Source: a virus. From it: 64,000 bases of DNA. This document shows, one piece after another, positions 1 through 64,000 of the stretch (position 1 is the first letter of the stretch; every line of letters begins with the position of its first letter). The DNA is taken from the IMG/VR virus record IMGVR_UViG_3300023174_000090, positions 47,557 to 111,556 of that record; one strand, 5' to 3'. The position numbers and the translations under genes are program-made. The notes beneath the pieces were generated by a model. The model searched no databases. It was not told the DNA's origin and worked only from the letters and a program-made list of their open reading frames with translations.

Positions 1-1
1 A

Positions 2-319
2 CAGTTTTACAATGCCTTGGAACACGTAGATCATACATATCAAATAATAAAGGCAGGATATCACCCATATTTTAGATGGTTTGCTGATATAGAAGGATCG
101 GAAAAATATTTAAAAGACATTGTACCCGATCATATGAACAGTAAAATACGATCTGAACAGGATTTTGTTGAAAATTTTATGAAAAATCATGACAGATTTG
201 TATCCAAAAACAATTTTGCAGTTGTATACGGAAAGGGTCCAATAGAAAACACTTATACCGAAGAAGAAGTTGTCAAAAATTTACAAGAAATATGGAAAAA
301 ACACCACTACAAGGAATAG
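2..319 (+). CDS. Glycosyltransferase (GT2-like), C-terminal fragment; 5' end lies outside the window
   Basis: The frame is open from base 2 (QFYNALEHVDHTYQIIKAGYHPYFRWFADI). It aligns by eye with YINAFEHVDFEYNLVKNGVAPSFWYFPDL in the next gene, so it is a paralogue. Confidence 0.65.
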   Translation, partial: QFYNALEHVDHTYQIIKAGYHPYFRWFADIEGSEKYLKDIVPDHMNSKIRSEQDFVENFMKNHDRFVSKNNFAVVYGKGPIENTYTEEEVVKNLQEIWKKHHYKE

Positions 320-1773
320 GAGTGGCGATTATTACATACAATCGACCAGAATATTATAAAAAAGTATTAAAAACCATACCCAGACATAGGATAAAATCCC
401 TATTAGTGGTAAATGACGGAGAAAACTCGTATGTTGAGGAAACAGATGCAGATTTTGTTATAAAACATAACGCAAAATTGGGTGTTGCGGTATCAAAAAA
501 TCATGCACTTCATTTTTTAATAGAAAAAATGAAGTGCGAACATTTGTTTTTGATTGAAGATGACATATTGGTATTGGACGAAAATGTATTTGACGAGTAT
601 ATCAAGGCCGCAAATTCTACCGGAATACATCATTTATGTTATGAAAAGGTAAATGGCAATGAAAAAACTTTAAAATTTACACAAGAGCAACCTGATGGAG
701 TAAAAATTGGTTTTTATCATAATCCCCAAGGAGCATTTATGTATATGAATGCAAATTTAATTAAAAAACTTGGATACTTTGATGAAAATTATATAAATGC
801 ATTTGAACATGTGGATTTTGAATATAATTTGGTAAAAAATGGAGTAGCCCCATCATTTTGGTATTTCCCCGATTTACTGGAAAGCAATAAATTTTTAAAA
901 GAAATTGAAGGAAGCTCTGAAAACTCTTCAATAACAAATAAAGAAGGATATAAAGAAAATGTAGAAAAATCTGCTCATTATTTTACAAAAAAATGGGGAC
1001 ATTTTACAAATGCTATAAAAGATGAAGGACAAATTCCATTATTACATTCTTTAATACACCTACAGGCAAATTATTCCAGAAAAAAACTCATAAACAAAGA
1101 CAAACGATTGGCAATTATAATTCCATATAGAGATAGGAGAACTTCTTTGGAGAATTTATTGCCAAATTTAAGAAAATATGTAGAAAAACAAGTAAAGCAT
1201 TTTGATATCTACGTTGTAGAACAAAATGACACTAAATTATTTAATAAAGGATTACTAAACAACATAGGATATATTTTAAATTCCAATTATGACTATTACT
1301 GTTTTCATGACGTTGATTTAATCCCAGAAATGTCGGATTATTCATATCCAACAAGACCAATACACCTTAGTTCACATTGTAGTCAATTTAATTATATTAA
1401 TATACCAGATAAAATAATGGGAGGCGTTATTCTCTTTACAAAAGAACATTTTAAATTGACTAATGGATATCCAAATGACTATATAGGCTGGGGAGGAGAA
1501 GATAACAACTTGTATGCTAGATGTGAAAAGGTGAATATTCCCCCTCTAAAACATTCTTTCGGAAAATATTTCTCTATACCACATGAGCACAGATTATTCA
1601 ACCCCGAAGAAAAGAAAAAGCATTTGGAGAATGGAAAAAAAACAGATGATTTTATCGCTGGAATTACAAATTTACAAGATAATGGATTATCTACCATAAA
1701 TTTAAATGATTTTGAAATTCAAAAAGCAAATTTAAATGATTTTTTTCACATAAAAATAAAACCCAAAATTTGA
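292..1773 (+). CDS. Two-domain glycosyltransferase: N-terminal GT2 fused to C-terminal GT7 (beta-1,4-galactosyltransferase-like)
   Basis: GT2 motifs IITYNRP, VVNDG, GVAVSKN, LIEDD. GT7 motifs IIIPYRDR, FNKGLLNNIG, FHDVDL, GWGGED. Confidence 0.85.
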   Translation: MEKTPLQGIGVAIITYNRPEYYKKVLKTIPRHRIKSLLVVNDGENSYVEETDADFVIKHNAKLGVAVSKNHALHFLIEKMKCEHLFLIEDDILVLDENVFDEYIKAANSTGIHHLCYEKVNGNEKTLKFTQEQPDGVKIGFYHNPQGAFMYMNANLIKKLGYFDENYINAFEHVDFEYNLVKNGVAPSFWYFPDLLESNKFLKEIEGSSENSSITNKEGYKENVEKSAHYFTKKWGHFTNAIKDEGQIPLLHSLIHLQANYSRKKLINKDKRLAIIIPYRDRRTSLENLLPNLRKYVEKQVKHFDIYVVEQNDTKLFNKGLLNNIGYILNSNYDYYCFHDVDLIPEMSDYSYPTRPIHLSSHCSQFNYINIPDKIMGGVILFTKEHFKLTNGYPNDYIGWGGEDNNLYARCEKVNIPPLKHSFGKYFSIPHEHRLFNPEEKKKHLENGKKTDDFIAGITNLQDNGLSTINLNDFEIQKANLNDFFHIKIKPKI

Positions 1774-1789
1774 AAAATACAATAAAACA

Positions 1790-1797
1790 TATAAATA
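1790..1797 (+). promoter_or_regulatory. T4-type late promoter TATAAATA
   Basis: Exact TATAAATA 10 nt upstream of the ATG at 1808. Confidence 0.5.
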
Positions 1798-1807
1798 ATT
1801 TATTAAA

Positions 1808-2350
1808 ATGAGTAAAAGACTTTCTATATTAACGCCTACATTAAACAGTAGAAAACAATTGTTTCAGAATTTAGCAAAAGTATTAAAGGCCCAATCAAAC
1901 TCCCAAGTGGAAATGCTGGCACTTTGCGATGATGGAGAACAATCTATAGGCAAGAAAAGAAATGAGCTTGTAGAAGCAGCCAAGGGAGATTATGTCGTGT
2001 TTATAGACGATGATGACATGATTTCTCCGTTTTATGTATTTGGAATTTTAGAGGCAATAAAAAACAATCCGGACTGCTGTGGAATCGAAGGTATAATAAC
2101 AGAAAGACGATCCGGTCCCAAAAAATTTGTTCATTCGTTAAAATATACAGATTGGTTTGAAAAAGATGATGTTTATTACAGATGTCCAAACCATTTAAAC
2201 CCGATTAAAAGAGAGATAGCAATGGATGTAAAATTTCCAGAATTATACTTCGGAGAAGATAAAGACTTTTCACACAAACTTATTGGAAAATTAAAAACTG
2301 AAGTTTTTATAAATGGTCCAATTTATTATTACTATCCATCAATTAGCTAA
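1808..2350 (+). CDS. Glycosyltransferase family 2
   Basis: LSILTPT, IGKKRN, VVFIDDDD (DxD) and GED motifs. Confidence 0.85.
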   Translation: MSKRLSILTPTLNSRKQLFQNLAKVLKAQSNSQVEMLALCDDGEQSIGKKRNELVEAAKGDYVVFIDDDDMISPFYVFGILEAIKNNPDCCGIEGIITERRSGPKKFVHSLKYTDWFEKDDVYYRCPNHLNPIKREIAMDVKFPELYFGEDKDFSHKLIGKLKTEVFINGPIYYYYPSIS

Positions 2351-2352
2351 AC

Positions 2353-3612
2353 ATGAAAAACAATCTAAAATTATTAATTAAATTTCCGACAAGAGGAAGA
2401 CCCGAAAAATTTTTCAATGTATTGAACAAATATATTGAAATGGCGCATGAACACAATTCAATTGCATTTTTAATATCTATGGATGCAGATGATAAATCCA
2501 TGAATAATGATATTATTAAAAATAAATTAAATGATATTCAAAAAACAGTTAAATTGGTATATTTTTATGGAAATAGTAAGACTAAAATAGAAGCTATCAA
2601 TGCTGACATGGGAAACGTATCCGGATGGGACATAGTTTTACTCGCATCTGATGATATGATTCCAATAGTACATGGATATGATTGTATTATAAGAGATCAT
2701 ATGAAAGAATTTTTTAGAAATACTGATGGGTGTTTATGGTATTCGGATGGAGGTCAAAATAATATCTGTACGTTGAGTATTTTAGGAAAAAAATATTATG
2801 ATCGATTTGAATATATTTACAATCCAGAATATAAAAGCTTGTGGTGCGATAATGAGCATACAGATGTAATGACACAATTGGGAAAGGTTTATAAATCCGA
2901 TCAAGTTATTATAGAACATCAACATCCCGTTTATCAAAAAACAAATTATGATGAATTATATGTTAGAAATGAATCATATTTTAACATTGATAGAGAAATT
3001 TATGAAAAAAGAAAAGTTAAAAATTTTGATTTGAATTTAAACTATCCACTTTTATCAATATTAACGCCATCAATTACAAGCAGAATGGACTCGCATTTAA
3101 AAAAATTGATTGAAAAATTGAAAAAACAAATTGGAAATAGTAATGTCGAACATTTAATATTAACGGATAATAGAAAAAGAAGCATAGGAGAAAAAAGACA
3201 GTCATTGTTAGATGTTTCTAATGGAAAATATGTAACATTTATTGATGATGATGATGATATTTCAGATGATTACATAGAATGTGTATTGAATGCAATTGAA
3301 GAAAATGCAGACGTTATAACATTTAAACAAAAATGTTTAATAAATAACAATCCACCATCTATTATAAATTTTTCTCTACAAAATAAAGAAAACGAACCCT
3401 ATCTTCCGGGAATGCTTATAAACAGAATGCCATTTCATGTGTGTATATGGAAGTCTAAAATTGCTAAAAAATATAAATTTCCAAGTACAAGTTACTCAGA
3501 AGATTGGTTTTGGGTGGAACAGTTATTGAAAGAAGTTAAAACCGAATTTCATATAGATAAAGCGATACATAGCTATATCTACGATGAAAATGTAACAACA
3601 ACTCCTTTATGA
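2353..3612 (+). CDS. Tandem GT-A glycosyltransferase (two domains; C-terminal GT2 is paralogous to 1808..2350)
   Basis: N-domain PTRGRP...ASDDM...WCDNE. C-domain LSILTPS, IGEKRQ, FIDDDDD, SEDW. Confidence 0.8.
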   Translation: MKNNLKLLIKFPTRGRPEKFFNVLNKYIEMAHEHNSIAFLISMDADDKSMNNDIIKNKLNDIQKTVKLVYFYGNSKTKIEAINADMGNVSGWDIVLLASDDMIPIVHGYDCIIRDHMKEFFRNTDGCLWYSDGGQNNICTLSILGKKYYDRFEYIYNPEYKSLWCDNEHTDVMTQLGKVYKSDQVIIEHQHPVYQKTNYDELYVRNESYFNIDREIYEKRKVKNFDLNLNYPLLSILTPSITSRMDSHLKKLIEKLKKQIGNSNVEHLILTDNRKRSIGEKRQSLLDVSNGKYVTFIDDDDDISDDYIECVLNAIEENADVITFKQKCLINNNPPSIINFSLQNKENEPYLPGMLINRMPFHVCIWKSKIAKKYKFPSTSYSEDWFWVEQLLKEVKTEFHIDKAIHSYIYDENVTTTPL

Positions 3613-4286
3613 AATCTTGTATTATTAATTTTGCAAATGGTTATTGGTATGAAAATGGAAAGAATAGATTATTAAACTCTATCAATGCTTTTAAAAAAGA
3701 AACATCAACATATGATTTTTTATCATTTAAAGATTATAGTGATATCGGTTCTCCGCATCATAAAGATTTGAATTATGCTTTTAAATTTTATAGTTTCAAA
3801 AAGGCATTGGAAATGGGATATCAAAATATCCTATGGCTGGACTGTTCCATGTATGCAATAAAAAATATTGATGAATGTTTTGAGCACATTAACAACTGTG
3901 GATATGCAGTTACATGGTCAGAATATAATAATGCACAATGGACAAATGATAGAACACTAGAAGCATTTAATATGACCAGAGATGAGGCGGAAAAAACTAG
4001 ACATATCTATAGCGGATGCTTTGGAATTAGTACAAATTATACAAAATTTCAAGAATTTTATACAATGTATGAAACCCATCTTCCATATTTAAATGGGGCT
4101 TGGAATAACAACAATAAAACAGAATCTTTAGATGAAAGATGTAAGGGACATAGACATGATCAAACCATATTAAGTTTAATATTAAATAAATTAGAAATGG
4201 ACGACACTAATGGAACTTTTTTTGAATATTGGAATTCTTCGGAAAATTATAAACAAAAAACTTGCTTTATAGCGAGAGGTATGTGA
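3609..4286 (+). CDS. Putative GT-A-like (nucleotide-diphospho-sugar) transferase
   Basis: YAFK, ILWLDCS and HRHDQ motifs; embedded in the glycosyltransferase cluster. Confidence 0.55.
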   Translation: MKSCIINFANGYWYENGKNRLLNSINAFKKETSTYDFLSFKDYSDIGSPHHKDLNYAFKFYSFKKALEMGYQNILWLDCSMYAIKNIDECFEHINNCGYAVTWSEYNNAQWTNDRTLEAFNMTRDEAEKTRHIYSGCFGISTNYTKFQEFYTMYETHLPYLNGAWNNNNKTESLDERCKGHRHDQTILSLILNKLEMDDTNGTFFEYWNSSENYKQKTCFIARGM

Positions 4287-4303
4287 TAATAAATATCTAA
4301 ATT

Positions 4304-4918
4304 ATGTATAGTCAAAACAACGAAGATAAAATTTTCCTAGAATATTTTAAAGATAAACCCGAAGGAACACTCCTAGAAATAGGAGCATATGATACCACAA
4401 CATTTTCAAACTCAAGAGCCTTGATAGAAAAAAATTGGACTGCGTATTTGGTGGATGCATCTCCTTTTTGTATAACCAAATTATTTGAATCGTATAAGCA
4501 AAATAAAAAGGTAAACTTAATACAATCTCTTATCATGACAGAGAAAAGCGAATCCTTACATTGTTTTTATGACTGTCCATTTTCAGCAGTTTCATCTATT
4601 TCAAAAGAGCATACTAAAAAATATCATAAAAATGACCCTGACATAGAAAATAAAATTAAAGAAATTTACTTAAAAAGTTTAACTTTGAATGAATTGTTGA
4701 GTTTTGTTTTACAACAACAAAATGGTTTAGATTTTCTATCAATAGACGTCGAGGGATTTTCGGCAGATTTGGCAGTATCTATGGATTTGGACATTGTGAA
4801 ACCCGATTGCATCTGCATTGAACATGATTCCAAGCAAAATATTTTAATTGATAAATTTGGTGCTTTTTATAACGTAGTTCATAAAAACGGAGAAAATATT
4901 ATTTTTACTAAAAAATAA
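4304..4918 (+). CDS. FkbM-family SAM-dependent methyltransferase
   Basis: YSQNNED, LEIGAYD, SNSRAL, FLSIDVEG and CIEH motifs. Confidence 0.85.
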   Translation: MYSQNNEDKIFLEYFKDKPEGTLLEIGAYDTTTFSNSRALIEKNWTAYLVDASPFCITKLFESYKQNKKVNLIQSLIMTEKSESLHCFYDCPFSAVSSISKEHTKKYHKNDPDIENKIKEIYLKSLTLNELLSFVLQQQNGLDFLSIDVEGFSADLAVSMDLDIVKPDCICIEHDSKQNILIDKFGAFYNVVHKNGENIIFTKK

Positions 4919-6717
4919 TGAAAGATATTTTATTTGAAAAAATAAAAATCAAAAATTTTCTATCAATAAAGGATGAAGTTGTTTTTGATATCAAGTCTGG
5001 ATTAAATCTCATAACAGGAGAAAACAGAGATTCTGAAAGTAGAAACGGAGTTGGAAAGAGTTCTCTTATAGAATCGCTCTACTGGTGTTTATTCGGAAAC
5101 ACCATTAGAGACATTAAAAATGATAAAATAATACACAATCAATCTGATAAGAATTGTTGCGTTACCTTAGATTTTTCTATTAAAAATTTGGATATTAATA
5201 AAAAATATTCAATAAAAAGAACATTAGAACCTTCTAAAATTCAAATTTTAGAAGATGAAAAGGACATAACACTTTCAACTATTCCTAAGAATGATGAATT
5301 TATAAAGCAACTTTTAGGAGCCAATGAAGAAGTGTTTCAAAATGCTGTTATAATGACAGCAAACAACACTATTCCATTCATGGCACAGAAGAAGATAGAC
5401 AAAAGAAAGTTTATCGAGGGAATATTGAACATGGAAGTATTTGGGGAAATGTTATTAAAGGTTCGTTCGGATTTTAATGACTTAAAAAAGAAAAATGATA
5501 TTACTTCCACTATTTTAAACGAAAAGAATAAAAATATAATTCTTTATAATAATCAAATTCAAAAAAATAAAGAATTAAATAATACAAAAATACAAAATTT
5601 AAATCTAAAAATAGAAGAAAACAATAAAAAAATTAAAATATATTCTGATATTGATTCTATCAACGATAGAATAACAAAAAATAAAGAATCTATAGATAAA
5701 TTATTCGAAACAAATAATAAATCAGATGCGGGAATTGATAAAATTGAGGATATTTTATCCAAAAAAAATAAAAATAAAATAGAAATAGATTTTGAAATAA
5801 AGGAATTAAATTCTAAATTAAAATCTATAGACAAAACACCAGATGTTTGCCCTACTTGTAAACGAAAATACGACAAACAAGAAAATTCTCCGTGTATAGA
5901 TGTCGATTCGATTAAAAATGAATTAGATTCTAAAAAAATAATATCAAAACAATATGAAAGTGAATTGTTTGAATTGAATGATAAAAAAAGAAAACTAAAA
6001 GAAATTATAACATCAAATTTGAATAAGATTAACGCATTGAAAGATGAAATTAATAAATTAAACTTAAATTTGAGTGACGTTAAAAATTTGGAGGATAAAA
6101 ACGAGGAAATCTTAGTTCAAATTAAAGAAATTGAGAACATAGAAGATCCTTTATTGGAAAATATTCAAAAAACGGAAGAAGAAATACAAAATATATCCGA
6201 AGAATTGGAACAAATTCAAAAAAATTTACTGATTTTGGATAATTGCAAGTTTGTTCTCTCGGAAGAAGGGGTAAAATCATTTATAGTTAAAAAAATGATT
6301 TCAGTATTAAATTCTCAGTTGAATTTTTATCTTAAAACATTAAATGCACCATGTATTTGCACGTTTGATGAATCTTTCGAAGAAACCATAACAAACAATC
6401 AAGGAAAAGAGTGTTCATATTTCAATTTCAGTGGTGGGGAGAGAAAAAGAATCGATATTGCAGTTCTTTTTATGTTCCAAGATATCTTAAAATTACAAAC
6501 AGGAATCCATTTTAATCTCAGTATGTATGATGAGCTATTAGACTCTGCTTTAGATTCTAGCGGAACATCAAAAATAATGGAAATTTTGAAAGAAAGAAGT
6601 AATAATTCTTCAGAATCTATATACATCGTATCTCATAATAAATCCACGCAGGTAAATGGATTTGATAATATCATTATGTTAGAAAAGAAAGATGGCAAAA
6701 CAACTATAGCTTCTTGA
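4918..6717 (+). CDS. gp46: Recombination endonuclease ATPase subunit (gp46/SbcC/Rad50-like)
   Basis: KNFLS, Walker A NGVGKS, coiled coil with CPTC zinc hook, FSGGE signature, Walker B MYDE, VSH. Confidence 0.92.
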   Translation: MKDILFEKIKIKNFLSIKDEVVFDIKSGLNLITGENRDSESRNGVGKSSLIESLYWCLFGNTIRDIKNDKIIHNQSDKNCCVTLDFSIKNLDINKKYSIKRTLEPSKIQILEDEKDITLSTIPKNDEFIKQLLGANEEVFQNAVIMTANNTIPFMAQKKIDKRKFIEGILNMEVFGEMLLKVRSDFNDLKKKNDITSTILNEKNKNIILYNNQIQKNKELNNTKIQNLNLKIEENNKKIKIYSDIDSINDRITKNKESIDKLFETNNKSDAGIDKIEDILSKKNKNKIEIDFEIKELNSKLKSIDKTPDVCPTCKRKYDKQENSPCIDVDSIKNELDSKKIISKQYESELFELNDKKRKLKEIITSNLNKINALKDEINKLNLNLSDVKNLEDKNEEILVQIKEIENIEDPLLENIQKTEEEIQNISEELEQIQKNLLILDNCKFVLSEEGVKSFIVKKMISVLNSQLNFYLKTLNAPCICTFDESFEETITNNQGKECSYFNFSGGERKRIDIAVLFMFQDILKLQTGIHFNLSMYDELLDSALDSSGTSKIMEILKERSNNSSESIYIVSHNKSTQVNGFDNIIMLEKKDGKTTIAS

Positions 6718-6742
6718 TTTTTAACATAAAGAGTGTTAATAT
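6714..6742 (+). promoter_or_regulatory. Sigma70-like promoter
   Basis: TTGATT-17 nt-TAATAT; ATG follows 7 nt after the -10 box. Confidence 0.5.
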
Positions 6743-6749
6743 ATAGTAT

Positions 6750-8051
6750 ATGGTAAAACTGAAGTCTGAAAATATTCAAAATTCATCTGGAATTGTTTTT
6801 GAATATGAAACACATCAATTAGGAATTCCCAATCCCCCATCAAACATGCCTGTTGGCATGCCCAAATACTCATATGTGGGGGTAAAACCCGTACAAGTCC
6901 CCACAATACCTCCAGTAGAGATGCCAGAAGCATCTCTTCCTAGAGCAATAAATTATTATGCCGACTATGGTGGATGTGGGTTCTGGCGAATGATATGGCC
7001 AGAAATGTGTTTAAACGCCTATCAGAAGGCAGTTATTTCCGGTTTGACCTGCATGGTATTAGATTTGAGATTTTATCAGAATATTAAAACTATTAGAATG
7101 CAAAGACAGGCAACACCTGTTCAAAATGCATTTATCAAACAATTACACGGCGCAAAATCAAAATATAATTACAGATTGCTATATGAGGTCGATGATATTG
7201 TCTTTAAAGACGATATTCCTGACTATAACAGATGTAAAGAGGCATTTTGTGATGAAAATATTGTAAAAAGCATAACCGAAATCATGTCCATGATGGATGA
7301 AATCACTGTTACATGTGATTTCATGAAACAATATTATATTAATAAGACTGGAAATAAAAAAATAACAGTTATTCCCAACTATGCTCCGAAATTTTGGCTT
7401 GATAGGTTCTATGATAAGAAAAGACTCATGGAATCTTTCGAGAAAAACAAAAAACAACCGAGAATCTTGTATGCAGGATCTGGAACACATATCGACGTTG
7501 CAAATAAAACGGGAATGAAAGATGACTTTCATCATGTTGTTGAAGAAATCATCAAAGCCAGAAAAAAATTTAAATTTGTATGGAAGGGATGCTATCCACT
7601 AGCAATAAAACCATTCATTCAAAATGGAGAAATGGAATACCTAGATTGGTCTGCTCTCATGGATTTACCAGAAGCAATTTTCAATGCAAATTGTAACGCA
7701 ACTTTCGCTCCTCTTATGAACAATACTTTTAATAAATCAAAAAGTGACATTAAAATTATCGAGTCTGGAGCGTTTGGAATGCCCGGAACGTATCAAGACC
7801 TATGTACATACGCAGAAGCCGAATTTAAATTTGAAAGTGGAAAGGATTTGATATCTCAACTCGAATATATAACATCGGATTATGACAGATATGCAAAATT
7901 ATCCGAAAATTCCAGAAACTTTACAGAAACGAGATGGTTGGAAAATCATTTAGACAAGTACATGGGATTGTATACTACAGAATGGGGTTCCGCTGAAAGA
8001 AATAGACTCTATCCGGATATAATTAGACTCAATCCTGATCAAAAGATTTGA
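6750..8051 (+). CDS. GT-B-fold glycosyltransferase-like protein next to the DNA polymerase
   Basis: GCGFWRM, YEVDD, ITVTCDFMK, VIPNY, YAGSGTH and APLMNNTFNKSKSDIKIIE resemble phage GT4-like proteins. Confidence 0.7.
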   Translation: MVKLKSENIQNSSGIVFEYETHQLGIPNPPSNMPVGMPKYSYVGVKPVQVPTIPPVEMPEASLPRAINYYADYGGCGFWRMIWPEMCLNAYQKAVISGLTCMVLDLRFYQNIKTIRMQRQATPVQNAFIKQLHGAKSKYNYRLLYEVDDIVFKDDIPDYNRCKEAFCDENIVKSITEIMSMMDEITVTCDFMKQYYINKTGNKKITVIPNYAPKFWLDRFYDKKRLMESFEKNKKQPRILYAGSGTHIDVANKTGMKDDFHHVVEEIIKARKKFKFVWKGCYPLAIKPFIQNGEMEYLDWSALMDLPEAIFNANCNATFAPLMNNTFNKSKSDIKIIESGAFGMPGTYQDLCTYAEAEFKFESGKDLISQLEYITSDYDRYAKLSENSRNFTETRWLENHLDKYMGLYTTEWGSAERNRLYPDIIRLNPDQKI

Positions 8052-8075
8052 CACTTTTCCTGCAAGTGCTAATAT
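8048..8075 (+). promoter_or_regulatory. Sigma70-like promoter of the DNA polymerase gene
   Basis: TTGACA-16 nt-TAATAT with a TG extension; ATG at 8082. Confidence 0.6.
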
Positions 8076-8081
8076 AGGGGC

Positions 8082-10646
8082 ATGGGATGGAGAAATATTT
8101 TTTATGATGGTAAAGAAGAATGCATACATTTGTGGACTTGGAATGAATTTGGAAAAAGAATTAAAGTAAAATCCAGTTACAATCCCTATTTGTATGTAGA
8201 AACTCAAAATGCGGATGACGCTACCTCTATTTTTAATACAAAACTTAAAAAACTTACATTTAAAAATCAATTTGAGAGAAGCAAGTATGTAAACGAAACG
8301 CCAATTAAGCGTTTATTTCATAATATATCCTGTGAACAGGATTTTTTATTAACTTATTATAAAGATTCCTCGAATGATCCCGATTTTGGTAATTTTCCAT
8401 TAAAAATTTATCTGTTTGACATCGAAACAGACTCTCGAGGAGCATTTCCTGTCCCAGAAAAGGCGGAAGATCCTATAAATTTGATCACCATTTATGATAC
8501 GATAGAAAAGGTATTTCACACTTGGGGATTGAAACCATATAACCCCAAAGATTCTAATGTCTATTATCATTATTGCACAAGTGAAATTCAACTTATAGAA
8601 GAATTTTTAAAATTTTGGGAGGACGATCCTCCTGATATGTTTGTGGGATGGAATTCAAATGATTTTGATATTCCATATATCATGAATAGAATAATAAATC
8701 TACTCGGAGAAGAAGATGCTCGACGATTATCACCTGTTAAAAAAATTTATTTTAGAGAGAACATAGGAGTAAACAAGTTCGGAAAACAGGTTAACAAGTG
8801 GTATATTAGAGGAATTAGCCTGATCGACTACATGGAGGTATATAAAACCTTTTCTAGAAATGAAAAAGAATCCTATTCTCTGAATTACATATCACAACAT
8901 GAATTAGGGGAAACAAAAACCAATATTGGAACTACAACACTCGCACAGCTGGCAGACAGTGATTGGGATTTATTTGTAGATTACAATATTCAAGATGTTA
9001 GACTTCTCGTTAAACTCGAAGAAACCTTAAAGTTCCTTAAATTGGTTAAAATTCTATCATATAAGGGATTTATTCCATTCGAACAATCGCTTGGAAAGGT
9101 TTCAATGATTACAGGCGCAATTTCAAATCAAGCTTCCAGAGAAAACCTTATTATTCCAACATTTAAAAATGATAATCTGGAAACAGATTATATAGGAGGG
9201 TATGTACACGATCCAGAACGAGGACTTAGCGTTGATGTTATTAGTTATGACGCAAATAGTCTATATCCCAATACAATTATTACATTAAATGTTTCTCCGG
9301 AAACAAAAATTGGAAAAGTAATTTCCAAAGAAAATTCTGAATATGTATTAAAATTAACAACTGGAAAAACAGTTTCATTAAAAGAGGAAGTTTTTAATAA
9401 ACTTTTGATAAAAGAACAATTATCCCTATCCAAACATAACATTTTATATAGTCAAAAATTTAAAGGAGTCATTCCCAAATTTATTGATACTCTATATTCA
9501 GAGCGAGTTGATGCCAAGGATAGAATGTTGGAACTTTCTAAAAAACTCCATACCTTTAAGAATAAGGAAGAAATACAAGAGCAAATTTCCGATTTGGATA
9601 CCATTCAATACACTTATAAAATTTTATTGAATTCAATTTATGGAGTTTTCGGACAGAAATACTCTCCATTTTATGATGTGGATCATGCCGCTAGTATTAC
9701 ACTAACCGGACAGGCTGTTGTTAAGCAAGCTGCTGAAATTATCTCCAAATACGCAATAGATATTGGAGTGGAGTGTACAAAAGAAGATATATATAGATAT
9801 GGCGATACGGATAGTATTTATATATCTATAAATAAAATTCTTAAAAATAATAGAATTGATTTGATTTGTGATAATAAAATTACAGATGGTGCAAAAAAAT
9901 TAATAAATGATATTGGTCAATTGTTAAACACCAATATTAAGGATTGGGCCGAGGAAGAATTGAAATCAACAGATCCTCGATTCATCTTTAAACAAGAATC
10001 TACGTGCGATGTTGCAGTTTTCATGGAAAAGAAGAGATATATTTTACATATTATCGAATCAGAAGGATTAGCTCCTAAAAATCCATTTAAATATGTGGGT
10101 GTCGAAGTTGTGCGTTCTTCGTTCTCAGAACCTACCAAGAAGCTAATTAAAGATGTTATTGAATCCGCTATTCTTTCCAAAGATAAACAACAGTCTGATA
10201 AAATTCTTAAAAACGCATACGAAAAATTTTGCAAAATGCCTATAGAAGATATTTCTTTTAGAACTAAAATTACAGACATTAAAAAACAAATTAATAAAAT
10301 TAGGGATGGAAAAATTGGCTTAGGAACTCCGGTTCACGCAAAAGGTGCTATTTATTTCAATCAAATGCTTGCACATTTGAATTTGGAAGCCAAATATGAA
10401 TCAATATCAAATGGAATAAAAATTAAATGGTTTTATCCCTCAAAAAACACATTCAACTATAATGCAATGTCCTTTATAGATGAATTTCCTACAGAATTTA
10501 CCGATTTGTTTAAAATAAATTTTGAAAAAATGTTCGATAAAAGCGTAACCCCTCCTGTTGAGAGATTATATGATTGTTTGGGGTGGCAACTTCCACAAGT
10601 TACGCAAGAAACAGTAACCGATTTGATTGACTTATTTGGAAATTAA
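8082..10646 (+). CDS. gp43: Family B DNA polymerase (T4 gp43-like)
   Basis: Exonuclease motifs FDIET, GWNSNDFDIPY, YNIQDV. Polymerase motifs DANSLYP, KILLNSIYG, YGDTDS, KKRY. Confidence 0.97.
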   Translation: MGWRNIFYDGKEECIHLWTWNEFGKRIKVKSSYNPYLYVETQNADDATSIFNTKLKKLTFKNQFERSKYVNETPIKRLFHNISCEQDFLLTYYKDSSNDPDFGNFPLKIYLFDIETDSRGAFPVPEKAEDPINLITIYDTIEKVFHTWGLKPYNPKDSNVYYHYCTSEIQLIEEFLKFWEDDPPDMFVGWNSNDFDIPYIMNRIINLLGEEDARRLSPVKKIYFRENIGVNKFGKQVNKWYIRGISLIDYMEVYKTFSRNEKESYSLNYISQHELGETKTNIGTTTLAQLADSDWDLFVDYNIQDVRLLVKLEETLKFLKLVKILSYKGFIPFEQSLGKVSMITGAISNQASRENLIIPTFKNDNLETDYIGGYVHDPERGLSVDVISYDANSLYPNTIITLNVSPETKIGKVISKENSEYVLKLTTGKTVSLKEEVFNKLLIKEQLSLSKHNILYSQKFKGVIPKFIDTLYSERVDAKDRMLELSKKLHTFKNKEEIQEQISDLDTIQYTYKILLNSIYGVFGQKYSPFYDVDHAASITLTGQAVVKQAAEIISKYAIDIGVECTKEDIYRYGDTDSIYISINKILKNNRIDLICDNKITDGAKKLINDIGQLLNTNIKDWAEEELKSTDPRFIFKQESTCDVAVFMEKKRYILHIIESEGLAPKNPFKYVGVEVVRSSFSEPTKKLIKDVIESAILSKDKQQSDKILKNAYEKFCKMPIEDISFRTKITDIKKQINKIRDGKIGLGTPVHAKGAIYFNQMLAHLNLEAKYESISNGIKIKWFYPSKNTFNYNAMSFIDEFPTEFTDLFKINFEKMFDKSVTPPVERLYDCLGWQLPQVTQETVTDLIDLFGN

Positions 10647-10661
10647 TTTAAAATATTAAAT

Positions 10662-11315
10662 ATGGAAGTAAAACTAACAAGCATAACACAACCACTAATC
10701 GAGGGTTTGGTAAGTCCGGAAGATTTGATAAGCTATACAGCAAGAGTATCAAATCCTTCGAATCAATTAAATACTGAAACTGCTCCTAAATTATTGAAAT
10801 ATTTGATACAACATAAACATTGGTCTCCATTTGAGCACGTATCATTGACATTTCAGATTGTAACTTCTAGAGCCATAGCCGCACAGATTCTTCGACATAG
10901 GAGCTTTTGTTTTCAGGAATTCAGTCAAAGATATTCAACTAATACTGAACTGGAATCATTTGATGTAAGACAACAGGCGTTAAAAAATAGACAATCTAGT
11001 TCTGAACAATTAGAACTCTCCGAAGATAATATTACGCTTCTTAAAGATTATTTGACAACAGGTGTTAAACTCTATGAAGATCTTATAGAAAAGGGAGCAG
11101 CTAAAGAGTGCGCTAGAATGTTCTTGCCACTGTGTACACAAACAACCTTATTTATGACAGGAACCCTCAGAAGTTGGATACATTACGTGGAAGTTAGAAC
11201 AGATGAAACAACACAGTTAGAACATAGAGAGATTGCCTTGGCTATTAAAGAGGGATTGATTTCTATATTTCCAAATGTTACAGAAGCCTTAGAGTGGACA
11301 GTTGACAAAAACTAA
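10662..11315 (+). CDS. thyX: Flavin-dependent thymidylate synthase
   Basis: HWSPFEH, QILRHRSFCFQEFSQRY (RHRx7S), ARMFLP, QLEHR. Confidence 0.96.
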   Translation: MEVKLTSITQPLIEGLVSPEDLISYTARVSNPSNQLNTETAPKLLKYLIQHKHWSPFEHVSLTFQIVTSRAIAAQILRHRSFCFQEFSQRYSTNTELESFDVRQQALKNRQSSSEQLELSEDNITLLKDYLTTGVKLYEDLIEKGAAKECARMFLPLCTQTTLFMTGTLRSWIHYVEVRTDETTQLEHREIALAIKEGLISIFPNVTEALEWTVDKN

Positions 11316-11339
11316 TTGTGTGTTAAATTATATACGAAT

Positions 11340-11726
11340 ATGGAAACACAAAATCTCATAACAATCCTAGACAATGTCGGCAGAACAATTTTAGGCGAAG
11401 TAAACGCAGAACTTACAAATGATAGCGTTCTAGTTATCAAAAATGCAGTTGTTTTGCATGTAAAAGAACATGATGGTGGAAGAGTATCGATTCAACTACT
11501 TCCTATCTTCTTTAGAGAATTCTTTGCAGACAAAACATCTGATTACAATATTTTCTACAAAAAGACTAATATTTCAGAAACAGATATTACAGCATATGAT
11601 TTTAGATTGTTGGGTCAATACGGTCAAATGTTTAATAAGTCCAATACGTTTGTTGCACCAACTCCACAAGCAAATCAAGGAGAAGCTCAAAATAAACCAT
11701 CTGTGATCAATTTATTTGACGAATAA
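11340..11726 (+). CDS. Hypothetical protein (replication module)
   Basis: Intact ORF. ATG at 11340 follows TTGACA(11302)-16-TAAATT, and a terminator follows the gene. Confidence 0.6.
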   Translation: METQNLITILDNVGRTILGEVNAELTNDSVLVIKNAVVLHVKEHDGGRVSIQLLPIFFREFFADKTSDYNIFYKKTNISETDITAYDFRLLGQYGQMFNKSNTFVAPTPQANQGEAQNKPSVINLFDE

Positions 11727-11748
11727 GGAAAAAAGACACAGTAAAAAC

Positions 11749-11786
11749 AAAAAATCCCGAAAGTTGTTTGACTTTTGGGATTTTTT
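11749..11786 (+). terminator. Intrinsic terminator hairpin overlapping the uvsX promoter
   Basis: AAAAAATCCCGAAAG...CTTTTGGGATTTTTT inverted repeat with T tract. TTGACT(11768)-17-TATTAT(11791) overlaps it. Confidence 0.7.
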
Positions 11787-11808
11787 ATTGTATTATTAAA
11801 TTCTAATT

Positions 11809-12900
11809 ATGGCTAAGAAAAAAACAGAAGACGAACAACTAAAATCCGGTGATATTTCAGATGCTTTTAAAATTTTGGATGATTTAAATCCAGATGCACA
11901 GTTTTTGGACGAAAACACATTATCCACGGTAAATGAATGGGTAGACACGGGATCGATGGCATTGAATGCTATTATTTCCGGATCTTTATATGGCGGAATC
12001 CCCATGGGAAGAATTATCGGCTTCGCAGGACCAACTTCTTGCGGAAAAACCTTAATGGTAAATAAAATTATGGCAAATGCACAAAAAAAGGGAATGCATG
12101 TTGTCTATTTTGACACTGAAAATGCACTTGATAAAGATACCGCACAATCTTTAGGATGTGATCCATCAAAAATCAAACACTGTCCGATAGAAATCATCGA
12201 AGAATGTAGAAATCAAATTGTTAAATTTTTAAAATCTGTTGTAGATAATGGATTGCAGGGTAAAATTCTACTTGCAATTGATTCTTTGGGCAACCTGATC
12301 TCTTCAAGAGAAGCCAAAATAATCGAGGATGGAAAGGATTCTGCCGACATGGGAGCAAGAGCAGTCAGCTTAAAAAGCATGCTTAGGGCAATCACCCACG
12401 CAGCCGCAAAAGCAAACTGTCCTGTAATTTTTACCAATCACACTTATGATAATCCCGGAGCATTGTATCCAACGCTTGTTAAAAGCCAATCTGGAGGCTC
12501 TGGACCGCTCTATATGTCGTCTGTACTCGTTCAGATGGCAACAAAGCAGGAGAGAGTTGGTAAATCGGATAACAAAAACGCATCCGATGAAACAACACCA
12601 CTTTCTAAAGACGTAAATGGACTTACAATGCGAGCACTCACAACAAAAAATCGATTCGTACCACCATTTTTGGAAGTCGAAATGTATTTAAATTTCAGAA
12701 CCGGACTTTCTAAATATTCTGGACTCTTGGAAATGGCAGAAGGATATGGAGTAATTTCAAAACAAGGACATCGCTATGTTTTAGGTGAAGAGGTTTTGGG
12801 ATTTTACAAAGATTTCAAAGATAATAACGAAATTTGGGCTAGAATTCTACCTCTATTGGAAGAAAAATTAAAATCTGAGCTTAAATTTAAAAAAGAATAA
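11809..12900 (+). CDS. uvsX: RecA-like recombinase UvsX
   Basis: DTGSMALN, Walker A GPTSCGKT, FDTENA, IDSLGNL, DMGARA, TNHTY, KNRF. Confidence 0.95.
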   Translation: MAKKKTEDEQLKSGDISDAFKILDDLNPDAQFLDENTLSTVNEWVDTGSMALNAIISGSLYGGIPMGRIIGFAGPTSCGKTLMVNKIMANAQKKGMHVVYFDTENALDKDTAQSLGCDPSKIKHCPIEIIEECRNQIVKFLKSVVDNGLQGKILLAIDSLGNLISSREAKIIEDGKDSADMGARAVSLKSMLRAITHAAAKANCPVIFTNHTYDNPGALYPTLVKSQSGGSGPLYMSSVLVQMATKQERVGKSDNKNASDETTPLSKDVNGLTMRALTTKNRFVPPFLEVEMYLNFRTGLSKYSGLLEMAEGYGVISKQGHRYVLGEEVLGFYKDFKDNNEIWARILPLLEEKLKSELKFKKE

Positions 12901-12942
12901 AAAAGTATTGATCTATTCTTCTGGACCATGTATAGTCCTTAT

Positions 12943-14325
12943 ATGAATAATACAATATCTATGGATTTTGATCTCTTTGAGAGAGTCTTAATATACAACT
13001 CTCTCATTGATCAAAACTATTTAGAAACTATTGTAGAACATATCAAGCCTTCATATTTCAAAAATAAAGAAATACGAACTGTTGTCGAGTGTTTATTAAA
13101 ATTTTACCATAATTTTGGTAAAATTCCTAATAATACTGAGTTAAAAACTCATATGACCGTCGATGAAGAGCGACAAGCACTTAAATCAGTAGCATTGGGG
13201 TTCAATCAAATTGATAAAACATATGATAAGGAAGTTTTATTAAAAAATACTGAAAGATTTATTAGGGAAAAGGCGGTTTTAAATACCGTTGTCAAAACAT
13301 CCGTTGATGTAAACTCCGGAACATTCAATACTGCTCAGATTTTGGCAGATTTTGAAAAGGCTTGTAATATTTCTTTGGTTGAAAGTTTGGGATTGGATTA
13401 TTTCAATTCTATCGATAAACATTGCGATGACCTTTTAAAGGTTTCTAAGACTCTTTCAACTGGATGGAAGTGGTTGGATGATAAAATTGGAGGAGGTTTT
13501 CTAGCAGAGGGCAAGGCTCTTTATGTTTTTTATGGAGTTACCAATGTAGGCAAATCCATATTTTTAGGAAACGTTGCATCCAATATTTTAAACCAAGACA
13601 AAACGGTGCTTCTAATCTCATTGGAGATGTCTGAGCAGGTATATGCTACTCGAATGAGTTCAAACTTGTCACAAATTGCAATGGCAGATTTGTCTACTAA
13701 TATTAACCCCCTCAAAAAAGAGTTGGGAATATATAAAACAAATCATAAAAATTCTAAATTAATTATTAAAGAATTTCCCCCACAATCAATCACGCCAAAT
13801 CAGATTAAAGTATATATTGAAAGATTGGTTAGAAAGGGAATATCTCCAGATGTTATAGTGATTGACTATTTAAATCTAATTGCGGCTCCTGAAAGGGGAA
13901 AGAATTCATATGAATCTATTAAAGCAGTCACAGAACAAATTAGAGCATTGTCATATCATTTTAATTGTCCAGTAGTCAGCGCAACTCAAACAAACAGAAG
14001 TGCGTATGGAGAAGCTAACCCCGGACTGGAAACAATGAGCGAATCTATGGGATTGGCGCATACAGCAGATGCACAATTTTCAATCTGGAGCGAGGAGGGC
14101 GACATTGAATTAGGACAAATACATCTGGGAGTGAATAAAAATAGATTTGGTCCTATTGGAGCACATACTACCTTGGAAATTGACTACCCAACATTAACCC
14201 TTCGAGATTCTAGCAACGCTACAGTCGAATTGACGAATAAATTAAACAATAAAATATCATCCTCTATAACTTCTTCTAGTCTATCCGATACGTTTGATCT
14301 AATAGAGGGGTTGGATATTGATTGA
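12943..14325 (+). CDS. gp41: Replicative DnaB-like helicase (T4 gp41-like)
   Basis: TNVGKS, ISLEMSE, IKEFP, VIDYLNL, SATQTNR, SES, KNRFG. Start placed at 12943, after TTGATC-17-TATAGT. Confidence 0.95.
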   Translation: MNNTISMDFDLFERVLIYNSLIDQNYLETIVEHIKPSYFKNKEIRTVVECLLKFYHNFGKIPNNTELKTHMTVDEERQALKSVALGFNQIDKTYDKEVLLKNTERFIREKAVLNTVVKTSVDVNSGTFNTAQILADFEKACNISLVESLGLDYFNSIDKHCDDLLKVSKTLSTGWKWLDDKIGGGFLAEGKALYVFYGVTNVGKSIFLGNVASNILNQDKTVLLISLEMSEQVYATRMSSNLSQIAMADLSTNINPLKKELGIYKTNHKNSKLIIKEFPPQSITPNQIKVYIERLVRKGISPDVIVIDYLNLIAAPERGKNSYESIKAVTEQIRALSYHFNCPVVSATQTNRSAYGEANPGLETMSESMGLAHTADAQFSIWSEEGDIELGQIHLGVNKNRFGPIGAHTTLEIDYPTLTLRDSSNATVELTNKLNNKISSSITSSSLSDTFDLIEGLDID

Positions 14326-14369
14326 TTTTTAAGTTATTACAAATAAATATGCTTTTATATAGTATATTT

Positions 14370-14672
14370 ATGATAATAACTTCAACTCAACAAATAGAGG
14401 AAATGATAAATCCTTCAAATGCATTAGATATGACAGAATTTGAAGATACAACTTTAAAACTTGGTTCTTTTGTATGCATTGCAAAGAAAAAAAAGTTTAA
14501 TTTTTTAAATTTTTTAAAATTAATACTAGAAGATGAAAAAACACAAAAAATATATTTTAATTTATTGGGAGAAACCAATATTCAACTTATTATTAGAGCA
14601 TATTTAAATAGTACGCCAAACGTATATAAAAAGATTTTTAGATCAAAATTTAACCATAAAAATAAAAATTGA
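14370..14672 (+). CDS. Hypothetical protein
   Basis: Intact ORF tightly packed in the operon; start uncertain (14322, 14349 or 14370). Confidence 0.5.
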   Translation: MIITSTQQIEEMINPSNALDMTEFEDTTLKLGSFVCIAKKKKFNFLNFLKLILEDEKTQKIYFNLLGETNIQLIIRAYLNSTPNVYKKIFRSKFNHKNKN

Positions 14673-15328
14673 ATACAAAATTAACTGAAACAGAAAAAAA
14701 AATTTACAATACACATTTGAAATATTCCAGAAATGGACAGGCATACACGCCTAGAAAAGATTTCTCCGGTCTGGATGCTTCTACTATACTGTTTTTAAAA
14801 AAAATAAATATATTCTTCGGGAAATTTGAACATATTTCTTGCGAAGATTACTTTAAAGCCCCTCTATTGCTTCATCCGGATGAAAAATATCCACATTTGG
14901 GATATTTTATAACAAGACCCGCAATTAAAACATACTCATTGGCAATGAAAAAGCTTGAAGATGAGTCGCCTGAAAATCAAATAGAAAAAATAAAAGAAAG
15001 TATTAGATTTATAACAATGTTCTGCCTTCAAAATAGGATCAATATAGATCAGTATTTGGATCATAGAACATTCAACATGCCCACTTGGATGCAACACTAC
15101 AGAGAACATACCGTAAATCCATATGCACTGATAGGAGTTGGAAGTTTAGATAGATTTTTAATGCTACAAGAAGATGAGAAGGCATTATGGGCTGGAAATT
15201 TTTTTGAAAAATATGATACTTTTCGTATAAGGTTTTACAATTCAAAGAAAACAAAAGAACTTGTAACTGAAGCCTACTCCCGAATGAAAATTTTTTTAAA
15301 AAAAGAGTTGCAATTTAAAACTACTTGA
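14669..15328 (+). CDS. Hypothetical protein, possibly a gp59-like helicase loader
   Basis: About 220 aa, basic, immediately upstream of gp32 as T4 gene 59 is. The function is inferred from position only. Confidence 0.35.
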   Translation: MNTKLTETEKKIYNTHLKYSRNGQAYTPRKDFSGLDASTILFLKKINIFFGKFEHISCEDYFKAPLLLHPDEKYPHLGYFITRPAIKTYSLAMKKLEDESPENQIEKIKESIRFITMFCLQNRINIDQYLDHRTFNMPTWMQHYREHTVNPYALIGVGSLDRFLMLQEDEKALWAGNFFEKYDTFRIRFYNSKKTKELVTEAYSRMKIFLKKELQFKTT

Positions 15329-15356
15329 TGTAATATTATAGCCTAATCTAACAAAT

Positions 15357-16205
15357 ATGAAATATTCAAACAATCTATTCGAATCTATTAAAGATGCGTT
15401 CAACAAAAAAACAAATGGAGAAAATGCAGCTTATAAGGATTTTTTGAAGCTTGAAGCAGGAAATACCTATGTGGTTCGCCTTGTTCCAAACATCAAGAAC
15501 CCTGATAGAACTATTTTCCATTATTTTCACCACATTTGGAAGAGCATTCATAATGGACAATACGTTTCCGTATTGTGTCCTAACACTTACGGGGAAAGCT
15601 GCCCGATTGATGAGTATCGTTCCAAAATCTACGCAACCAAAAACGAATCTTTGATTGAAAAGACAAAGCCCCTGAAGAGAAACGAGAATTGGCTTTGCAA
15701 TGCTTACGTCATCAAAGACCCCACAAACCCTGAAAACCAAGGAGCACTGAAGGTTCTGCGCTTTGGAAAACAACTTTTCGAAGTTATCTCCTCTGCAATT
15801 AGCGGCGACGATTCTGAAGAGTTTGGTGCAAAGATTTTTGACCTCTCTGAAAACGGTTGCAGCCTTAGAATCAAGGTAGAAACCAATGAAGGCGGTTATC
15901 CTAAGTACACCGCATCTCGATTTATGACTCCGTGCGCTGTTGAGGGATTGGAGAACTTGGAAGAAGTGTACGAGGCGGCAAAAGAACTTGACGCCGTTTT
16001 CGAGAGCAAGTCGAAAAAGGAAATCCAAGATCTTCTTAACCTGCATTTCTTGGGCAAAGATCGAGAAGAAGAAAAGAACACTGTAGTTGAGAAGGAAGAG
16101 GAAATCGATGTTCCGATTACATCTCAAACAGAGACATATATCGAGCGAGATGCCACTATTTCAGATAGTGACGATAAAATTCAAGATATTTTGAAGGATC
16201 TGTAA
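15357..16205 (+). CDS. gp32: Single-stranded DNA-binding protein (gp32-like)
   Basis: VRLVP, CPNTYGESCPIDE, NAYVIKDPTNPENQG, FGKQL, YPKY and an acidic tail. Preceded by TTGCAA-17-TAATAT. Confidence 0.9.
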   Translation: MKYSNNLFESIKDAFNKKTNGENAAYKDFLKLEAGNTYVVRLVPNIKNPDRTIFHYFHHIWKSIHNGQYVSVLCPNTYGESCPIDEYRSKIYATKNESLIEKTKPLKRNENWLCNAYVIKDPTNPENQGALKVLRFGKQLFEVISSAISGDDSEEFGAKIFDLSENGCSLRIKVETNEGGYPKYTASRFMTPCAVEGLENLEEVYEAAKELDAVFESKSKKEIQDLLNLHFLGKDREEEKNTVVEKEEEIDVPITSQTETYIERDATISDSDDKIQDILKDL

Positions 16206-16209
16206 TTAA

Positions 16210-16692
16210 ATGAATAAAGAAGACGCATATGAAGCAGCACTGTTGGCGAAAATGGTCGGTTCACACCTTATGGGTGTGGATCGACTAACTTCAGAGAGAA
16301 CCAGTAATCCTGCAAATAAAATTAATATAGAAAATTTTATCGCTCCTCTCATTGGGAAACAATCACAACCTTCTAATTTTATTGACCCTAATAGTGTATC
16401 TCCTGATATGCTGAAGGCATATGAAAATGTAAACCAGATTGCACTTCAAACTATTCCAGACCCTATTCAAAATTTTACAAGTGCTCCTGCAAATTTTGAA
16501 ATTCCAAAAATTGAAAACATTTCAAATCAAAATATGGGTTCAAATGTTAAAATTTCTTCAAAAAATAAAGAAAATACTAAGGAATTTTTTGTAGATAAAA
16601 AAGATATAACACAGATGAAAACTTCATTAAAAAATATTGAAAAAATTCTTTCCAATATGTATAATTTAATGAAAACCAATGCTGATGTATAA
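16210..16692 (+). CDS. Hypothetical protein
   Basis: Intact ORF between gp32 and the clamp. Confidence 0.55.
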   Translation: MNKEDAYEAALLAKMVGSHLMGVDRLTSERTSNPANKINIENFIAPLIGKQSQPSNFIDPNSVSPDMLKAYENVNQIALQTIPDPIQNFTSAPANFEIPKIENISNQNMGSNVKISSKNKENTKEFFVDKKDITQMKTSLKNIEKILSNMYNLMKTNADV

Positions 16693-17434
16693 ATCTTTAA
16701 AAATTTCTAAAAACAACTTAGAACGGATATTAAAACCTGTCAATAAAATGGCAGAATCTTGTGTCCTTAAAACAGATTCTAGTGGAATCTTTACGATATG
16801 TTCTTCTGCTGATAATACTGTCATTCTATATGCACGAATGAAAGTTGATAGCATTGATACCCAAGAAAGAATCAATGTTATCAATATAAAACGACTGCTT
16901 ACAGGACTTCAGTGTTTGGATGATGATAATTTTTTATTGGAAAAATGTGAAAACAATATTAAATGTTCCTCCGAAAGCAGCGATGGAGATAAAACACATT
17001 TTAAATATCATTTGGTCGATGATTCTGTAATCAGAGAATCTGTTTTTAATATTAAAAAAATTGCAAGTTTAGATTTTGATTCTGAATTTGTAATACCCGC
17101 TAATAAAATTAGACAAATTATGTCTGGATATGCATTTACTTCTGATACTCAAAAAATATACTTTTATTCCAACGAACAACAGGAAGTTTTTGCGGATATT
17201 AATGATGCAACTAATCAAAACATAGACAACATAACTTTTAAAGTTAGCGCGGATTTGAAGGGCAATCATATTAAAGATGCCACTCCAATTAATATAGAAA
17301 TTTTCAAGAATTTAGCAGGGTGTAGGAATGATATAAAAGTAAAAATAAACAACCAATTCAAAGTATTTGTTTTTCAAAATAACGACGATGATAATGTTGA
17401 ACTTAAATATATCGTATCTGCTCTTGTAAAATAA
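16679..17434 (+). CDS. gp45: Sliding clamp (gp45/PCNA-like)
   Basis: About 250 aa with a two-repeat alpha/beta pattern, C-terminal LKYIVSAL as in clamps, and replication context. Confidence 0.65.
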   Translation: MLMYKSLKISKNNLERILKPVNKMAESCVLKTDSSGIFTICSSADNTVILYARMKVDSIDTQERINVINIKRLLTGLQCLDDDNFLLEKCENNIKCSSESSDGDKTHFKYHLVDDSVIRESVFNIKKIASLDFDSEFVIPANKIRQIMSGYAFTSDTQKIYFYSNEQQEVFADINDATNQNIDNITFKVSADLKGNHIKDATPINIEIFKNLAGCRNDIKVKINNQFKVFVFQNNDDDNVELKYIVSALVK

Positions 17435-17462
17435 AAAAAACCAATAAATAAAAATAAAATAT

Positions 17463-17786
17463 ATGTCAAAAAATAAAGTAACAACCTGTAGCTACTTCAT
17501 TAAACGTCTTCGTGATAGTGGATATGTAGCAGATAAACTATTCAGCGATTATTCACACGCAGATCCTAGAAGCTGGACCGCAATTATCGATCCCTTGTAT
17601 TCTTCTATTTTTGTAACCTGTTACAATAATCACAATGATTTGGGTGAAGAGTATTTTGAAATTTATGATGGAGGACAGTATATTCCCGATGGATTCAAAA
17701 TAAAAACAAGTTCAATCGAGGTAATTGTTGAGTATCTTGTAAAATTCAATATTAATCACAAAGCCTCAACATATGTCGGAGCCTAA
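17463..17786 (+). CDS. Hypothetical protein
   Basis: Intact ORF with TAAATA upstream. Confidence 0.55.
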   Translation: MSKNKVTTCSYFIKRLRDSGYVADKLFSDYSHADPRSWTAIIDPLYSSIFVTCYNNHNDLGEEYFEIYDGGQYIPDGFKIKTSSIEVIVEYLVKFNINHKASTYVGA

Positions 17787-18177
17787 GAAAAGAACAAGAA
17801 AGAAGAAAGAGAAGGAGCTTATAGTTCCTTCTCTTTCTTGCGTACCAGTAAATCAACACGCATTGGATGATGTTAGGAAAGTTGTTTTTGATTCTATTAA
17901 TAATTCTGAATTGCAAAAGGCATTGGATAATTTCCTTAAAAAAGGAATTCGAGAAAACAATATAGTTGTAAGGGATTTGACAATACTCAAAAATGCTATT
18001 ACAGAGTATTTAAATTCTTTTATTCTTCTGGGGTATAATTTGGAAGATCAGAGAGTCATAATTCAACATTTCGGAAACGCAAAAGATCGAGATGCTATTA
18101 TGGAATTTTTGAAAACAGTTTTTATAAAACAGCAGCAAGAGAATTTTTTAGATTTTGAAGGAGAAGATTATGAGTAG
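17773..18177 (+). CDS. Hypothetical protein
   Basis: Intact ORF with a basic N-terminus, overlapping its neighbours. Confidence 0.55.
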   Translation: MSEPKKRTRKKKEKELIVPSLSCVPVNQHALDDVRKVVFDSINNSELQKALDNFLKKGIRENNIVVRDLTILKNAITEYLNSFILLGYNLEDQRVIIQHFGNAKDRDAIMEFLKTVFIKQQQENFLDFEGEDYE

Positions 18178-18907
18178 TTTTATTAATACCAGTTTATTCC
18201 CATCCATAACAGCAACCAGTGGATTTAGAGATTGGTTGGAAGAGGTTGTTAAATATGCCGATGTTGAAGATTTCGATCCGATACTAAAACCTCATAAAAC
18301 ACCAAATGGATATGTAAATGACGATGGAACACCATATCAAGAATTTGATTATAATCAATTACTTCCAGATTTCGAAACATTAAGCGGAATAGGAGATGCT
18401 AGATTTTCTTTGGGTCATATAGTTTCTAGTGTTTTTGATAAGTTTCAAGCTAAAATTGAATTATACACAGAAATTGCACAAGCGGGAGGCTGTCAAATAA
18501 TTGATGAGTTTATATGTGACGAGACTGGTATTCCAATTAAGAAAAGTTCATATAATTGTCCAGAAAATATAATAGTATCACCAATAGAACCGATTGAAGT
18601 TGTAAATTTTGTAACTTCAATATATGCACAAAAAGTAGAAGAGGACATTGTAGCCTTTCATGCATTTATAACACAATCATATGCGAATATAGGATATGCT
18701 GTGGATTTAGTATATGTTTCGGAACTTCCATATTTTATTTTTGTTAAAGTGACTAAGGGAAGTAGTAGAGAATATATACGATATTATTATAATGACAGGG
18801 AAAGATTATCACAGATTTTTAATAAACCATTAACAGCCGAACCTATTAACACCGATATTGTAGCCGCAACCACAAACCAAATTCCGGTGTATAATAAAAA
18901 TATTTAA
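18170..18907 (+). CDS. Hypothetical protein
   Basis: Intact ORF of about 245 aa; converges with the tail genes. Confidence 0.55.
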   Translation: MSSFINTSLFPSITATSGFRDWLEEVVKYADVEDFDPILKPHKTPNGYVNDDGTPYQEFDYNQLLPDFETLSGIGDARFSLGHIVSSVFDKFQAKIELYTEIAQAGGCQIIDEFICDETGIPIKKSSYNCPENIIVSPIEPIEVVNFVTSIYAQKVEEDIVAFHAFITQSYANIGYAVDLVYVSELPYFIFVKVTKGSSREYIRYYYNDRERLSQIFNKPLTAEPINTDIVAATTNQIPVYNKNI

Positions 18908-20925
18908 GGCGGACATTCTTCTGTAGGCAATGCAGAAAGTGAGATGTTTGTGTTTGGTATAGTGTTTGGTATAGTGTTTGTACCTGTAATTCCATACATA
19001 ACGCTAAACACCGGAGCGGGATTTAGCGTTCCATCCGGACTTCTTGTTATAGGATATTTTATATAATTACCTCCATTAAAAGGATCTAATGGATTTAATT
19101 TATAATTTTCATTTCTTTTTTTAGTGTAAAGACTTCCGCCACCACAGCCTCCGGGTTTTGATCTAGGACCGGGAGACAACCCATCTCCCATTGCAGGATT
19201 CGGTGTTGGTATGGGACTTCCAGCGGTTCTTTCTTGTCCCCACGCCTTTCTATTATGCCAATAACTACCCTTCGGTAGTGTCACTTCATGTGAATGATCG
19301 CCGCCTACCGTCATATGAGTGTGCTTCCAGTTAAAAATCCATCCACTACACGGACCTGTTGTACCCCAACCAGCAAAAACTCCCGTTGGATATGGTTCAA
19401 CAACCATAGATTGCATTATCGCATCAACAATTTCAACAGTTAAAGAAAATATTCCTGTCATAGAAGTAGCATAACCGGGTTTTAAATATCTCAACGCAAT
19501 ATCTTTTGCTAAGTTTTTATTTGATAAAACCGCCGCTGGTGTGTTCCAAACCGCTCCTTCCGCTTTCATTTTAGATGAACATGAAACAGTGGACTCGGAA
19601 CGCATAGAAGGAACAATTAAAAATGGAGTAGATACTGCACCGTCTGTTGTTACTTGTCCTTTAAAAGCGGCATCCCCCCTAACATTAAATGAACCATTAA
19701 CTAAAGTATTTTGTGATTGAATAGACAGTCCACTATCTCCACTTTGATCGTCTGCATCTATAATAATATTTTTTCCTTTTATTGTTGTAACATTTCCGGA
19801 ACCAAAAACCGCTTCACCTTGATTTGCATTAAGTATTAAATCTCCGGACATTATATTAAATCTTCCGGTAGTTTGCATATCAATTCCGGGAGATCCTGCA
19901 TTTACTGTAAAGTTATTTGATACATCAAACATCACGCTTCCATGGGTTCTTTGCGGAGGTGTAAAAGTTATTTTCGGAGCACTACCTCTACTCCCAAGTG
20001 CCAGAGTACTTCCATTTCCATTTTTTCCGGGTTCAAAATAAAATGCAAATACATGATGTCCATTCTCCGAATATGCAGGGGCATTATTTTTTTTCAATCC
20101 AAATCTAAAAAGAACGTCTCCTTTATATACCTTACCTTCATTGCCTCCTGTTCCTAATTGTTCTGAATATTTTGATATATCTTTTTCGTTTTGTTTTATA
20201 GCATCTGTTACCGCTTTATCAGCAGCCTTCATGGCAGTTACGGGAGATTCTACCATTCCAGATTTACAAGCAGGACTACCACATCCAGCACTTCCAGTTA
20301 ATGCAATATTCTTTTTTTGACTTAGAATCGGAGATACCAATGTTCCAACCAATCGATGAATCGTATCAAAAGGAAAGCAAAAAAACGGACCTAATATTTT
20401 TCTTATAAAATCAAAAAAACTATCAACCAAAGCACTCTTATTATCAACCAAGTGAGTAACATTACACACCGGACATTGTGTGGGCTGTCCTTTTTGTTTT
20501 AAAGCTCGAAGTCTTGCTTCTTGAATTTTTTCCGTAATCTCTTGAAGCTTCTTTGCAGCTTCCATTTCCTTATCATCCTGATTCCCTTTTGATATTTTAT
20601 AATTCCCCTTAACTATCAAAGTTTTATTACCCGCAACAACCTCTTGACTATCCCCCTTAACGCTAACATTCATGTGCTTGGAAGCACCTAATGTTAAATT
20701 TTCAGCAGCATTTACTAAAATATGTCCTCCGGAAGATATTCTTATTTTAGATTGAGCGGTTTCATTATTGGATAATTCTATATAAGAGTTATCTTGTACC
20801 AAATTTGATTTATTAGGATTAAAACTGTTTAAAACAGCAAAAACAAGTCCTCCTATTGCTGTAAATAGACCATGATTTTCTAGTTTATATCCTTTATCTA
20901 ATCTTGGATTCGGTAAATTAGCCAT
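18904..20925 (-). CDS. Baseplate central spike, gp5 C-terminal beta-helix-like protein
   Basis: Short beta repeats (VKGDSQEVVAGNKTLIVKGNYKI; VNGSFNVRGDAAFKGQV) and two HxH motifs (KHTH, DHSH). Lies directly after the gp5 OB gene. Confidence 0.65.
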   Translation of the reverse strand: MANLPNPRLDKGYKLENHGLFTAIGGLVFAVLNSFNPNKSNLVQDNSYIELSNNETAQSKIRISSGGHILVNAAENLTLGASKHMNVSVKGDSQEVVAGNKTLIVKGNYKISKGNQDDKEMEAAKKLQEITEKIQEARLRALKQKGQPTQCPVCNVTHLVDNKSALVDSFFDFIRKILGPFFCFPFDTIHRLVGTLVSPILSQKKNIALTGSAGCGSPACKSGMVESPVTAMKAADKAVTDAIKQNEKDISKYSEQLGTGGNEGKVYKGDVLFRFGLKKNNAPAYSENGHHVFAFYFEPGKNGNGSTLALGSRGSAPKITFTPPQRTHGSVMFDVSNNFTVNAGSPGIDMQTTGRFNIMSGDLILNANQGEAVFGSGNVTTIKGKNIIIDADDQSGDSGLSIQSQNTLVNGSFNVRGDAAFKGQVTTDGAVSTPFLIVPSMRSESTVSCSSKMKAEGAVWNTPAAVLSNKNLAKDIALRYLKPGYATSMTGIFSLTVEIVDAIMQSMVVEPYPTGVFAGWGTTGPCSGWIFNWKHTHMTVGGDHSHEVTLPKGSYWHNRKAWGQERTAGSPIPTPNPAMGDGLSPGPRSKPGGCGGGSLYTKKRNENYKLNPLDPFNGGNYIKYPITRSPDGTLNPAPVFSVMYGITGTNTIPNTIPNTNISLSALPTEECPP
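18950..18980. repeat. 12-bp tandem repeat GTGTTTGGTATA x2.5 (encodes NTIP repeats)
   Basis: Seen directly in the sequence. Confidence 0.8.
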
Positions 20926-20943
20926 ATGTTTATTTATTAGATA

Positions 20944-22194
20944 TCAAGCAGATTCAACTATGGATGCAAAATATACTGGACGCTGTATATCGCCTCCATG
21001 AAAAAACACCCACACCTTTGCAGATTCATTTGGAATGGAAAATATACCATTCGGAGATCCCCTTGCAGAGGTAAATACATCTTTACCAATTGAAAGTGCT
21101 AAGATTGCACTTAAATCATCATTTTTTACTATTTTGGGAGCAGCTTGGGAGTCTTCTGATTGATCCGTAGATGCCACAGTTGTATTAGCACCGGAAAGAT
21201 AATCTTCATAAGAATAAGATTCCGTGGAAGCCATTTTTTTTGCTAATAATTGTTGTTGATTTCTTGATAAATCTTTTTCTTGCTTCTTACCCTGAACTAC
21301 TTCTGTAATGTTTGCTATAGGACCGAATCCCGCACTTAATCTAGCGATTCCAGAACCATATTTATTTGCAGAGGGATATTTATTAGTAAAAATAAGATTC
21401 TCCGCATATTTTATTGCAACCTTAGTGTTAACTTCGGGATCTGCCCATGCTCCTGAACTAAGATCTTTTGCTGTTAATGTGCTGTTTTCCTTTCCTAATT
21501 GATAGAGTCCTACTGATGTTGCACTATCAAAGGAAACTGCTTTACCTTCCCTATTAGAGGTGTTAGAGGGATTGAGAGTAGTTTCCACAACCGCCAATCT
21601 GGCTAAAAAATGTGCAACCTCCTCCCTCGAACTACTATAAATTCCATATGTTTCTCTCTCTTTAGCGGAAAGAGGCATTCCGACGAGTTTACTTCCCTCC
21701 AATAATCTATACACCCTTTCATATTGAGCTTTAAATACGGGATTCATATTAGAAGTATTAATAGTTCCTCCATAAGAAAGTGAAAGTGGTTGTTCTGCAT
21801 TTCCATCACTCGTTAACAAAGCTGTAGAATTTGCAATAGTATCGGATTCTGTTGAACTTACCGTTCCTCCACCCGAGAATCCAGTAAATGTGGGATTTGT
21901 ATTATTTACAGCAATATTTCCACTGCTAGAATTTGATGTTACAGACGTTGCTCCTCCGAATATGGGAACAGCAGCCTCTGCCCACGGTAAAATTTGTTTT
22001 AATTTATTCAATACACCCAAACTAGCCAATTCTGTAGTATTTCTAAATTGAATATCGGATAAATTTTCTCTATTATTCCAATCTTTAAATAAAGTAGTTG
22101 ATAAATGAGGAATAAACACCTGAACTCTTCCCCTGTTCTCTGGATCATTTGTATTAACGACCATTCCTAAGTGATTTCCTACTACTAATTCCAT
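20944..22194 (-). CDS. gp5: gp5 N-terminal OB-fold protein with an inserted lytic transglycosylase (SLT/lysozyme-like) domain
   Basis: GMVVNTNDPENRGRVQV...LPWA at the N-terminus and IPNESAKVWVFFHGGDIQRPVY at the C-terminus are the two halves of the gp5/VgrG OB-fold. Between them lie LAVVETTLNP, SVGLYQL and DPEVNTKVAIKY. Confidence 0.75.
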   Translation of the reverse strand: MELVVGNHLGMVVNTNDPENRGRVQVFIPHLSTTLFKDWNNRENLSDIQFRNTTELASLGVLNKLKQILPWAEAAVPIFGGATSVTSNSSSGNIAVNNTNPTFTGFSGGGTVSSTESDTIANSTALLTSDGNAEQPLSLSYGGTINTSNMNPVFKAQYERVYRLLEGSKLVGMPLSAKERETYGIYSSSREEVAHFLARLAVVETTLNPSNTSNREGKAVSFDSATSVGLYQLGKENSTLTAKDLSSGAWADPEVNTKVAIKYAENLIFTNKYPSANKYGSGIARLSAGFGPIANITEVVQGKKQEKDLSRNQQQLLAKKMASTESYSYEDYLSGANTTVASTDQSEDSQAAPKIVKNDDLSAILALSIGKDVFTSARGSPNGIFSIPNESAKVWVFFHGGDIQRPVYFASIVESA

Positions 22195-22203
22195 AATTTA
22201 TTA

Positions 22204-23571
22204 TTATTCGGGCTTTTGATATACGGAAAATTTTTCTATAGTAGTTCCAACCCACCCAAAAGGATTTAAACTGATATTTAATGGGGGTAAATTTCCCGAT
22301 ATTCCTGAAATACTATACGGATATGGATTTATTGTGTCATTTATATTAATTCCATATCCTCCGTTTCTGTACCATTCACTTCTATTGCCAACAGTTCCTG
22401 CTGTTGCTAATACATCCCCTATCGGTCCTAATGATGCACCCAATCCATATCGTTGAACAATAGTATTTGCAATTGCAAGAGCCTCATTATTAGAAGAAAC
22501 TCCAAATCCTATGTGTTGCACCAACTTTCCAAGCAATGCTTGGGGTAAATTTCCGACATATCTTATAAAATCTGTAACTTGTTTTGCTTCATTTGGAAAA
22601 AGAGTAGCCAAACCATTCAAAGGATCATATGCAAAATTAACCCCAAACGATGCATAATTCACAACAGTTTGAATAGCATTCAAAGTTTGAAAAAGATTAT
22701 CAGATCCCTTGAATAATTGTGCAAAAAATCCAACATCATCCAATATTGTTTGAACTGCTTCTAAAATTAAACATATAAGACTCAAGGGTATGATACTTTC
22801 AATAACGCTTATCAAATATTGTTGAACCATTCTGTATATATTATTCAACCATACGTATAATTGTTTTATTGCTAACACCATTCCTTGATATATTTCCACA
22901 ATTGCTTGATAAAATGCTGTAACTGCTCCCGTAATAAACCACATTGCTTGTGATAACCCCCCAAAAGAATCAGAAGGAAGAGACAAATATGATCTAGTGC
23001 GTATAACATTACATATATTTTCAATTTCATCAACCATTCCGGGGTGTATCGAATTTAACAAGTCTGCACCCAAACAAGGAGCATTAACACCGGGACCTGT
23101 CATAATATTAAAATTATTATGTGCAGAAAATCTTGTAAAAGATCCATTAGAACCAATATCTTTCAATTCATCTTTACGTCCTGCGGGAGTATTTTTTAAA
23201 AGTTCTTCAAATTTATTCGATTTAATATAAGTTATAAATTCTTTATATAAATCTGGAGTTATTGTAACCGAATCTGATCCAATATAATCAAATTTTGTGT
23301 AAATCGCATCATATCCTTCAATCAATATGTATAAATAAGCAGCATATTTGTTTTCATTGGGCATTACACTATGTTTTATCTTGTAAAGAACTCCATTAAA
23401 ATCAAAAGCAAGTCCCGTTTTAACTTCCATAGTAGCTATTGATATAGATTCTGCACTATTTTGTAAAACATTGTTGACAGAAACTCTAATAGCAGATAAA
23501 CCACCCGTCACAGAAGATGCGGTTTTCTTTATACTGGCTGCTAACGGATTTTTTGGTATTGCTTTTTCCAT
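22204..23571 (-). CDS. Hypothetical virion/baseplate protein with a long hydrophobic helical region
   Basis: Intact ORF in the tail cluster; hydrophobic at about aa 205-320. Confidence 0.5.
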   Translation of the reverse strand: MEKAIPKNPLAASIKKTASSVTGGLSAIRVSVNNVLQNSAESISIATMEVKTGLAFDFNGVLYKIKHSVMPNENKYAAYLYILIEGYDAIYTKFDYIGSDSVTITPDLYKEFITYIKSNKFEELLKNTPAGRKDELKDIGSNGSFTRFSAHNNFNIMTGPGVNAPCLGADLLNSIHPGMVDEIENICNVIRTRSYLSLPSDSFGGLSQAMWFITGAVTAFYQAIVEIYQGMVLAIKQLYVWLNNIYRMVQQYLISVIESIIPLSLICLILEAVQTILDDVGFFAQLFKGSDNLFQTLNAIQTVVNYASFGVNFAYDPLNGLATLFPNEAKQVTDFIRYVGNLPQALLGKLVQHIGFGVSSNNEALAIANTIVQRYGLGASLGPIGDVLATAGTVGNRSEWYRNGGYGININDTINPYPYSISGISGNLPPLNISLNPFGWVGTTIEKFSVYQKPE

Positions 23572-23596
23572 AATTAAATGATATAATCTGTATTCG

Positions 23597-24211
23597 ATGT
23601 CTAAATCTATAATCTATCCTCCAATTGGAATTTCAGGCTCCGCTTTATCAGGAAAAGATTCTTTATGTACATATATTATTTATATTCTCGATCTATATTA
23701 CAATATAAAGGCTAAAAGATGTTCAATTGCAGGAGATAAAATAAAAAACGACCTGAAGGAGATGTTATTTTCAAAAATAGGAGCAGAAATTGACCTAAAC
23801 GACCCGATACAGAAGGAAAAAGTTCGTCCATTGATGGTTGAATATGGAAGATATATGAGAAATCGCACAATGGGTAGATATTTTATAGAAAATATAGACA
23901 ATTCCCTCTTCGGAAAGGGATATATTCCCATAATTCCCGACATTCGATATGCAGAATTCGAAAAAGATGAAATTTTTTGGCTTAAAACTGAAAAAAAAGG
24001 ACTTTTAATCTTTATTGATAGGGAAAATAACCCACCCGCAAACGAATTTGAAGAAAAAAACAATATTATTTTAAAAAAAGAGGCAAATATTGTAATAAAT
24101 GCTCCAAATCTCTTTTCAACTGAAAAATATTTAGATTTTATGGAAGATTATGTATATGATATTATCACCACTTACCTACGGGACATCTCTCCGCTTTTAG
24201 ATAAGTCTTAA
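23597..24211 (+). CDS. Deoxynucleoside monophosphate kinase (T4 gp1-like)
   Basis: GISGSALSGKDS P-loop, RPLMVEYG and IIPDIRY motifs. Confidence 0.75.
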   Translation: MSKSIIYPPIGISGSALSGKDSLCTYIIYILDLYYNIKAKRCSIAGDKIKNDLKEMLFSKIGAEIDLNDPIQKEKVRPLMVEYGRYMRNRTMGRYFIENIDNSLFGKGYIPIIPDIRYAEFEKDEIFWLKTEKKGLLIFIDRENNPPANEFEEKNNIILKKEANIVINAPNLFSTEKYLDFMEDYVYDIITTYLRDISPLLDKS

Positions 24212-24476
24212 TTGCCATATTACATCCACATTTTGAGCATCTTTGACTCTCTTTAATAAAGAATTCACATCCATTACATATGGATAATCTGCGATTTGCT
24301 TCTTCCTGAGAGATGTTTAAAGAATTTCCACTCGCTACGCTTGCAACATTTCTAACAACACTACCTGCCAAGTTCTTAGCCATTGTAAAATTTGATGGAA
24401 GTTGTTGTTTTGTGCTCGATTGTAACTTTTTGATACGATCACTTTGTAAGCTTTTTATTAAAGAATTTCTATCCAT
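24165..24476 (-). CDS. Small Cys-rich metal-binding protein (DUF6171-like)
   Basis: RLSICNGC...CSKCGC...CPVGKW; TAAATA 6 nt upstream. Confidence 0.65.
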   Translation of the reverse strand: MDRNSLIKSLQSDRIKKLQSSTKQQLPSNFTMAKNLAGSVVRNVASVASGNSLNISQEEANRRLSICNGCEFFIKESQRCSKCGCNMAIKTYLKAERCPVGKW

Positions 24477-24478
24477 AC

Positions 24479-26194
24479 TTAATATTTATCTGTTTTGACG
24501 TCCCAATGTTTGTTAAATGTATCTAATTTAGAACAAATAACATCTGTCGTATATGTTTCTCTTGTAAATCGATGCTTTACATTTAAAATCATCCATTGTC
24601 CTAAAAATCTATCATCAAATACATTATTATTTCCACTAGAAGAATCTTTATCTACAAACAAAAACCTTCCGGGACTTCTATTTGTAAGTCCCAAAGTCCT
24701 AAAATAAAGAGCTTGTCCCAATAAACACAACGATCTTAACATGTGAATTTGAGAATTTCTTGTAGAAAAGAATTTTCTAACATTATGAATGTTATTTGTT
24801 AATAATCCACTACTTTTTGTTTTATTAATATTCATTAATATTTCCGCATTATTATTTTTAGATTTAAAACTATACAAACCTTCTTTAGCAAACTCTTTTA
24901 TCTTATTGTAAGCATCTTCTATTGTATTTTCTTTAAAAAATATGTTAAATTGATTGGATTCGAAATCATAATTATGAGAAGGAGTATTAGCAAGATTCAA
25001 ATCATCAACAGGTAACATTGGAACAAATTTATAATCAAGTATTTTAGATGCAATTCCGGAACTAAAGTTTTTGATAGTCCCTTCCTGTGTCAAATCTGCC
25101 CTTGGAAAATATGGAGGTAAATCAGAATTGCCCATCGTATCTGTAACACTTATATGTTCAACTTGTTGTTTGCTCGAATCTTGTATTAATGTCTTTAGAG
25201 AAGTTAAATAAAATTTTTTCCCACCCTCAACATCATGCCTATCCAATTCTAAAAATACCGGACCTCCGTTTTCTGATTCAAAATCATTCATTACATAATT
25301 TAAATCGCCAATTGCCGATTCATTTGTGGGCGATGTATATAATATCATACCATCATTTCCAGCTACACCCTTATCCCAACGGTCATTATCAAAATTATCA
25401 AAGCGAGTTTTTTCATAAATAATCGAGGATTTTTCATTAAAAGAAGAACCATTTAAAATAGCAGCTTGAGTTCGTTCTACCCCAACTTCTATATAAGGTT
25501 TTTCTGATTTCGGAGAATCAAATTGTTTAGAACTGAAGTTAGGATCCGAATCATTAGATGCTGCTGCTTTTATGATAGATTGTATAGCATCGCTTATTGG
25601 CATGGACCTTTGAGTATCTGATGCATCTATATTTCCCTGATTAGGACCGTATAATGCAGTGGACCATTCTAATTTACGCTCACTCATTATTTGGTATCGT
25701 TCTTCTTGAAAATAAAATTTACGTCTTTTTATTTCAGAATTATCAGTTTTTAAATCCTCTATATCATATATAATCAATTCAAAAGACATTTCCCAATATT
25801 CTTTAGGAAGTTCTATATCTTTTACAATAGGAAATATTTTTAAATAAACTTTGTTTCTGCCATCACTTCTAAATGCAAAAGGGGAATCTATTTTATAAGT
25901 TGGATTTTTTTTATTCGTGGATAATGGATACGACCCTCTTTCAAAAAACTCAAAATCATTAACTAAAACTACGTATCCCTTAGTGTTCCAACTTTCTAAT
26001 GTTTCTTCGATAACCAATTCCTCTATAAAAAAGAACGGAATTTTTATAGGTTTAAAATTATCTAATTGATTATCCATCCAAGTTTCAATATAAAACAATT
26101 GATTTCCAATCTGAACGGTAAATGCTTCATCTGTTATTGCTATAATATCTGAAGGAGCCTCCCTGTTTATATTGGATACTTGTGTAAGATTCAT
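24479..26194 (-). CDS. Baseplate hub protein (gp27-like)
   Basis: LVIEETL near the N-terminus and GQWMILNVKHRF...YTTDVIC at the C-terminus are typical of gp27/VgrG hubs; tail context. Confidence 0.6.
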   Translation of the reverse strand: MNLTQVSNINREAPSDIIAITDEAFTVQIGNQLFYIETWMDNQLDNFKPIKIPFFFIEELVIEETLESWNTKGYVVLVNDFEFFERGSYPLSTNKKNPTYKIDSPFAFRSDGRNKVYLKIFPIVKDIELPKEYWEMSFELIIYDIEDLKTDNSEIKRRKFYFQEERYQIMSERKLEWSTALYGPNQGNIDASDTQRSMPISDAIQSIIKAAASNDSDPNFSSKQFDSPKSEKPYIEVGVERTQAAILNGSSFNEKSSIIYEKTRFDNFDNDRWDKGVAGNDGMILYTSPTNESAIGDLNYVMNDFESENGGPVFLELDRHDVEGGKKFYLTSLKTLIQDSSKQQVEHISVTDTMGNSDLPPYFPRADLTQEGTIKNFSSGIASKILDYKFVPMLPVDDLNLANTPSHNYDFESNQFNIFFKENTIEDAYNKIKEFAKEGLYSFKSKNNNAEILMNINKTKSSGLLTNNIHNVRKFFSTRNSQIHMLRSLCLLGQALYFRTLGLTNRSPGRFLFVDKDSSSGNNNVFDDRFLGQWMILNVKHRFTRETYTTDVICSKLDTFNKHWDVKTDKY

Positions 26195-26199
26195 ATACG

Positions 26200-26799
26200 T
26201 TAACAATTAGTCGAATTTACATCAGATAATAAATCTACACTTAATCTACTAAAAATAAAAGTTGCAGTACATATAATTTCTGAACCGGATTGGAAAGAAA
26301 AATCTATAGGACTGAGACTTGTTATAAATGCATTTTCATATTTAAATTCAATTACTTTATTATTAAATTCATCCAATCCAAAAACACTAAATGTTGCCAT
26401 ATAATCTGACATTGGATTTTTTAATATTAATTCTTTTTGGGTAACAACTGCCGCTGCCGCAACATCGCTTGTACTATTTTGGTTATCATTGAATAGATTC
26501 AACCATTTCCATAATATCCAATAATTTTGATATCCATTATCTATTAAAAATTTTAAAGACAATGCTTCATATGCAGGTCTCGAAAAACTAGAGGTATTAT
26601 AAACCTGACCCCCAAAAGAAATGGCTTTTTCTGGTATTTTTATATTCGGAACAGGAGAACCAAATGTAGTGAATTGTATTTTATTTGCACTATAAGAATC
26701 CTGCATTACCAAATCTGAGGTTTTTTTTAAATTTTTAGGCAAGTCCATGACAAATAAAAATTTATCATTTCTAGATCTGTTTAAAATTGTTTGATTCAT
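26200..26799 (-). CDS. Tail tube terminator/completion protein (gp3-like, tube fold)
   Basis: FLFVMDLP, YEALSLKFLID..YQNYWILWKW, FKYENAFITSLSPIDF, CTATF. Confidence 0.65.
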   Translation of the reverse strand: MNQTILNRSRNDKFLFVMDLPKNLKKTSDLVMQDSYSANKIQFTTFGSPVPNIKIPEKAISFGGQVYNTSSFSRPAYEALSLKFLIDNGYQNYWILWKWLNLFNDNQNSTSDVAAAAVVTQKELILKNPMSDYMATFSVFGLDEFNNKVIEFKYENAFITSLSPIDFSFQSGSEIICTATFIFSRLSVDLLSDVNSTNC

Positions 26800-26802
26800 A
26801 TA

Positions 26803-28656
26803 TTAAAATAATACAATTGGCTTATATTCTTCTGTAGGAGCTGTTGATTTGGATTTGTCGAAAGCATCTTTCTCATTTGTATGTGCCTGTAGAAGCCACA
26901 TATATAACTTATCTCTGTCTTCCGAATATAAATCAAATCCCGTTTCAATATCCATACCACCAACATGTGAATACGGAGTATTTATAGAAGGCTTTCTTAC
27001 AATAGTAGATCCTCCTCCTATTAACAACTTACTATTTTTAATTAATTCACTATTATCAGTTATTGGTAAAATTTTTAACGGTCTTCCTTGATCATCTAAA
27101 TCTTGAACTATAAAATATTTTCCAACCAAAGTTGGATCGAGTATAAATAATGCCCATATGAGACCAAAAACTCTATCATCTAAATCCTTTTCAGATTTTT
27201 TTGAAAAAGTATAATTCGGAAGTTTAATAAAATTATCAATTTCTAATACGGTATCAATATCATTTAATTTTACACATTTTAAACTATTAATCCAATATCT
27301 AAAATTTGTTATACCTTTATATCTGGTATTTGTGTGATTGTGAATTCCAAATCTGTGAGTGTTGTTATAGTGTTTACTAAATCCTTCAAAATGATAAGAT
27401 ACAACATTTTCATAATTATGCGTTTGGCATAAAACATCTAAAATTTGCTGTCCATTGTTATTATTTTCAACAAGAATAGGAGGTCTTCCCCAATCTTCTA
27501 AAACGCCCATTAGACGAGTTCCAAAATGAAAAGGATTTATATTATTAGAAGCAAAAATAGCTACTTGTTGTATGTTCTGTAAATCAGAAACATCAAGTAT
27601 CTGAGCAACTGAATTTGTTCTTCCGATTCCTTCTCCCACATCAACACCTATTACATAATAACTTTTAGGATCTGGAAATTTAAAAATTTTATATGCACCT
27701 TCATCCAAAACTAAAACAGGTTCTGGACAATTTTGTTTTAACTGATTTAAATATTCCTCATCAACAACACTTTTATTCGGATCGTGAAATTTATTACCAT
27801 ATTCTTGATCAAAATCTTCTTTCGATCCCATTAATGAAATGGTATCCTCTTTCCATTTATCGTCTCTTCCGGGGACATCCCACCAATTTACAACTTCTAA
27901 ATTCCAACCACTATTAGGTTTTTGGGCATCTTCATATAGTTCATAGAATTTATTATCCTTTCCGTTTGGAGTGGATATAACAACTATCTGAGATTTTTTC
28001 ATAGAAGAAATAATTGGAATTGCAGATCTCCAAAGCTCCTTCATCAAGTCATTAGGACAATGTGCCATTTCATCTATGATTAGAAGATTACTTGTAGTTC
28101 CTCTAGGACCGGATGTTGAGGTTGTACTAATAGTTATTGCAGAGTCATTTCCAAGTATAAAACCATCCTTTCTCCAAGATTTTATAGGAGGTTTTAAATA
28201 TATAGGAAGTTGCTCATACGACATCTTAATTCTAGCAAATATTTCTTTGGCAGTTGCCTCTTTATTAGCAACTATTGTTATTCTTTTATCTGATTGAAAA
28301 CATACCAACCATAAAGCATATATGGTTATGGTAGTGGTTTTGCCCGATTGACGTGAACTTAAAATAACGTTAAATCGTTCATTTTTAAATGATTTTAAAA
28401 GACGTTTTTGATATTTATATAATTCTATTTTTTTCTTCCCATCTTCTGTTATTATATAAAAATAATTTTCCGCAAAATGTAAAATACTTTTAACACATGT
28501 TTTCAATTCGGACTTCATATCTTCAGTCCATTTGAAAAGTGCATCTTTTCTTAAAATATTTTCATTCCCTTGGTAGAATTTTCCATCGACTAATATTTCA
28601 TCAATATCTATATCATCTACAGAATTTTCTTCTTTTTTTACTTTTTTTCTGGGCAT
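26803..28656 (-). CDS. gp17: Terminase large subunit
   Basis: LYKYQ, SSRQSGKTT, VANK, IIDEMAH, ISTPNG, FDQEY, GVDVGEG, VENN, DDRV. Confidence 0.96.
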   Translation of the reverse strand: MPRKKVKKEENSVDDIDIDEILVDGKFYQGNENILRKDALFKWTEDMKSELKTCVKSILHFAENYFYIITEDGKKKIELYKYQKRLLKSFKNERFNVILSSRQSGKTTTITIYALWLVCFQSDKRITIVANKEATAKEIFARIKMSYEQLPIYLKPPIKSWRKDGFILGNDSAITISTTSTSGPRGTTSNLLIIDEMAHCPNDLMKELWRSAIPIISSMKKSQIVVISTPNGKDNKFYELYEDAQKPNSGWNLEVVNWWDVPGRDDKWKEDTISLMGSKEDFDQEYGNKFHDPNKSVVDEEYLNQLKQNCPEPVLVLDEGAYKIFKFPDPKSYYVIGVDVGEGIGRTNSVAQILDVSDLQNIQQVAIFASNNINPFHFGTRLMGVLEDWGRPPILVENNNNGQQILDVLCQTHNYENVVSYHFEGFSKHYNNTHRFGIHNHTNTRYKGITNFRYWINSLKCVKLNDIDTVLEIDNFIKLPNYTFSKKSEKDLDDRVFGLIWALFILDPTLVGKYFIVQDLDDQGRPLKILPITDNSELIKNSKLLIGGGSTIVRKPSINTPYSHVGGMDIETGFDLYSEDRDKLYMWLLQAHTNEKDAFDKSKSTAPTEEYKPIVLF

Positions 28657-28658
28657 AC

Positions 28659-29015
28659 CTATCTATTTAGTTGGTTTTTTAATTCCGAAAGTACATAAGA
28701 AACCAATTGAGATTTTAATATTTTCAATTCTTTACCCGCCTCTGGCATTATTACAGGATTTTTAATATTATTATATGTACAAATTAACCACCAAAGTTCC
28801 ATTGTGTTATAATTTTTAAAAGATATTAGAGGCCATGTATCATTTTCCTTAACATAATATGAGATTTCTGCATTTGAATTATTAGACGGAAAAACATTTA
28901 TAGATCTTAATAAATTATAAAATCTAAAATTATTATCATCTTCATAGACATTTAAAAAATTTTCATATCTATATAAAGATAAGTTAGGGAGATCTGTAAT
29001 CGAGTTTTGTTTCAT
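28659..29015 (-). CDS. Baseplate wedge protein (gp53-like, LysM-like)
   Basis: YYVKENDTWPLISFKNYNTMELWWLICTYNNIKNP...G.ELKI. Confidence 0.8.
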   Translation of the reverse strand: MKQNSITDLPNLSLYRYENFLNVYEDDNNFRFYNLLRSINVFPSNNSNAEISYYVKENDTWPLISFKNYNTMELWWLICTYNNIKNPVIMPEAGKELKILKSQLVSYVLSELKNQLNR

Positions 29016-29019
29016 AACA

Positions 29020-29961
29020 TTATTCAGGAGTTGGAGGTATAATTACCTTTACTTTATTTGAATCTGAAAAAGAACCCGATAAAATATTTACACTATCCTC
29101 CATTAACGATTCTAATGTAATTTCTATTTTATATGCTTCCGGTATTAAACACGCTTTTCCGTCTCCAATATCTACGGATCGAGTAGTTCCTATCGACTTT
29201 ACATCAAGAGATGACATATATGCAGCAGGCATGTATAGTCCTTTAAAATTAAGACCTTCTGCAAGATAAAGACTCGGAGCGATATGAGTCAAAAAACTAG
29301 TTTTAGTTTTTACGTTTTGAAGTTGTAACAGTTGACATAAATAAAAATTATCTTTAGTGTTTTTTAAGCTAACAGTATTGTATAGTGGAAATGATATTGA
29401 TATGGACCTTTTACTAGTGTTTCCGAAAAAACTAGGAGGCTCAAATCCAAATCCGGTAGAAAACATAGATGCAACATCCTTTCCCTTTTCGATATATCCC
29501 CCGAAAAAGGGTATGTTAGAAAGCTCAACGGGTTTCCAAGTGTTTTTTATATTTCCAGTAACACTGGCAGCATTTCCCACAAAATATGGAAAGTTATATA
29601 TAAAGCCAGTTTCCATACCCGTATATAACTGTTGATATGGATCCATACCCGCAGTGCTATCGGTAATAGGAGCATCATATATGCTACCAACACTTGAAAC
29701 ATTTTTTAAATATTCCCAAACGTTACTAAGATTTTGCAGCCATTTTCCTTTGGTAAGTTTATATTCTGTCAATTGTATTGATGGAACTTCACTATTAATT
29801 TCAGTATTATTTGATTGTATATTTCTCCACGAAAAATTATTCACAACATCAATAGGATTACTACCCACTCCGATAGTATTAACAACAGGATATTTATACG
29901 ACAAACTTCCTGATGTTGAATCTGCATCATTTAAAATAAACAAAGGACTTGTATATGCCAT
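29020..29961 (-). CDS. Baseplate/tail tube cap protein (gp48-like)
   Basis: RSISISFPLYN, APSLY, AYMSSLDV and IPEAYKIEITLESL tube-like motifs; TAAATA upstream. Confidence 0.55.
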   Translation of the reverse strand: MAYTSPLFILNDADSTSGSLSYKYPVVNTIGVGSNPIDVVNNFSWRNIQSNNTEINSEVPSIQLTEYKLTKGKWLQNLSNVWEYLKNVSSVGSIYDAPITDSTAGMDPYQQLYTGMETGFIYNFPYFVGNAASVTGNIKNTWKPVELSNIPFFGGYIEKGKDVASMFSTGFGFEPPSFFGNTSKRSISISFPLYNTVSLKNTKDNFYLCQLLQLQNVKTKTSFLTHIAPSLYLAEGLNFKGLYMPAAYMSSLDVKSIGTTRSVDIGDGKACLIPEAYKIEITLESLMEDSVNILSGSFSDSNKVKVIIPPTPE

Positions 29962-29969
29962 ATATATAT

Positions 29970-32165
29970 TTATGGTTTATATGGCTGTCTAGCCATATTT
30001 CCAGTTTGAATTTTTCGATACGATTCTATCGGATCTCCTCCCCCACCACCGGAAGACCCCCCGACAATAACTGATGACGCTCCTCTAGACTCTTGTAATT
30101 TAAATATAGAATCAGCCGAAAGGTCCACAACTGGAGGCGTAGAAGCAGGAGTTGCCCTCGGAGCAACAATTACAGGAACAGGAGGAGGAGTTGGTGCAGC
30201 GGTAGGTTGGAGCGGAATAAATCTCCTCTGAGGAGCATCGGACGCAGGAGACGAGGACGGAGCAGGTATAACTGAAGCAGTAGCTGATTTTCCACCAACA
30301 GAAGGCGTAGCAGGCGGCTGTGGAGTGACAGACGGCTGTGGCGTAGCAGACGGCATAGCCGATTGCGGAGAAGAACTTGAACTACTTTGCAGGGGAGAGT
30401 TATTATTTTCCGAAGCAATTCTCTGAGATTCCGCCGCATTCTTATCTCGCATGAATTGTTCATGTCTCTTTGCTTCATAATTTTCCAACCAGACACTACC
30501 CGCCAGCCCCACTCCAGTACCAATCGCAGTTCCGACTGGACCTCCTATAAGGGTTCCCACTATGCCACCAATCCAAGGCAAAATAGCAGAAACAAACCTC
30601 AGAAACGCTCCTAATATATCTCCTTCGATTATTCTAGCAATTGCTTGATATGCACCATATGCAAATTGCAAGGGAACCGCTATTCTACCCAACCAACCAG
30701 CAATACGCATACCAAATTGTCCCAAAGCAGTAGATCCTTTTGTTAAAAAACCGCCAATCAATGGAAGTTTAGTTAAAAAACTACCAATCGATCCAAAAAA
30801 TCCTTTAATTTTTCCAAAAATTGTTCCAATAGATCCCGATACTGATTTTGCAGCATTCAATAATTTCGGTGGTATAATTTTATTTAAAAACGAACGTACC
30901 TTATTTGCGTTTGCTAATGCGGCCTTATTAATTTTTAAAACGTCTCTATATACTTTTCCCAAGGGACGTTTAATTGTTAAAAGAGATACCATAAATACAT
31001 TTTTTATCAAGTCTTGCATCTTTGGACTATCAAGTCCCGTCATTATTTGCAATCCTTTAGCCGCCTTTTCAACCTCCGTCTTATATCCAAAAAAACCAGC
31101 CATCTTATCAATCGCCCACCCCAGTTTATCTCCAAATAATGCGAATGCTAATGTAGCTCCCGATATCATCGGAAGATAACGCATTAAAGTAGGTAGTCCA
31201 CTTCTCGCCAGCCATCCCGCTAACAATCCCACACCTGCCAATTCCGCGCCAGAAGCCTGTGTAGGTTTTTTTCGTATTCTTTCTAAACTATCTCTACTCT
31301 CTTCGTTTGTTAATAAAATTTTTCGTAATAAAATACTTTGATCTTTACTATCTAAATTTAAAGATTTTAATATTTTAACAGCAGAAGTTTCATCTAAAGT
31401 TATCGATCTTTCTCCAGATTTTCGTAATAATTCTATACTATTTGGACTCAATTCTTGTTTTTTATCTACAAATTTCTGAAATATTTCATTCAATTGTTCT
31501 TTTTTTATTCCAGTAATTTTAGATAATGACTCGATTTTCTCCTCATCAAATTTAAATTTTGATTCGTTTGATCGTATTAAAGAATCAAGTTTATCTAAAA
31601 TATTGGGACCGAAATAATCCAATCCAACAGGAGATGTTGTAGTTAATTTATTTGGTATGTTTTGTATCTTTTCTTTTAATTTACTAACAATATCAGACAA
31701 TCCCGTATTTTCCAAACTTACAGAAATTTTATCTGCCATTTGCTGTGGATTCGTAGTCGAATTTGTAGTCGAATTTGTATTAATATTATTTGAAATTTCG
31801 GATAGTTTAGAATTTGTTTCCTCTTCTATTTTTGAAAAATTTTCCTTAATATTATTAGAAATCTCTATAGCCTTTTCTAAAATTTCTTTTCTTAATACTC
31901 CAAGGGGGGATCCCTCAACAGTTTCTCGGGGAATTCCTAAAACATCAGATACTATTTTAGAATAATCTACTTCAGATAATGATTGTTTCATCTTATCTGA
32001 TGATTTTTTAGCAGAATCTTCAATATCCTGCTGAATCGCTTTGATGTTTTGTTTATGTTCCGGATTTAATCCCAAAAAAACTTCTAAAAGTTTATTTGAA
32101 TCTAATGAACCTATTACAGGTATTCCATTTTCTTTTAAAAATCGATTTAAATCATCAAATGACAT
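29970..32165 (-). CDS. Tape measure-like protein (gp29-like)
   Basis: Helical N-terminus, Gly/Ala-rich hydrophobic middle (GGIVGTLIGGPVGTAIG) and Pro/Ser/Ala-rich tail; position in the tail cluster. Confidence 0.6.
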   Translation of the reverse strand: MSFDDLNRFLKENGIPVIGSLDSNKLLEVFLGLNPEHKQNIKAIQQDIEDSAKKSSDKMKQSLSEVDYSKIVSDVLGIPRETVEGSPLGVLRKEILEKAIEISNNIKENFSKIEEETNSKLSEISNNINTNSTTNSTTNPQQMADKISVSLENTGLSDIVSKLKEKIQNIPNKLTTTSPVGLDYFGPNILDKLDSLIRSNESKFKFDEEKIESLSKITGIKKEQLNEIFQKFVDKKQELSPNSIELLRKSGERSITLDETSAVKILKSLNLDSKDQSILLRKILLTNEESRDSLERIRKKPTQASGAELAGVGLLAGWLARSGLPTLMRYLPMISGATLAFALFGDKLGWAIDKMAGFFGYKTEVEKAAKGLQIMTGLDSPKMQDLIKNVFMVSLLTIKRPLGKVYRDVLKINKAALANANKVRSFLNKIIPPKLLNAAKSVSGSIGTIFGKIKGFFGSIGSFLTKLPLIGGFLTKGSTALGQFGMRIAGWLGRIAVPLQFAYGAYQAIARIIEGDILGAFLRFVSAILPWIGGIVGTLIGGPVGTAIGTGVGLAGSVWLENYEAKRHEQFMRDKNAAESQRIASENNNSPLQSSSSSSPQSAMPSATPQPSVTPQPPATPSVGGKSATASVIPAPSSSPASDAPQRRFIPLQPTAAPTPPPVPVIVAPRATPASTPPVVDLSADSIFKLQESRGASSVIVGGSSGGGGGDPIESYRKIQTGNMARQPYKP

Positions 32166-32208
32166 ATATAATACTTAATATATATGTCATTTTTTTATAT
32201 TTATGAAA

Positions 32209-33015
32209 TTAATTTGATATAAAAATCAAACTATCTGCTTCTAAAATTTTAGTATATTCTAAATAAGAAACTTCCGACACCGCATTTATTTCGTTTTTAA
32301 TATTCATTATACTTTGCAATATATTTTGTATTAAAGTTGCAGGAAGTTTTTCCACAATTTGAATCTTCTGTGGAATATGTAATGAATCGTAATTAATATC
32401 ATTATCATTTATATGTATGGATTTAATATATTTTGCAGTTTCTCCTATAAATGCATCTGTTATAAGATTTTTTATATCATCTACATTATTTTCTTTTCTT
32501 TCTTTATTATAAATATAGGAATCAAAATCGCCCTCCGCATAAAATTTTGGTATACTTAAAATAACATTGACTGAAATTTCATTTTTAGCATACGTAACAT
32601 TTTTATTTTCAGGATGTTTAAATGATTTATATTTATCTAAAATAGAAAGTATGTTAATATCAGATTGAATTTTAGGATCTTCAGAAAAAATAACATTTAT
32701 TGTTTCTGAAATTTGACTCCTTATGTGAAAAGCTATAGAATTTTTATCTATAATAGTAAGAGTTTTAAGCACTTCCGCATCCTCTTCACAATTAGAGGAT
32801 AAAATTTCATAAAATATTTTAGAAAATGTTGATTTGGAAACAGAAGAGTCAATTGCAGACTCTATAATAGTTTTTTGTTGTTTGGCGTTTATTTCTTGAA
32901 ATCGAATAGTACGCTCCAAAGAAGGAACCCATGCATCCACATAAAAATTTTCTTTTGCTATTTTATTTAATTTATTTAAAGCGTCTGTAAAATTTAAAAT
33001 ATTATTTTCGTTCAT
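32209..33015 (-). CDS. Baseplate hub assembly protein (gp26-like)
   Basis: VPSLERTIRFQEINAKQQK, LTIID...IRSQ, VEKLP. Confidence 0.6.
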   Translation of the reverse strand: MNENNILNFTDALNKLNKIAKENFYVDAWVPSLERTIRFQEINAKQQKTIIESAIDSSVSKSTFSKIFYEILSSNCEEDAEVLKTLTIIDKNSIAFHIRSQISETINVIFSEDPKIQSDINILSILDKYKSFKHPENKNVTYAKNEISVNVILSIPKFYAEGDFDSYIYNKERKENNVDDIKNLITDAFIGETAKYIKSIHINDNDINYDSLHIPQKIQIVEKLPATLIQNILQSIMNIKNEINAVSEVSYLEYTKILEADSLIFISN

Positions 33016-33031
33016 GCAATAATTTATACAA

Positions 33032-33955
33032 TTATCCACCATATTCAAGCATTAAATCTTGTAAATTCGTTGATTGAGAAGTTGACTCTTGAGCATTTTG
33101 ATTTCTATATTCCATTTCTTCTTCTATGAATGAAAAGAAAACCCTTCTATCGGATATTGATAAATTATCTACATATTGGGGATTTATATTTTTAGATGCC
33201 AACATATAATATTCTTGATATATATTTCTCAAATCGCCAAAACTAAATAATAATCGCAAAAAATAAGGTATTGAACTATTAAAAAAATTTAATTTTAAAG
33301 AATCTAATCTAGATATTTTAAAAAAATTTATATCGCTTGTGGATTTTAACATATCGTATATAGAAGCTTCTATTTTGGATTTCAAAGTTACTGGAAACTT
33401 TTCATACAAATTATTTTTTTCATTGGAATTTAATTGTGAAAATTCAATAAGAGAATTTTCAACATATAATTTACTTATAAACTCATAAAATGGATAATCA
33501 TACAATTTTTTATCTGTATTAAAATAGAGTCCATCGGATTTAAAATTTGGTATATCTAATTTACATTCAATGTTTTTATAAGATATTTTTTCTTTAAAAA
33601 TTGAATTAAAATGTTGATATATTGATATCATAAGATTATTTAAATTTAATGTTATTGTTATATTTTTATTATTTTCATTTAATATTAACTTTAATTCATC
33701 TCCAATACTAATATTACGTATTTTTATTGCATAAAGAAAAAACTCTATTAAATTTATATCTTTTAAATCTTCTTTATTTTCTGTGCAGTTTTCTAATATT
33801 TTTTTTAATATTCTATAAAATTCTGCATGATTTTCTTCATTTTCTGAAGGAAATATAATATTTGTTTTTGATAATATAAGCTGCTCTTTTGTATTAAATT
33901 CTCTATAATAGAGAACTTTTTTAGAAAATGGCATCTCCGAAGAATAAACGTACAT
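33032..33955 (-). CDS. Baseplate hub assembly protein (gp26-like with a gp51-like C-terminus)
   Basis: MPFSKKVLYYREFNTKEQ, IKIRNISIG, C-terminal YVDNLSISDRRVF. Confidence 0.6.
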   Translation of the reverse strand: MYVYSSEMPFSKKVLYYREFNTKEQLILSKTNIIFPSENEENHAEFYRILKKILENCTENKEDLKDINLIEFFLYAIKIRNISIGDELKLILNENNKNITITLNLNNLMISIYQHFNSIFKEKISYKNIECKLDIPNFKSDGLYFNTDKKLYDYPFYEFISKLYVENSLIEFSQLNSNEKNNLYEKFPVTLKSKIEASIYDMLKSTSDINFFKISRLDSLKLNFFNSSIPYFLRLLFSFGDLRNIYQEYYMLASKNINPQYVDNLSISDRRVFFSFIEEEMEYRNQNAQESTSQSTNLQDLMLEYGG

Positions 33956-33964
33956 TATTTTTAT

Positions 33965-34924
33965 TTATGGTTTTAATTTAAATGGTAGTTTACTTATATT
34001 AAATTTTGATCTTGTAACCCCACCAATTGTCGTTTGTTCTAAATTTCCATATTCAATATTCATAGTTGTCGTTACTTGACCATTATTTTTTTGTCTATTT
34101 TCATTAATAGAAAATCCTGTAACACCAACATCATTACTTGTTTTATTTTGTAAAAAATTTGTATCAGCATTTAAAAAAGAAGAATCTCCGGATTTTTCGT
34201 TGGATTGTGCAGCTAATATACAATATGAATCATAAACAAAAGAGACTCTATATTTCTGTACAGAAGTATCGATATTGTATGATAAAGAAGAACCCTCCAC
34301 AGTAATAGGTGCTACATTAAAAAATCTTATTATTTTTCTATTTATTTGATTAATTCCCGATCCGTTCTTACCATAAAAAAGAATATCTAATTTAGGCAAT
34401 TTAATATTTTTTGTAGCATCTGATCGAGTTACAAATCCATAGTGTCCGGTCAAAATCATCCATTGTCTAATAAATAAATCAACAAACGAAAGATTTGTTT
34501 CTAAAAATGAAACAGTAAATTTTTGATAATTTCCTCTACCTTTTGAAGTTACTGGTGCTTGGAAAGCACCAAATTGTAATCCCTCATTAGAGGCGTCTAT
34601 AGTATCACTAGGCAATGACACATCAGACGCAAATGCACAAAATGGATATATATCATGAGGGTTTGTATTTGATTTACTTGCGAATATTTCTATTATTTTT
34701 TTACTGACTTCCCACGAATCTGCACCACCTATCATTTCCAAATTCTTTAAAGTTGTTAAAAAATTAGATTTTAATAGCGGTAAATCATTTATCTCAATAT
34801 ATATACACCATTGAGTAGATGCGGGTATTGAGGTGGGCCATCTACTCAATATATCGAGATACATTGGTATTGGACCATTTAGATTCTCATATCCAAAAGG
34901 AACCGCTTTTGCGTTTTCAGCCAT
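33965..34924 (-). CDS. Baseplate tail-tube initiator (gp54-like)
   Basis: ASDVSLP, FTVSFLET, FIRQWM, FFNVAPITV and VSFVY tube-fold pattern; adjacent to the tube gene. Confidence 0.55.
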   Translation of the reverse strand: MAENAKAVPFGYENLNGPIPMYLDILSRWPTSIPASTQWCIYIEINDLPLLKSNFLTTLKNLEMIGGADSWEVSKKIIEIFASKSNTNPHDIYPFCAFASDVSLPSDTIDASNEGLQFGAFQAPVTSKGRGNYQKFTVSFLETNLSFVDLFIRQWMILTGHYGFVTRSDATKNIKLPKLDILFYGKNGSGINQINRKIIRFFNVAPITVEGSSLSYNIDTSVQKYRVSFVYDSYCILAAQSNEKSGDSSFLNADTNFLQNKTSNDVGVTGFSINENRQKNNGQVTTTMNIEYGNLEQTTIGGVTRSKFNISKLPFKLKP

Positions 34925-34951
34925 ATCAAATACTTATTCGTTTGATATGTT

Positions 34952-35521
34952 TTAAGGTTTTGCTATAAGAGGAGACGTTTCGGGTTGTACCCAGAATTGA
35001 TACGCAAGAGTTACCTGTTGAGTAACAATTTCACCAGCAGCAGTTACATCTAAATTGTATGTTCCTACCTTAGTACAATAGGCTCCCATTAAGTTATAAA
35101 CTCTTATAGGGGTTCCATCCTTACCCATTAAAGCAATGCCAATTTGACCCAAATCTCTTAAATTATACGCACCTGTAGATGTTGCATCATCAAACGTAGC
35201 TCTCGTCCATAATTCAAGTTTTTTTCTAATAGATAAATCTTGAGGCATTCTGAACGTAACGTTCCATGCATTACTTCCGGGATAACTTGCGGTTCCGGGG
35301 ACATTAAACTGAAGACCCATAAAAGGAACTTGCACATTTTTAATCTCTCTATCCGGAAGAGAAGTAGTTGTTATATAAACTAATTCTTCTCTATCAAATA
35401 CTATATCCGAAGCTCCGGACGAAATATAGAGAACTCTGAAAAGATTTGTTCTAGCAAAATCCTTTGACAAGGCAGCTTCGAAGAAGTTATTGATATCTTG
35501 ATGTTGAAATAAGTTTGGCAT
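34952..35521 (-). CDS. gp19: Tail tube protein
   Basis: FARTNLFRV, TTSLP, VPFMG...VPG, WNVTF, IRKKLELW, VTLAYQFW; follows the sheath gene. Confidence 0.88.
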   Translation of the reverse strand: MPNLFQHQDINNFFEAALSKDFARTNLFRVLYISSGASDIVFDREELVYITTTSLPDREIKNVQVPFMGLQFNVPGTASYPGSNAWNVTFRMPQDLSIRKKLELWTRATFDDATSTGAYNLRDLGQIGIALMGKDGTPIRVYNLMGAYCTKVGTYNLDVTAAGEIVTQQVTLAYQFWVQPETSPLIAKP

Positions 35522-35526
35522 ATTAA

Positions 35527-35532
35527 TATTTA
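35527..35532 (-). promoter_or_regulatory. Late promoter core TAAATA (representative of many TAA[A/G]TA sites)
   Basis: TAAATA 5 nt upstream of the tube ATG. The same core occurs at 20931, 24483, 29967, 32172, 33962, 34931, 37742, 40612, 41554, 42209 (minus) and 38243, 44298, 44686, 57699 (plus). Confidence 0.6.
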
Positions 35533-35535
35533 TCC

Positions 35536-37728
35536 TTAGCTAATAAGTTCGTCGAAATTAACACCTGTTCTAGTGGCTATGAAATCTGCCAATATGAATT
35601 CAGCAGTTCTAACGGGCTGAATGTATACGGAAAGTCTCATTTCATTATTGTCTATAACATCCGGTGTATTGTTTCTTTCGTCGCATACAATTCTATAATC
35701 ATACAAACCATCATTATTTCTGGCCTGATTGAATACAGGGGCAAGAGCGTTAACTAATCGTGTTCTTGTTGTGAATGTATTTGGTTCAAATACAAAATAC
35801 TTTAAAAGATTTTCTGTAGTTTTTTCTAATGTTAAGAACAATCTTCTAACATTAATTCTATCAAATGCGGATGGTTTTGTGAAAAGTGTCTTTTGTCCAA
35901 AGATTACGTATCCATCACCGGGGAAAAACGCTATAGGATTGACATTAATTCTATATAGTAAATCACGTTGTTTTTGCGTTGGATTTATTGCAAGATCAGA
36001 TACGTTTGTTAACACGCCTCTAGTAAATCCAGCAGGAGAAGTCCAAGGGAATGCAACGCGAGAAGTTTGCGCGAAAACAGCGGCAGCATATGCAGACGCA
36101 GGAATCCAGACTTGCTTATCGGAGCTTAAATCAGTAGTTTTTACCCAATTTCCATATGTAGTCGAATAGCTGGAAACGTTAGATGCGAACAGGTTTTTGA
36201 GAGGCCAGTACACATCTTTAGCAAAAACATAATCACTATTTTTAGTAACTTTAGAATTCGATCCTTGAATGAAAATATACCTAAGAGGATCTGCAATGAA
36301 AACGTGATCCTTTCTAGTAATATCAGCAAATGATACAAATTGTGAAGCAATATCTTGATAGTCTGAAACAATTCCACCAATAGGATCATTTGTTTGCTCT
36401 TTTAAATCTGTAACTGAAACATTAAAGGTTTCATCAAATATTTTGGGCGTATATGTGCCCCCTTCTTCATGTTCCCATTTCTTTTTAGCACCCACCCAAA
36501 TAGTTCCTAAACCAGCTTCGGCGGTAACATCCAAGTCAATATCTAAATTATTAATGTTATTGAGAATTCTCTGAAGTTTGAGAGGGACATTTCCAACATC
36601 ACCAGCAATTGTATCGGTATCGGAAACATAAACTCCTTCTGAGAATAGATTTTTGGATCCAGCATTTAATCTCACGGTTCTTGCGGGAAGTCCATTACTA
36701 GCCAACCAAGTTCCTCGTTGAGATACAAAAGGATTTGTTAAAACTTTTACAGATGATGAATTTTTATCAACTATAGAATCCAAGAAGAAAGAGACAGGAG
36801 GACCGCCGTTTCTATCATTTTGAGTACGTTTTGCATATAAAGATCCGGTATACCCTTCAGTTGGAATAGCATCTAATACTACAGTATCTTGAGCGTAAAT
36901 GGATGTTCTAACTTTAAACACCATGAGAGTAAGACAATCATTATAAAATGATGTTCCGAAATCAAAATCTCTCGGAAATTGCTCAACAATTTCCGAAATA
37001 CTTGTACCAGCAGCCGAAAATGCTTGTGTTAATGAGAAATTAAAACGAGATGAAGGAACAACACTAAATGTTTGATAATTTCCATTAACTATGTCAGAAG
37101 CTGCTTTAATTCCTGTTATGGATACAAAATCACTTGCAGGATTGTTTTCTGAATTATCAGCAATAGCAACATAATATCCTTCATACAAATTGTTAATAGT
37201 GGATTTTTTCGTATCAACAACCACTAAACCGCCTTTTGTTTGTAAATCCTCAAAGCTTAATATTTCATCATCTACGTAAGAACTTGCCCATGTAACATTA
37301 TTTTCTGTTAAGTCGAGATATTCTTGATCGGTGAGCAATATAGATTTAGGAGGTCTGATTTCAAATGCTGTAGAATCTCCATATTCAGTTTCGTTGCCAC
37401 TAATTGGATACACTAATGCAGTATATTGATTTGAAAATCCTTCACCCGCACCTGAACCATATGGCATTCTAGTAACCAAAAGATTTGTAGGAGATTGAGT
37501 TAAAAGTTGTCTAGCGGAGTGATAAAGATATCTTTCAGCTGAATTGGTTGGACTTCCGAAAATGCTTTCAAATTCGGAAATACTTCCTACATTAATAATT
37601 TCATCAGTCGGACCCTCTGCTGCGAATCCTGTAATAAAAGTGTTCGTAACGCCAACGGGTCTTGCAATTAAGCTAAGATCTACTTCATTAATTTGTACAC
37701 CGGGAGATGCTATTGTTCTAGTTGCCAT
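35536..37728 (-). CDS. gp18: Tail sheath protein
   Basis: SPGVQINEVDLS, PWTSPAGFTRG, QRDLLY..NVNPI, FGQKTL, FDRINVRRLF, FEPN, VCDERNNTPDVID, QPVRTAEFI. Confidence 0.97.
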   Translation of the reverse strand: MATRTIASPGVQINEVDLSLIARPVGVTNTFITGFAAEGPTDEIINVGSISEFESIFGSPTNSAERYLYHSARQLLTQSPTNLLVTRMPYGSGAGEGFSNQYTALVYPISGNETEYGDSTAFEIRPPKSILLTDQEYLDLTENNVTWASSYVDDEILSFEDLQTKGGLVVVDTKKSTINNLYEGYYVAIADNSENNPASDFVSITGIKAASDIVNGNYQTFSVVPSSRFNFSLTQAFSAAGTSISEIVEQFPRDFDFGTSFYNDCLTLMVFKVRTSIYAQDTVVLDAIPTEGYTGSLYAKRTQNDRNGGPPVSFFLDSIVDKNSSSVKVLTNPFVSQRGTWLASNGLPARTVRLNAGSKNLFSEGVYVSDTDTIAGDVGNVPLKLQRILNNINNLDIDLDVTAEAGLGTIWVGAKKKWEHEEGGTYTPKIFDETFNVSVTDLKEQTNDPIGGIVSDYQDIASQFVSFADITRKDHVFIADPLRYIFIQGSNSKVTKNSDYVFAKDVYWPLKNLFASNVSSYSTTYGNWVKTTDLSSDKQVWIPASAYAAAVFAQTSRVAFPWTSPAGFTRGVLTNVSDLAINPTQKQRDLLYRINVNPIAFFPGDGYVIFGQKTLFTKPSAFDRINVRRLFLTLEKTTENLLKYFVFEPNTFTTRTRLVNALAPVFNQARNNDGLYDYRIVCDERNNTPDVIDNNEMRLSVYIQPVRTAEFILADFIATRTGVNFDELIS

Positions 37729-37813
37729 AATTTATAATAACTATTTACCTTTTCACGTTATCCATTTTAAATATTTTTATTATAAATTTCAAATTATATT
37801 GTAATTATATAGT

Positions 37814-38236
37814 ATGAACGTATTTGATTATATTATTAAAAAATCCACAAATCACATAAAAGAAAACGCCACAAACACTTCCGTACAAAGAGCAGCAGAC
37901 GCAATAGAGAAGGCATTGAAAACCAGCGCAAATGTAAAAGCAGATCCGATTGCAAAGGATATATCCAAAACATTATTTAATACAGATGTGCAATCCGGTG
38001 AAAATCATTTGGGAAATGCTCTTAAAAAAATACAAGAGAATCCGGAAAATCCTAATTTATCAGATGTGGAATTAAAAAGCTTTTTAGATGTAGCTACAAA
38101 ACTCAATCCAGAAAAAAAGGAAGAAACCAAACCGGAAGGATCCACATATAAAACACAAACAACAACTACACAATCCGATCAAAAAACATCGCAACAACCA
38201 AATTCAACACAATATAACCCTTTAAATCAGCAGTAG
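37814..38236 (+). CDS. Hypothetical protein (possibly head-associated)
   Basis: Intact ORF; Q/T-rich tail; IKE near the N-terminus. Confidence 0.5.
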   Translation: MNVFDYIIKKSTNHIKENATNTSVQRAADAIEKALKTSANVKADPIAKDISKTLFNTDVQSGENHLGNALKKIQENPENPNLSDVELKSFLDVATKLNPEKKEETKPEGSTYKTQTTTTQSDQKTSQQPNSTQYNPLNQQ

Positions 38237-38257
38237 TGATTGTAAATAATTTAACAA

Positions 38258-38440
38258 ATGAATATTAATCCATCATATAATACTGTATCAAATAGACCAA
38301 TTGCATGTACCTTTTGTGGTGCTCATGTAAACGGACAAGTAAATCAAGTTAAAAATTCCAACACCCAAGAAGTCGAAAACATATGTAAATGGGTGTGCTC
38401 TCGGTGTGGAAACTTGGTAAAAGTCGGAAAAGTTTTATGA
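38258..38440 (+). CDS. Small zinc-ribbon protein
   Basis: CTFC...CSRC; TAAATA upstream. Confidence 0.6.
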   Translation: MNINPSYNTVSNRPIACTFCGAHVNGQVNQVKNSNTQEVENICKWVCSRCGNLVKVGKVL

Positions 38441-38883
38441 ATTTTAAGGAAACAATAGAAGAATCCTTAGATGGAGTATGGAATAATAGACAATATGGAG
38501 GTGCTAGTGAACTTCCTAGAAAAGATTATCAACCATACAGTTCTAGCAATGGGTATTCATTTCCTTATCAAAATGGAGCACCTCCAATATTCCCCCCGAC
38601 AACGCCACCACCAGATAATACACCATCACTTCCATGGCCTTTAGGAACGGTTACTGATGATTTAGCAGATGGTTTTGTATATACTTTAGCAGCATTTAAT
38701 AAAATGAAAATGTGTTTAAATGAAAATCCTTCGCTAAACTTTAAACAAAAAATTGCTATTAAAAAACTAATGAAGGCATGCGGAAAGGCTATTTATTTAA
38801 CAAGAAAAGTGGGAGAAAACATAGTTGCAGTTGCGAATTTAGCAGAAAATCCACCATCTCAAGTAGAAAGTAAAATATTTTAA
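38437..38883 (+). CDS. Hypothetical protein (Pro-rich)
   Basis: ATGA overlap with the previous stop gives the start MNFKETIEES. Confidence 0.55.
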   Translation: MNFKETIEESLDGVWNNRQYGGASELPRKDYQPYSSSNGYSFPYQNGAPPIFPPTTPPPDNTPSLPWPLGTVTDDLADGFVYTLAAFNKMKMCLNENPSLNFKQKIAIKKLMKACGKAIYLTRKVGENIVAVANLAENPPSQVESKIF

Positions 38884-38929
38884 TTTTATACTTTACATTT
38901 AAAACAATATATACTATTATATATTGCGT

Positions 38930-39364
38930 ATGATAATTAATAAAAACACAAAATTGCTTTTAAAATCTACAGCAATTGTTATTGTAACATCTACTTTAGC
39001 TTCATTATCCATTTGGATGTTTGGGGGAAATTTTTTAGCCAGTTTACTACTGTTTGTTAGTATTCAATATATTCTTTTCGGATTTATCGGAACTATTATA
39101 AACAACTATTTTCAGAATGTTACGAAACAAAAAGAGATTGATAAGCTAGAACAATTGTCCAGTATTCTTGAATGTGCATATTGTAAAACTCACAATATAA
39201 TAACTTTCCTTCCGGACGAAAATGAAAGAGTGGAATTTATTTGCGATGCTTGCAACAAGAAAAACTTTGTTAACATAAATTTCACCGTTGCCAGAATCAC
39301 AGAACCCGTAATTCTAAACAATCCGAACGGACCTTCCCTTTTAAATGCAAAAAATGAAAACTAA
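38930..39364 (+). CDS. Membrane protein (2 TM) with a C-terminal zinc finger
   Basis: Two hydrophobic helices followed by CAYC...CDAC. Confidence 0.6.
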   Translation: MIINKNTKLLLKSTAIVIVTSTLASLSIWMFGGNFLASLLLFVSIQYILFGFIGTIINNYFQNVTKQKEIDKLEQLSSILECAYCKTHNIITFLPDENERVEFICDACNKKNFVNINFTVARITEPVILNNPNGPSLLNAKNEN

Positions 39365-39629
39365 AAATACTATTGAATGGTGGGAAAAAACTCACAATGA
39401 AGCATCTATGTTATCTAAGTGGATGGCATTGTACGAGGCGGTTAATATCATATCCGATAAAGCAGAAGAACGAGGAGTATCACCGGAAAAAATTGTTTAT
39501 AAGCCAAAAGCTATAAAAGATTACATATCCTCCACAGAGGATATCATTCTTAATAAAATCTTGAGAAGCGATTATGGAATAGATGTTTGTTATTCCGAAG
39601 ATGATAATTTTGATGTGAATATTATTTAA
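39354..39629 (+). CDS. Hypothetical protein
   Basis: Intact ORF overlapping the previous gene. Confidence 0.5.
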   Translation: MKTKNTIEWWEKTHNEASMLSKWMALYEAVNIISDKAEERGVSPEKIVYKPKAIKDYISSTEDIILNKILRSDYGIDVCYSEDDNFDVNII

Positions 39630-40255
39630 AAATTTCCATATACGGAAGTATTATCACAAGGATTATCTTCTTCGTAATTAAAATTGTTTAAACTTACTTC
39701 GTTGGCTTTATTGTTATCATTTAGAGGATTATTGCCAACTCCGGGTCCGGGGCTTCCAATTTCATTGCTATAATCATATCTCTTACCTTTGAAAAACCAA
39801 ACATAGTGTCCTGCTATTGCATTCCCTTGAAATTCATCTATAACTTCTGTTAATTGATAAACAGTCGGTCCTCTTTTGGGATAATTTAAACGATCTATTC
39901 CAAATTCAGTAAGCATCATAAGATCTCCCGCCTTCGGTTCTGAAGACAATCCATAAATTGTAGTAAAATGATCTGGATGTATAACACCAGACATATCAGA
40001 ATCTGCTATTATGCCGAATTTAGAAAGTAATAGAGCATCGTTGTTTAAATTTAATAATACAACTAAAGGATTTCCGGTTGAAAATCCCGCAGTAGTTTCT
40101 TCTCCGTATAAGAAATTTGATGCAGATATCGTTGTTGTATTTGTATAATACGTAACTTCTTGTCCGAAAATATTAATCTGTTCTTTCCACCAATATTTAA
40201 AGTTTAACCTCTCCGCATAATTGGTTTGTTTGTTTAAATATCTTAAAGATTCCAT
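39626..40255 (-). CDS. gp14: Neck protein (gp14-like)
   Basis: EQINIFGQEVTYY, LYGEE, LLSKFGI and EPKAGDL match the T4 gp14 pattern. Confidence 0.7.
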   Translation of the reverse strand: MESLRYLNKQTNYAERLNFKYWWKEQINIFGQEVTYYTNTTTISASNFLYGEETTAGFSTGNPLVVLLNLNNDALLLSKFGIIADSDMSGVIHPDHFTTIYGLSSEPKAGDLMMLTEFGIDRLNYPKRGPTVYQLTEVIDEFQGNAIAGHYVWFFKGKRYDYSNEIGSPGPGVGNNPLNDNNKANEVSLNNFNYEEDNPCDNTSVYGNF

Positions 40256-40257
40256 AA

Positions 40258-40602
40258 TTATTTTCTAGATAGCTTAAATTTTTTCGAATTGAAATCATAT
40301 GATAATGATATACCAGTTCTATTTAAAGATTTTTTATAGTTTTTATCTGGGGTGTGTTTTATTCTATAAGTTTTTGCTAACCTAATTCCATCCGCATTGC
40401 TTATATTCCAATTACCTTTTTTGTCGTTTTTTACTATTCTGTTAACCAAAGGATCCTCTTTCATTCCATCCACACCATAGCATCTAGCTACTTGATTTTG
40501 ATGTTTTCTATCTATAGATCTGATTGGATTTTGATGATGAGTTCTTGTATTAGGAGTGAATCTTTCCTTAGAAGCATCAAAAAATTTTTTAAAAGTTTCC
40601 AT
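40258..40602 (-). CDS. Basic hypothetical protein (late promoter)
   Basis: TATAAATA at 40612-40619; N-terminus METFKKFF. Confidence 0.55.
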   Translation of the reverse strand: METFKKFFDASKERFTPNTRTHHQNPIRSIDRKHQNQVARCYGVDGMKEDPLVNRIVKNDKKGNWNISNADGIRLAKTYRIKHTPDKNYKKSLNRTGISLSYDFNSKKFKLSRK

Positions 40603-40628
40603 TGTTATTAATATTTATATCTAGAAAC

Positions 40629-40660
40629 GAAAAAATCCGGTATTTCCACCGGATTTTTTC
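40629..40660. terminator. Bidirectional intrinsic terminator
   Basis: GAAAAAATCCGGT-ATTTCC-ACCGGATTTTTTC perfect inverted repeat downstream of 40689..41540. Confidence 0.8.
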
Positions 40661-40688
40661 TTGTTTTTTTGATTATCGATTTGTATGA

Positions 40689-41540
40689 TTACTGATCGAA
40701 AAGTCCCTTATTAACTTTAACGCCTCCAACATTTTGTTTGGATTTATTTGTAAGAGTATTTGGATCACACTTGAAGGGTTCTGGTTTACCAGAGAATTTC
40801 TTACCCTTTACAACTTGAGCCTTTTTCTTGGAAACAGGAACAGCACCATTCACTTTATTTGACTTGCTATCCAATTTCTTTTTAAGCTTTTCTTGATCTA
40901 CAATGGCATGACCTTCAATTTCAGCATCGACAGATTCTTTAGAAAGAGGAGTTTCATCATCTTCCTCGTCGTATATATCAGTTTCATCGCCAGAAAATTC
41001 ATCGGTTTCCATGTCTTCATCAGAATCCATGTCCATATCTTCAGATTCTTCCGAATCACTTCCTAAATATGTTTCTAATGCAGCAACAGCAGATTTGAGA
41101 TGATCTAAAACAGCTTCCAAACCTTCAGGTTCTTCTGAAAGTTCGTCTTCCATATCATCTAATGAGTCGCCATCTTCATCAGATAGTTCAGCATCAAAAT
41201 CCAAATCATCACCTTCGGAGTCTTCAATTTCACCGGAGAAATCCAAGGTGTCGCCCTCTTCATCACCGAAAGCTTCTTCAGCTACAATCTTGTTGAAAAG
41301 CAGATCGAATGGGTTTTTAGATTCGCTCTTAACAGATTTAGGAAGAGCGTCTGAATCAAATTCAGAATGTGGACCTTTAGTAGGTTTTTCTAAGTTTTTT
41401 ATTGCTTCTGGACCAGAATCTTTAGAGAGTTTCTTGGCCTTTTCAGCACCATCAAGTTCTCCTGTGTTGTCAGCAGCAACAGAGGAATTTTTCTTCGTTT
41501 CTTCGTTTAATACCGATAGATATGATTTCATGAATGACAT
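40689..41540 (-). CDS. Highly acidic protein, putative prohead core/scaffold-associated
   Basis: Long D/E tracts, LNEE/VAEE/SKES possible protease sites, basic C-terminus, late promoter and its own terminator. Confidence 0.45.
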   Translation of the reverse strand: MSFMKSYLSVLNEETKKNSSVAADNTGELDGAEKAKKLSKDSGPEAIKNLEKPTKGPHSEFDSDALPKSVKSESKNPFDLLFNKIVAEEAFGDEEGDTLDFSGEIEDSEGDDLDFDAELSDEDGDSLDDMEDELSEEPEGLEAVLDHLKSAVAALETYLGSDSEESEDMDMDSDEDMETDEFSGDETDIYDEEDDETPLSKESVDAEIEGHAIVDQEKLKKKLDSKSNKVNGAVPVSKKKAQVVKGKKFSGKPEPFKCDPNTLTNKSKQNVGGVKVNKGLFDQ

Positions 41541-41591
41541 ATGTTTGTAAAAATATTTACTCCTTAGAAGTTACAATTCAATATATTTTTT

Positions 41592-42200
41592 TTACTCATA
41601 ATGAGGTTTTTCTTTTAATTGTTGAGATCCACTTTCCTTTTCAATAAAGATTTTTAATTTTCCATCTATTCCATTGATATGTTTATCATATAATCTGTTG
41701 GCAGCAGACTCTGCTTGTTCTTCATCATTAACTTGAATAGATTGTAATGGAGTATATTCAGTATACCACCAACCACCTTCTTCATGCCCTCCAAATTCCT
41801 TAACAATATCATATGCTGTTACGTATGCAGGAAAAGAAACCCCTTCATCTTCAGAATCTGCCATAAAGTCTATCATTATTACTTCTTGGCGTTCTGTATC
41901 ACTTTCCTTAACATTTGGATATCCCTGTCCATGTGGCATATTAGTAGAGCCTCTGGATAAGTCTTCATCATATTCTTCGGTTGCGATAACTTTATCTGAT
42001 GTTATTTTATTTCCAGATTTCTTGGCACTTTTTTTAACACCTTTTACAATCTCTTCCTCCTCTTTAGGTCCGAGGTGTTTTTTCTTTGCAACTGATTTTG
42101 CAACAGCCCAAGGATTGACCTTTTTTTTCGCTTCATTTATAGCGTTTTTATAAACTTCCTCATAAGCATTTTCTAGTAAAATTTGATCGTTCGTTCGCAT
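41592..42200 (-). CDS. Putative head-internal protein
   Basis: MRTNDQILLENAYEEVY...INEAKKKVNPWAV; several [ILV]xE sites; TAAATA upstream. Confidence 0.45.
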   Translation of the reverse strand: MRTNDQILLENAYEEVYKNAINEAKKKVNPWAVAKSVAKKKHLGPKEEEEIVKGVKKSAKKSGNKITSDKVIATEEYDEDLSRGSTNMPHGQGYPNVKESDTERQEVIMIDFMADSEDEGVSFPAYVTAYDIVKEFGGHEEGGWWYTEYTPLQSIQVNDEEQAESAANRLYDKHINGIDGKLKIFIEKESGSQQLKEKPHYE

Positions 42201-42201
42201 A

Positions 42202-43014
42202 TTAAATATATTTAGTGTCATTTAATATCAAATTACACTCCTTTTTAACATCAATACATTTTAAAATTTCATATGTAGAATTTATTTGATTAGGAAACCA
42301 TACGATATAACAATCATCTACTTTAAAATTTGTATTTTTTTCAAAAAGAAGAGAATACATGTTTAATTGTAAACTATATTTGTTAAATTCACATTTATCC
42401 AAATGATCAACGGGGCGAAGCATTTTCTCTCCATAAGAATTTTTCTTATCTATTTTTTTATTTGTTTTATAATCAAATATTACAAATTTTTTTGTTTTTT
42501 TATTGTAAGAAATATTATCTATAGTCCCTCCGATCATGAATTCTTTGTCTCCTATAACAAATTCAGATTTTATGAGAATGTGGTCTTGTTTCCACCAATC
42601 ATAAAAGTCTCTAAAACTTTTTATTATGATAGCCATTTCATTATAATATTCATTAATATCATACCTAGTATGCTTTTTATTGAATTCTTCAAAAGAAGAT
42701 TTGTCTATAGGCATTAATTTTCTTTCCAAGAAATTTTCAATATGTAAATGAAATTCAGAACCTTTATGACAAGAATATTCTTTCGCATCATTCCATTCAT
42801 TTAATAGCTGATATACATCTATTCCTCTTTTTTTGGCTATATTAGGAGCAATTTTATCAGAATTGAAAGGTTTTTCATATTTCGAAAGCAATCCAGATAC
42901 GGATATCTTAGCAGATTCTCCTGCAATTTTATATGAATGATCCTTATCAAAGAAGAAGACATCGGAAAATGCTTCTTGAATTTCTATTAATGTATCAAAA
43001 TTGGGAGTTAACAT
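42202..43014 (-). CDS. PD-(D/E)XK exonuclease (Cas4/RecB-like)
   Basis: HSY, SVS, GSEFH, E..., GTID, IFDYKT, YSLQLNMY. Confidence 0.85.
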   Translation of the reverse strand: MLTPNFDTLIEIQEAFSDVFFFDKDHSYKIAGESAKISVSGLLSKYEKPFNSDKIAPNIAKKRGIDVYQLLNEWNDAKEYSCHKGSEFHLHIENFLERKLMPIDKSSFEEFNKKHTRYDINEYYNEMAIIIKSFRDFYDWWKQDHILIKSEFVIGDKEFMIGGTIDNISYNKKTKKFVIFDYKTNKKIDKKNSYGEKMLRPVDHLDKCEFNKYSLQLNMYSLLFEKNTNFKVDDCYIVWFPNQINSTYEILKCIDVKKECNLILNDTKYI

Positions 43015-44249
43015 GATCCGAATCCTATTACTTTATTTTTTTTCATTTTTTTATCGATAAAATCTACCTTTGTTTGAAGATTATATATATCTGCAAGAGA
43101 CATATCAGATTTTATTTCATTTTCTATAAAATCTTCCGGATAATTTAAGCTGTTTGCAAGTAATTTGGCGTTTTCTTGATTGAGATTTTTAAATTCGTAA
43201 TCAATTTGAAGTCTTCCTTTTCGCATGAGAGCTTCATCAATATCATGTTTTGAACAATTATATGTTAAAATTATAGAAGTCTTCATAATATCACTCATAA
43301 TACCATCTGAGAGATTGAGAAGAGATGATACTGAAGAACTATTACCACCATCTTCTCGTTTCAAGATGATTTTTTCCGCATCTTCCAAAATTAAAACAGA
43401 ATTTGGCTTTCGCAACAAGTTTGAAAGACTGTTTGGATCCGTTGAAAAATATTCCAACATACTAGTTGGAATATAAATGAAATCCTTATCAATAGTATTT
43501 GCCAAATACTTAATATATGTAGTCTTACCAGTACCGGGAGAGCCATGAAACATATATAACCCATTACTTTTAGTATTGAGTCTATCTATAATAGTATCAT
43601 TAATATCCAAAAATTCCGAACCATAATTTAATTGCAGATCAATATTGGTATTAACTTCCAAATTAATCGGTTCAAAATCATATTCTCCATAGGGATTTCT
43701 TATAAAAATATGAACTCTTCCTCGTTTTTTATTCAAAATAAATGGTTTAAAATCTTCAAATGGAAATTTTTGAACAAAAACAGGAGCAACAAATAATATC
43801 GAAAAGATTTTTTCAATATTTTTATTATATCCCTTTTCCTCCAAATCTTCATCATCTGGTGTTTGATGCAATACCACAGGTGCTTGACTTAAACTGGTTG
43901 ATGCAATATTTTCATTGTCATCTGGTTGATTTTTCATCGAAATTCTAATATAGATGTCCTTATATGAAAACCAAAAACTGCCACCACGAATCCCATCTAT
44001 TGGGTTTTGAGTTATAAGATTTAATTTTCCAACGGATGTATATGAAATAAGTTGTGCATTCTTAAACAGAAACAGAAGAGCATCAATAGTAAATTCATCA
44101 TCGGAATAAAAATAGCCACCCGCAGTTTTGTATTGCTTTTCTATATACTTCCTAATAGGAAATTCATTGTCTGTTATGCTATTATAGAAAGATTCTTTGA
44201 AATTGAAAATTTCTGAATTTTTTTGATTTAATGTTGGTATTTCAAACAT
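43008..44249 (-). CDS. AAA+ ATPase
   Basis: GSPGTGKT, LILEDAE, LLNLSDG, IDEALMRKGRL. Promoter TTGATA-17-TATACT ends 6 nt before the ATG. Confidence 0.88.
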   Translation of the reverse strand: MFEIPTLNQKNSEIFNFKESFYNSITDNEFPIRKYIEKQYKTAGGYFYSDDEFTIDALLFLFKNAQLISYTSVGKLNLITQNPIDGIRGGSFWFSYKDIYIRISMKNQPDDNENIASTSLSQAPVVLHQTPDDEDLEEKGYNKNIEKIFSILFVAPVFVQKFPFEDFKPFILNKKRGRVHIFIRNPYGEYDFEPINLEVNTNIDLQLNYGSEFLDINDTIIDRLNTKSNGLYMFHGSPGTGKTTYIKYLANTIDKDFIYIPTSMLEYFSTDPNSLSNLLRKPNSVLILEDAEKIILKREDGGNSSSVSSLLNLSDGIMSDIMKTSIILTYNCSKHDIDEALMRKGRLQIDYEFKNLNQENAKLLANSLNYPEDFIENEIKSDMSLADIYNLQTKVDFIDKKMKKNKVIGFGSC

Positions 44250-44308
44250 AAAAATAGTATATCCTACTAAAAATAGAATATCAAGATTTTTTTTATATAA
44301 GTATTATA

Positions 44309-44692
44309 GTGAAAAAACTTAATAAATCACAAATTCATGATTTATATGAAAAGTGTATAAAACTTTTACAAAGAAAGCCTCCAGAGTTTTTAATTTTTCA
44401 AAAACTTGAAAACCTTTGTGGAGTATGTGTTTATGAAGATGATTTGATAATATTAGATCCGAGAAGAGATTTAATAAAAACAGCATATCATGAATGTGTA
44501 CATTATATTCATCCAGAATGGAGCGAATCACAAGTATTATATGCAGAAAGTAGACTTATGAATGTAATTTCAAATTTAGAAACTGCAAGATTTTTAAAGA
44601 TTCTTTCAAGTAAAATATATAAAGCAGAATTGATTAAAAATTTGGAGGACAGAAAAAACTTTGACGTATCCAAATTAAAAAACAATAAGTAA
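44309..44692 (+). CDS. Small zincin-like metallopeptidase (HEXXH)
   Basis: LCGVC...TAYHECVHY..P.WSE; GTG start 5 nt after TAAGTA. Confidence 0.6.
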   Translation: MKKLNKSQIHDLYEKCIKLLQRKPPEFLIFQKLENLCGVCVYEDDLIILDPRRDLIKTAYHECVHYIHPEWSESQVLYAESRLMNVISNLETARFLKILSSKIYKAELIKNLEDRKNFDVSKLKNNK

Positions 44693-44701
44693 TATAATAT
44701 A

Positions 44702-46816
44702 ATGAGTTATAATTTAACCAATCAAATATCCACCGCTCCCCTAAACTGCAACGTGGGATATAACAATTCGTGGATAAAAGTTGAAAACAATGCAGATAGA
44801 GAGCTATTTGCACAAGCATCCTATATAACTAACTTTTCCGATATAAATATTAGCTTATCTGCTAGTGATTTAGATATAGGATCTGTACACATACAAGACC
44901 CTGATACAGGACTAAAAGCAGATGTTGTTCCAGTCGGCATCGGAGTTGGAGCATTGAGGGTAGTAGGTGAAGATTTGAAATCAATCAAAGATGATGTCAC
45001 CATAGGTGATAAATTGGGAAATTTTACATCTGTTTATGCTCCCTTAAGCGCACTTAAAGTTTATAATACAAATCCAGTATCTTCTATAGAGGTAACAAAT
45101 ATTGTATCCGTAAACACATCTAATACCTTTCCGATATCCGGATCTATTACAGTTTTAAATCCTGTAACTGCTGTTAATATTTTAAATCCTGTTACATCAA
45201 TGAATGTGACTGTTGTTAATCCTGCCTCTGCTACTGCTTTAACTTCTTATGCTGATGGTTATCAATTAGATCAATCAGGAAGACTTAGAGTGGCATCAAT
45301 TGGTGAGCAATGGTGGTATACATCATCGGTTGATAAAGATGGTGATTTAAGATTTCAAGAAGCATTTACTGGTAATGGGCAAAGTATTTTTGTACAAAAT
45401 TATGCAGCAACTCTTATGACATCTGGTTCTGCTTCTAATGGAAGTGGTATTAGAATTAGTCGTAGAAGATTTCATGTTAGACCCGGTGTTGGATTGCAGT
45501 GGTTTAGTACGTGGAATTGGGATGGTAATGATGCAGGCGTTGTAAAAAGGTGTGGCTGGAACACAGCATTTAATGGAATGTTTTTTGAATTATCCGGTGG
45601 GGATATGAATGTTGTAGTTCGTAGAAGATTACCAGACGGGACATTAAACGAATCCAGAGTCCCTCGCAGTCAATTCAATGGAGATAAATTAGATGGATTG
45701 GGAGTATCGGGAGAAAATTGGAATCTTCCAGCCCTCTCCGCTTATACGACCAATACTTTAACACCAACGGTAACCGCAGTAGCAGTTCAAAATGCCTTAT
45801 CAGCCTTTAATGTTAGATATAAAACCACAACATCAGCTTCCGCAAGTGCATTTCAGATAGGATCAAAAGTAACAGTTCAAGGATTATTACCGATTACATT
45901 TAATGGTTGTGCTGTGGTCAAGGCATATGACACAGTAAACAACACTATAGATTTAACATATGCATTTAATCCGGGAACCTATATCTCCGGTGTAACAACT
46001 GGGTCTATTATTCAAAATGCTTTTCATGGAACTCATACATATTTCTTTGATATATTCGGGGGAAGAACAAACCGAGTAAGATTTGGTAAAGTAACAGATA
46101 ATGGAGAAATCATACTTCATATATTTAAATTTGATGGTCAATTTGGAGGTCCGTTTTCAAGTGCTCCATCTATGCCAATGAGGAAAGAAATTTATAATAC
46201 TCAAAATGTTAACCTTCAACCATCATTATCTCTCTTCGGTGCAGCTTTAAATATTGAAGCTGAAGCTGTTTTGAATCCTTGTTTTGCTACAGCGCATAAT
46301 AATAACTATCTCTTATTAGATTATAATACACCATCGGGTGGCGATCTTAAAGAATATCCTTTACTTGGTGTTGGATTAAGAGTGGGTGAACCGTATCAAA
46401 GAGGAGACTTACAAATTCAAAGCATTAATATGATTGACATTAGAAATATTGGCGGTTCAAATAATGGTGGTGCTATTTTCTGGAGATTGTTATTAAACCC
46501 CGTTTTATCAGGTTCGATACCAACACCTACTAATGTTGGCAAGTGTTCTAGGCACTGGGAATATACAGTAGCAGATCATACTACAAATGGTGTGAATTTA
46601 TCAGCAGGGGCAGCATCTCAAGGTATTGAACTTATGGCTGGCTATGTTGCATCAGTAGGAACTATAGATGTTAGAACGTCTTTAAATTTTTTAAATTTAG
46701 GTAGTAATATTGATTATTCAGATGCAGATAAAGTAGTATTAATGGTAAAACAATTATCTCCAGCAGCAAATGATGCTCAGGTAGTTGCGTCAATGAATAT
46801 AATTGAAGCTATTTAG
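44702..46816 (+). CDS. Putative virion structural protein (beta-rich)
   Basis: 704 aa rich in S/T/G/V/N; VLNPV repeats; late promoter TAAGTA upstream. Confidence 0.55.
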   Translation: MSYNLTNQISTAPLNCNVGYNNSWIKVENNADRELFAQASYITNFSDINISLSASDLDIGSVHIQDPDTGLKADVVPVGIGVGALRVVGEDLKSIKDDVTIGDKLGNFTSVYAPLSALKVYNTNPVSSIEVTNIVSVNTSNTFPISGSITVLNPVTAVNILNPVTSMNVTVVNPASATALTSYADGYQLDQSGRLRVASIGEQWWYTSSVDKDGDLRFQEAFTGNGQSIFVQNYAATLMTSGSASNGSGIRISRRRFHVRPGVGLQWFSTWNWDGNDAGVVKRCGWNTAFNGMFFELSGGDMNVVVRRRLPDGTLNESRVPRSQFNGDKLDGLGVSGENWNLPALSAYTTNTLTPTVTAVAVQNALSAFNVRYKTTTSASASAFQIGSKVTVQGLLPITFNGCAVVKAYDTVNNTIDLTYAFNPGTYISGVTTGSIIQNAFHGTHTYFFDIFGGRTNRVRFGKVTDNGEIILHIFKFDGQFGGPFSSAPSMPMRKEIYNTQNVNLQPSLSLFGAALNIEAEAVLNPCFATAHNNNYLLLDYNTPSGGDLKEYPLLGVGLRVGEPYQRGDLQIQSINMIDIRNIGGSNNGGAIFWRLLLNPVLSGSIPTPTNVGKCSRHWEYTVADHTTNGVNLSAGAASQGIELMAGYVASVGTIDVRTSLNFLNLGSNIDYSDADKVVLMVKQLSPAANDAQVVASMNIIEAI

Positions 46817-46968
46817 AAATATAAAATTACAATTAAAAAGAAGTCAGCAGATAGAATAAAATAAGCAATAGCTATCGCGCAGATAAAAATATATTTTCGG
46901 TGTAAAAAAAGATTGCCATACCATGGAAATATAGTATAATAGTTGACACTATTTATTAAATATATTGT

Positions 46969-47940
46969 ATGATATTCGAAGAACAAATCTCGCGCAAACC
47001 AAACAACTACCCTTGGACAGAAAAATTTATTGAAGCCATTTATGCTGGGTTTTGGACAGATAAAGAGTTTTCTTTTTCTTCTGATATTCAACAATTTAAA
47101 GTAAATTTAACCGATAAAGAACGCGAAATAATTATTAGAACATTGTCTGCTATCGGACAAATTGAGATCAGCGTCAAAACTTTTTGGGCAAAACTTGGGG
47201 AAAATCTACCGCATCCTTCTTTGTCAGACTTGGGTTATGCAATGGCAAATACAGAAGTAATCCATAATAATGCATATGAAAGACTGATTACTGTGTTAGG
47301 AATGGAAAATGTATTCGAAGAAAATCTAAAATTAGATTGGATTGAAGGAAGAGTAAAATATCTTAAAAAATATACACACAAATATTACAAAGATTCCAAG
47401 AAACAATATCTTTATGCTTTGATTCTTTTTACATTGTTTGTTGAAAACGTTTCATTGTTTTCTCAATTTTATGTTATCAACTGGTTCGCACGTTTTAAAA
47501 ATGTTCTTAAAGACACTGATCAACAAGTAAAATATACAAGAAACGAAGAACTTCTTCATGGTTTAATTGGTTCTAAAATCGTTAACACTATTAGAGAAGA
47601 ATATCCAGAATTGTTCGATAAAGAATTAGAAGAAAAAATTCTTAATGAGGCACAAGAAGCATTTAAAGCTGAATCTAAAATTGTGGACTGGATGATCAAT
47701 GGTATAAAAGAAAATGGTTTAGATGCTGATACTGTAAAAGAATTTATTAAAAATCGAATCAATATTTCGTTGGAACAAATCGGATACCCAAAAGTTTTTG
47801 ATATTGACAAAAATATTATTTCCTCTACAATGTGGTTCGAGGAAGAATTATTGGGTACTAACATGACAGATTTTTTCCATTCAAAACCAACTGGATATCA
47901 AAAGTTTACACAATCATTTTCAGAAGACGATTTATTTTAA
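46969..47940 (+). CDS. nrdB: Ribonucleotide reductase class I beta subunit (class Id-like)
   Basis: Metal ligands E66, E96, H99, E159, E194, H197; radical Y103; K70; C-terminal DFF..K.TGY. Confidence 0.95.
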   Translation: MIFEEQISRKPNNYPWTEKFIEAIYAGFWTDKEFSFSSDIQQFKVNLTDKEREIIIRTLSAIGQIEISVKTFWAKLGENLPHPSLSDLGYAMANTEVIHNNAYERLITVLGMENVFEENLKLDWIEGRVKYLKKYTHKYYKDSKKQYLYALILFTLFVENVSLFSQFYVINWFARFKNVLKDTDQQVKYTRNEELLHGLIGSKIVNTIREEYPELFDKELEEKILNEAQEAFKAESKIVDWMINGIKENGLDADTVKEFIKNRINISLEQIGYPKVFDIDKNIISSTMWFEEELLGTNMTDFFHSKPTGYQKFTQSFSEDDLF

Positions 47941-47943
47941 GGT

Positions 47944-48408
47944 ATGAAATTTGATACATTAGTTAAAAATTTAATAGAATCAGTGGATACAGAACATAAG
48001 GTTGGTGGTGAACATTGGGCAAAAATGGGAGATGATGAAGGTAATACCAACTATGTTTATGTTAAAGATATTTTAGATGCCGCAGACAAAACTATAAAAA
48101 CTAAAATAGTTAAAACGGATAAATTTAATAAACCAGTAATAGCCAAACCGAAAAATGTTAAAAAATACGCAGATGATATGAAGAATGGTAATTGGGATTG
48201 GGAAAAATCTGGCCCGATTTATGGTGATTTGTGGGAAGGTAAATATGGGGCTTTTGACGGAAACCATAGATTAGCTGCTGCGATTGAAGCTGGTTTAGAA
48301 GAAGTTCCATTCAAAAACGTTGGAGATATAATAAGCAAGGCAATTTCAAATAAAAAAAGAAACAAAGAAACAATTATCGGTGGTGTTAAAATAAGAGTTA
48401 AAATATAA
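47944..48408 (+). CDS. ParB/Sulfiredoxin-like domain protein
   Basis: YADDMKNGNW...PI...FDGNHRLAAAIEAGLEEVP motif. Confidence 0.75.
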   Translation: MKFDTLVKNLIESVDTEHKVGGEHWAKMGDDEGNTNYVYVKDILDAADKTIKTKIVKTDKFNKPVIAKPKNVKKYADDMKNGNWDWEKSGPIYGDLWEGKYGAFDGNHRLAAAIEAGLEEVPFKNVGDIISKAISNKKRNKETIIGGVKIRVKI

Positions 48409-48414
48409 AATTAT

Positions 48415-50064
48415 ATGACAAACAAATACGAATGGCTAAACAAAGACTCACGAAAATTTCTCGAAAGAGGTTATTTGTTAGAGGGAGAAACAGCAGAACA
48501 AAGAATTAGAGATATCGCAGAAACAGCAGAAAGATATCTAAACTTAAAAGGATTTGCTGATAAATTCGAAGACTATATGGCAAAAGGTTTCTACTCTTTG
48601 TCTAGCCCAATCTGGAGCAATCTTGGAAGAACAAGAGGTCTTCCTATTAGTTGTTTTGGATCATATATACCGGATACAATGGAAGGTATTATGAATAAAG
48701 TTTCAGAAGTTGCCATGATGACTAAACATGGTGGTGGAACTTCTGCTTATTTTGGTAAATTGAGAGGAAGGGGAACTCCTATCGCATCTGGTGGTGAATC
48801 TACTGGTTCTGTGCATTTCATGGAACTATTCGATAAGTTAATGAATGTCGTTTCTCAAGGAAGCGTTAGAAGAGGATCGTTCGCGTCATATCTTTCAATC
48901 GATCATCCAGACATTGAAGAATTTTTAAAAATTAAGTCAGAAGGAAACCCAATTCAAAACCTTTCTATTGGTGTTTGCGTATCCGACGAATGGATGAAAT
49001 CGATGATTTCTGGTGATAAAGAAAAAAGAAAACTATGGGGAGATGTTATTAAAAAAAGATTTGAAAGTGGATACCCTTATATTTCATTTACAGATACATT
49101 GAATAATAATGCACCACAAGTCTATAAAGATAAAGGTCTTAAAATATATGCTCAAAATTTGTGTAATGAAATAGCACTTTCAACATCAGAAGACGAATCT
49201 TTTGTTTGTGATCTTTCATCTCTTAATCTAGAGAAATGGGAAGAATGGAAAGATACTGATGCTGTTGAAACATTAGTTTATTTTTTGGATGCCGTGATGA
49301 CAGAGTTTATCAATAAAACTGAAAATATAGAGTTCATGCAAGCACCTAGAAAATTCGCTATCAATCAGAGAGCATTAGGTGTTGGTGTGTTAGGTTGGCA
49401 TTCTTTATTGCAATCTAAAATGGTAGGGTTTGAATCGTTTGATGCTAAAATATTGAATAACCAAATATGGAAATTTATAAGAGAAAAATCTGATTCGGCT
49501 TCTGAACAATTAGCAAAAGAATATGGTGAACCTCCATTGTTGGAAGGATATGGTAGAAGAAATACAACAACTCTTGCTGTTGCACCAACCACTTCATCGA
49601 GTTTTATTTTGGGTCAAGTATCTCCAAGTATAGAACCAGTGGAATCTTGTTATTATGTCAAAGATCTTGCTAAAGGTAAATTTTCATACAAAAATCCTTA
49701 TCTTAAAAAATTATTAAAACAAAAGGATAAAAACGATGATGATACATGGAAATCAATTCTGTTGCACGGAGGAAGCGTTCAACACTTGGATTTTTTAACA
49801 CAAGAAGAAAAAGACGTATTTAAAACGTTCGGGGAAATATCACAAAAAGAAATTATTATTCAAGCAGCACAACGACAAAAATATATTGATCAAGGACAAT
49901 CTTTAAATATTATGGTTAGTTCCGATACAAAGGCTAAAGAAATAAATGAACTAATGATATTTGCATGGGAACAAGGTATTAAAGGTTTATACTATCAAAG
50001 AAGCGGAAATGCTGCTCAGAATCTTGCACGAAATATTTTGAGTTGTAAATCATGTGAATCTTAA
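48415..50064 (+). CDS. nrdA: Ribonucleotide reductase class I alpha subunit (short, no ATP cone)
   Basis: SSPIWSN, PISCF, GGGTS, QGSVRRG, QNLCNEI, VCDL, APTTSSS, IDQGQSLN, LYY, C-terminal CKSC. Confidence 0.96.
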   Translation: MTNKYEWLNKDSRKFLERGYLLEGETAEQRIRDIAETAERYLNLKGFADKFEDYMAKGFYSLSSPIWSNLGRTRGLPISCFGSYIPDTMEGIMNKVSEVAMMTKHGGGTSAYFGKLRGRGTPIASGGESTGSVHFMELFDKLMNVVSQGSVRRGSFASYLSIDHPDIEEFLKIKSEGNPIQNLSIGVCVSDEWMKSMISGDKEKRKLWGDVIKKRFESGYPYISFTDTLNNNAPQVYKDKGLKIYAQNLCNEIALSTSEDESFVCDLSSLNLEKWEEWKDTDAVETLVYFLDAVMTEFINKTENIEFMQAPRKFAINQRALGVGVLGWHSLLQSKMVGFESFDAKILNNQIWKFIREKSDSASEQLAKEYGEPPLLEGYGRRNTTTLAVAPTTSSSFILGQVSPSIEPVESCYYVKDLAKGKFSYKNPYLKKLLKQKDKNDDDTWKSILLHGGSVQHLDFLTQEEKDVFKTFGEISQKEIIIQAAQRQKYIDQGQSLNIMVSSDTKAKEINELMIFAWEQGIKGLYYQRSGNAAQNLARNILSCKSCES

Positions 50065-50065
50065 T

Positions 50066-50485
50066 ATGAAAATAAAACTACTAGCGACGAACGCTAAAGC
50101 TCCGGTTAGAGCTAATGATTGTGCGGCGGGATATGACCTATTCTCCCTATACAATTATACTCTTTATCCACATCAAAGAGTATTAGTTCAAACTGGAATT
50201 GCAATGGAAATACCAGATGGGTATTATGGAAGAATAGCACCTCGTTCGGGTCTTGCGATGAAAAAAGGAATTGATATTATGGCGGGAGTTATTGATTCGG
50301 ATTATCGCGGAGAACTTGGAGTTTTACTTTTAAATACAGATCCAGAAAAAGTGTTTTATATAGAATCGGGAGATAAAATTGCTCAGATTGTTTTTGAAAA
50401 ATATTATACTTTTGATATTGAAGTCTCTGATGAAATATCAAAAACAGCTAGAGGAGACGGAGGATTCGGATCAACAGGCAATTAA
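50066..50485 (+). CDS. dut: Trimeric dUTPase
   Basis: AGYDL, PRSGLA, GVIDSDYRGE, KIAQ, RGDGGFGSTG. Confidence 0.97.
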   Translation: MKIKLLATNAKAPVRANDCAAGYDLFSLYNYTLYPHQRVLVQTGIAMEIPDGYYGRIAPRSGLAMKKGIDIMAGVIDSDYRGELGVLLLNTDPEKVFYIESGDKIAQIVFEKYYTFDIEVSDEISKTARGDGGFGSTGN

Positions 50486-50740
50486 TCAATAAGAATCACC
50501 AGAATCTGAAGAATTTAAACAATCCTGAGCCAAAAAAACATCGGAGCAAAGAGAAGGAGTAATTGATACTAATAACTCCTTTCCACTTGCAAATGATAAA
50601 TCATACAAAAACCTATAATTAAGAGGTTTATAATTACGAGTTAATGTTGCTAATAAAGAATTGTCTAAATTATAATAGATGTTATAACTTAAATATGTTG
50701 CATATTGAACATTTATTGAACCAAAACTTGGAAATCTCAT
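50486..50740 (-). CDS. Hypothetical protein (uncertain)
   Basis: Fills the gap after dut; no recognisable motif. Confidence 0.3.
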   Translation of the reverse strand: MRFPSFGSINVQYATYLSYNIYYNLDNSLLATLTRNYKPLNYRFLYDLSFASGKELLVSITPSLCSDVFLAQDCLNSSDSGDSY

Positions 50741-50776
50741 ATTGATTATTTTTTAAAATATTTTATAATACTTACA

Positions 50777-51124
50777 ATGAAAATAAAATTACCAGAAACT
50801 ATACATGAACTTGGTCTAATTACGTTTAAAGAACCTATGTATATTGACCTATATCATGTAGATCGTCATAATCATCTAGCTTATTTTGAATGGGATTTTG
50901 GAATGGAATGTAAAGTATTTTTGGATTCTTGGATGTTGGAAAGTAGAGTACCAAAAGGAATTAAAAATAAAGTTTTAATGCAAATTCAGTATGATCTTGG
51001 TCATGCGTTTTTTCATTATGAGGGAGATCCAAACTATATGTATTATCATTGGGCATTAAAGGCATGGCTAAAGGATAGAGTTGATTTGGATGAAAATTTT
51101 GGACAAGATTCATACTACAAATAA
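50777..51124 (+). CDS. Hypothetical protein
   Basis: ORF preceded by TTGATT-16-TATAAT. Confidence 0.55.
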   Translation: MKIKLPETIHELGLITFKEPMYIDLYHVDRHNHLAYFEWDFGMECKVFLDSWMLESRVPKGIKNKVLMQIQYDLGHAFFHYEGDPNYMYYHWALKAWLKDRVDLDENFGQDSYYK

Positions 51125-51127
51125 TTG

Positions 51128-51156
51128 TTGACATTTTATCATTTCTACATTAATAT
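51128..51156 (+). promoter_or_regulatory. Sigma70-like early promoter
   Basis: TTGACA-17-TAATAT before the ATG at 51164. Confidence 0.6.
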
Positions 51157-51163
51157 TTAATAA

Positions 51164-51811
51164 ATGAAAAAGAAAACTAAACCATCTAAAAAAGTAGCAA
51201 TAGAATTTGATGAAAAGCATCTTGGCACTCTCGCAACAGCATTAGAAGTTTATTCTCGTCTTCGTTCTGGACAGATTAAATTTGCTATGGATGCTGCATA
51301 TTGGGATAAAGAATTAACATATCAAGATGGAGAAGTTCTTGAAAGCATGGTGAGAACTATCGTTTTTCATAAAGAAGAACAATTGATGAAACATAGAAAT
51401 GCTTATTATGGTGTTGGTTGCGAAAAAATGAAAGACGGCACAGTTGCATGGGAAATTAAAAAGACTATCGATCAATATTTACATTACCAAAGAAATAATG
51501 GTTATAGAAGTATTTGTAATGTTTCTGGTGATGGGGCTTTTCAAATTTCTGATGTTCCTATTCCAAAAATCATAGAACCCTCTCGTATGTTATCGGAATT
51601 TGCTTATTGGAAACCACAAAAAGAATTTAGGATTCCGCAAAGATATCAAGAACGTGTGGATAAAGCAATGAAAAGTAAAGACTTTACTTTAGTTTGGCAA
51701 ATAGTAGACAAGGCATTTAAGAATACCTTGCCAAAAGGTTCTAGTTCTAGTGTACAAGAAGTTGCTGGAACTTACTATGTAGTAATTACAGAACCATACA
51801 AAATGGATTGA
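51164..51811 (+). CDS. Hypothetical protein
   Basis: Intact 215-aa ORF. Confidence 0.6.
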   Translation: MKKKTKPSKKVAIEFDEKHLGTLATALEVYSRLRSGQIKFAMDAAYWDKELTYQDGEVLESMVRTIVFHKEEQLMKHRNAYYGVGCEKMKDGTVAWEIKKTIDQYLHYQRNNGYRSICNVSGDGAFQISDVPIPKIIEPSRMLSEFAYWKPQKEFRIPQRYQERVDKAMKSKDFTLVWQIVDKAFKNTLPKGSSSSVQEVAGTYYVVITEPYKMD

Positions 51812-51813
51812 TT

Positions 51814-52101
51814 ATGGAAAATATTATTGAAGAAATCACACAACTAACAGAAGAATGGTATTTTTTGATAGGAAAAGATCATCATAAAGATCGTGATTGT
51901 CATTGGTACGTAGAAACTAAATGGAGTTATGGACATCCTCCTATCTATACAGTTCAACATCACGGTTATATTCTTGATAGAATCGAAGAAGAATTTGCTT
52001 CATATGAAAAAGCATTGACTGTTTTAAGAGACACTTTAAAAGAAAAAATAGAAGAAGAAAAGAAATATCAAAAAGAAGAAAACGAAGAAAATGGATGGTA
52101 A
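51814..52101 (+). CDS. Hypothetical protein
   Basis: Intact ORF (HHKDRDCHW motif). Confidence 0.55.
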   Translation: MENIIEEITQLTEEWYFLIGKDHHKDRDCHWYVETKWSYGHPPIYTVQHHGYILDRIEEEFASYEKALTVLRDTLKEKIEEEKKYQKEENEENGW

Positions 52102-52357
52102 TAAATTTTACAGAATTAAAAAAGTTCAAAGAGATAAAAAAGAAATGTATTTCCCGCAAAAGAAAGGAACTTTTGGTTGGAGAAATGTTTATTATGATTT
52201 ATCATTTGAAACACTTCAAGGTGCTACAGGTTTTTTAGATGACTATACAACACCTGTTAGCAAAACAACAACATACATAGAATACAATAATCCAGACGCT
52301 AAATTAAAGCTTGACGTTTGGAGTAAATTCCTTCATATTTTTTGTGCTGACGTATGA
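52091..52357 (+). CDS. Hypothetical protein
   Basis: Intact ORF overlapping its neighbours. Confidence 0.5.
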   Translation: MDGNKFYRIKKVQRDKKEMYFPQKKGTFGWRNVYYDLSFETLQGATGFLDDYTTPVSKTTTYIEYNNPDAKLKLDVWSKFLHIFCADV

Positions 52358-53055
52358 AAACATTAAACAAAGACAAACCAATTTTATTTTTAGGAGATCA
52401 TCATGGAGAATGGTCATATCTTTTAGATATTTTAGATACTAAAAAAATAAGTGATTGTTATTTAATTAGTGTTGGAGATTCTGGAATTGGATTTACAGAT
52501 AAAGAAAATCAAGAAAAAAATAATCATTGGCTCAATGAAGAGTTTAAAGAACGAAATATTATCTTTATGGCTATTAGAGGTAATCATGATGATCCTATTT
52601 ATTATCAAGGACTTAACAGAGTTTTATTAAGTAATTTTGAACTAATTGAAGATTATACCTTGATGGAATATGGTGATAAAAAAATTCAATTCATTGGCGG
52701 TGCTACTTCAATCGATAGAACATCAAGAAGAGAAGATATTTCTTACTGGGAGGAAGAGGTTATTAATTTCAATAAAGATAAATGCAAAGAAGTAGATATT
52801 CTCGTAACTCATACTGCTCCTTCTTGGTGCTTTCCGCAACAGTTTAATGAAACGGTCTATGGCTGGGCAAACGAGGATGCTTATTTACTAGAAGACCTCA
52901 CAGAAGAAAGAGCAATAATGGATGAAATTTGTAAGCTATGTAAACCAAGACTTCATCTTTATGGTCATTTTCATAGCTCTTGGACCGAAAGAGTAAATGG
53001 ATGTGTACATAAATTGTTAGATATTAACGAAATTTGGAGTAGCATCGAGTTATGA
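52354..53055 (+). CDS. Calcineurin-like metallophosphoesterase
   Basis: GDHHG, VGDSG, RGNHD, GGATSIDR, VTHTAP, YGHFH. Confidence 0.9.
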   Translation: MKTLNKDKPILFLGDHHGEWSYLLDILDTKKISDCYLISVGDSGIGFTDKENQEKNNHWLNEEFKERNIIFMAIRGNHDDPIYYQGLNRVLLSNFELIEDYTLMEYGDKKIQFIGGATSIDRTSRREDISYWEEEVINFNKDKCKEVDILVTHTAPSWCFPQQFNETVYGWANEDAYLLEDLTEERAIMDEICKLCKPRLHLYGHFHSSWTERVNGCVHKLLDINEIWSSIEL

Positions 53056-53285
53056 TTTTTAAAACGATAAGTAGTATAGTGAAAGAAATAGTCGTAACTG
53101 CTGAATTTTCTTTTTATAATTCCTCTTTATACAGAGAATTTTTAGAAGAAAGGGAAGAAGTCTTGAAACACAAATGGTTAGAGAGTGAAAAGAAAGGCTA
53201 TGATATTGGTTATAGTACTGCTTTAATTGATTGGATTTTAAAACATAGGACTAATTGGAGAAATTATCGAAGAAATGAAAAATAG
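53052..53285 (+). CDS. Small DUF4032-like protein
   Basis: SSLYREFLEEREEVLKHKWLESEKKGYDIG...ALIDW..KHR. Confidence 0.7.
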   Translation: MIFKTISSIVKEIVVTAEFSFYNSSLYREFLEEREEVLKHKWLESEKKGYDIGYSTALIDWILKHRTNWRNYRRNEK

Positions 53286-53364
53286 AACAAAAAACATTTT
53301 AGCAGCAATAACATTTCTTCTAGCATCAATACTGTATTACTGGTTGATGGTTGTTTTAAAATAG
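53275..53364 (+). CDS. 29-aa single-TM peptide (not in the ORF track)
   Basis: MKNRTKNILAAITFLLASILYYWLMVVLK* fills the gap before the ligase. Confidence 0.5.
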   Translation: MKNRTKNILAAITFLLASILYYWLMVVLK

Positions 53365-53373
53365 TATTATTAG

Positions 53374-54459
53374 ATGAAAGTTAGTCTTCCTATAGAAGAA
53401 GGGTGTTTTAATATCACTCCAGATGAATTCTGCGGATTGTATTGCTGGCTGATAACACCGGAAATTGATGCGAAATGGAATAAAAATAACCTTTTTTATA
53501 GATCTTTAATTGTTGATAGAGAAGGAAATGTATTGTCTTCTGGTTGGCCTAAGTTTTTTAATTATGGAGAGAAACCAGAATGTTATCCAAATCCCGAACA
53601 ATACAATGATTGGAAATATGAAGAGAAAAAGGATGGTTCCCTTTTAATCGCTGATTTTGTAAATGATCAATTTTCTATGAGAACTAGGGGAACAGTAAGT
53701 TATGTTACTCAAAAAAACGCAAAGGATTTTGAATTACTAACTCAAAAGTATCCAACTATAGTCGAGTTCTTAAAAGAAAATCAACATCTTAGTTTATTGT
53801 TTGAGATCGTAACTCCTAATAATGTAATAGTTATTAGATCACCACAGATAGAATTTTATCTCTTGGGTGCGATCAATAAAAATAGTATGGAAATTGTTTC
53901 TTCTTCTGATTTATTAGAAATATGGAGACGGATCGGACCACTTCCTGTACCCCAACTTTATAATTTTTTAGATACCAATGATCTTTCCAAAATTGCTGAA
54001 AATATAAAATATTGGAAAGGTAAAGAGGGTATTGTTGTCTCTTATAACAATGGACAAAATAGAATCAAATTAAAATCGGACTGGTATAAATGGCTACATC
54101 GAATAAAATCTCAACTAAGTTCCGTCAAGAACCTTATTGATTATTATATAGAAAAAGAAATGCCTCACTATGAAGCCTTTTACGAGACAATCGAAACTGA
54201 ATTTGATTTTGAGATTGCGATTCAATTAAAAAAAGAAATAGAAAACATTTGTGAATCGGGAGAAAAATCAAAAAAATACATTGATCACATTTTGGAAGTA
54301 GTGCATGATATAAGAAAAGTTGAAACAAGAAAAGAACAAGCACTAATGATTAAAAGAAATTTTAAAGAAAATTCTTCATTTGTATTTTCTATTTTAGATG
54401 GTAAAATAATAACAAAAGAACAGTGGGCGAAACTTATAAATCAAAATTATGAAAGTTAA
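53374..54459 (+). CDS. rnlA: RNA ligase 1 (T4 RnlA-like)
   Basis: KFFNYGE, motif I EKKDGSL, RTRG, LFEIVTP.N.IV, EGIVV, KLKSDWY. Confidence 0.88.
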   Translation: MKVSLPIEEGCFNITPDEFCGLYCWLITPEIDAKWNKNNLFYRSLIVDREGNVLSSGWPKFFNYGEKPECYPNPEQYNDWKYEEKKDGSLLIADFVNDQFSMRTRGTVSYVTQKNAKDFELLTQKYPTIVEFLKENQHLSLLFEIVTPNNVIVIRSPQIEFYLLGAINKNSMEIVSSSDLLEIWRRIGPLPVPQLYNFLDTNDLSKIAENIKYWKGKEGIVVSYNNGQNRIKLKSDWYKWLHRIKSQLSSVKNLIDYYIEKEMPHYEAFYETIETEFDFEIAIQLKKEIENICESGEKSKKYIDHILEVVHDIRKVETRKEQALMIKRNFKENSSFVFSILDGKIITKEQWAKLINQNYES

Positions 54460-54661
54460 AGAACTAATTGAAGTATTACAAAAACTAGATCCAGAAACAC
54501 TCGTACTCGTAGATGGTTACGAAGGTGGGTATGCTGTTCCGATTGGTACAAAACAAATAGAAGTATGTGGTCCATTTGAAAGAGAATGGTACTATGGAGA
54601 ATACGACGATTGTAAAGAAGAAGAATTATTTAAAACCAAAGCGATCATCATATCGAGATAA
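54449..54661 (+). CDS. Hypothetical protein
   Basis: MKVKELIEVLQKLDP...DGYEGG, a common small phage protein pattern. Confidence 0.6.
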   Translation: MKVKELIEVLQKLDPETLVLVDGYEGGYAVPIGTKQIEVCGPFEREWYYGEYDDCKEEELFKTKAIIISR

Positions 54662-54670
54662 TTATTTAAT

Positions 54671-55057
54671 ATGAAAATAAAAAACACACTACTAGCACTA
54701 ATTGGAGCCTGTTCAATGTCATGCTCCACGACTCCAACAAACTCAGAATCTTGGATGACAAATCAAAAAAATGCCTGTCTTCCCACAGCAATTGCTTTTC
54801 GAGAAGGCTTGCAAAAATATGATGTTTGGTCCGAAGTTCTTAGGTATGAATGGATTGACAAAAAGACTCTAAAACAAAATGGTCATGCAATTGTGGTATA
54901 TATGTACCCAAAAGGACAGAATAAACTCTGGACATATGACTTTTGGGGTAGTTATAGAGTTCGCGCATTTAAGGACAATCCTTTACAAATTGCTAAAGAA
55001 GCAGTTAGAGTTAGATATGAGGATAGAGACGTTTATTTTGCAGAATTTATAAAGTAA
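54671..55057 (+). CDS. Putative lipoprotein with a papain/transglutaminase-like Cys-His-Asp triad
   Basis: Signal peptide ending ..SMSC; NACLPTA, GHAIVVY, WTYD. Confidence 0.5.
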   Translation: MKIKNTLLALIGACSMSCSTTPTNSESWMTNQKNACLPTAIAFREGLQKYDVWSEVLRYEWIDKKTLKQNGHAIVVYMYPKGQNKLWTYDFWGSYRVRAFKDNPLQIAKEAVRVRYEDRDVYFAEFIK

Positions 55058-55333
55058 ATGTATTTTAATTTATCATTAAGAAACTTTTGCAAACCAAGAA
55101 AAGACTTTGAAAAGTATTTTTCTTATTACAAGCAACTTTCTAAATATAAAAACTTAGAGTTCGAAACATGTTATTCGGGATACAACATTTTTCAATTTGA
55201 ATTAGATTTTTGTCCAATTGCAAAAGATCATGGCGGTTTGAATATAAATTTAAATTTTTTGGGATTTGAAGCTGGCTTGAGAATTTATGATTCCAGACAT
55301 TGGGATTATAAAAATTGGTGTTGGGAAGAATAG
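55058..55333 (+). CDS. Hypothetical protein
   Basis: Intact ORF (DHGG...IYDSRHW). Confidence 0.55.
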   Translation: MYFNLSLRNFCKPRKDFEKYFSYYKQLSKYKNLEFETCYSGYNIFQFELDFCPIAKDHGGLNINLNFLGFEAGLRIYDSRHWDYKNWCWEE

Positions 55334-55371
55334 TCTTGACATTATAATAAAATATATTAATATTGGGCTAT

Positions 55372-55881
55372 ATGAAACACGAAACAGAACTTGAATTTGT
55401 TAAAAAGTATCCGAAAATTCTAAGAGATTACAGAGGAGATCCAATGCAAACATGCATGGCGTTTGGAATTGAAACAGATGAGGGTTGGAATGATCTTCTA
55501 GACAAATGTATGGAGAAACTTCAATACTTTTGTGATATTTGTTCGAAGAATGGTACAGAGATACAAGTTGTTGCTAATCAAATTAAATCAAAATTTGCTA
55601 CGCTCCGTTTTTATTATAGTGGAGAGGGAGGAACAAAGATAGAATGGGACATTATTGATGACATTATTAATCAAGCAGAAGCAGAGTCCGCCAGAACATG
55701 CGAGATGTCAGGTAAACATGGAGAAGCGTGTAAAAAAGGTGGATGGTATATGACGCTATCTTATGAAGAAGCAAGAAAGCTAGGTTATGTAGCTTGTAAT
55801 GAATCAACCGAAGCATACTGGAAAGAAAAAGACGCAAAGGGAGAAAAAAATGACGACCACGATGAACCAGAAACAACTTGA
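55372..55881 (+). CDS. Conserved phage hypothetical protein
   Basis: GW..L, QIKSKFATLRFYY, SARTCE.SG pattern. Promoter TTGACA(55336)-16-TAATAT. Confidence 0.6.
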   Translation: MKHETELEFVKKYPKILRDYRGDPMQTCMAFGIETDEGWNDLLDKCMEKLQYFCDICSKNGTEIQVVANQIKSKFATLRFYYSGEGGTKIEWDIIDDIINQAEAESARTCEMSGKHGEACKKGGWYMTLSYEEARKLGYVACNESTEAYWKEKDAKGEKNDDHDEPETT

Positions 55882-56215
55882 AGAGTTTGCATTCTATGAA
55901 AGCGGACTGTCTGCTGATGGATGCTTACAAAAACTTGATCCATATACAAGAGAAGCAATTGAAAGATATGGTAAGATTCTTGTAGAAAAACAAAAAGAAA
56001 ACTTTATAGAAGGCTTTCAAGGAAGTTGTTATTGCTGCGAACCAGTAGGAATTCTAAATCAACAGTTAGAGGAAATTGCAAGAAAGCTTTATGGAGTTGT
56101 ATTACACTTACAAGCAATATCTAGTGATAAACCTATAGCAGTAATTGGAGATAGTCTCTATCAAGAAGCAGTAAATGCTATTAAAATGTATGAAGAATAT
56201 AATGCCAATTCTTGA
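55850..56215 (+). CDS. Hypothetical protein
   Basis: Intact ORF with a CYCC motif; start uncertain. Confidence 0.5.
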   Translation: MTTTMNQKQLEEFAFYESGLSADGCLQKLDPYTREAIERYGKILVEKQKENFIEGFQGSCYCCEPVGILNQQLEEIARKLYGVVLHLQAISSDKPIAVIGDSLYQEAVNAIKMYEEYNANS

Positions 56216-56363
56216 AAAAATCCTATTCCTTTTAGTTATTCTTGTATTGATACTATCGGCTTTTGTTTTTAGTTATTATATACAAGACCAAAGTAAATTA
56301 GACATGCAAGAACTGGAACAAATTGTAGAAAAAGAAATTATTCAATATCATGGAAAACACTAA
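56202..56363 (+). CDS. Small membrane protein
   Basis: One N-terminal hydrophobic helix. Confidence 0.5.
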   Translation: MPILEKILFLLVILVLILSAFVFSYYIQDQSKLDMQELEQIVEKEIIQYHGKH

Positions 56364-56619
56364 ATATTTATTTGAAGAAGTAACTGGCTGTACTGCATTT
56401 AATTTTTATGTAAATGATCAGCCTCTTTCTGAGATATCTTTAGAAAAACAAGAAGAAATATTAGATTATCTTTTTGTTAAGGTAAAAAAAGGTATTAAAG
56501 AAAATTCTATATCCTTTCAAAATGTTGTGCAATTGTTTCAATATGATGATTATGAACATGATCCAGAACCCTGTGAATCTTGTTATGATACGATTTCAAC
56601 AACGACTTGGAAAATATGA
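56350..56619 (+). CDS. Hypothetical protein
   Basis: GCTA...CESCYD. Confidence 0.55.
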   Translation: MENTKYLFEEVTGCTAFNFYVNDQPLSEISLEKQEEILDYLFVKVKKGIKENSISFQNVVQLFQYDDYEHDPEPCESCYDTISTTTWKI

Positions 56620-57014
56620 TTATAATAGAAGAAGATAACGCACTAGATGCATATGTTAAAGAATCCTCAATAGAGGGATATGGTTTATTTGCATCTAAAG
56701 ATTTCAAAAAAGGAGAACTCATCGTAGACTATAATTTGTTTCCGGAAAATTGGTATAAAATGAAATACGTTGATTTATCCGAAGAACAGATTATAAAAAA
56801 TTGGTATGTTATGATCGATAACAAAAATTGTATTACCAATGATAAATTTTCTAAATTTTCATATATAAATCATTCCAGAAATCCAAATTGTTTTTGGAGT
56901 ATTAATAAAAGAATTATAACTGCTGATAGAGATATTCAAAAAGATGAAGAACTCTTTATCGATTATCGTTTAGAACCTAGACCAAACAGAGTAGAATTTC
57001 CAGATTGGATTTAA
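56616..57014 (+). CDS. SET-domain protein (lysine methyltransferase fold)
   Basis: SSIEGYGLFA..F.KGE.I, YINHSRNPNC, ADRDIQKDEELFIDY. Confidence 0.9.
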   Translation: MIIIEEDNALDAYVKESSIEGYGLFASKDFKKGELIVDYNLFPENWYKMKYVDLSEEQIIKNWYVMIDNKNCITNDKFSKFSYINHSRNPNCFWSINKRIITADRDIQKDEELFIDYRLEPRPNRVEFPDWI

Positions 57015-57016
57015 TT

Positions 57017-57679
57017 ATGATTCTTGCTCTTTCTGATTTACATTTAGGTAGCCCAATTTGCCAAGCAAGTTTGACTTTACATTTACTTGAAAACGAAACT
57101 TATGATACTCTAGTAATTTGTGGAGATTTGTTAGATAGTTATAATATTCACAGACTTTGCAAAATACAGTGGAAAGTTCTTTCAGCTTTAAGAAAAATTT
57201 CAAAAAATAAAAAATGCATTTTTATTAAAGGAAATCATGATAAAGATTTGGAAACAATTTCGGCTCTTCTTGGGTTTGAATTTGTTGATGAATATTCACA
57301 AACAATTAACCATAAAAGAATACTTTTTACTCATGGTGACAAGTTTGATTTTTTTATTACCGCTAGACCGTTTTTAACCGAACTTGCTTCTGGTATATAC
57401 TATATTTTACAAAAACTAGATAAGAAACAAAAACTCACCAGAAAACTTAAAACCAAGATTAAAACATGGCACGGAGCAGCACATGATTTAACTGTCCGTA
57501 TTGCTCAGTATTGCTACAATAACCAGTATGATGCAGTTTGTTTTGGTCATACGCACGTTCCTAAACAATACTATGTAGGTGGAGTAGAATGCGTAAATTT
57601 AGGTTCTCAGTGTGAATTACCGATTACCTATGCTATGATTGATGATAGTGGTAAAATAGAATTAAAAAATTACGAGTAA
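57017..57679 (+). CDS. Metallophosphoesterase, UDP-2,3-diacylglucosamine hydrolase (LpxH)-like
   Basis: LSDLHLG, CGDLLD, KGNHD, THGDKFD, FGHTH, NLGS. Confidence 0.8.
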   Translation: MILALSDLHLGSPICQASLTLHLLENETYDTLVICGDLLDSYNIHRLCKIQWKVLSALRKISKNKKCIFIKGNHDKDLETISALLGFEFVDEYSQTINHKRILFTHGDKFDFFITARPFLTELASGIYYILQKLDKKQKLTRKLKTKIKTWHGAAHDLTVRIAQYCYNNQYDAVCFGHTHVPKQYYVGGVECVNLGSQCELPITYAMIDDSGKIELKNYE

Positions 57680-57713
57680 GAAAACCCATATAATTAAATA
57701 AGTATATATTATT

Positions 57714-58313
57714 ATGCCAACAGAAAATTTGTTATTAAAAGTCGATGGAAAACTTAAAGTCAATGGAAAAGTAAGAGTCTTAAATACTAATTCATCAGAA
57801 GAGGTTATCAATTATAATTTTAGAGGTGATTTCACTGGCATACAATACAATCTTAATGATGCGGTTGTTTCACTTGGTAGGAATTTCGAAACAAACATGA
57901 ATTCACGCTCTTTATATCTGTATAAAAATATAACATGCGCGGTTGGATCATCACCATATTCATCTGCATATGCTCATTGTTGGGAATTAATCGCAAATTT
58001 ACCAGATTTTAATCCAGCTGATCCTCTTGCTGATTTACCGGATAATGAAGCGGGTGTAAAAATTGATGGTTGGTATATTGATGGAGTTCCGGTTGGCGGA
58101 CAATCTTGGAGAGTAATGAATCCAACTTCTAATATTAACGGTAGACCCGCTTATACATATGGGGATGAAACCGTATTATGGAATGGTTCAAATTGGGAAT
58201 ATAATAATAGTGGATACGGAACACTATCAACCGGAACCGGAAATGCCCCTTATCCTTGGCAAGCAACTTGGGCAAATGGATTCACTTCGGAAAAAAGTGT
58301 AATCAGAAGTTAA
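57714..58313 (+). CDS. Putative virion structural/decoration protein
   Basis: Rich in G/N/W; YNLNDAV carbohydrate-binding-like segment; TAAATAAGTA upstream. Confidence 0.45.
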   Translation: MPTENLLLKVDGKLKVNGKVRVLNTNSSEEVINYNFRGDFTGIQYNLNDAVVSLGRNFETNMNSRSLYLYKNITCAVGSSPYSSAYAHCWELIANLPDFNPADPLADLPDNEAGVKIDGWYIDGVPVGGQSWRVMNPTSNINGRPAYTYGDETVLWNGSNWEYNNSGYGTLSTGTGNAPYPWQATWANGFTSEKSVIRS

Positions 58314-58361
58314 AATTTTTCTTGACTAAATTGAAAAATAGTTCATAATCTACTATAGATT

Positions 58362-58640
58362 ATGTTAACAGAAAATAATAAATTCGAAGAATATAGATAC
58401 GCTATTCGTCACAAACCTACTCAAAAATGGGTTAAATTTAAAAATGATGATTTAGAATTAACCGTAACTACAATAAAACTGGTAAATTTTAAAGATTGTT
58501 TAATTTCTTCAGCAACTAAAGACATTTTAGAAACATTTTTAAAAGTGAGCGCATTTAACAACACTCCTAATTATGGTAAAGAAAACTTTTTAGAATTTGA
58601 GATTGTAAAAGTTCTAACAACATATACAATAGAATCATGA
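58362..58640 (+). CDS. Hypothetical protein
   Basis: ORF after TTGACT-16-CATAAT. Confidence 0.55.
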   Translation: MLTENNKFEEYRYAIRHKPTQKWVKFKNDDLELTVTTIKLVNFKDCLISSATKDILETFLKVSAFNNTPNYGKENFLEFEIVKVLTTYTIES

Positions 58641-58903
58641 GTGATTATACACAACCATACACACCAGAAGGAAGACATCCAGAAGACGCAATTTATGAGG
58701 TTAAAGAGTTCGTCAAAAAACTCCAAGACGTTCAAGAAGATTATTTTCAAAGATTGTCTAAAGGATTAAAATTAACCCAAGAAGGAGAAGAATATCTTTT
58801 CGATTACATTTACAATGTAAACAACGATGACCAAGAAATTGATGACTTTGCTCATTATGTGCAAACTCTTGGAAAGAGTTATAGAAATTTTATTAAAAAA
58901 TAA
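58637..58903 (+). CDS. Hypothetical protein
   Basis: Intact ORF with ATGA overlap. Confidence 0.55.
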   Translation: MSDYTQPYTPEGRHPEDAIYEVKEFVKKLQDVQEDYFQRLSKGLKLTQEGEEYLFDYIYNVNNDDQEIDDFAHYVQTLGKSYRNFIKK

Positions 58904-58904
58904 T

Positions 58905-59090
58905 ATGAAAGAAAAAATTGACCCAATGCTGATATTTATGGCAATTATGTTTAGTTGTATTCTTGGCACACTTTGCTATATGTCTAAATTAGAAAGAGAA
59001 GACAAAAACAAAAGAGCAGAGCTTGTTAAAGAAGCTATTGAAAAAAACTGGACACCAGATCAAATCCGAGTTATAATAGAATCAAGATGA
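58905..59090 (+). CDS. Small membrane protein
   Basis: N-terminal TM helix followed by a charged tail. Confidence 0.5.
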   Translation: MKEKIDPMLIFMAIMFSCILGTLCYMSKLEREDKNKRAELVKEAIEKNWTPDQIRVIIESR

Positions 59091-59467
59091 GAACTATAAA
59101 GTTTCGTTTCTGGAGTCCACAAGGAAAAGCATTTGTACAACAATACAAATATAACGGACTTGTTGATGAATTGTTTGATGAGAGAGAATGGAGGATTTTA
59201 GTTCCTTCTCAATATACAGGAATGAAAGATTGCGAAGAAAAAGAAATTTGGGAGGGAGATATTATTGAGTTTGAAAGACCTTTAACGAACAGAGATTCTA
59301 AAAAATATATTGCAATTGTATCCTATGAGGATGCGGCTTATTCGATTAGGTCTAAAGAAACTGAAGGAACACTTACATATGGTTTGCTACATGATCTTTC
59401 TAATGCCATTTATGATTGGAAGGTTAAGGTAATTGGAAATAAATTCGCTAATACAGAATTATTATGA
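59087..59467 (+). CDS. YopX-family protein
   Basis: MRTIKFRFW...QYTGMKD..EKEIWEGDII...VIGNKF.N.ELL. Confidence 0.88.
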   Translation: MRTIKFRFWSPQGKAFVQQYKYNGLVDELFDEREWRILVPSQYTGMKDCEEKEIWEGDIIEFERPLTNRDSKKYIAIVSYEDAAYSIRSKETEGTLTYGLLHDLSNAIYDWKVKVIGNKFANTELL

Positions 59468-59745
59468 ATACATTTTACGAAAGAATTCATGACGGGGAAT
59501 TTTTTGTTTACAGTGAAGAAAGCAAAAAATTCTATTTATCAGCGATGAAAAAGTTTAAAGACAAAGGACATTTGGTTAGTGAGTATACGGAAGAAACTTT
59601 GGATAAACTTGTAAGGTCAGGTTCTTTTAAAAAACATACTAAAAACCCTGTTGTTATAGCTCAACATGATGTCATTACAGATATTATTCTTGAGAACAAA
59701 AAACTCAAAGAAGAGATAGCACAACTTAAAAAAGAAATAAACTAA
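59464..59745 (+). CDS. Hypothetical protein
   Basis: Intact ORF with a C-terminal coiled coil. Confidence 0.5.
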   Translation: MNTFYERIHDGEFFVYSEESKKFYLSAMKKFKDKGHLVSEYTEETLDKLVRSGSFKKHTKNPVVIAQHDVITDIILENKKLKEEIAQLKKEIN

Positions 59746-60267
59746 ATGAATACAGAAATAGAAACACTAACAAGCGTAGTAACAAAAGAACTAGATAGAA
59801 TTAAATCTAATATGGTTCAAGACGAAGTTGATAAGAACGATTTGAATTGTATAACGGATGCAATCGAATGGTTACAGATCATAAAAGAGATCGATATTGA
59901 ATACAAAAACACAAAAGGAACTGGACCTAATCCAGACAGAATAGAAGATCTTTACAATCAAAGAAATATCCATTATAATTTTGATTGCGAAATTATTAAC
60001 AATGCTTCGGGTTATATCATAGCACCTGTATTTACATATAAAACTAAAGTAGAAGCTGCCACATGTATTATTTTCAATTCCTTGCAAGAAATGAAGGATT
60101 TTTTAAAAGATAAAAAATATCTATTGTATATGGTTATAGTTTCTATTAAAGCTCATATGGTCGAGACTGCTGATAATGGGATGTTCATTATAATTCCAAA
60201 TAGACCATTGTACGGAACTCCAGAAATAAAATATACTTTTAGAGGACACATTTTAAATGATACCTAG
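59746..60267 (+). CDS. Hypothetical protein
   Basis: Intact ORF. Confidence 0.5.
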   Translation: MNTEIETLTSVVTKELDRIKSNMVQDEVDKNDLNCITDAIEWLQIIKEIDIEYKNTKGTGPNPDRIEDLYNQRNIHYNFDCEIINNASGYIIAPVFTYKTKVEAATCIIFNSLQEMKDFLKDKKYLLYMVIVSIKAHMVETADNGMFIIIPNRPLYGTPEIKYTFRGHILNDT

Positions 60268-60487
60268 AAAATACGCAACATACCAAAACACCAAAGTTGG
60301 AGACAAGATTAAGTTTAGAGAATCTACCAAACATTGGTTTCTCAATAGAGAAGAGAATGCAAAGAAGCTAGTATCTGGACAAGTTTATACAGTAAAAAAA
60401 ATTAGCGTTGCTTCTTCTTCAACTGGTGTTATACTAGAAGAAACAAACGAAGAAGTAGAACTAACTTGGTTTGATATTATAGAATGA
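60257..60487 (+). CDS. Hypothetical protein (small beta-barrel-like)
   Basis: KVGDKIKF...GQVYTV pattern. Confidence 0.5.
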   Translation: MIPRKYATYQNTKVGDKIKFRESTKHWFLNREENAKKLVSGQVYTVKKISVASSSTGVILEETNEEVELTWFDIIE

Positions 60488-60819
60488 ATGAATATACGCC
60501 AGATAAATGGTTAGTTGTTAAAATTGAAGGAGGAAAATTTCCTTTGACCTATAAAGTATTTGCTTGTTGGTATGGAGGTTATTTAAATGAAGACTCTTGG
60601 AAGCTGAATAGCGGAATTACAAAAGTCACAAAAGAAGACGGATACTATTTGTTTGAAGGTTATTCTGGTTCTGTTTATTCTTGTAGCGAAAAACGCTATG
60701 GTGCTACTATATATGGTCACGGAGTTTTACAGGACATTATCAACAAATCCAAAGAAGCTGGAGTAAACGTAGAAATAATGCCAGAAGATACAAATTGGCT
60801 TGACTTGTCCTACGAATAA
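60484..60819 (+). CDS. Conserved phage hypothetical protein
   Basis: YTPDKWLVV...YKVFA.WYGGYL..SWKLNSGI...GYSGSVY.C, recognised as a common myophage early gene. Confidence 0.65.
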   Translation: MNEYTPDKWLVVKIEGGKFPLTYKVFACWYGGYLNEDSWKLNSGITKVTKEDGYYLFEGYSGSVYSCSEKRYGATIYGHGVLQDIINKSKEAGVNVEIMPEDTNWLDLSYE

Positions 60820-60865
60820 TTCTATATTGATTACATGAAGGACAAAATAGAAGAGGATAATTTAT

Positions 60866-61117
60866 ATGTGTGATTGTTGTAATGCTAACAAATATTGGAA
60901 AATTTTTAGTAAAAACGGTAAACTAAAGGAAGTACACTGGGGAGATGATCGATATTTCTTCAAAGTAAAAGATAAAGATTTTGTTGTAAAATATCATTCT
61001 AAAAATGTTATTAAGATATATAAAATAATAAAATGCACCGAATGTACCGATCTTTTGTATTATAGCTGGATACCTACAAAAGAAAAATCAATAGCTAAGT
61101 TAGCCTACCTAAAATAA
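60866..61117 (+). CDS. Small Cys-containing hypothetical protein
   Basis: CDCC...CTEC. Confidence 0.5.
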   Translation: MCDCCNANKYWKIFSKNGKLKEVHWGDDRYFFKVKDKDFVVKYHSKNVIKIYKIIKCTECTDLLYYSWIPTKEKSIAKLAYLK

Positions 61118-61141
61118 GGGGTTATACTCACAAAGTAATTT

Positions 61142-61408
61142 ATGAAAATTTCGAAAGTTAGTTTAGGTGGAGAGAACAGCCGTAGACGTACGAGTGGCAC
61201 ACGTTCGAGTCGTGTACTTTCGACCATCTTTAAAAAATTACAAAAGTTAGATAGAGAGATTTCAAGACTTCAAAATAAAATAAATCCTTTTGGTGCTTAT
61301 AGTTTTGATTTTGGAAAGCATAGAAACAAGAAACTCGAAGAACAAATTAAAAAACTTGACATGCAGAGAAAAGAAGTTAGACTTGAGAGAAAGAAGTATG
61401 GTAATTAA
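61142..61408 (+). CDS. Basic coiled-coil ORF whose 5' part overlaps a tRNA-like element
   Basis: Open from ATG 61142. Codons 4-29 coincide with the tRNA-like RNA; the rest looks like a helical protein. Confidence 0.35.
   Translation: MKISKVSLGGENSRRRTSGTRSSRVLSTIFKKLQKLDREISRLQNKINPFGAYSFDFGKHRNKKLEEQIKKLDMQRKEVRLERKKYGN
61152..61226 (+). tRNA. tRNA-like RNA, anticodon undetermined (non-canonical anticodon arm)
   Basis: Acceptor CGAAAGT/ACTTTCG + A + CCA; TA; D arm GTTT-AGGTGGAGA-GAAC; T arm ACACG-TTCGAGT-CGTGT. The middle arm folds only as CGTA-GACG-TACG. Confidence 0.75.
61350..61398 (+). repeat. 49-bp direct repeat, copy 1 (contains promoter TTGACA-16-TAGACT)
   Basis: 45/49 identical to 61592-61640. 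Confidence 0.85.
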
Positions 61409-61601
61409 AAAAAGAAAACCACGGACAAAAAGTTATGATCTCGGTTTTGATGGAGCGCATATTAACGGAAAACCAATAATGCATGATTCTCCAGCAATAG
61501 AAAAATTGGATTTTCGTTTTAAAAATAAACTATGTCTTGGGTGTGGAAAAAAAGAGTGTCAATGTAAAAGTAAGAACAACAAAAGAAGTTTAAAAACTTG
61601 A
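61398..61601 (+). CDS. Small basic Cys-rich protein
   Basis: MVIKKRKPRTK...CLGC...CQC; flanked by the direct repeats. Confidence 0.55.
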   Translation: MVIKKRKPRTKSYDLGFDGAHINGKPIMHDSPAIEKLDFRFKNKLCLGCGKKECQCKSKNNKRSLKT

Positions 61602-61640
61602 CTTGAAGAGAAAAGAAGTTAGACTTGAAAGAAAGAAATA
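61592..61640 (+). repeat. 49-bp direct repeat, copy 2 (promoter TTGACT-16-TAGACT)
   Basis: 45/49 identical to 61350-61398; a partial third copy lies near 62037-62058. Confidence 0.85.
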
Positions 61641-61646
61641 CAAATT

Positions 61647-62048
61647 ATGAAAATAGAAAAAGAATATTATGAAATTATAAAAGAAAAGTGGAAACCTTTT
61701 CTTGTTGGTGTACCCACTGACGAGCAATTTGATTGTTCGTTTATTCTTAATACATTAGAAAACTTTATGTTTTGGGAGAAGATTGACGAAAGCACATTTC
61801 TTTCTTTCTTAGAAAAAATCCTTAGTATTTTCGGAAATGTTAATACAGAAGATCATTATGAAGAAGTTTTAGATATTTTGGAAGAATCAGAATTCATCAA
61901 AAATAAATTCAACAGAGAAAATTCAGAAGACAAACATTCTAATTTTTTACTTGCTCTATGCGGAGATTTCGATACGGTTCAAGAATATTTTGTGTTTTTA
62001 GAAAAAAGTAGACAAGATACATTAAAAAAAATTAAGAACTTGACTTGA
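61647..62048 (+). CDS. Hypothetical protein
   Basis: Intact ORF. Confidence 0.5.
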   Translation: MKIEKEYYEIIKEKWKPFLVGVPTDEQFDCSFILNTLENFMFWEKIDESTFLSFLEKILSIFGNVNTEDHYEEVLDILEESEFIKNKFNRENSEDKHSNFLLALCGDFDTVQEYFVFLEKSRQDTLKKIKNLT

Positions 62049-62058
62049 GAGGAGAAAT

Positions 62059-62304
62059 ATGAAAATTAAAATTAATACCATAAAAATTGATCACGAAAAT
62101 CATTATGATTTTTCATTAAAGATATATGAATTTATTAAAAATAAAGTAGAAAATAAAAAGGATTGTGAAAAAAACACTTTCACTGCAATTCCTAAAACGA
62201 AGAAACCTTATTTTTGGCAATTCAACAAAAAGAAAAAATATAAACAAGAATGCGATTTGATTTTTGAAGATTTACAAAAGATATTAAAGACAGAGAAGAA
62301 ATAA
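62059..62304 (+). CDS. Hypothetical protein
   Basis: Intact ORF; GAGGAG upstream. Confidence 0.5.
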   Translation: MKIKINTIKIDHENHYDFSLKIYEFIKNKVENKKDCEKNTFTAIPKTKKPYFWQFNKKKKYKQECDLIFEDLQKILKTEKK

Positions 62305-62309
62305 AAACA

Positions 62310-62501
62310 ATGAAACTATACATAATAAAAGTAAACGGAAAGCTTATAAAAGCTGTCCATGAAGATTGGAATTGGGAAGAAGCACAAGAAAATTTAAAAA
62401 AGATATATGGAGAAGATGCTGATGTAGAGCTAGTTTCTAGTATGTCTGAAGAACTTTTCGAAGATCTTACGAAATTTAAACTCGAAGAATATGAAAAATA
62501 A
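62310..62501 (+). CDS. Hypothetical protein
   Basis: Intact ORF. Confidence 0.5.
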   Translation: MKLYIIKVNGKLIKAVHEDWNWEEAQENLKKIYGEDADVELVSSMSEELFEDLTKFKLEEYEK

Positions 62502-62700
62502 AATTACAGTAAGTCTATACGCTAAAAAGTACGGCGAAAACGAACTAGCTAAAATGATTCTTAATAAAGAATTTGGTTTTGAATTTTCGATTGAAAGCGA
62601 TACGGAAAGAAGTCGGAGAATTCTTTCCCTTGAAGAAGCACTATCTTTAAAAGATAGTTTAGAAACAGCTTTTAGTGATTACAAAAAATATAATTTATAA
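62491..62700 (+). CDS. Hypothetical protein
   Basis: Intact ORF. Confidence 0.5.
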   Translation: MKNKITVSLYAKKYGENELAKMILNKEFGFEFSIESDTERSRRILSLEEALSLKDSLETAFSDYKKYNL

Positions 62701-62707
62701 AATTAGT

Positions 62708-62786
62708 GAGCGAGTAACGGAAATGATCAACCGTTTGGTAAGATACCGATAATCGGACGCAGGTTCAAATCCTGCCTTGCTCACCA
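62708..62786 (+). tRNA. tRNA-like RNA, anticodon undetermined (possibly an eroded class II/Leu tRNA)
   Basis: Acceptor GAGCGAG/CTTGCTC + A + CCA; TA; D arm ACGG-AAATGATCAA-CCGT; T arm GCAGG-TTCAAAT-CCTGC. The middle folds as TTGGTA-AGA-TACCGA or as CCGA-TAA-TCGG. Confidence 0.75.
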
Positions 62787-62812
62787 ACTTTTTTGGATAC
62801 GGAAATTAAAAC

Positions 62813-62929
62813 ATGAAACTATCTAACTATTTTTGGGAACCAATTAAAATTGAACACGGAGTTCCTAATTGGAAGATTGAAGAAATGAAAAACAAGAGAC
62901 AATTGTTCTCTTTAGCAGACTTTGAATAA
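62813..62929 (+). CDS. 38-aa hypothetical protein (not in the ORF track)
   Basis: MKLSNYFWEPIKIEHGVPNWKIEEMKNKRQLFSLADFE*; stop abuts the ATG at 62931. Confidence 0.45.
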   Translation: MKLSNYFWEPIKIEHGVPNWKIEEMKNKRQLFSLADFE

Positions 62930-62930
62930 T

Positions 62931-63305
62931 ATGACTAACAGAACACTTAAATTCCGCGCTTGGGATAAACTAGCAAAACAATTCACCTATCCAGATAAAG
63001 GATATCAGGGTCACTTCATTCTTACTTTGAATGGAAAATTTCAAAACCTTCAGAATGGTTCTGGTGGTGATGAATATGTTGTCCAGCAATGGACTGGATT
63101 TGTTGATCGTAACGGAAAAGACATATATGAAGGAGACATTTTTTCACAAGAATTTGATCCAATTATCTTTCTTGATGGAAAATTTATGACCAATTTACGT
63201 GGAGCAAGATTATTTGACTTAGAAGAATTTTGGGAGGATGGTCAAGAACCTGAAGTAATTGGAAACGTCTTCGAAAATAGTGAACTTTTAAATAATGAAA
63301 ATTAA
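62931..63305 (+). CDS. YopX-family protein
   Basis: RTLKFRAWDK...QQWTGFVDRNGKDIYEGDI...EVIGNVFENSELL. Confidence 0.9.
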   Translation: MTNRTLKFRAWDKLAKQFTYPDKGYQGHFILTLNGKFQNLQNGSGGDEYVVQQWTGFVDRNGKDIYEGDIFSQEFDPIIFLDGKFMTNLRGARLFDLEEFWEDGQEPEVIGNVFENSELLNNEN

Positions 63306-63501
63306 CATTGAAAATTACCAAGTATTATCTGAAGACTTTACTAAGCATATTTGCGTTGTAGTTTTAAATCATTATATTGAACTTGAAAAACAAATTATTG
63401 ATGACAATAAAGATAATAGTGATGTAATAATAAGGTCTAAAAAAAACTTAAAACACTTGAAAGAATCAAAAAATTATATACAATCATTTTATAAACAATG
63501 A
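63295..63501 (+). CDS. Hypothetical protein
   Basis: Intact ORF. Confidence 0.45.
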   Translation: MKINIENYQVLSEDFTKHICVVVLNHYIELEKQIIDDNKDNSDVIIRSKKNLKHLKESKNYIQSFYKQ

Positions 63502-63989
63502 ATAAAACAATGAGTAATATATCAAAAACACAAAGAGTATGGGCAAAGATTGATAAGCGTTTCTTAGTTTTAAGAACCGAATTTGTTCCTAATGATACGA
63601 TTGTAATATATGAGCGAGGAGGAGCTAAAGCTCTTTATTATGAACCTGATAGCACATATCTATATGATAATTTAGTTATTCAATGGGGTAGTGGAGTGAA
63701 TGATTCTAAAGGCAAGGAAATTCTTGAAGGAGATATTGTTAGAATTGTTCCTGATGGAAATATATACAAAAGCTATTGCGGACAAATAATTTTGTCTACT
63801 AAAGATAGTTTTATGATTAAATCTGAGCAAGGAAACATCGAACCACTACTTGATTCTAAAAATCTTGAAATTATTGGAAACATTTTTCAATTGCCTTGTA
63901 ATCCAGATCACAATGGAGAATGTTTGGTTTGTGATTGTTGGTTGAGCGATTGTGAATTTATTAAAGAGAATAATGATCAAGACATATAA
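63498..63989 (+). CDS. YopX-family protein with a Cys-rich C-terminal extension
   Basis: RVW...QWGSGVNDSKGKEILEGDIV...EIIGNIF followed by CNPDHNGECLVCDCWLSDC. Confidence 0.75.
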   Translation: MNKTMSNISKTQRVWAKIDKRFLVLRTEFVPNDTIVIYERGGAKALYYEPDSTYLYDNLVIQWGSGVNDSKGKEILEGDIVRIVPDGNIYKSYCGQIILSTKDSFMIKSEQGNIEPLLDSKNLEIIGNIFQLPCNPDHNGECLVCDCWLSDCEFIKENNDQDI

Positions 63990-64000
63990 ATTCACATTTA

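Follow-up and report, generated by a model that had tools for sequence, protein, structure and literature searches.

A conserved, non-decoding, tRNA-shaped RNA is located, in frame, at the 5′ end of a small early phage gene, and the same DNA is kept both as a folded RNA and as protein code. This element, e1, is 75 nt long, ends in an encoded CCA, and occupies positions 61152–61226 of the window, i.e. of the whole 64,000-nt stretch that was analyzed, which is a fragment of a freshwater phage with a GC content of about 30%. A second tRNA-shaped element with an encoded CCA at its end, e2 (79 nt, 62708–62786), is an intergenic orphan. All features described here are on the + strand, and e1 and e2 each have a GC content of about 50%. 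A sequence-only reading of the window had described the stems, T8 and A9, A73, and CCA in both elements, all of which can be read in the sequence, and had proposed that both were selected for a non-decoding role. This proposal is supported for e1, with covariation in four helices and a sealed anticodon arm, but not for e2, for which no homologue was found and which shows an indel polymorphism.

The acceptor stem of e1 comprises 7 bp (61152–61158 with 61216–61222) and is accompanied by T8, A9, and a D stem of 4 bp, one of which is a G-U pair. The T stem (61199–61203 with 61211–61215) closes the T loop TTCGAGT, the discriminator A73 precedes the encoded CCA, and position −1 is a T. The D loop holds A14, R15, G18, G19, and A21. 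The cloverleaf is represented by a 7-bp acceptor stem, a D arm, a consensus T loop, and a discriminator, and its helices are confirmed by covariation. The “anticodon” arm (61179–61195) lacks the 5-bp stem, 7-nt loop, U33, and purine 37 of canonical tRNAs; it is a 6-bp helix with a bulged A (61193) and a GACG tetraloop (61185–61188), and its hairpin reads CGTA-GACG-TACG in the window. This arm, closed by 6 bp and with a bulged A and a loop that is always GACG, makes e1 unable to decode. The minimum-energy fold of e1 alone differs from the cloverleaf (−19.1 versus −14.5 kcal/mol).

ARAGORN labels e1 “tRNA-??? (gacg)”, and the Rfam tRNA model (RF00005, threshold 29 bits) does not report it even at E ≤ 10. 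The reverse is true for e2, which scores 34.6 bits with the Rfam model and is not called by ARAGORN. The 8-nt loop that ARAGORN draws for e1, equivalent to a four-base anticodon, was rejected because pairs inside this loop covary. The Rfam scans yielded no family matching e1, and a blastn search of the region against GenBank phages gave no match.

Copies of e1 are present on 30 related phage contigs and represent 18 distinct sequences. All 22 base pairs are paired in every copy, i.e. 380 of 380 pair cells contain standard pairs, while sliding the partners by 1–3 columns as a control reduced pairing to 26–50%. The stem covariation that had been suggested as a check was found: compensatory changes on both sides occur in 7 of the 22 pairs, drawn from few lineages and with few independent events per pair, and they are present in all four helices. 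Three of the seven are inside the anticodon arm (column pairs 31:47, 34:43, and 36:41), the last two of which leave GACG as the loop. While other pairs covary, no variation was seen in the first four acceptor pairs, A73, CCA, or the T arm, and all 18 distinct sequences share the GACG loop and the bulged A. The D loop varies at position 17, at position 20a, and by a 3-nt insertion, i.e. where tRNA D loops commonly vary. The sole indel is 3 nt, and e1 is either 75 or 78 nt long. Chance can be excluded for e1 because it is conserved.

A model of the e1 family, R1, scores its members at 98–107 bits and ordinary tRNAs at 18–44 bits, the highest value being that of a phage tRNA-Val(UAC). The relatives carry no ordinary tRNA at the e1 locus, as the non-decoding interpretation had required. 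It could be argued that e1 and e2 are both dying tRNA genes without a function at the RNA level, which we regard as improbable for the pair taken together. For e1, decay is excluded: 100% of the pairs are retained, seven of them are compensated, and the synonymous rate is about 3-fold below that of the flanking codons. Two details that had been emphasized earlier are not features of the family. Most e1 relatives have CATG-GACG-CATG, so that a shared “GTA-loop-TAC” motif was rejected as private to the lineage of the window. The proposed pairing of T(−1) with A73 was likewise discarded, because position −1 is T, A, or C among the e1 relatives.

The element forms codons 4–28 of p88, an early open reading frame of 88 codons (61142–61408). 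An in-frame ATG or GTG is located 1–4 codons before e1 in 29 of 29 full copies, and these start codons sit in more than 10 different, unrelated upstream contexts. Wherever enough downstream sequence is available, the reading frame from e1 to the stop codon comprises 84–89 codons, and none of the e1 variants contains an in-frame stop. In the 13 codons after e1 (codons 26–38), pN/pS is 0.09 with a pS of 0.38. Within e1 the values are 0.78 and 0.11, respectively, and the differences are spread evenly across codon positions. Judging from these substitution patterns, the p88 codons after e1 are under strong protein selection, and e1 evolves as RNA, without constraint at the protein level. Ribosomes must read through e1, because the strongly constrained segment that follows it lacks a separate start codon.

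Homologues of p88, of about 88 aa, were found in 127 protein clusters, and every p88 locus in IMG/VR carries e1. According to the comparative evidence, e1 encodes the N-terminal part of a conserved small protein that is predicted to be translated, and is not a free-standing decoy gene. Its translation as the p88 N-terminus points to a cis link with the p88 gene. The AlphaFold model of p88 contains helices at residues 20–47 and 63–87 and has a low-confidence N-terminus. No lead to a function was obtained from a fold search (no match at E ≤ 0.001), a protein-atlas search, or a PHROGs scan.

We infer the mechanism of a possible e1 switch as follows. The start codon is located 4–13 nt before the acceptor stem, so that the folded tRNA shape and 30S initiation would be mutually exclusive. 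RNase P and 3′-end trimming enzymes would be expected to recognize features of folded e1 and its encoded CCA. Cleavage at C61152 would sever the start codon from the reading frame and would release a stable tRNA mimic. The output of p88 would thereby be tied to the folding and processing of the early transcript, as has been proposed for selC nested in selB, and a tRNA-like small RNA would be a second product of e1 processing. The overall reading, i.e. that e1 couples p88 output to these two steps and yields a tRNA-like small RNA, with e2 as a separate cassette, is in our view plausible, with the chances for and against it about evenly balanced.

That the GACG loop, the bulged A, and acceptor pairs 1–4 do not vary suggests a specific partner, for which a signal serving processing alone would have no need. 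A bolder version, to which we assign a rather low probability, is that host tRNA-maturation enzymes choose for each transcript between p88 and a released anticodon-less mimic, and that this mimic, by means of its invariant acceptor end and GACG hairpin, would sequester a host protein that binds tRNA and acts in defence or as a sensor. Such a partner could also be served without any switch, if e1, and perhaps e2, is cut from the early transcript as a free trans-acting decoy or ligand and the overlap with the reading frame is incidental overprinting. The RNA would occupy a host protein recognizing the acceptor end or the elbow, e.g. a tRNA-targeting defence nuclease, a 3′-end-modifying toxin, or a sensor of uncharged tRNA. 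Roles as a decoy, as a sensor ligand, or as a Y-RNA-like adaptor had been put forward as possibilities by the sequence-only reading. The invariant acceptor pairs, A73, CCA, T arm, GACG loop, and bulged A would fit a specific partner of this kind, and e1 lies in an early-gene region. Phage T5 has annotated tRNA-like stable RNAs, and phage tRNAs are known to counter tRNA-targeting defences (PMC10264068, PMC11464382, PMC11555353). However, a mimic without an anticodon loop cannot lure anticodon nucleases, and no partner gene is consistently adjacent. The strict fusion of e1 with p88, with start codons that have re-arisen in more than 10 upstream contexts, argues for a relation in cis. We therefore consider a purely trans-acting decoy possible, but clearly less probable than the coupling of p88 output to e1.

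The window also encodes a T4 Rnl1-family RNA ligase (53374–54459; Pfam PF09511, E 6e-13) and a metallophosphoesterase (52354–53055; Pfam PF00149), which had been suggested to form an RNA-conflict module together with the tRNA mimics. Both genes are present, but the association is one of loose synteny. The Rnl1 gene lies 5–10 kb from e1 in most e1-bearing phages, and Rnl1-type ligases occur in relatives with as well as without e1, the latter including a 92%-complete genome. A second metallophosphoesterase is encoded at 57005–57679.

The ligase could be taken to indicate that e1 is a tRNA-shaped intervening sequence, which tRNA end-processing enzymes excise and an Rnl1-type ligase rejoins to give a shorter p88 that lacks the peptide encoded by e1. 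RNase P and 3′-end cleavage would leave 5′-P and 3′-OH ends, which an Rnl1-type ligase can join, and the length of e1 is divisible by 3 in every copy, whether or not the CCA is counted. The same length rule is equally needed for read-through, and no variant contains an in-frame stop. The complete, e1-bearing genome G035 has nothing more than a 128-aa ligase-like fragment, and we are not aware of any bacterial mRNA that is spliced in this way, so that excision appears very unlikely. The same low standing applies to the view that e1 is aminoacylated through identity elements at its acceptor end and is used outside normal decoding. e1 shares its invariant C1-G72 and A73 with the tRNA-Pro of these phages, tRNA-Val(UAC) is the best ordinary scorer on the e1 model, and the loop contains GAC and ACG. 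However, established identity rules make ProRS and ValRS strongly dependent on the anticodon bases of a normal loop, and e1 has no G3-U70, G-1, or long variable arm.

A promoter-like cassette (TTGACA, 16 nt, TAGACT; 61355–61383) overlaps the p88 C-terminus ahead of the next gene and is repeated at 61597–61625. The 27-nt consensus, which has two degenerate positions, gave these two exact matches, with none expected by chance. Promoter-like sites overall were not enriched over shuffled sequence.

In e2, the acceptor stem (62708–62714 with 62776–62782) includes one G-U pair, and T8, A9, the D stem ACGG/CCGT, the T loop TTCAAAT, A73, CCA, and a T at −1 are present. The D loop (AAATGATCAA) has no GG. 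The elbow of e2, described as intact by the sequence-only reading, is thus non-canonical. The Rfam tRNA model leaves the anticodon arm of e2 as an unaligned local stretch. The folding z-score is −2.7, and the hairpin GGTA-AGA-TACC is present. The anticodon arm can have only a loop of 3 nt, or one of 7 nt in which position 33 is A, neither of which is canonical. The central region (62735–62756) can form two mutually exclusive hairpins, at 62735–62749 (6 bp, AGA loop) and at 62746–62756 (4 bp, TAA loop). The fold of the whole element with the first hairpin has an energy of −23.9 kcal/mol and an ensemble share of about 0.43; that with the second is nearly equal in energy, at −23.3 kcal/mol, and has a share of about 0.51.

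Together with a 38-codon ORF, e2 makes up a variable cassette of 225 nt (62705–62929). The cassette is missing as a block in the relative L079 and in a co-occurring variant of run X1, in which 62704 is joined to 62930, and in other relatives the site is occupied by other ORFs. The element e2 was found again in the independent sample X2. It matches no family model, and relatives of it were sought in several ways. Two exact-pattern scans of IMG/VR found none, and a gapped pattern retrieved 21 loci from JGI metagenomes, all of which were ordinary tRNAs with at most 28.7 bits on the e2 model. The best matches of a single-sequence e2 model in 43 whole related phage records were ordinary tRNA-Asn and tRNA-Pro. 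A synteny search via the upstream 69-aa gene yielded six loci, all six without e2. In 185,579 bacterial and archaeal genomes, the 3′ half of e2 had no match, and the acceptor stem had 20, with an ARAGORN tRNA call at none of them.

Because no homologue was found and e2 sits in an insertion/deletion cassette, there is no sign of selection on it. A common origin of e1 and e2 was rejected, as each model gives the other element a score at noise level, and the claim that a decoding loop had been lost twice under selection is not supported. For e2, decay is in agreement with its orphan status, the D loop without GG, the ambiguous centre, the absence from every relative, and the indel polymorphism; related phages contain further unusual remnants that resemble tRNAs. 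The three intact outer stems and the recurrence in a second sample argue against it. Most likely, e2 is a separate tRNA-derived cassette, i.e. a recently captured or decaying tRNA-like gene. In a phage genome as compact as this one, stems that are intact in the acceptor, D, and T arms could nevertheless reflect a function.

Taken together, e1 provides a clear example of dual coding in nature, with 75 nt under RNA-structure selection while being translated, and its tRNA fold is placed where it must interfere with translation initiation. This offers a testable model in which host tRNA-processing enzymes regulate early phage genes. It also calls for caution in annotation: ARAGORN calls e1 an undetermined tRNA, gene callers call a protein, and both are right.

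The closest parallel is selC nested in selB of Alphaproteobacteria, for which tRNA folding and processing were proposed to repress the full-length protein (Mukai 2021, PMC8124441). In both cases, a complete tRNA shape lies in frame within a translated ORF. However, selC, located in the 3′-terminal part of a large gene, encodes a tRNA-Sec that works in decoding, whereas e1, the anticodon arm of which is sealed, is no functional decoding tRNA and forms codons 4–28 of an 88-codon gene, directly behind the start. The xtpA mRNA also resembles p88, as it is reported to include a tRNA-like sequence and to encode the small protein XtpA (2022, J Biochem 171:459). ARAGORN places the element inside the 60-codon xtpA CDS, in the 3′ part of the ORF and without a terminal CCA. 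Its 25 bits on R1 are in the range of unrelated tRNAs and represent generic tRNA likeness, not homology.

Neither element is a tmRNA, as ARAGORN finds tmRNAs in relatives and none in the window, and e1 and e2 are contiguous stretches of 75 and 79 nt. YrlA or Y RNA likewise gave no match in the Rfam scans, and a long stem like the Ro-binding one of these RNAs is lacking. Like mascRNA, which also has no normal anticodon loop, e1 may be a substrate of tRNA-processing enzymes. Plant mitochondrial t-elements (PMC1920247) and mascRNA from MALAT1 (PMC9777231) are reported to be tRNA-shaped modules within longer transcripts that are cut by such enzymes, and t-elements to define mRNA ends through this cutting (PMC1920247). 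They are organellar or eukaryotic and lie outside coding sequence, whereas e1 is a phage element within an ORF, and its processing is only inferred. The bolder version of the processing-coupled switch would, if true, amount to a phage equivalent of mascRNA-type biogenesis that carries a counter-defence payload.

Among phage RNAs, stable RNA species 1 and 2 of T4 are non-decoding and tRNA-like. RNA1 and RNA2 of T5, annotated as “tRNA-like stable RNA with unknown functions” (AY543070), share these properties with e1 but differ in being 125–144 nt long, free-standing, and located within tRNA clusters, and they score at most 8.8 bits on R1. The canonical tRNAs of these same phages match e1 in three arms (acceptor, D, and T) and in encoding the CCA. 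Anticodon-loop variants of phage tRNAs are reported to evade host nucleases (PMC10264068, PMC11464382); these variants and the canonical forms still decode, in contrast to e1, the loop of which is sealed by covarying pairs. With e1, a family supported by covariation is added to the growing set of non-decoding tRNA mimics of phages.

Both tRNA-shaped elements on the + strand, e1 (61152-61226) and e2 (62708-62786), have the structures listed in the sequence-only reading, and the GC content is about 50% in each, versus a background of 30%. At default settings ARAGORN called e1 as "tRNA-??? (gacg)" at 61152-61226 and nothing else in the whole record. The Rfam tRNA model gave no hit for e1 at E<=10, and no Rfam family matched it in scans of the window.

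From loci around Rnl1 homologues and by a pattern scan, 30 copies of e1 (18 distinct) were gathered in IMG/VR contigs. The 22 pairs amount to 380 cells in the model alignment, and every one of these is a standard pair; when the partners are slid by 1-3 columns, only 26-50% still pair. Seven pairs show two-sided changes: the acceptor stem and the central arm have three each, and the T stem has one. The two inner hairpin pairs were altered in separate events, as intermediates such as locus L112 show. The central arm has the 17 nt of a normal anticodon arm, but forms a 6-bp helix in which one A is bulged and the loop is always GACG; U33 and a 7-nt loop are therefore lacking. The D loop varies where tRNA D loops usually do, and it has A14, G18 G19 and A21. 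None of the relatives has an ordinary tRNA at this position. The compensatory changes in seven pairs, with all pairs kept, bear out the earlier claim that a non-decoding tRNA shape is under selection. With the e1 model, family members score 98-107 bits and ordinary tRNAs 18-44 bits (the highest being a phage tRNA-Val(UAC)), a gap showing that e1 is tRNA-derived in shape and yet a separate family.

The element makes up codons 4-28 of an 88-codon ORF, p88 (61142-61408, +). Each of the 29 full copies has an ATG or GTG in frame, 1-4 codons 5′ of e1. The sole indel in e1 is of 3 nt, and in copies with enough downstream DNA no stop interrupts the frame for 84-89 codons, counted from e1. More than ten differing versions of DNA directly adjoin e1 on the 5′ side among the full copies, which makes its left edge a recombination junction. 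The selection regime shifts sharply at the e1 boundary. Counting codons from the start of e1, pN/pS is 0.78 in e1 itself (codons 1-25; pS 0.11; 419, 349 and 312 differences at the three codon positions), 0.09 in the next 13 codons (26-38; pS 0.38; 240, 45 and 296), 0.47 in the middle (39-66; pS 0.52; 1182, 1015 and 1546), and 0.27 at the C-terminus (67-83; pS 0.19; 245, 34 and 312). Since the strongly constrained segment 3′ of e1 lacks its own start codon, translation must come through e1, or across it if it is removed. These data establish e1 as a dual-use sequence, i.e. a selected RNA fold that ribosomes also read.

A large protein database contains 127 clusters of p88 homologues of about 88 aa, in which conservation is highest at the C-terminus and at the N-terminus encoded by e1, with a mosaic stretch between them. 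In IMG/VR, e1 is present at each of the p88 loci that were found. AlphaFold predicts a two-helix hairpin, with low confidence at the N-terminus; fold, protein-atlas and PHROGs searches gave no informative fold or family match.

Because the p88 start codon lies only 4-13 nt from the acceptor stem, folding of e1 and translation initiation are expected to be mutually exclusive. Together with the encoded CCA, the fold has what marks a substrate for RNase P and 3′ trimming, and an RNase P cut would part the start codon from the ORF. For these reasons our preferred reading is a module acting in cis, where processing competes with translation and a tRNA-like RNA would also be released. With its acceptor end and GACG hairpin invariant, e1 could still fit the original proposal of a mimic acting in trans, possibly as a decoy.

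The window is the final 64 kb of a 111.6-kb phage record (estimated completeness 53%, GC about 30%); matching DNA contigs come from lake and freshwater metagenomes, and a complete relative has 202.9 kb with terminal repeats. Between about 44 kb and 64000 the genes are small and all on the + strand, among them ribonucleotide reductase, two metallophosphoesterases, a T4 Rnl1-family RNA ligase (53374-54459) and, directly downstream of e2, a diverged tandem pair of YopX genes (62922-63305 and 63498-63989). A promoter-like cassette (TTGAC-16/17 nt-TAGACT, then a purine-rich ribosome-binding site) is overlapped by the C-terminal p88 codons at 61355-61383 and recurs at 61597-61625 and about 62037-62060. 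It borders small early genes, and neighbouring ORFs read it in different frames. Junctions between relatives fall within it, which suggests that it drives cassette shuffling; regulatory cassettes of T4-type phages have a similar role. An ORF of 67 codons (61398-61601), whose C-terminus has a CxxC...CxC motif, begins within the p88 stop region, and the block 61398-62930 is missing in several relatives (L010, L075, L080-L082).

The suggested partnership with the ligase amounts to loose synteny: in most phages with e1 an Rnl1-type ligase lies 5-10 kb from it, but the ligase also occurs in relatives without e1, and one complete e1-bearing genome (G035) has only a ligase-like fragment of 128 aa. 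About 5 kb upstream of the ligase, related phages carry a tmRNA (L009:4558-4970; L004:6951-7407; L022:7544-7982; L029:1068-1522; L058:5951-6407), often with a tRNA cluster after it, and with an unusually long (~24 aa), acidic tag peptide ending in ALAA; no tmRNA was found in the window or the rest of the record. In one phage tRNA cluster, a "tRNA-Ile(tat)" of 94 nt has a very long extra arm (L152:207-300, i.e. G022:32406-32499); a class II-like Ile tRNA would be unusual. Relatives also contain three odd tRNA-like pieces (L030:4149-4225; L086:163-264; L084:192-285), which may be remnants or additional mimics: one combines an 8-bp acceptor stem with a 6-nt anticodon loop and lacks CCA, and in the other two only the T arm is good.

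The second element, e2, was scored at 34.6 bits by the Rfam tRNA model (62708-62786) and not called by ARAGORN at default settings. Its D loop lacks GG, two mutually exclusive central hairpins have nearly equal fold energies, and it is intergenic, all three frames having stops or no start codon. A relationship between e1 and e2 was rejected, as neither element's model recognises the other. Relatives have other small ORFs at the e2 site, or the next gene directly. Together with a 38-codon ORF, e2 forms a 225-nt block (62705-62929) that is absent from one relative and from a co-occurring variant in X1, the sequencing run that matches best. A copy with a few differences occurs in an independent sample (X2); all other homologue searches were negative (IMG/VR and JGI metagenome patterns, 43 related records, 185,579 bacterial/archaeal genomes). 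Thus, e2 is real DNA of a real phage lineage, and nothing shows the selection on its shape that had been proposed for both elements.

Competition between processing and translation has already been proposed for selC nested in selB (PMC8124441), and e1 shares this logic of processing a nested tRNA shape against translating the ORF. In E. coli, the mRNA of the small protein XtpA has been published as containing a tRNA-like sequence. In K-12 xtpA (L184:4335-4415), ARAGORN calls the inner sequence "tRNA-Ser(gga)" (81 nt); it falls in the 3′ half of the CDS, which has 60 codons, and shares bases with the start of yahM. T5 RNA1 and RNA2 are, like e1, non-decoding phage tRNA-like RNAs. Both tRNAs nested in ORFs and non-decoding phage tRNA-like RNAs are therefore already known; the novelty of e1 lies in combining them, as a mimic with covariation support and a sealed anticodon arm that is fused immediately 3′ of a start codon.
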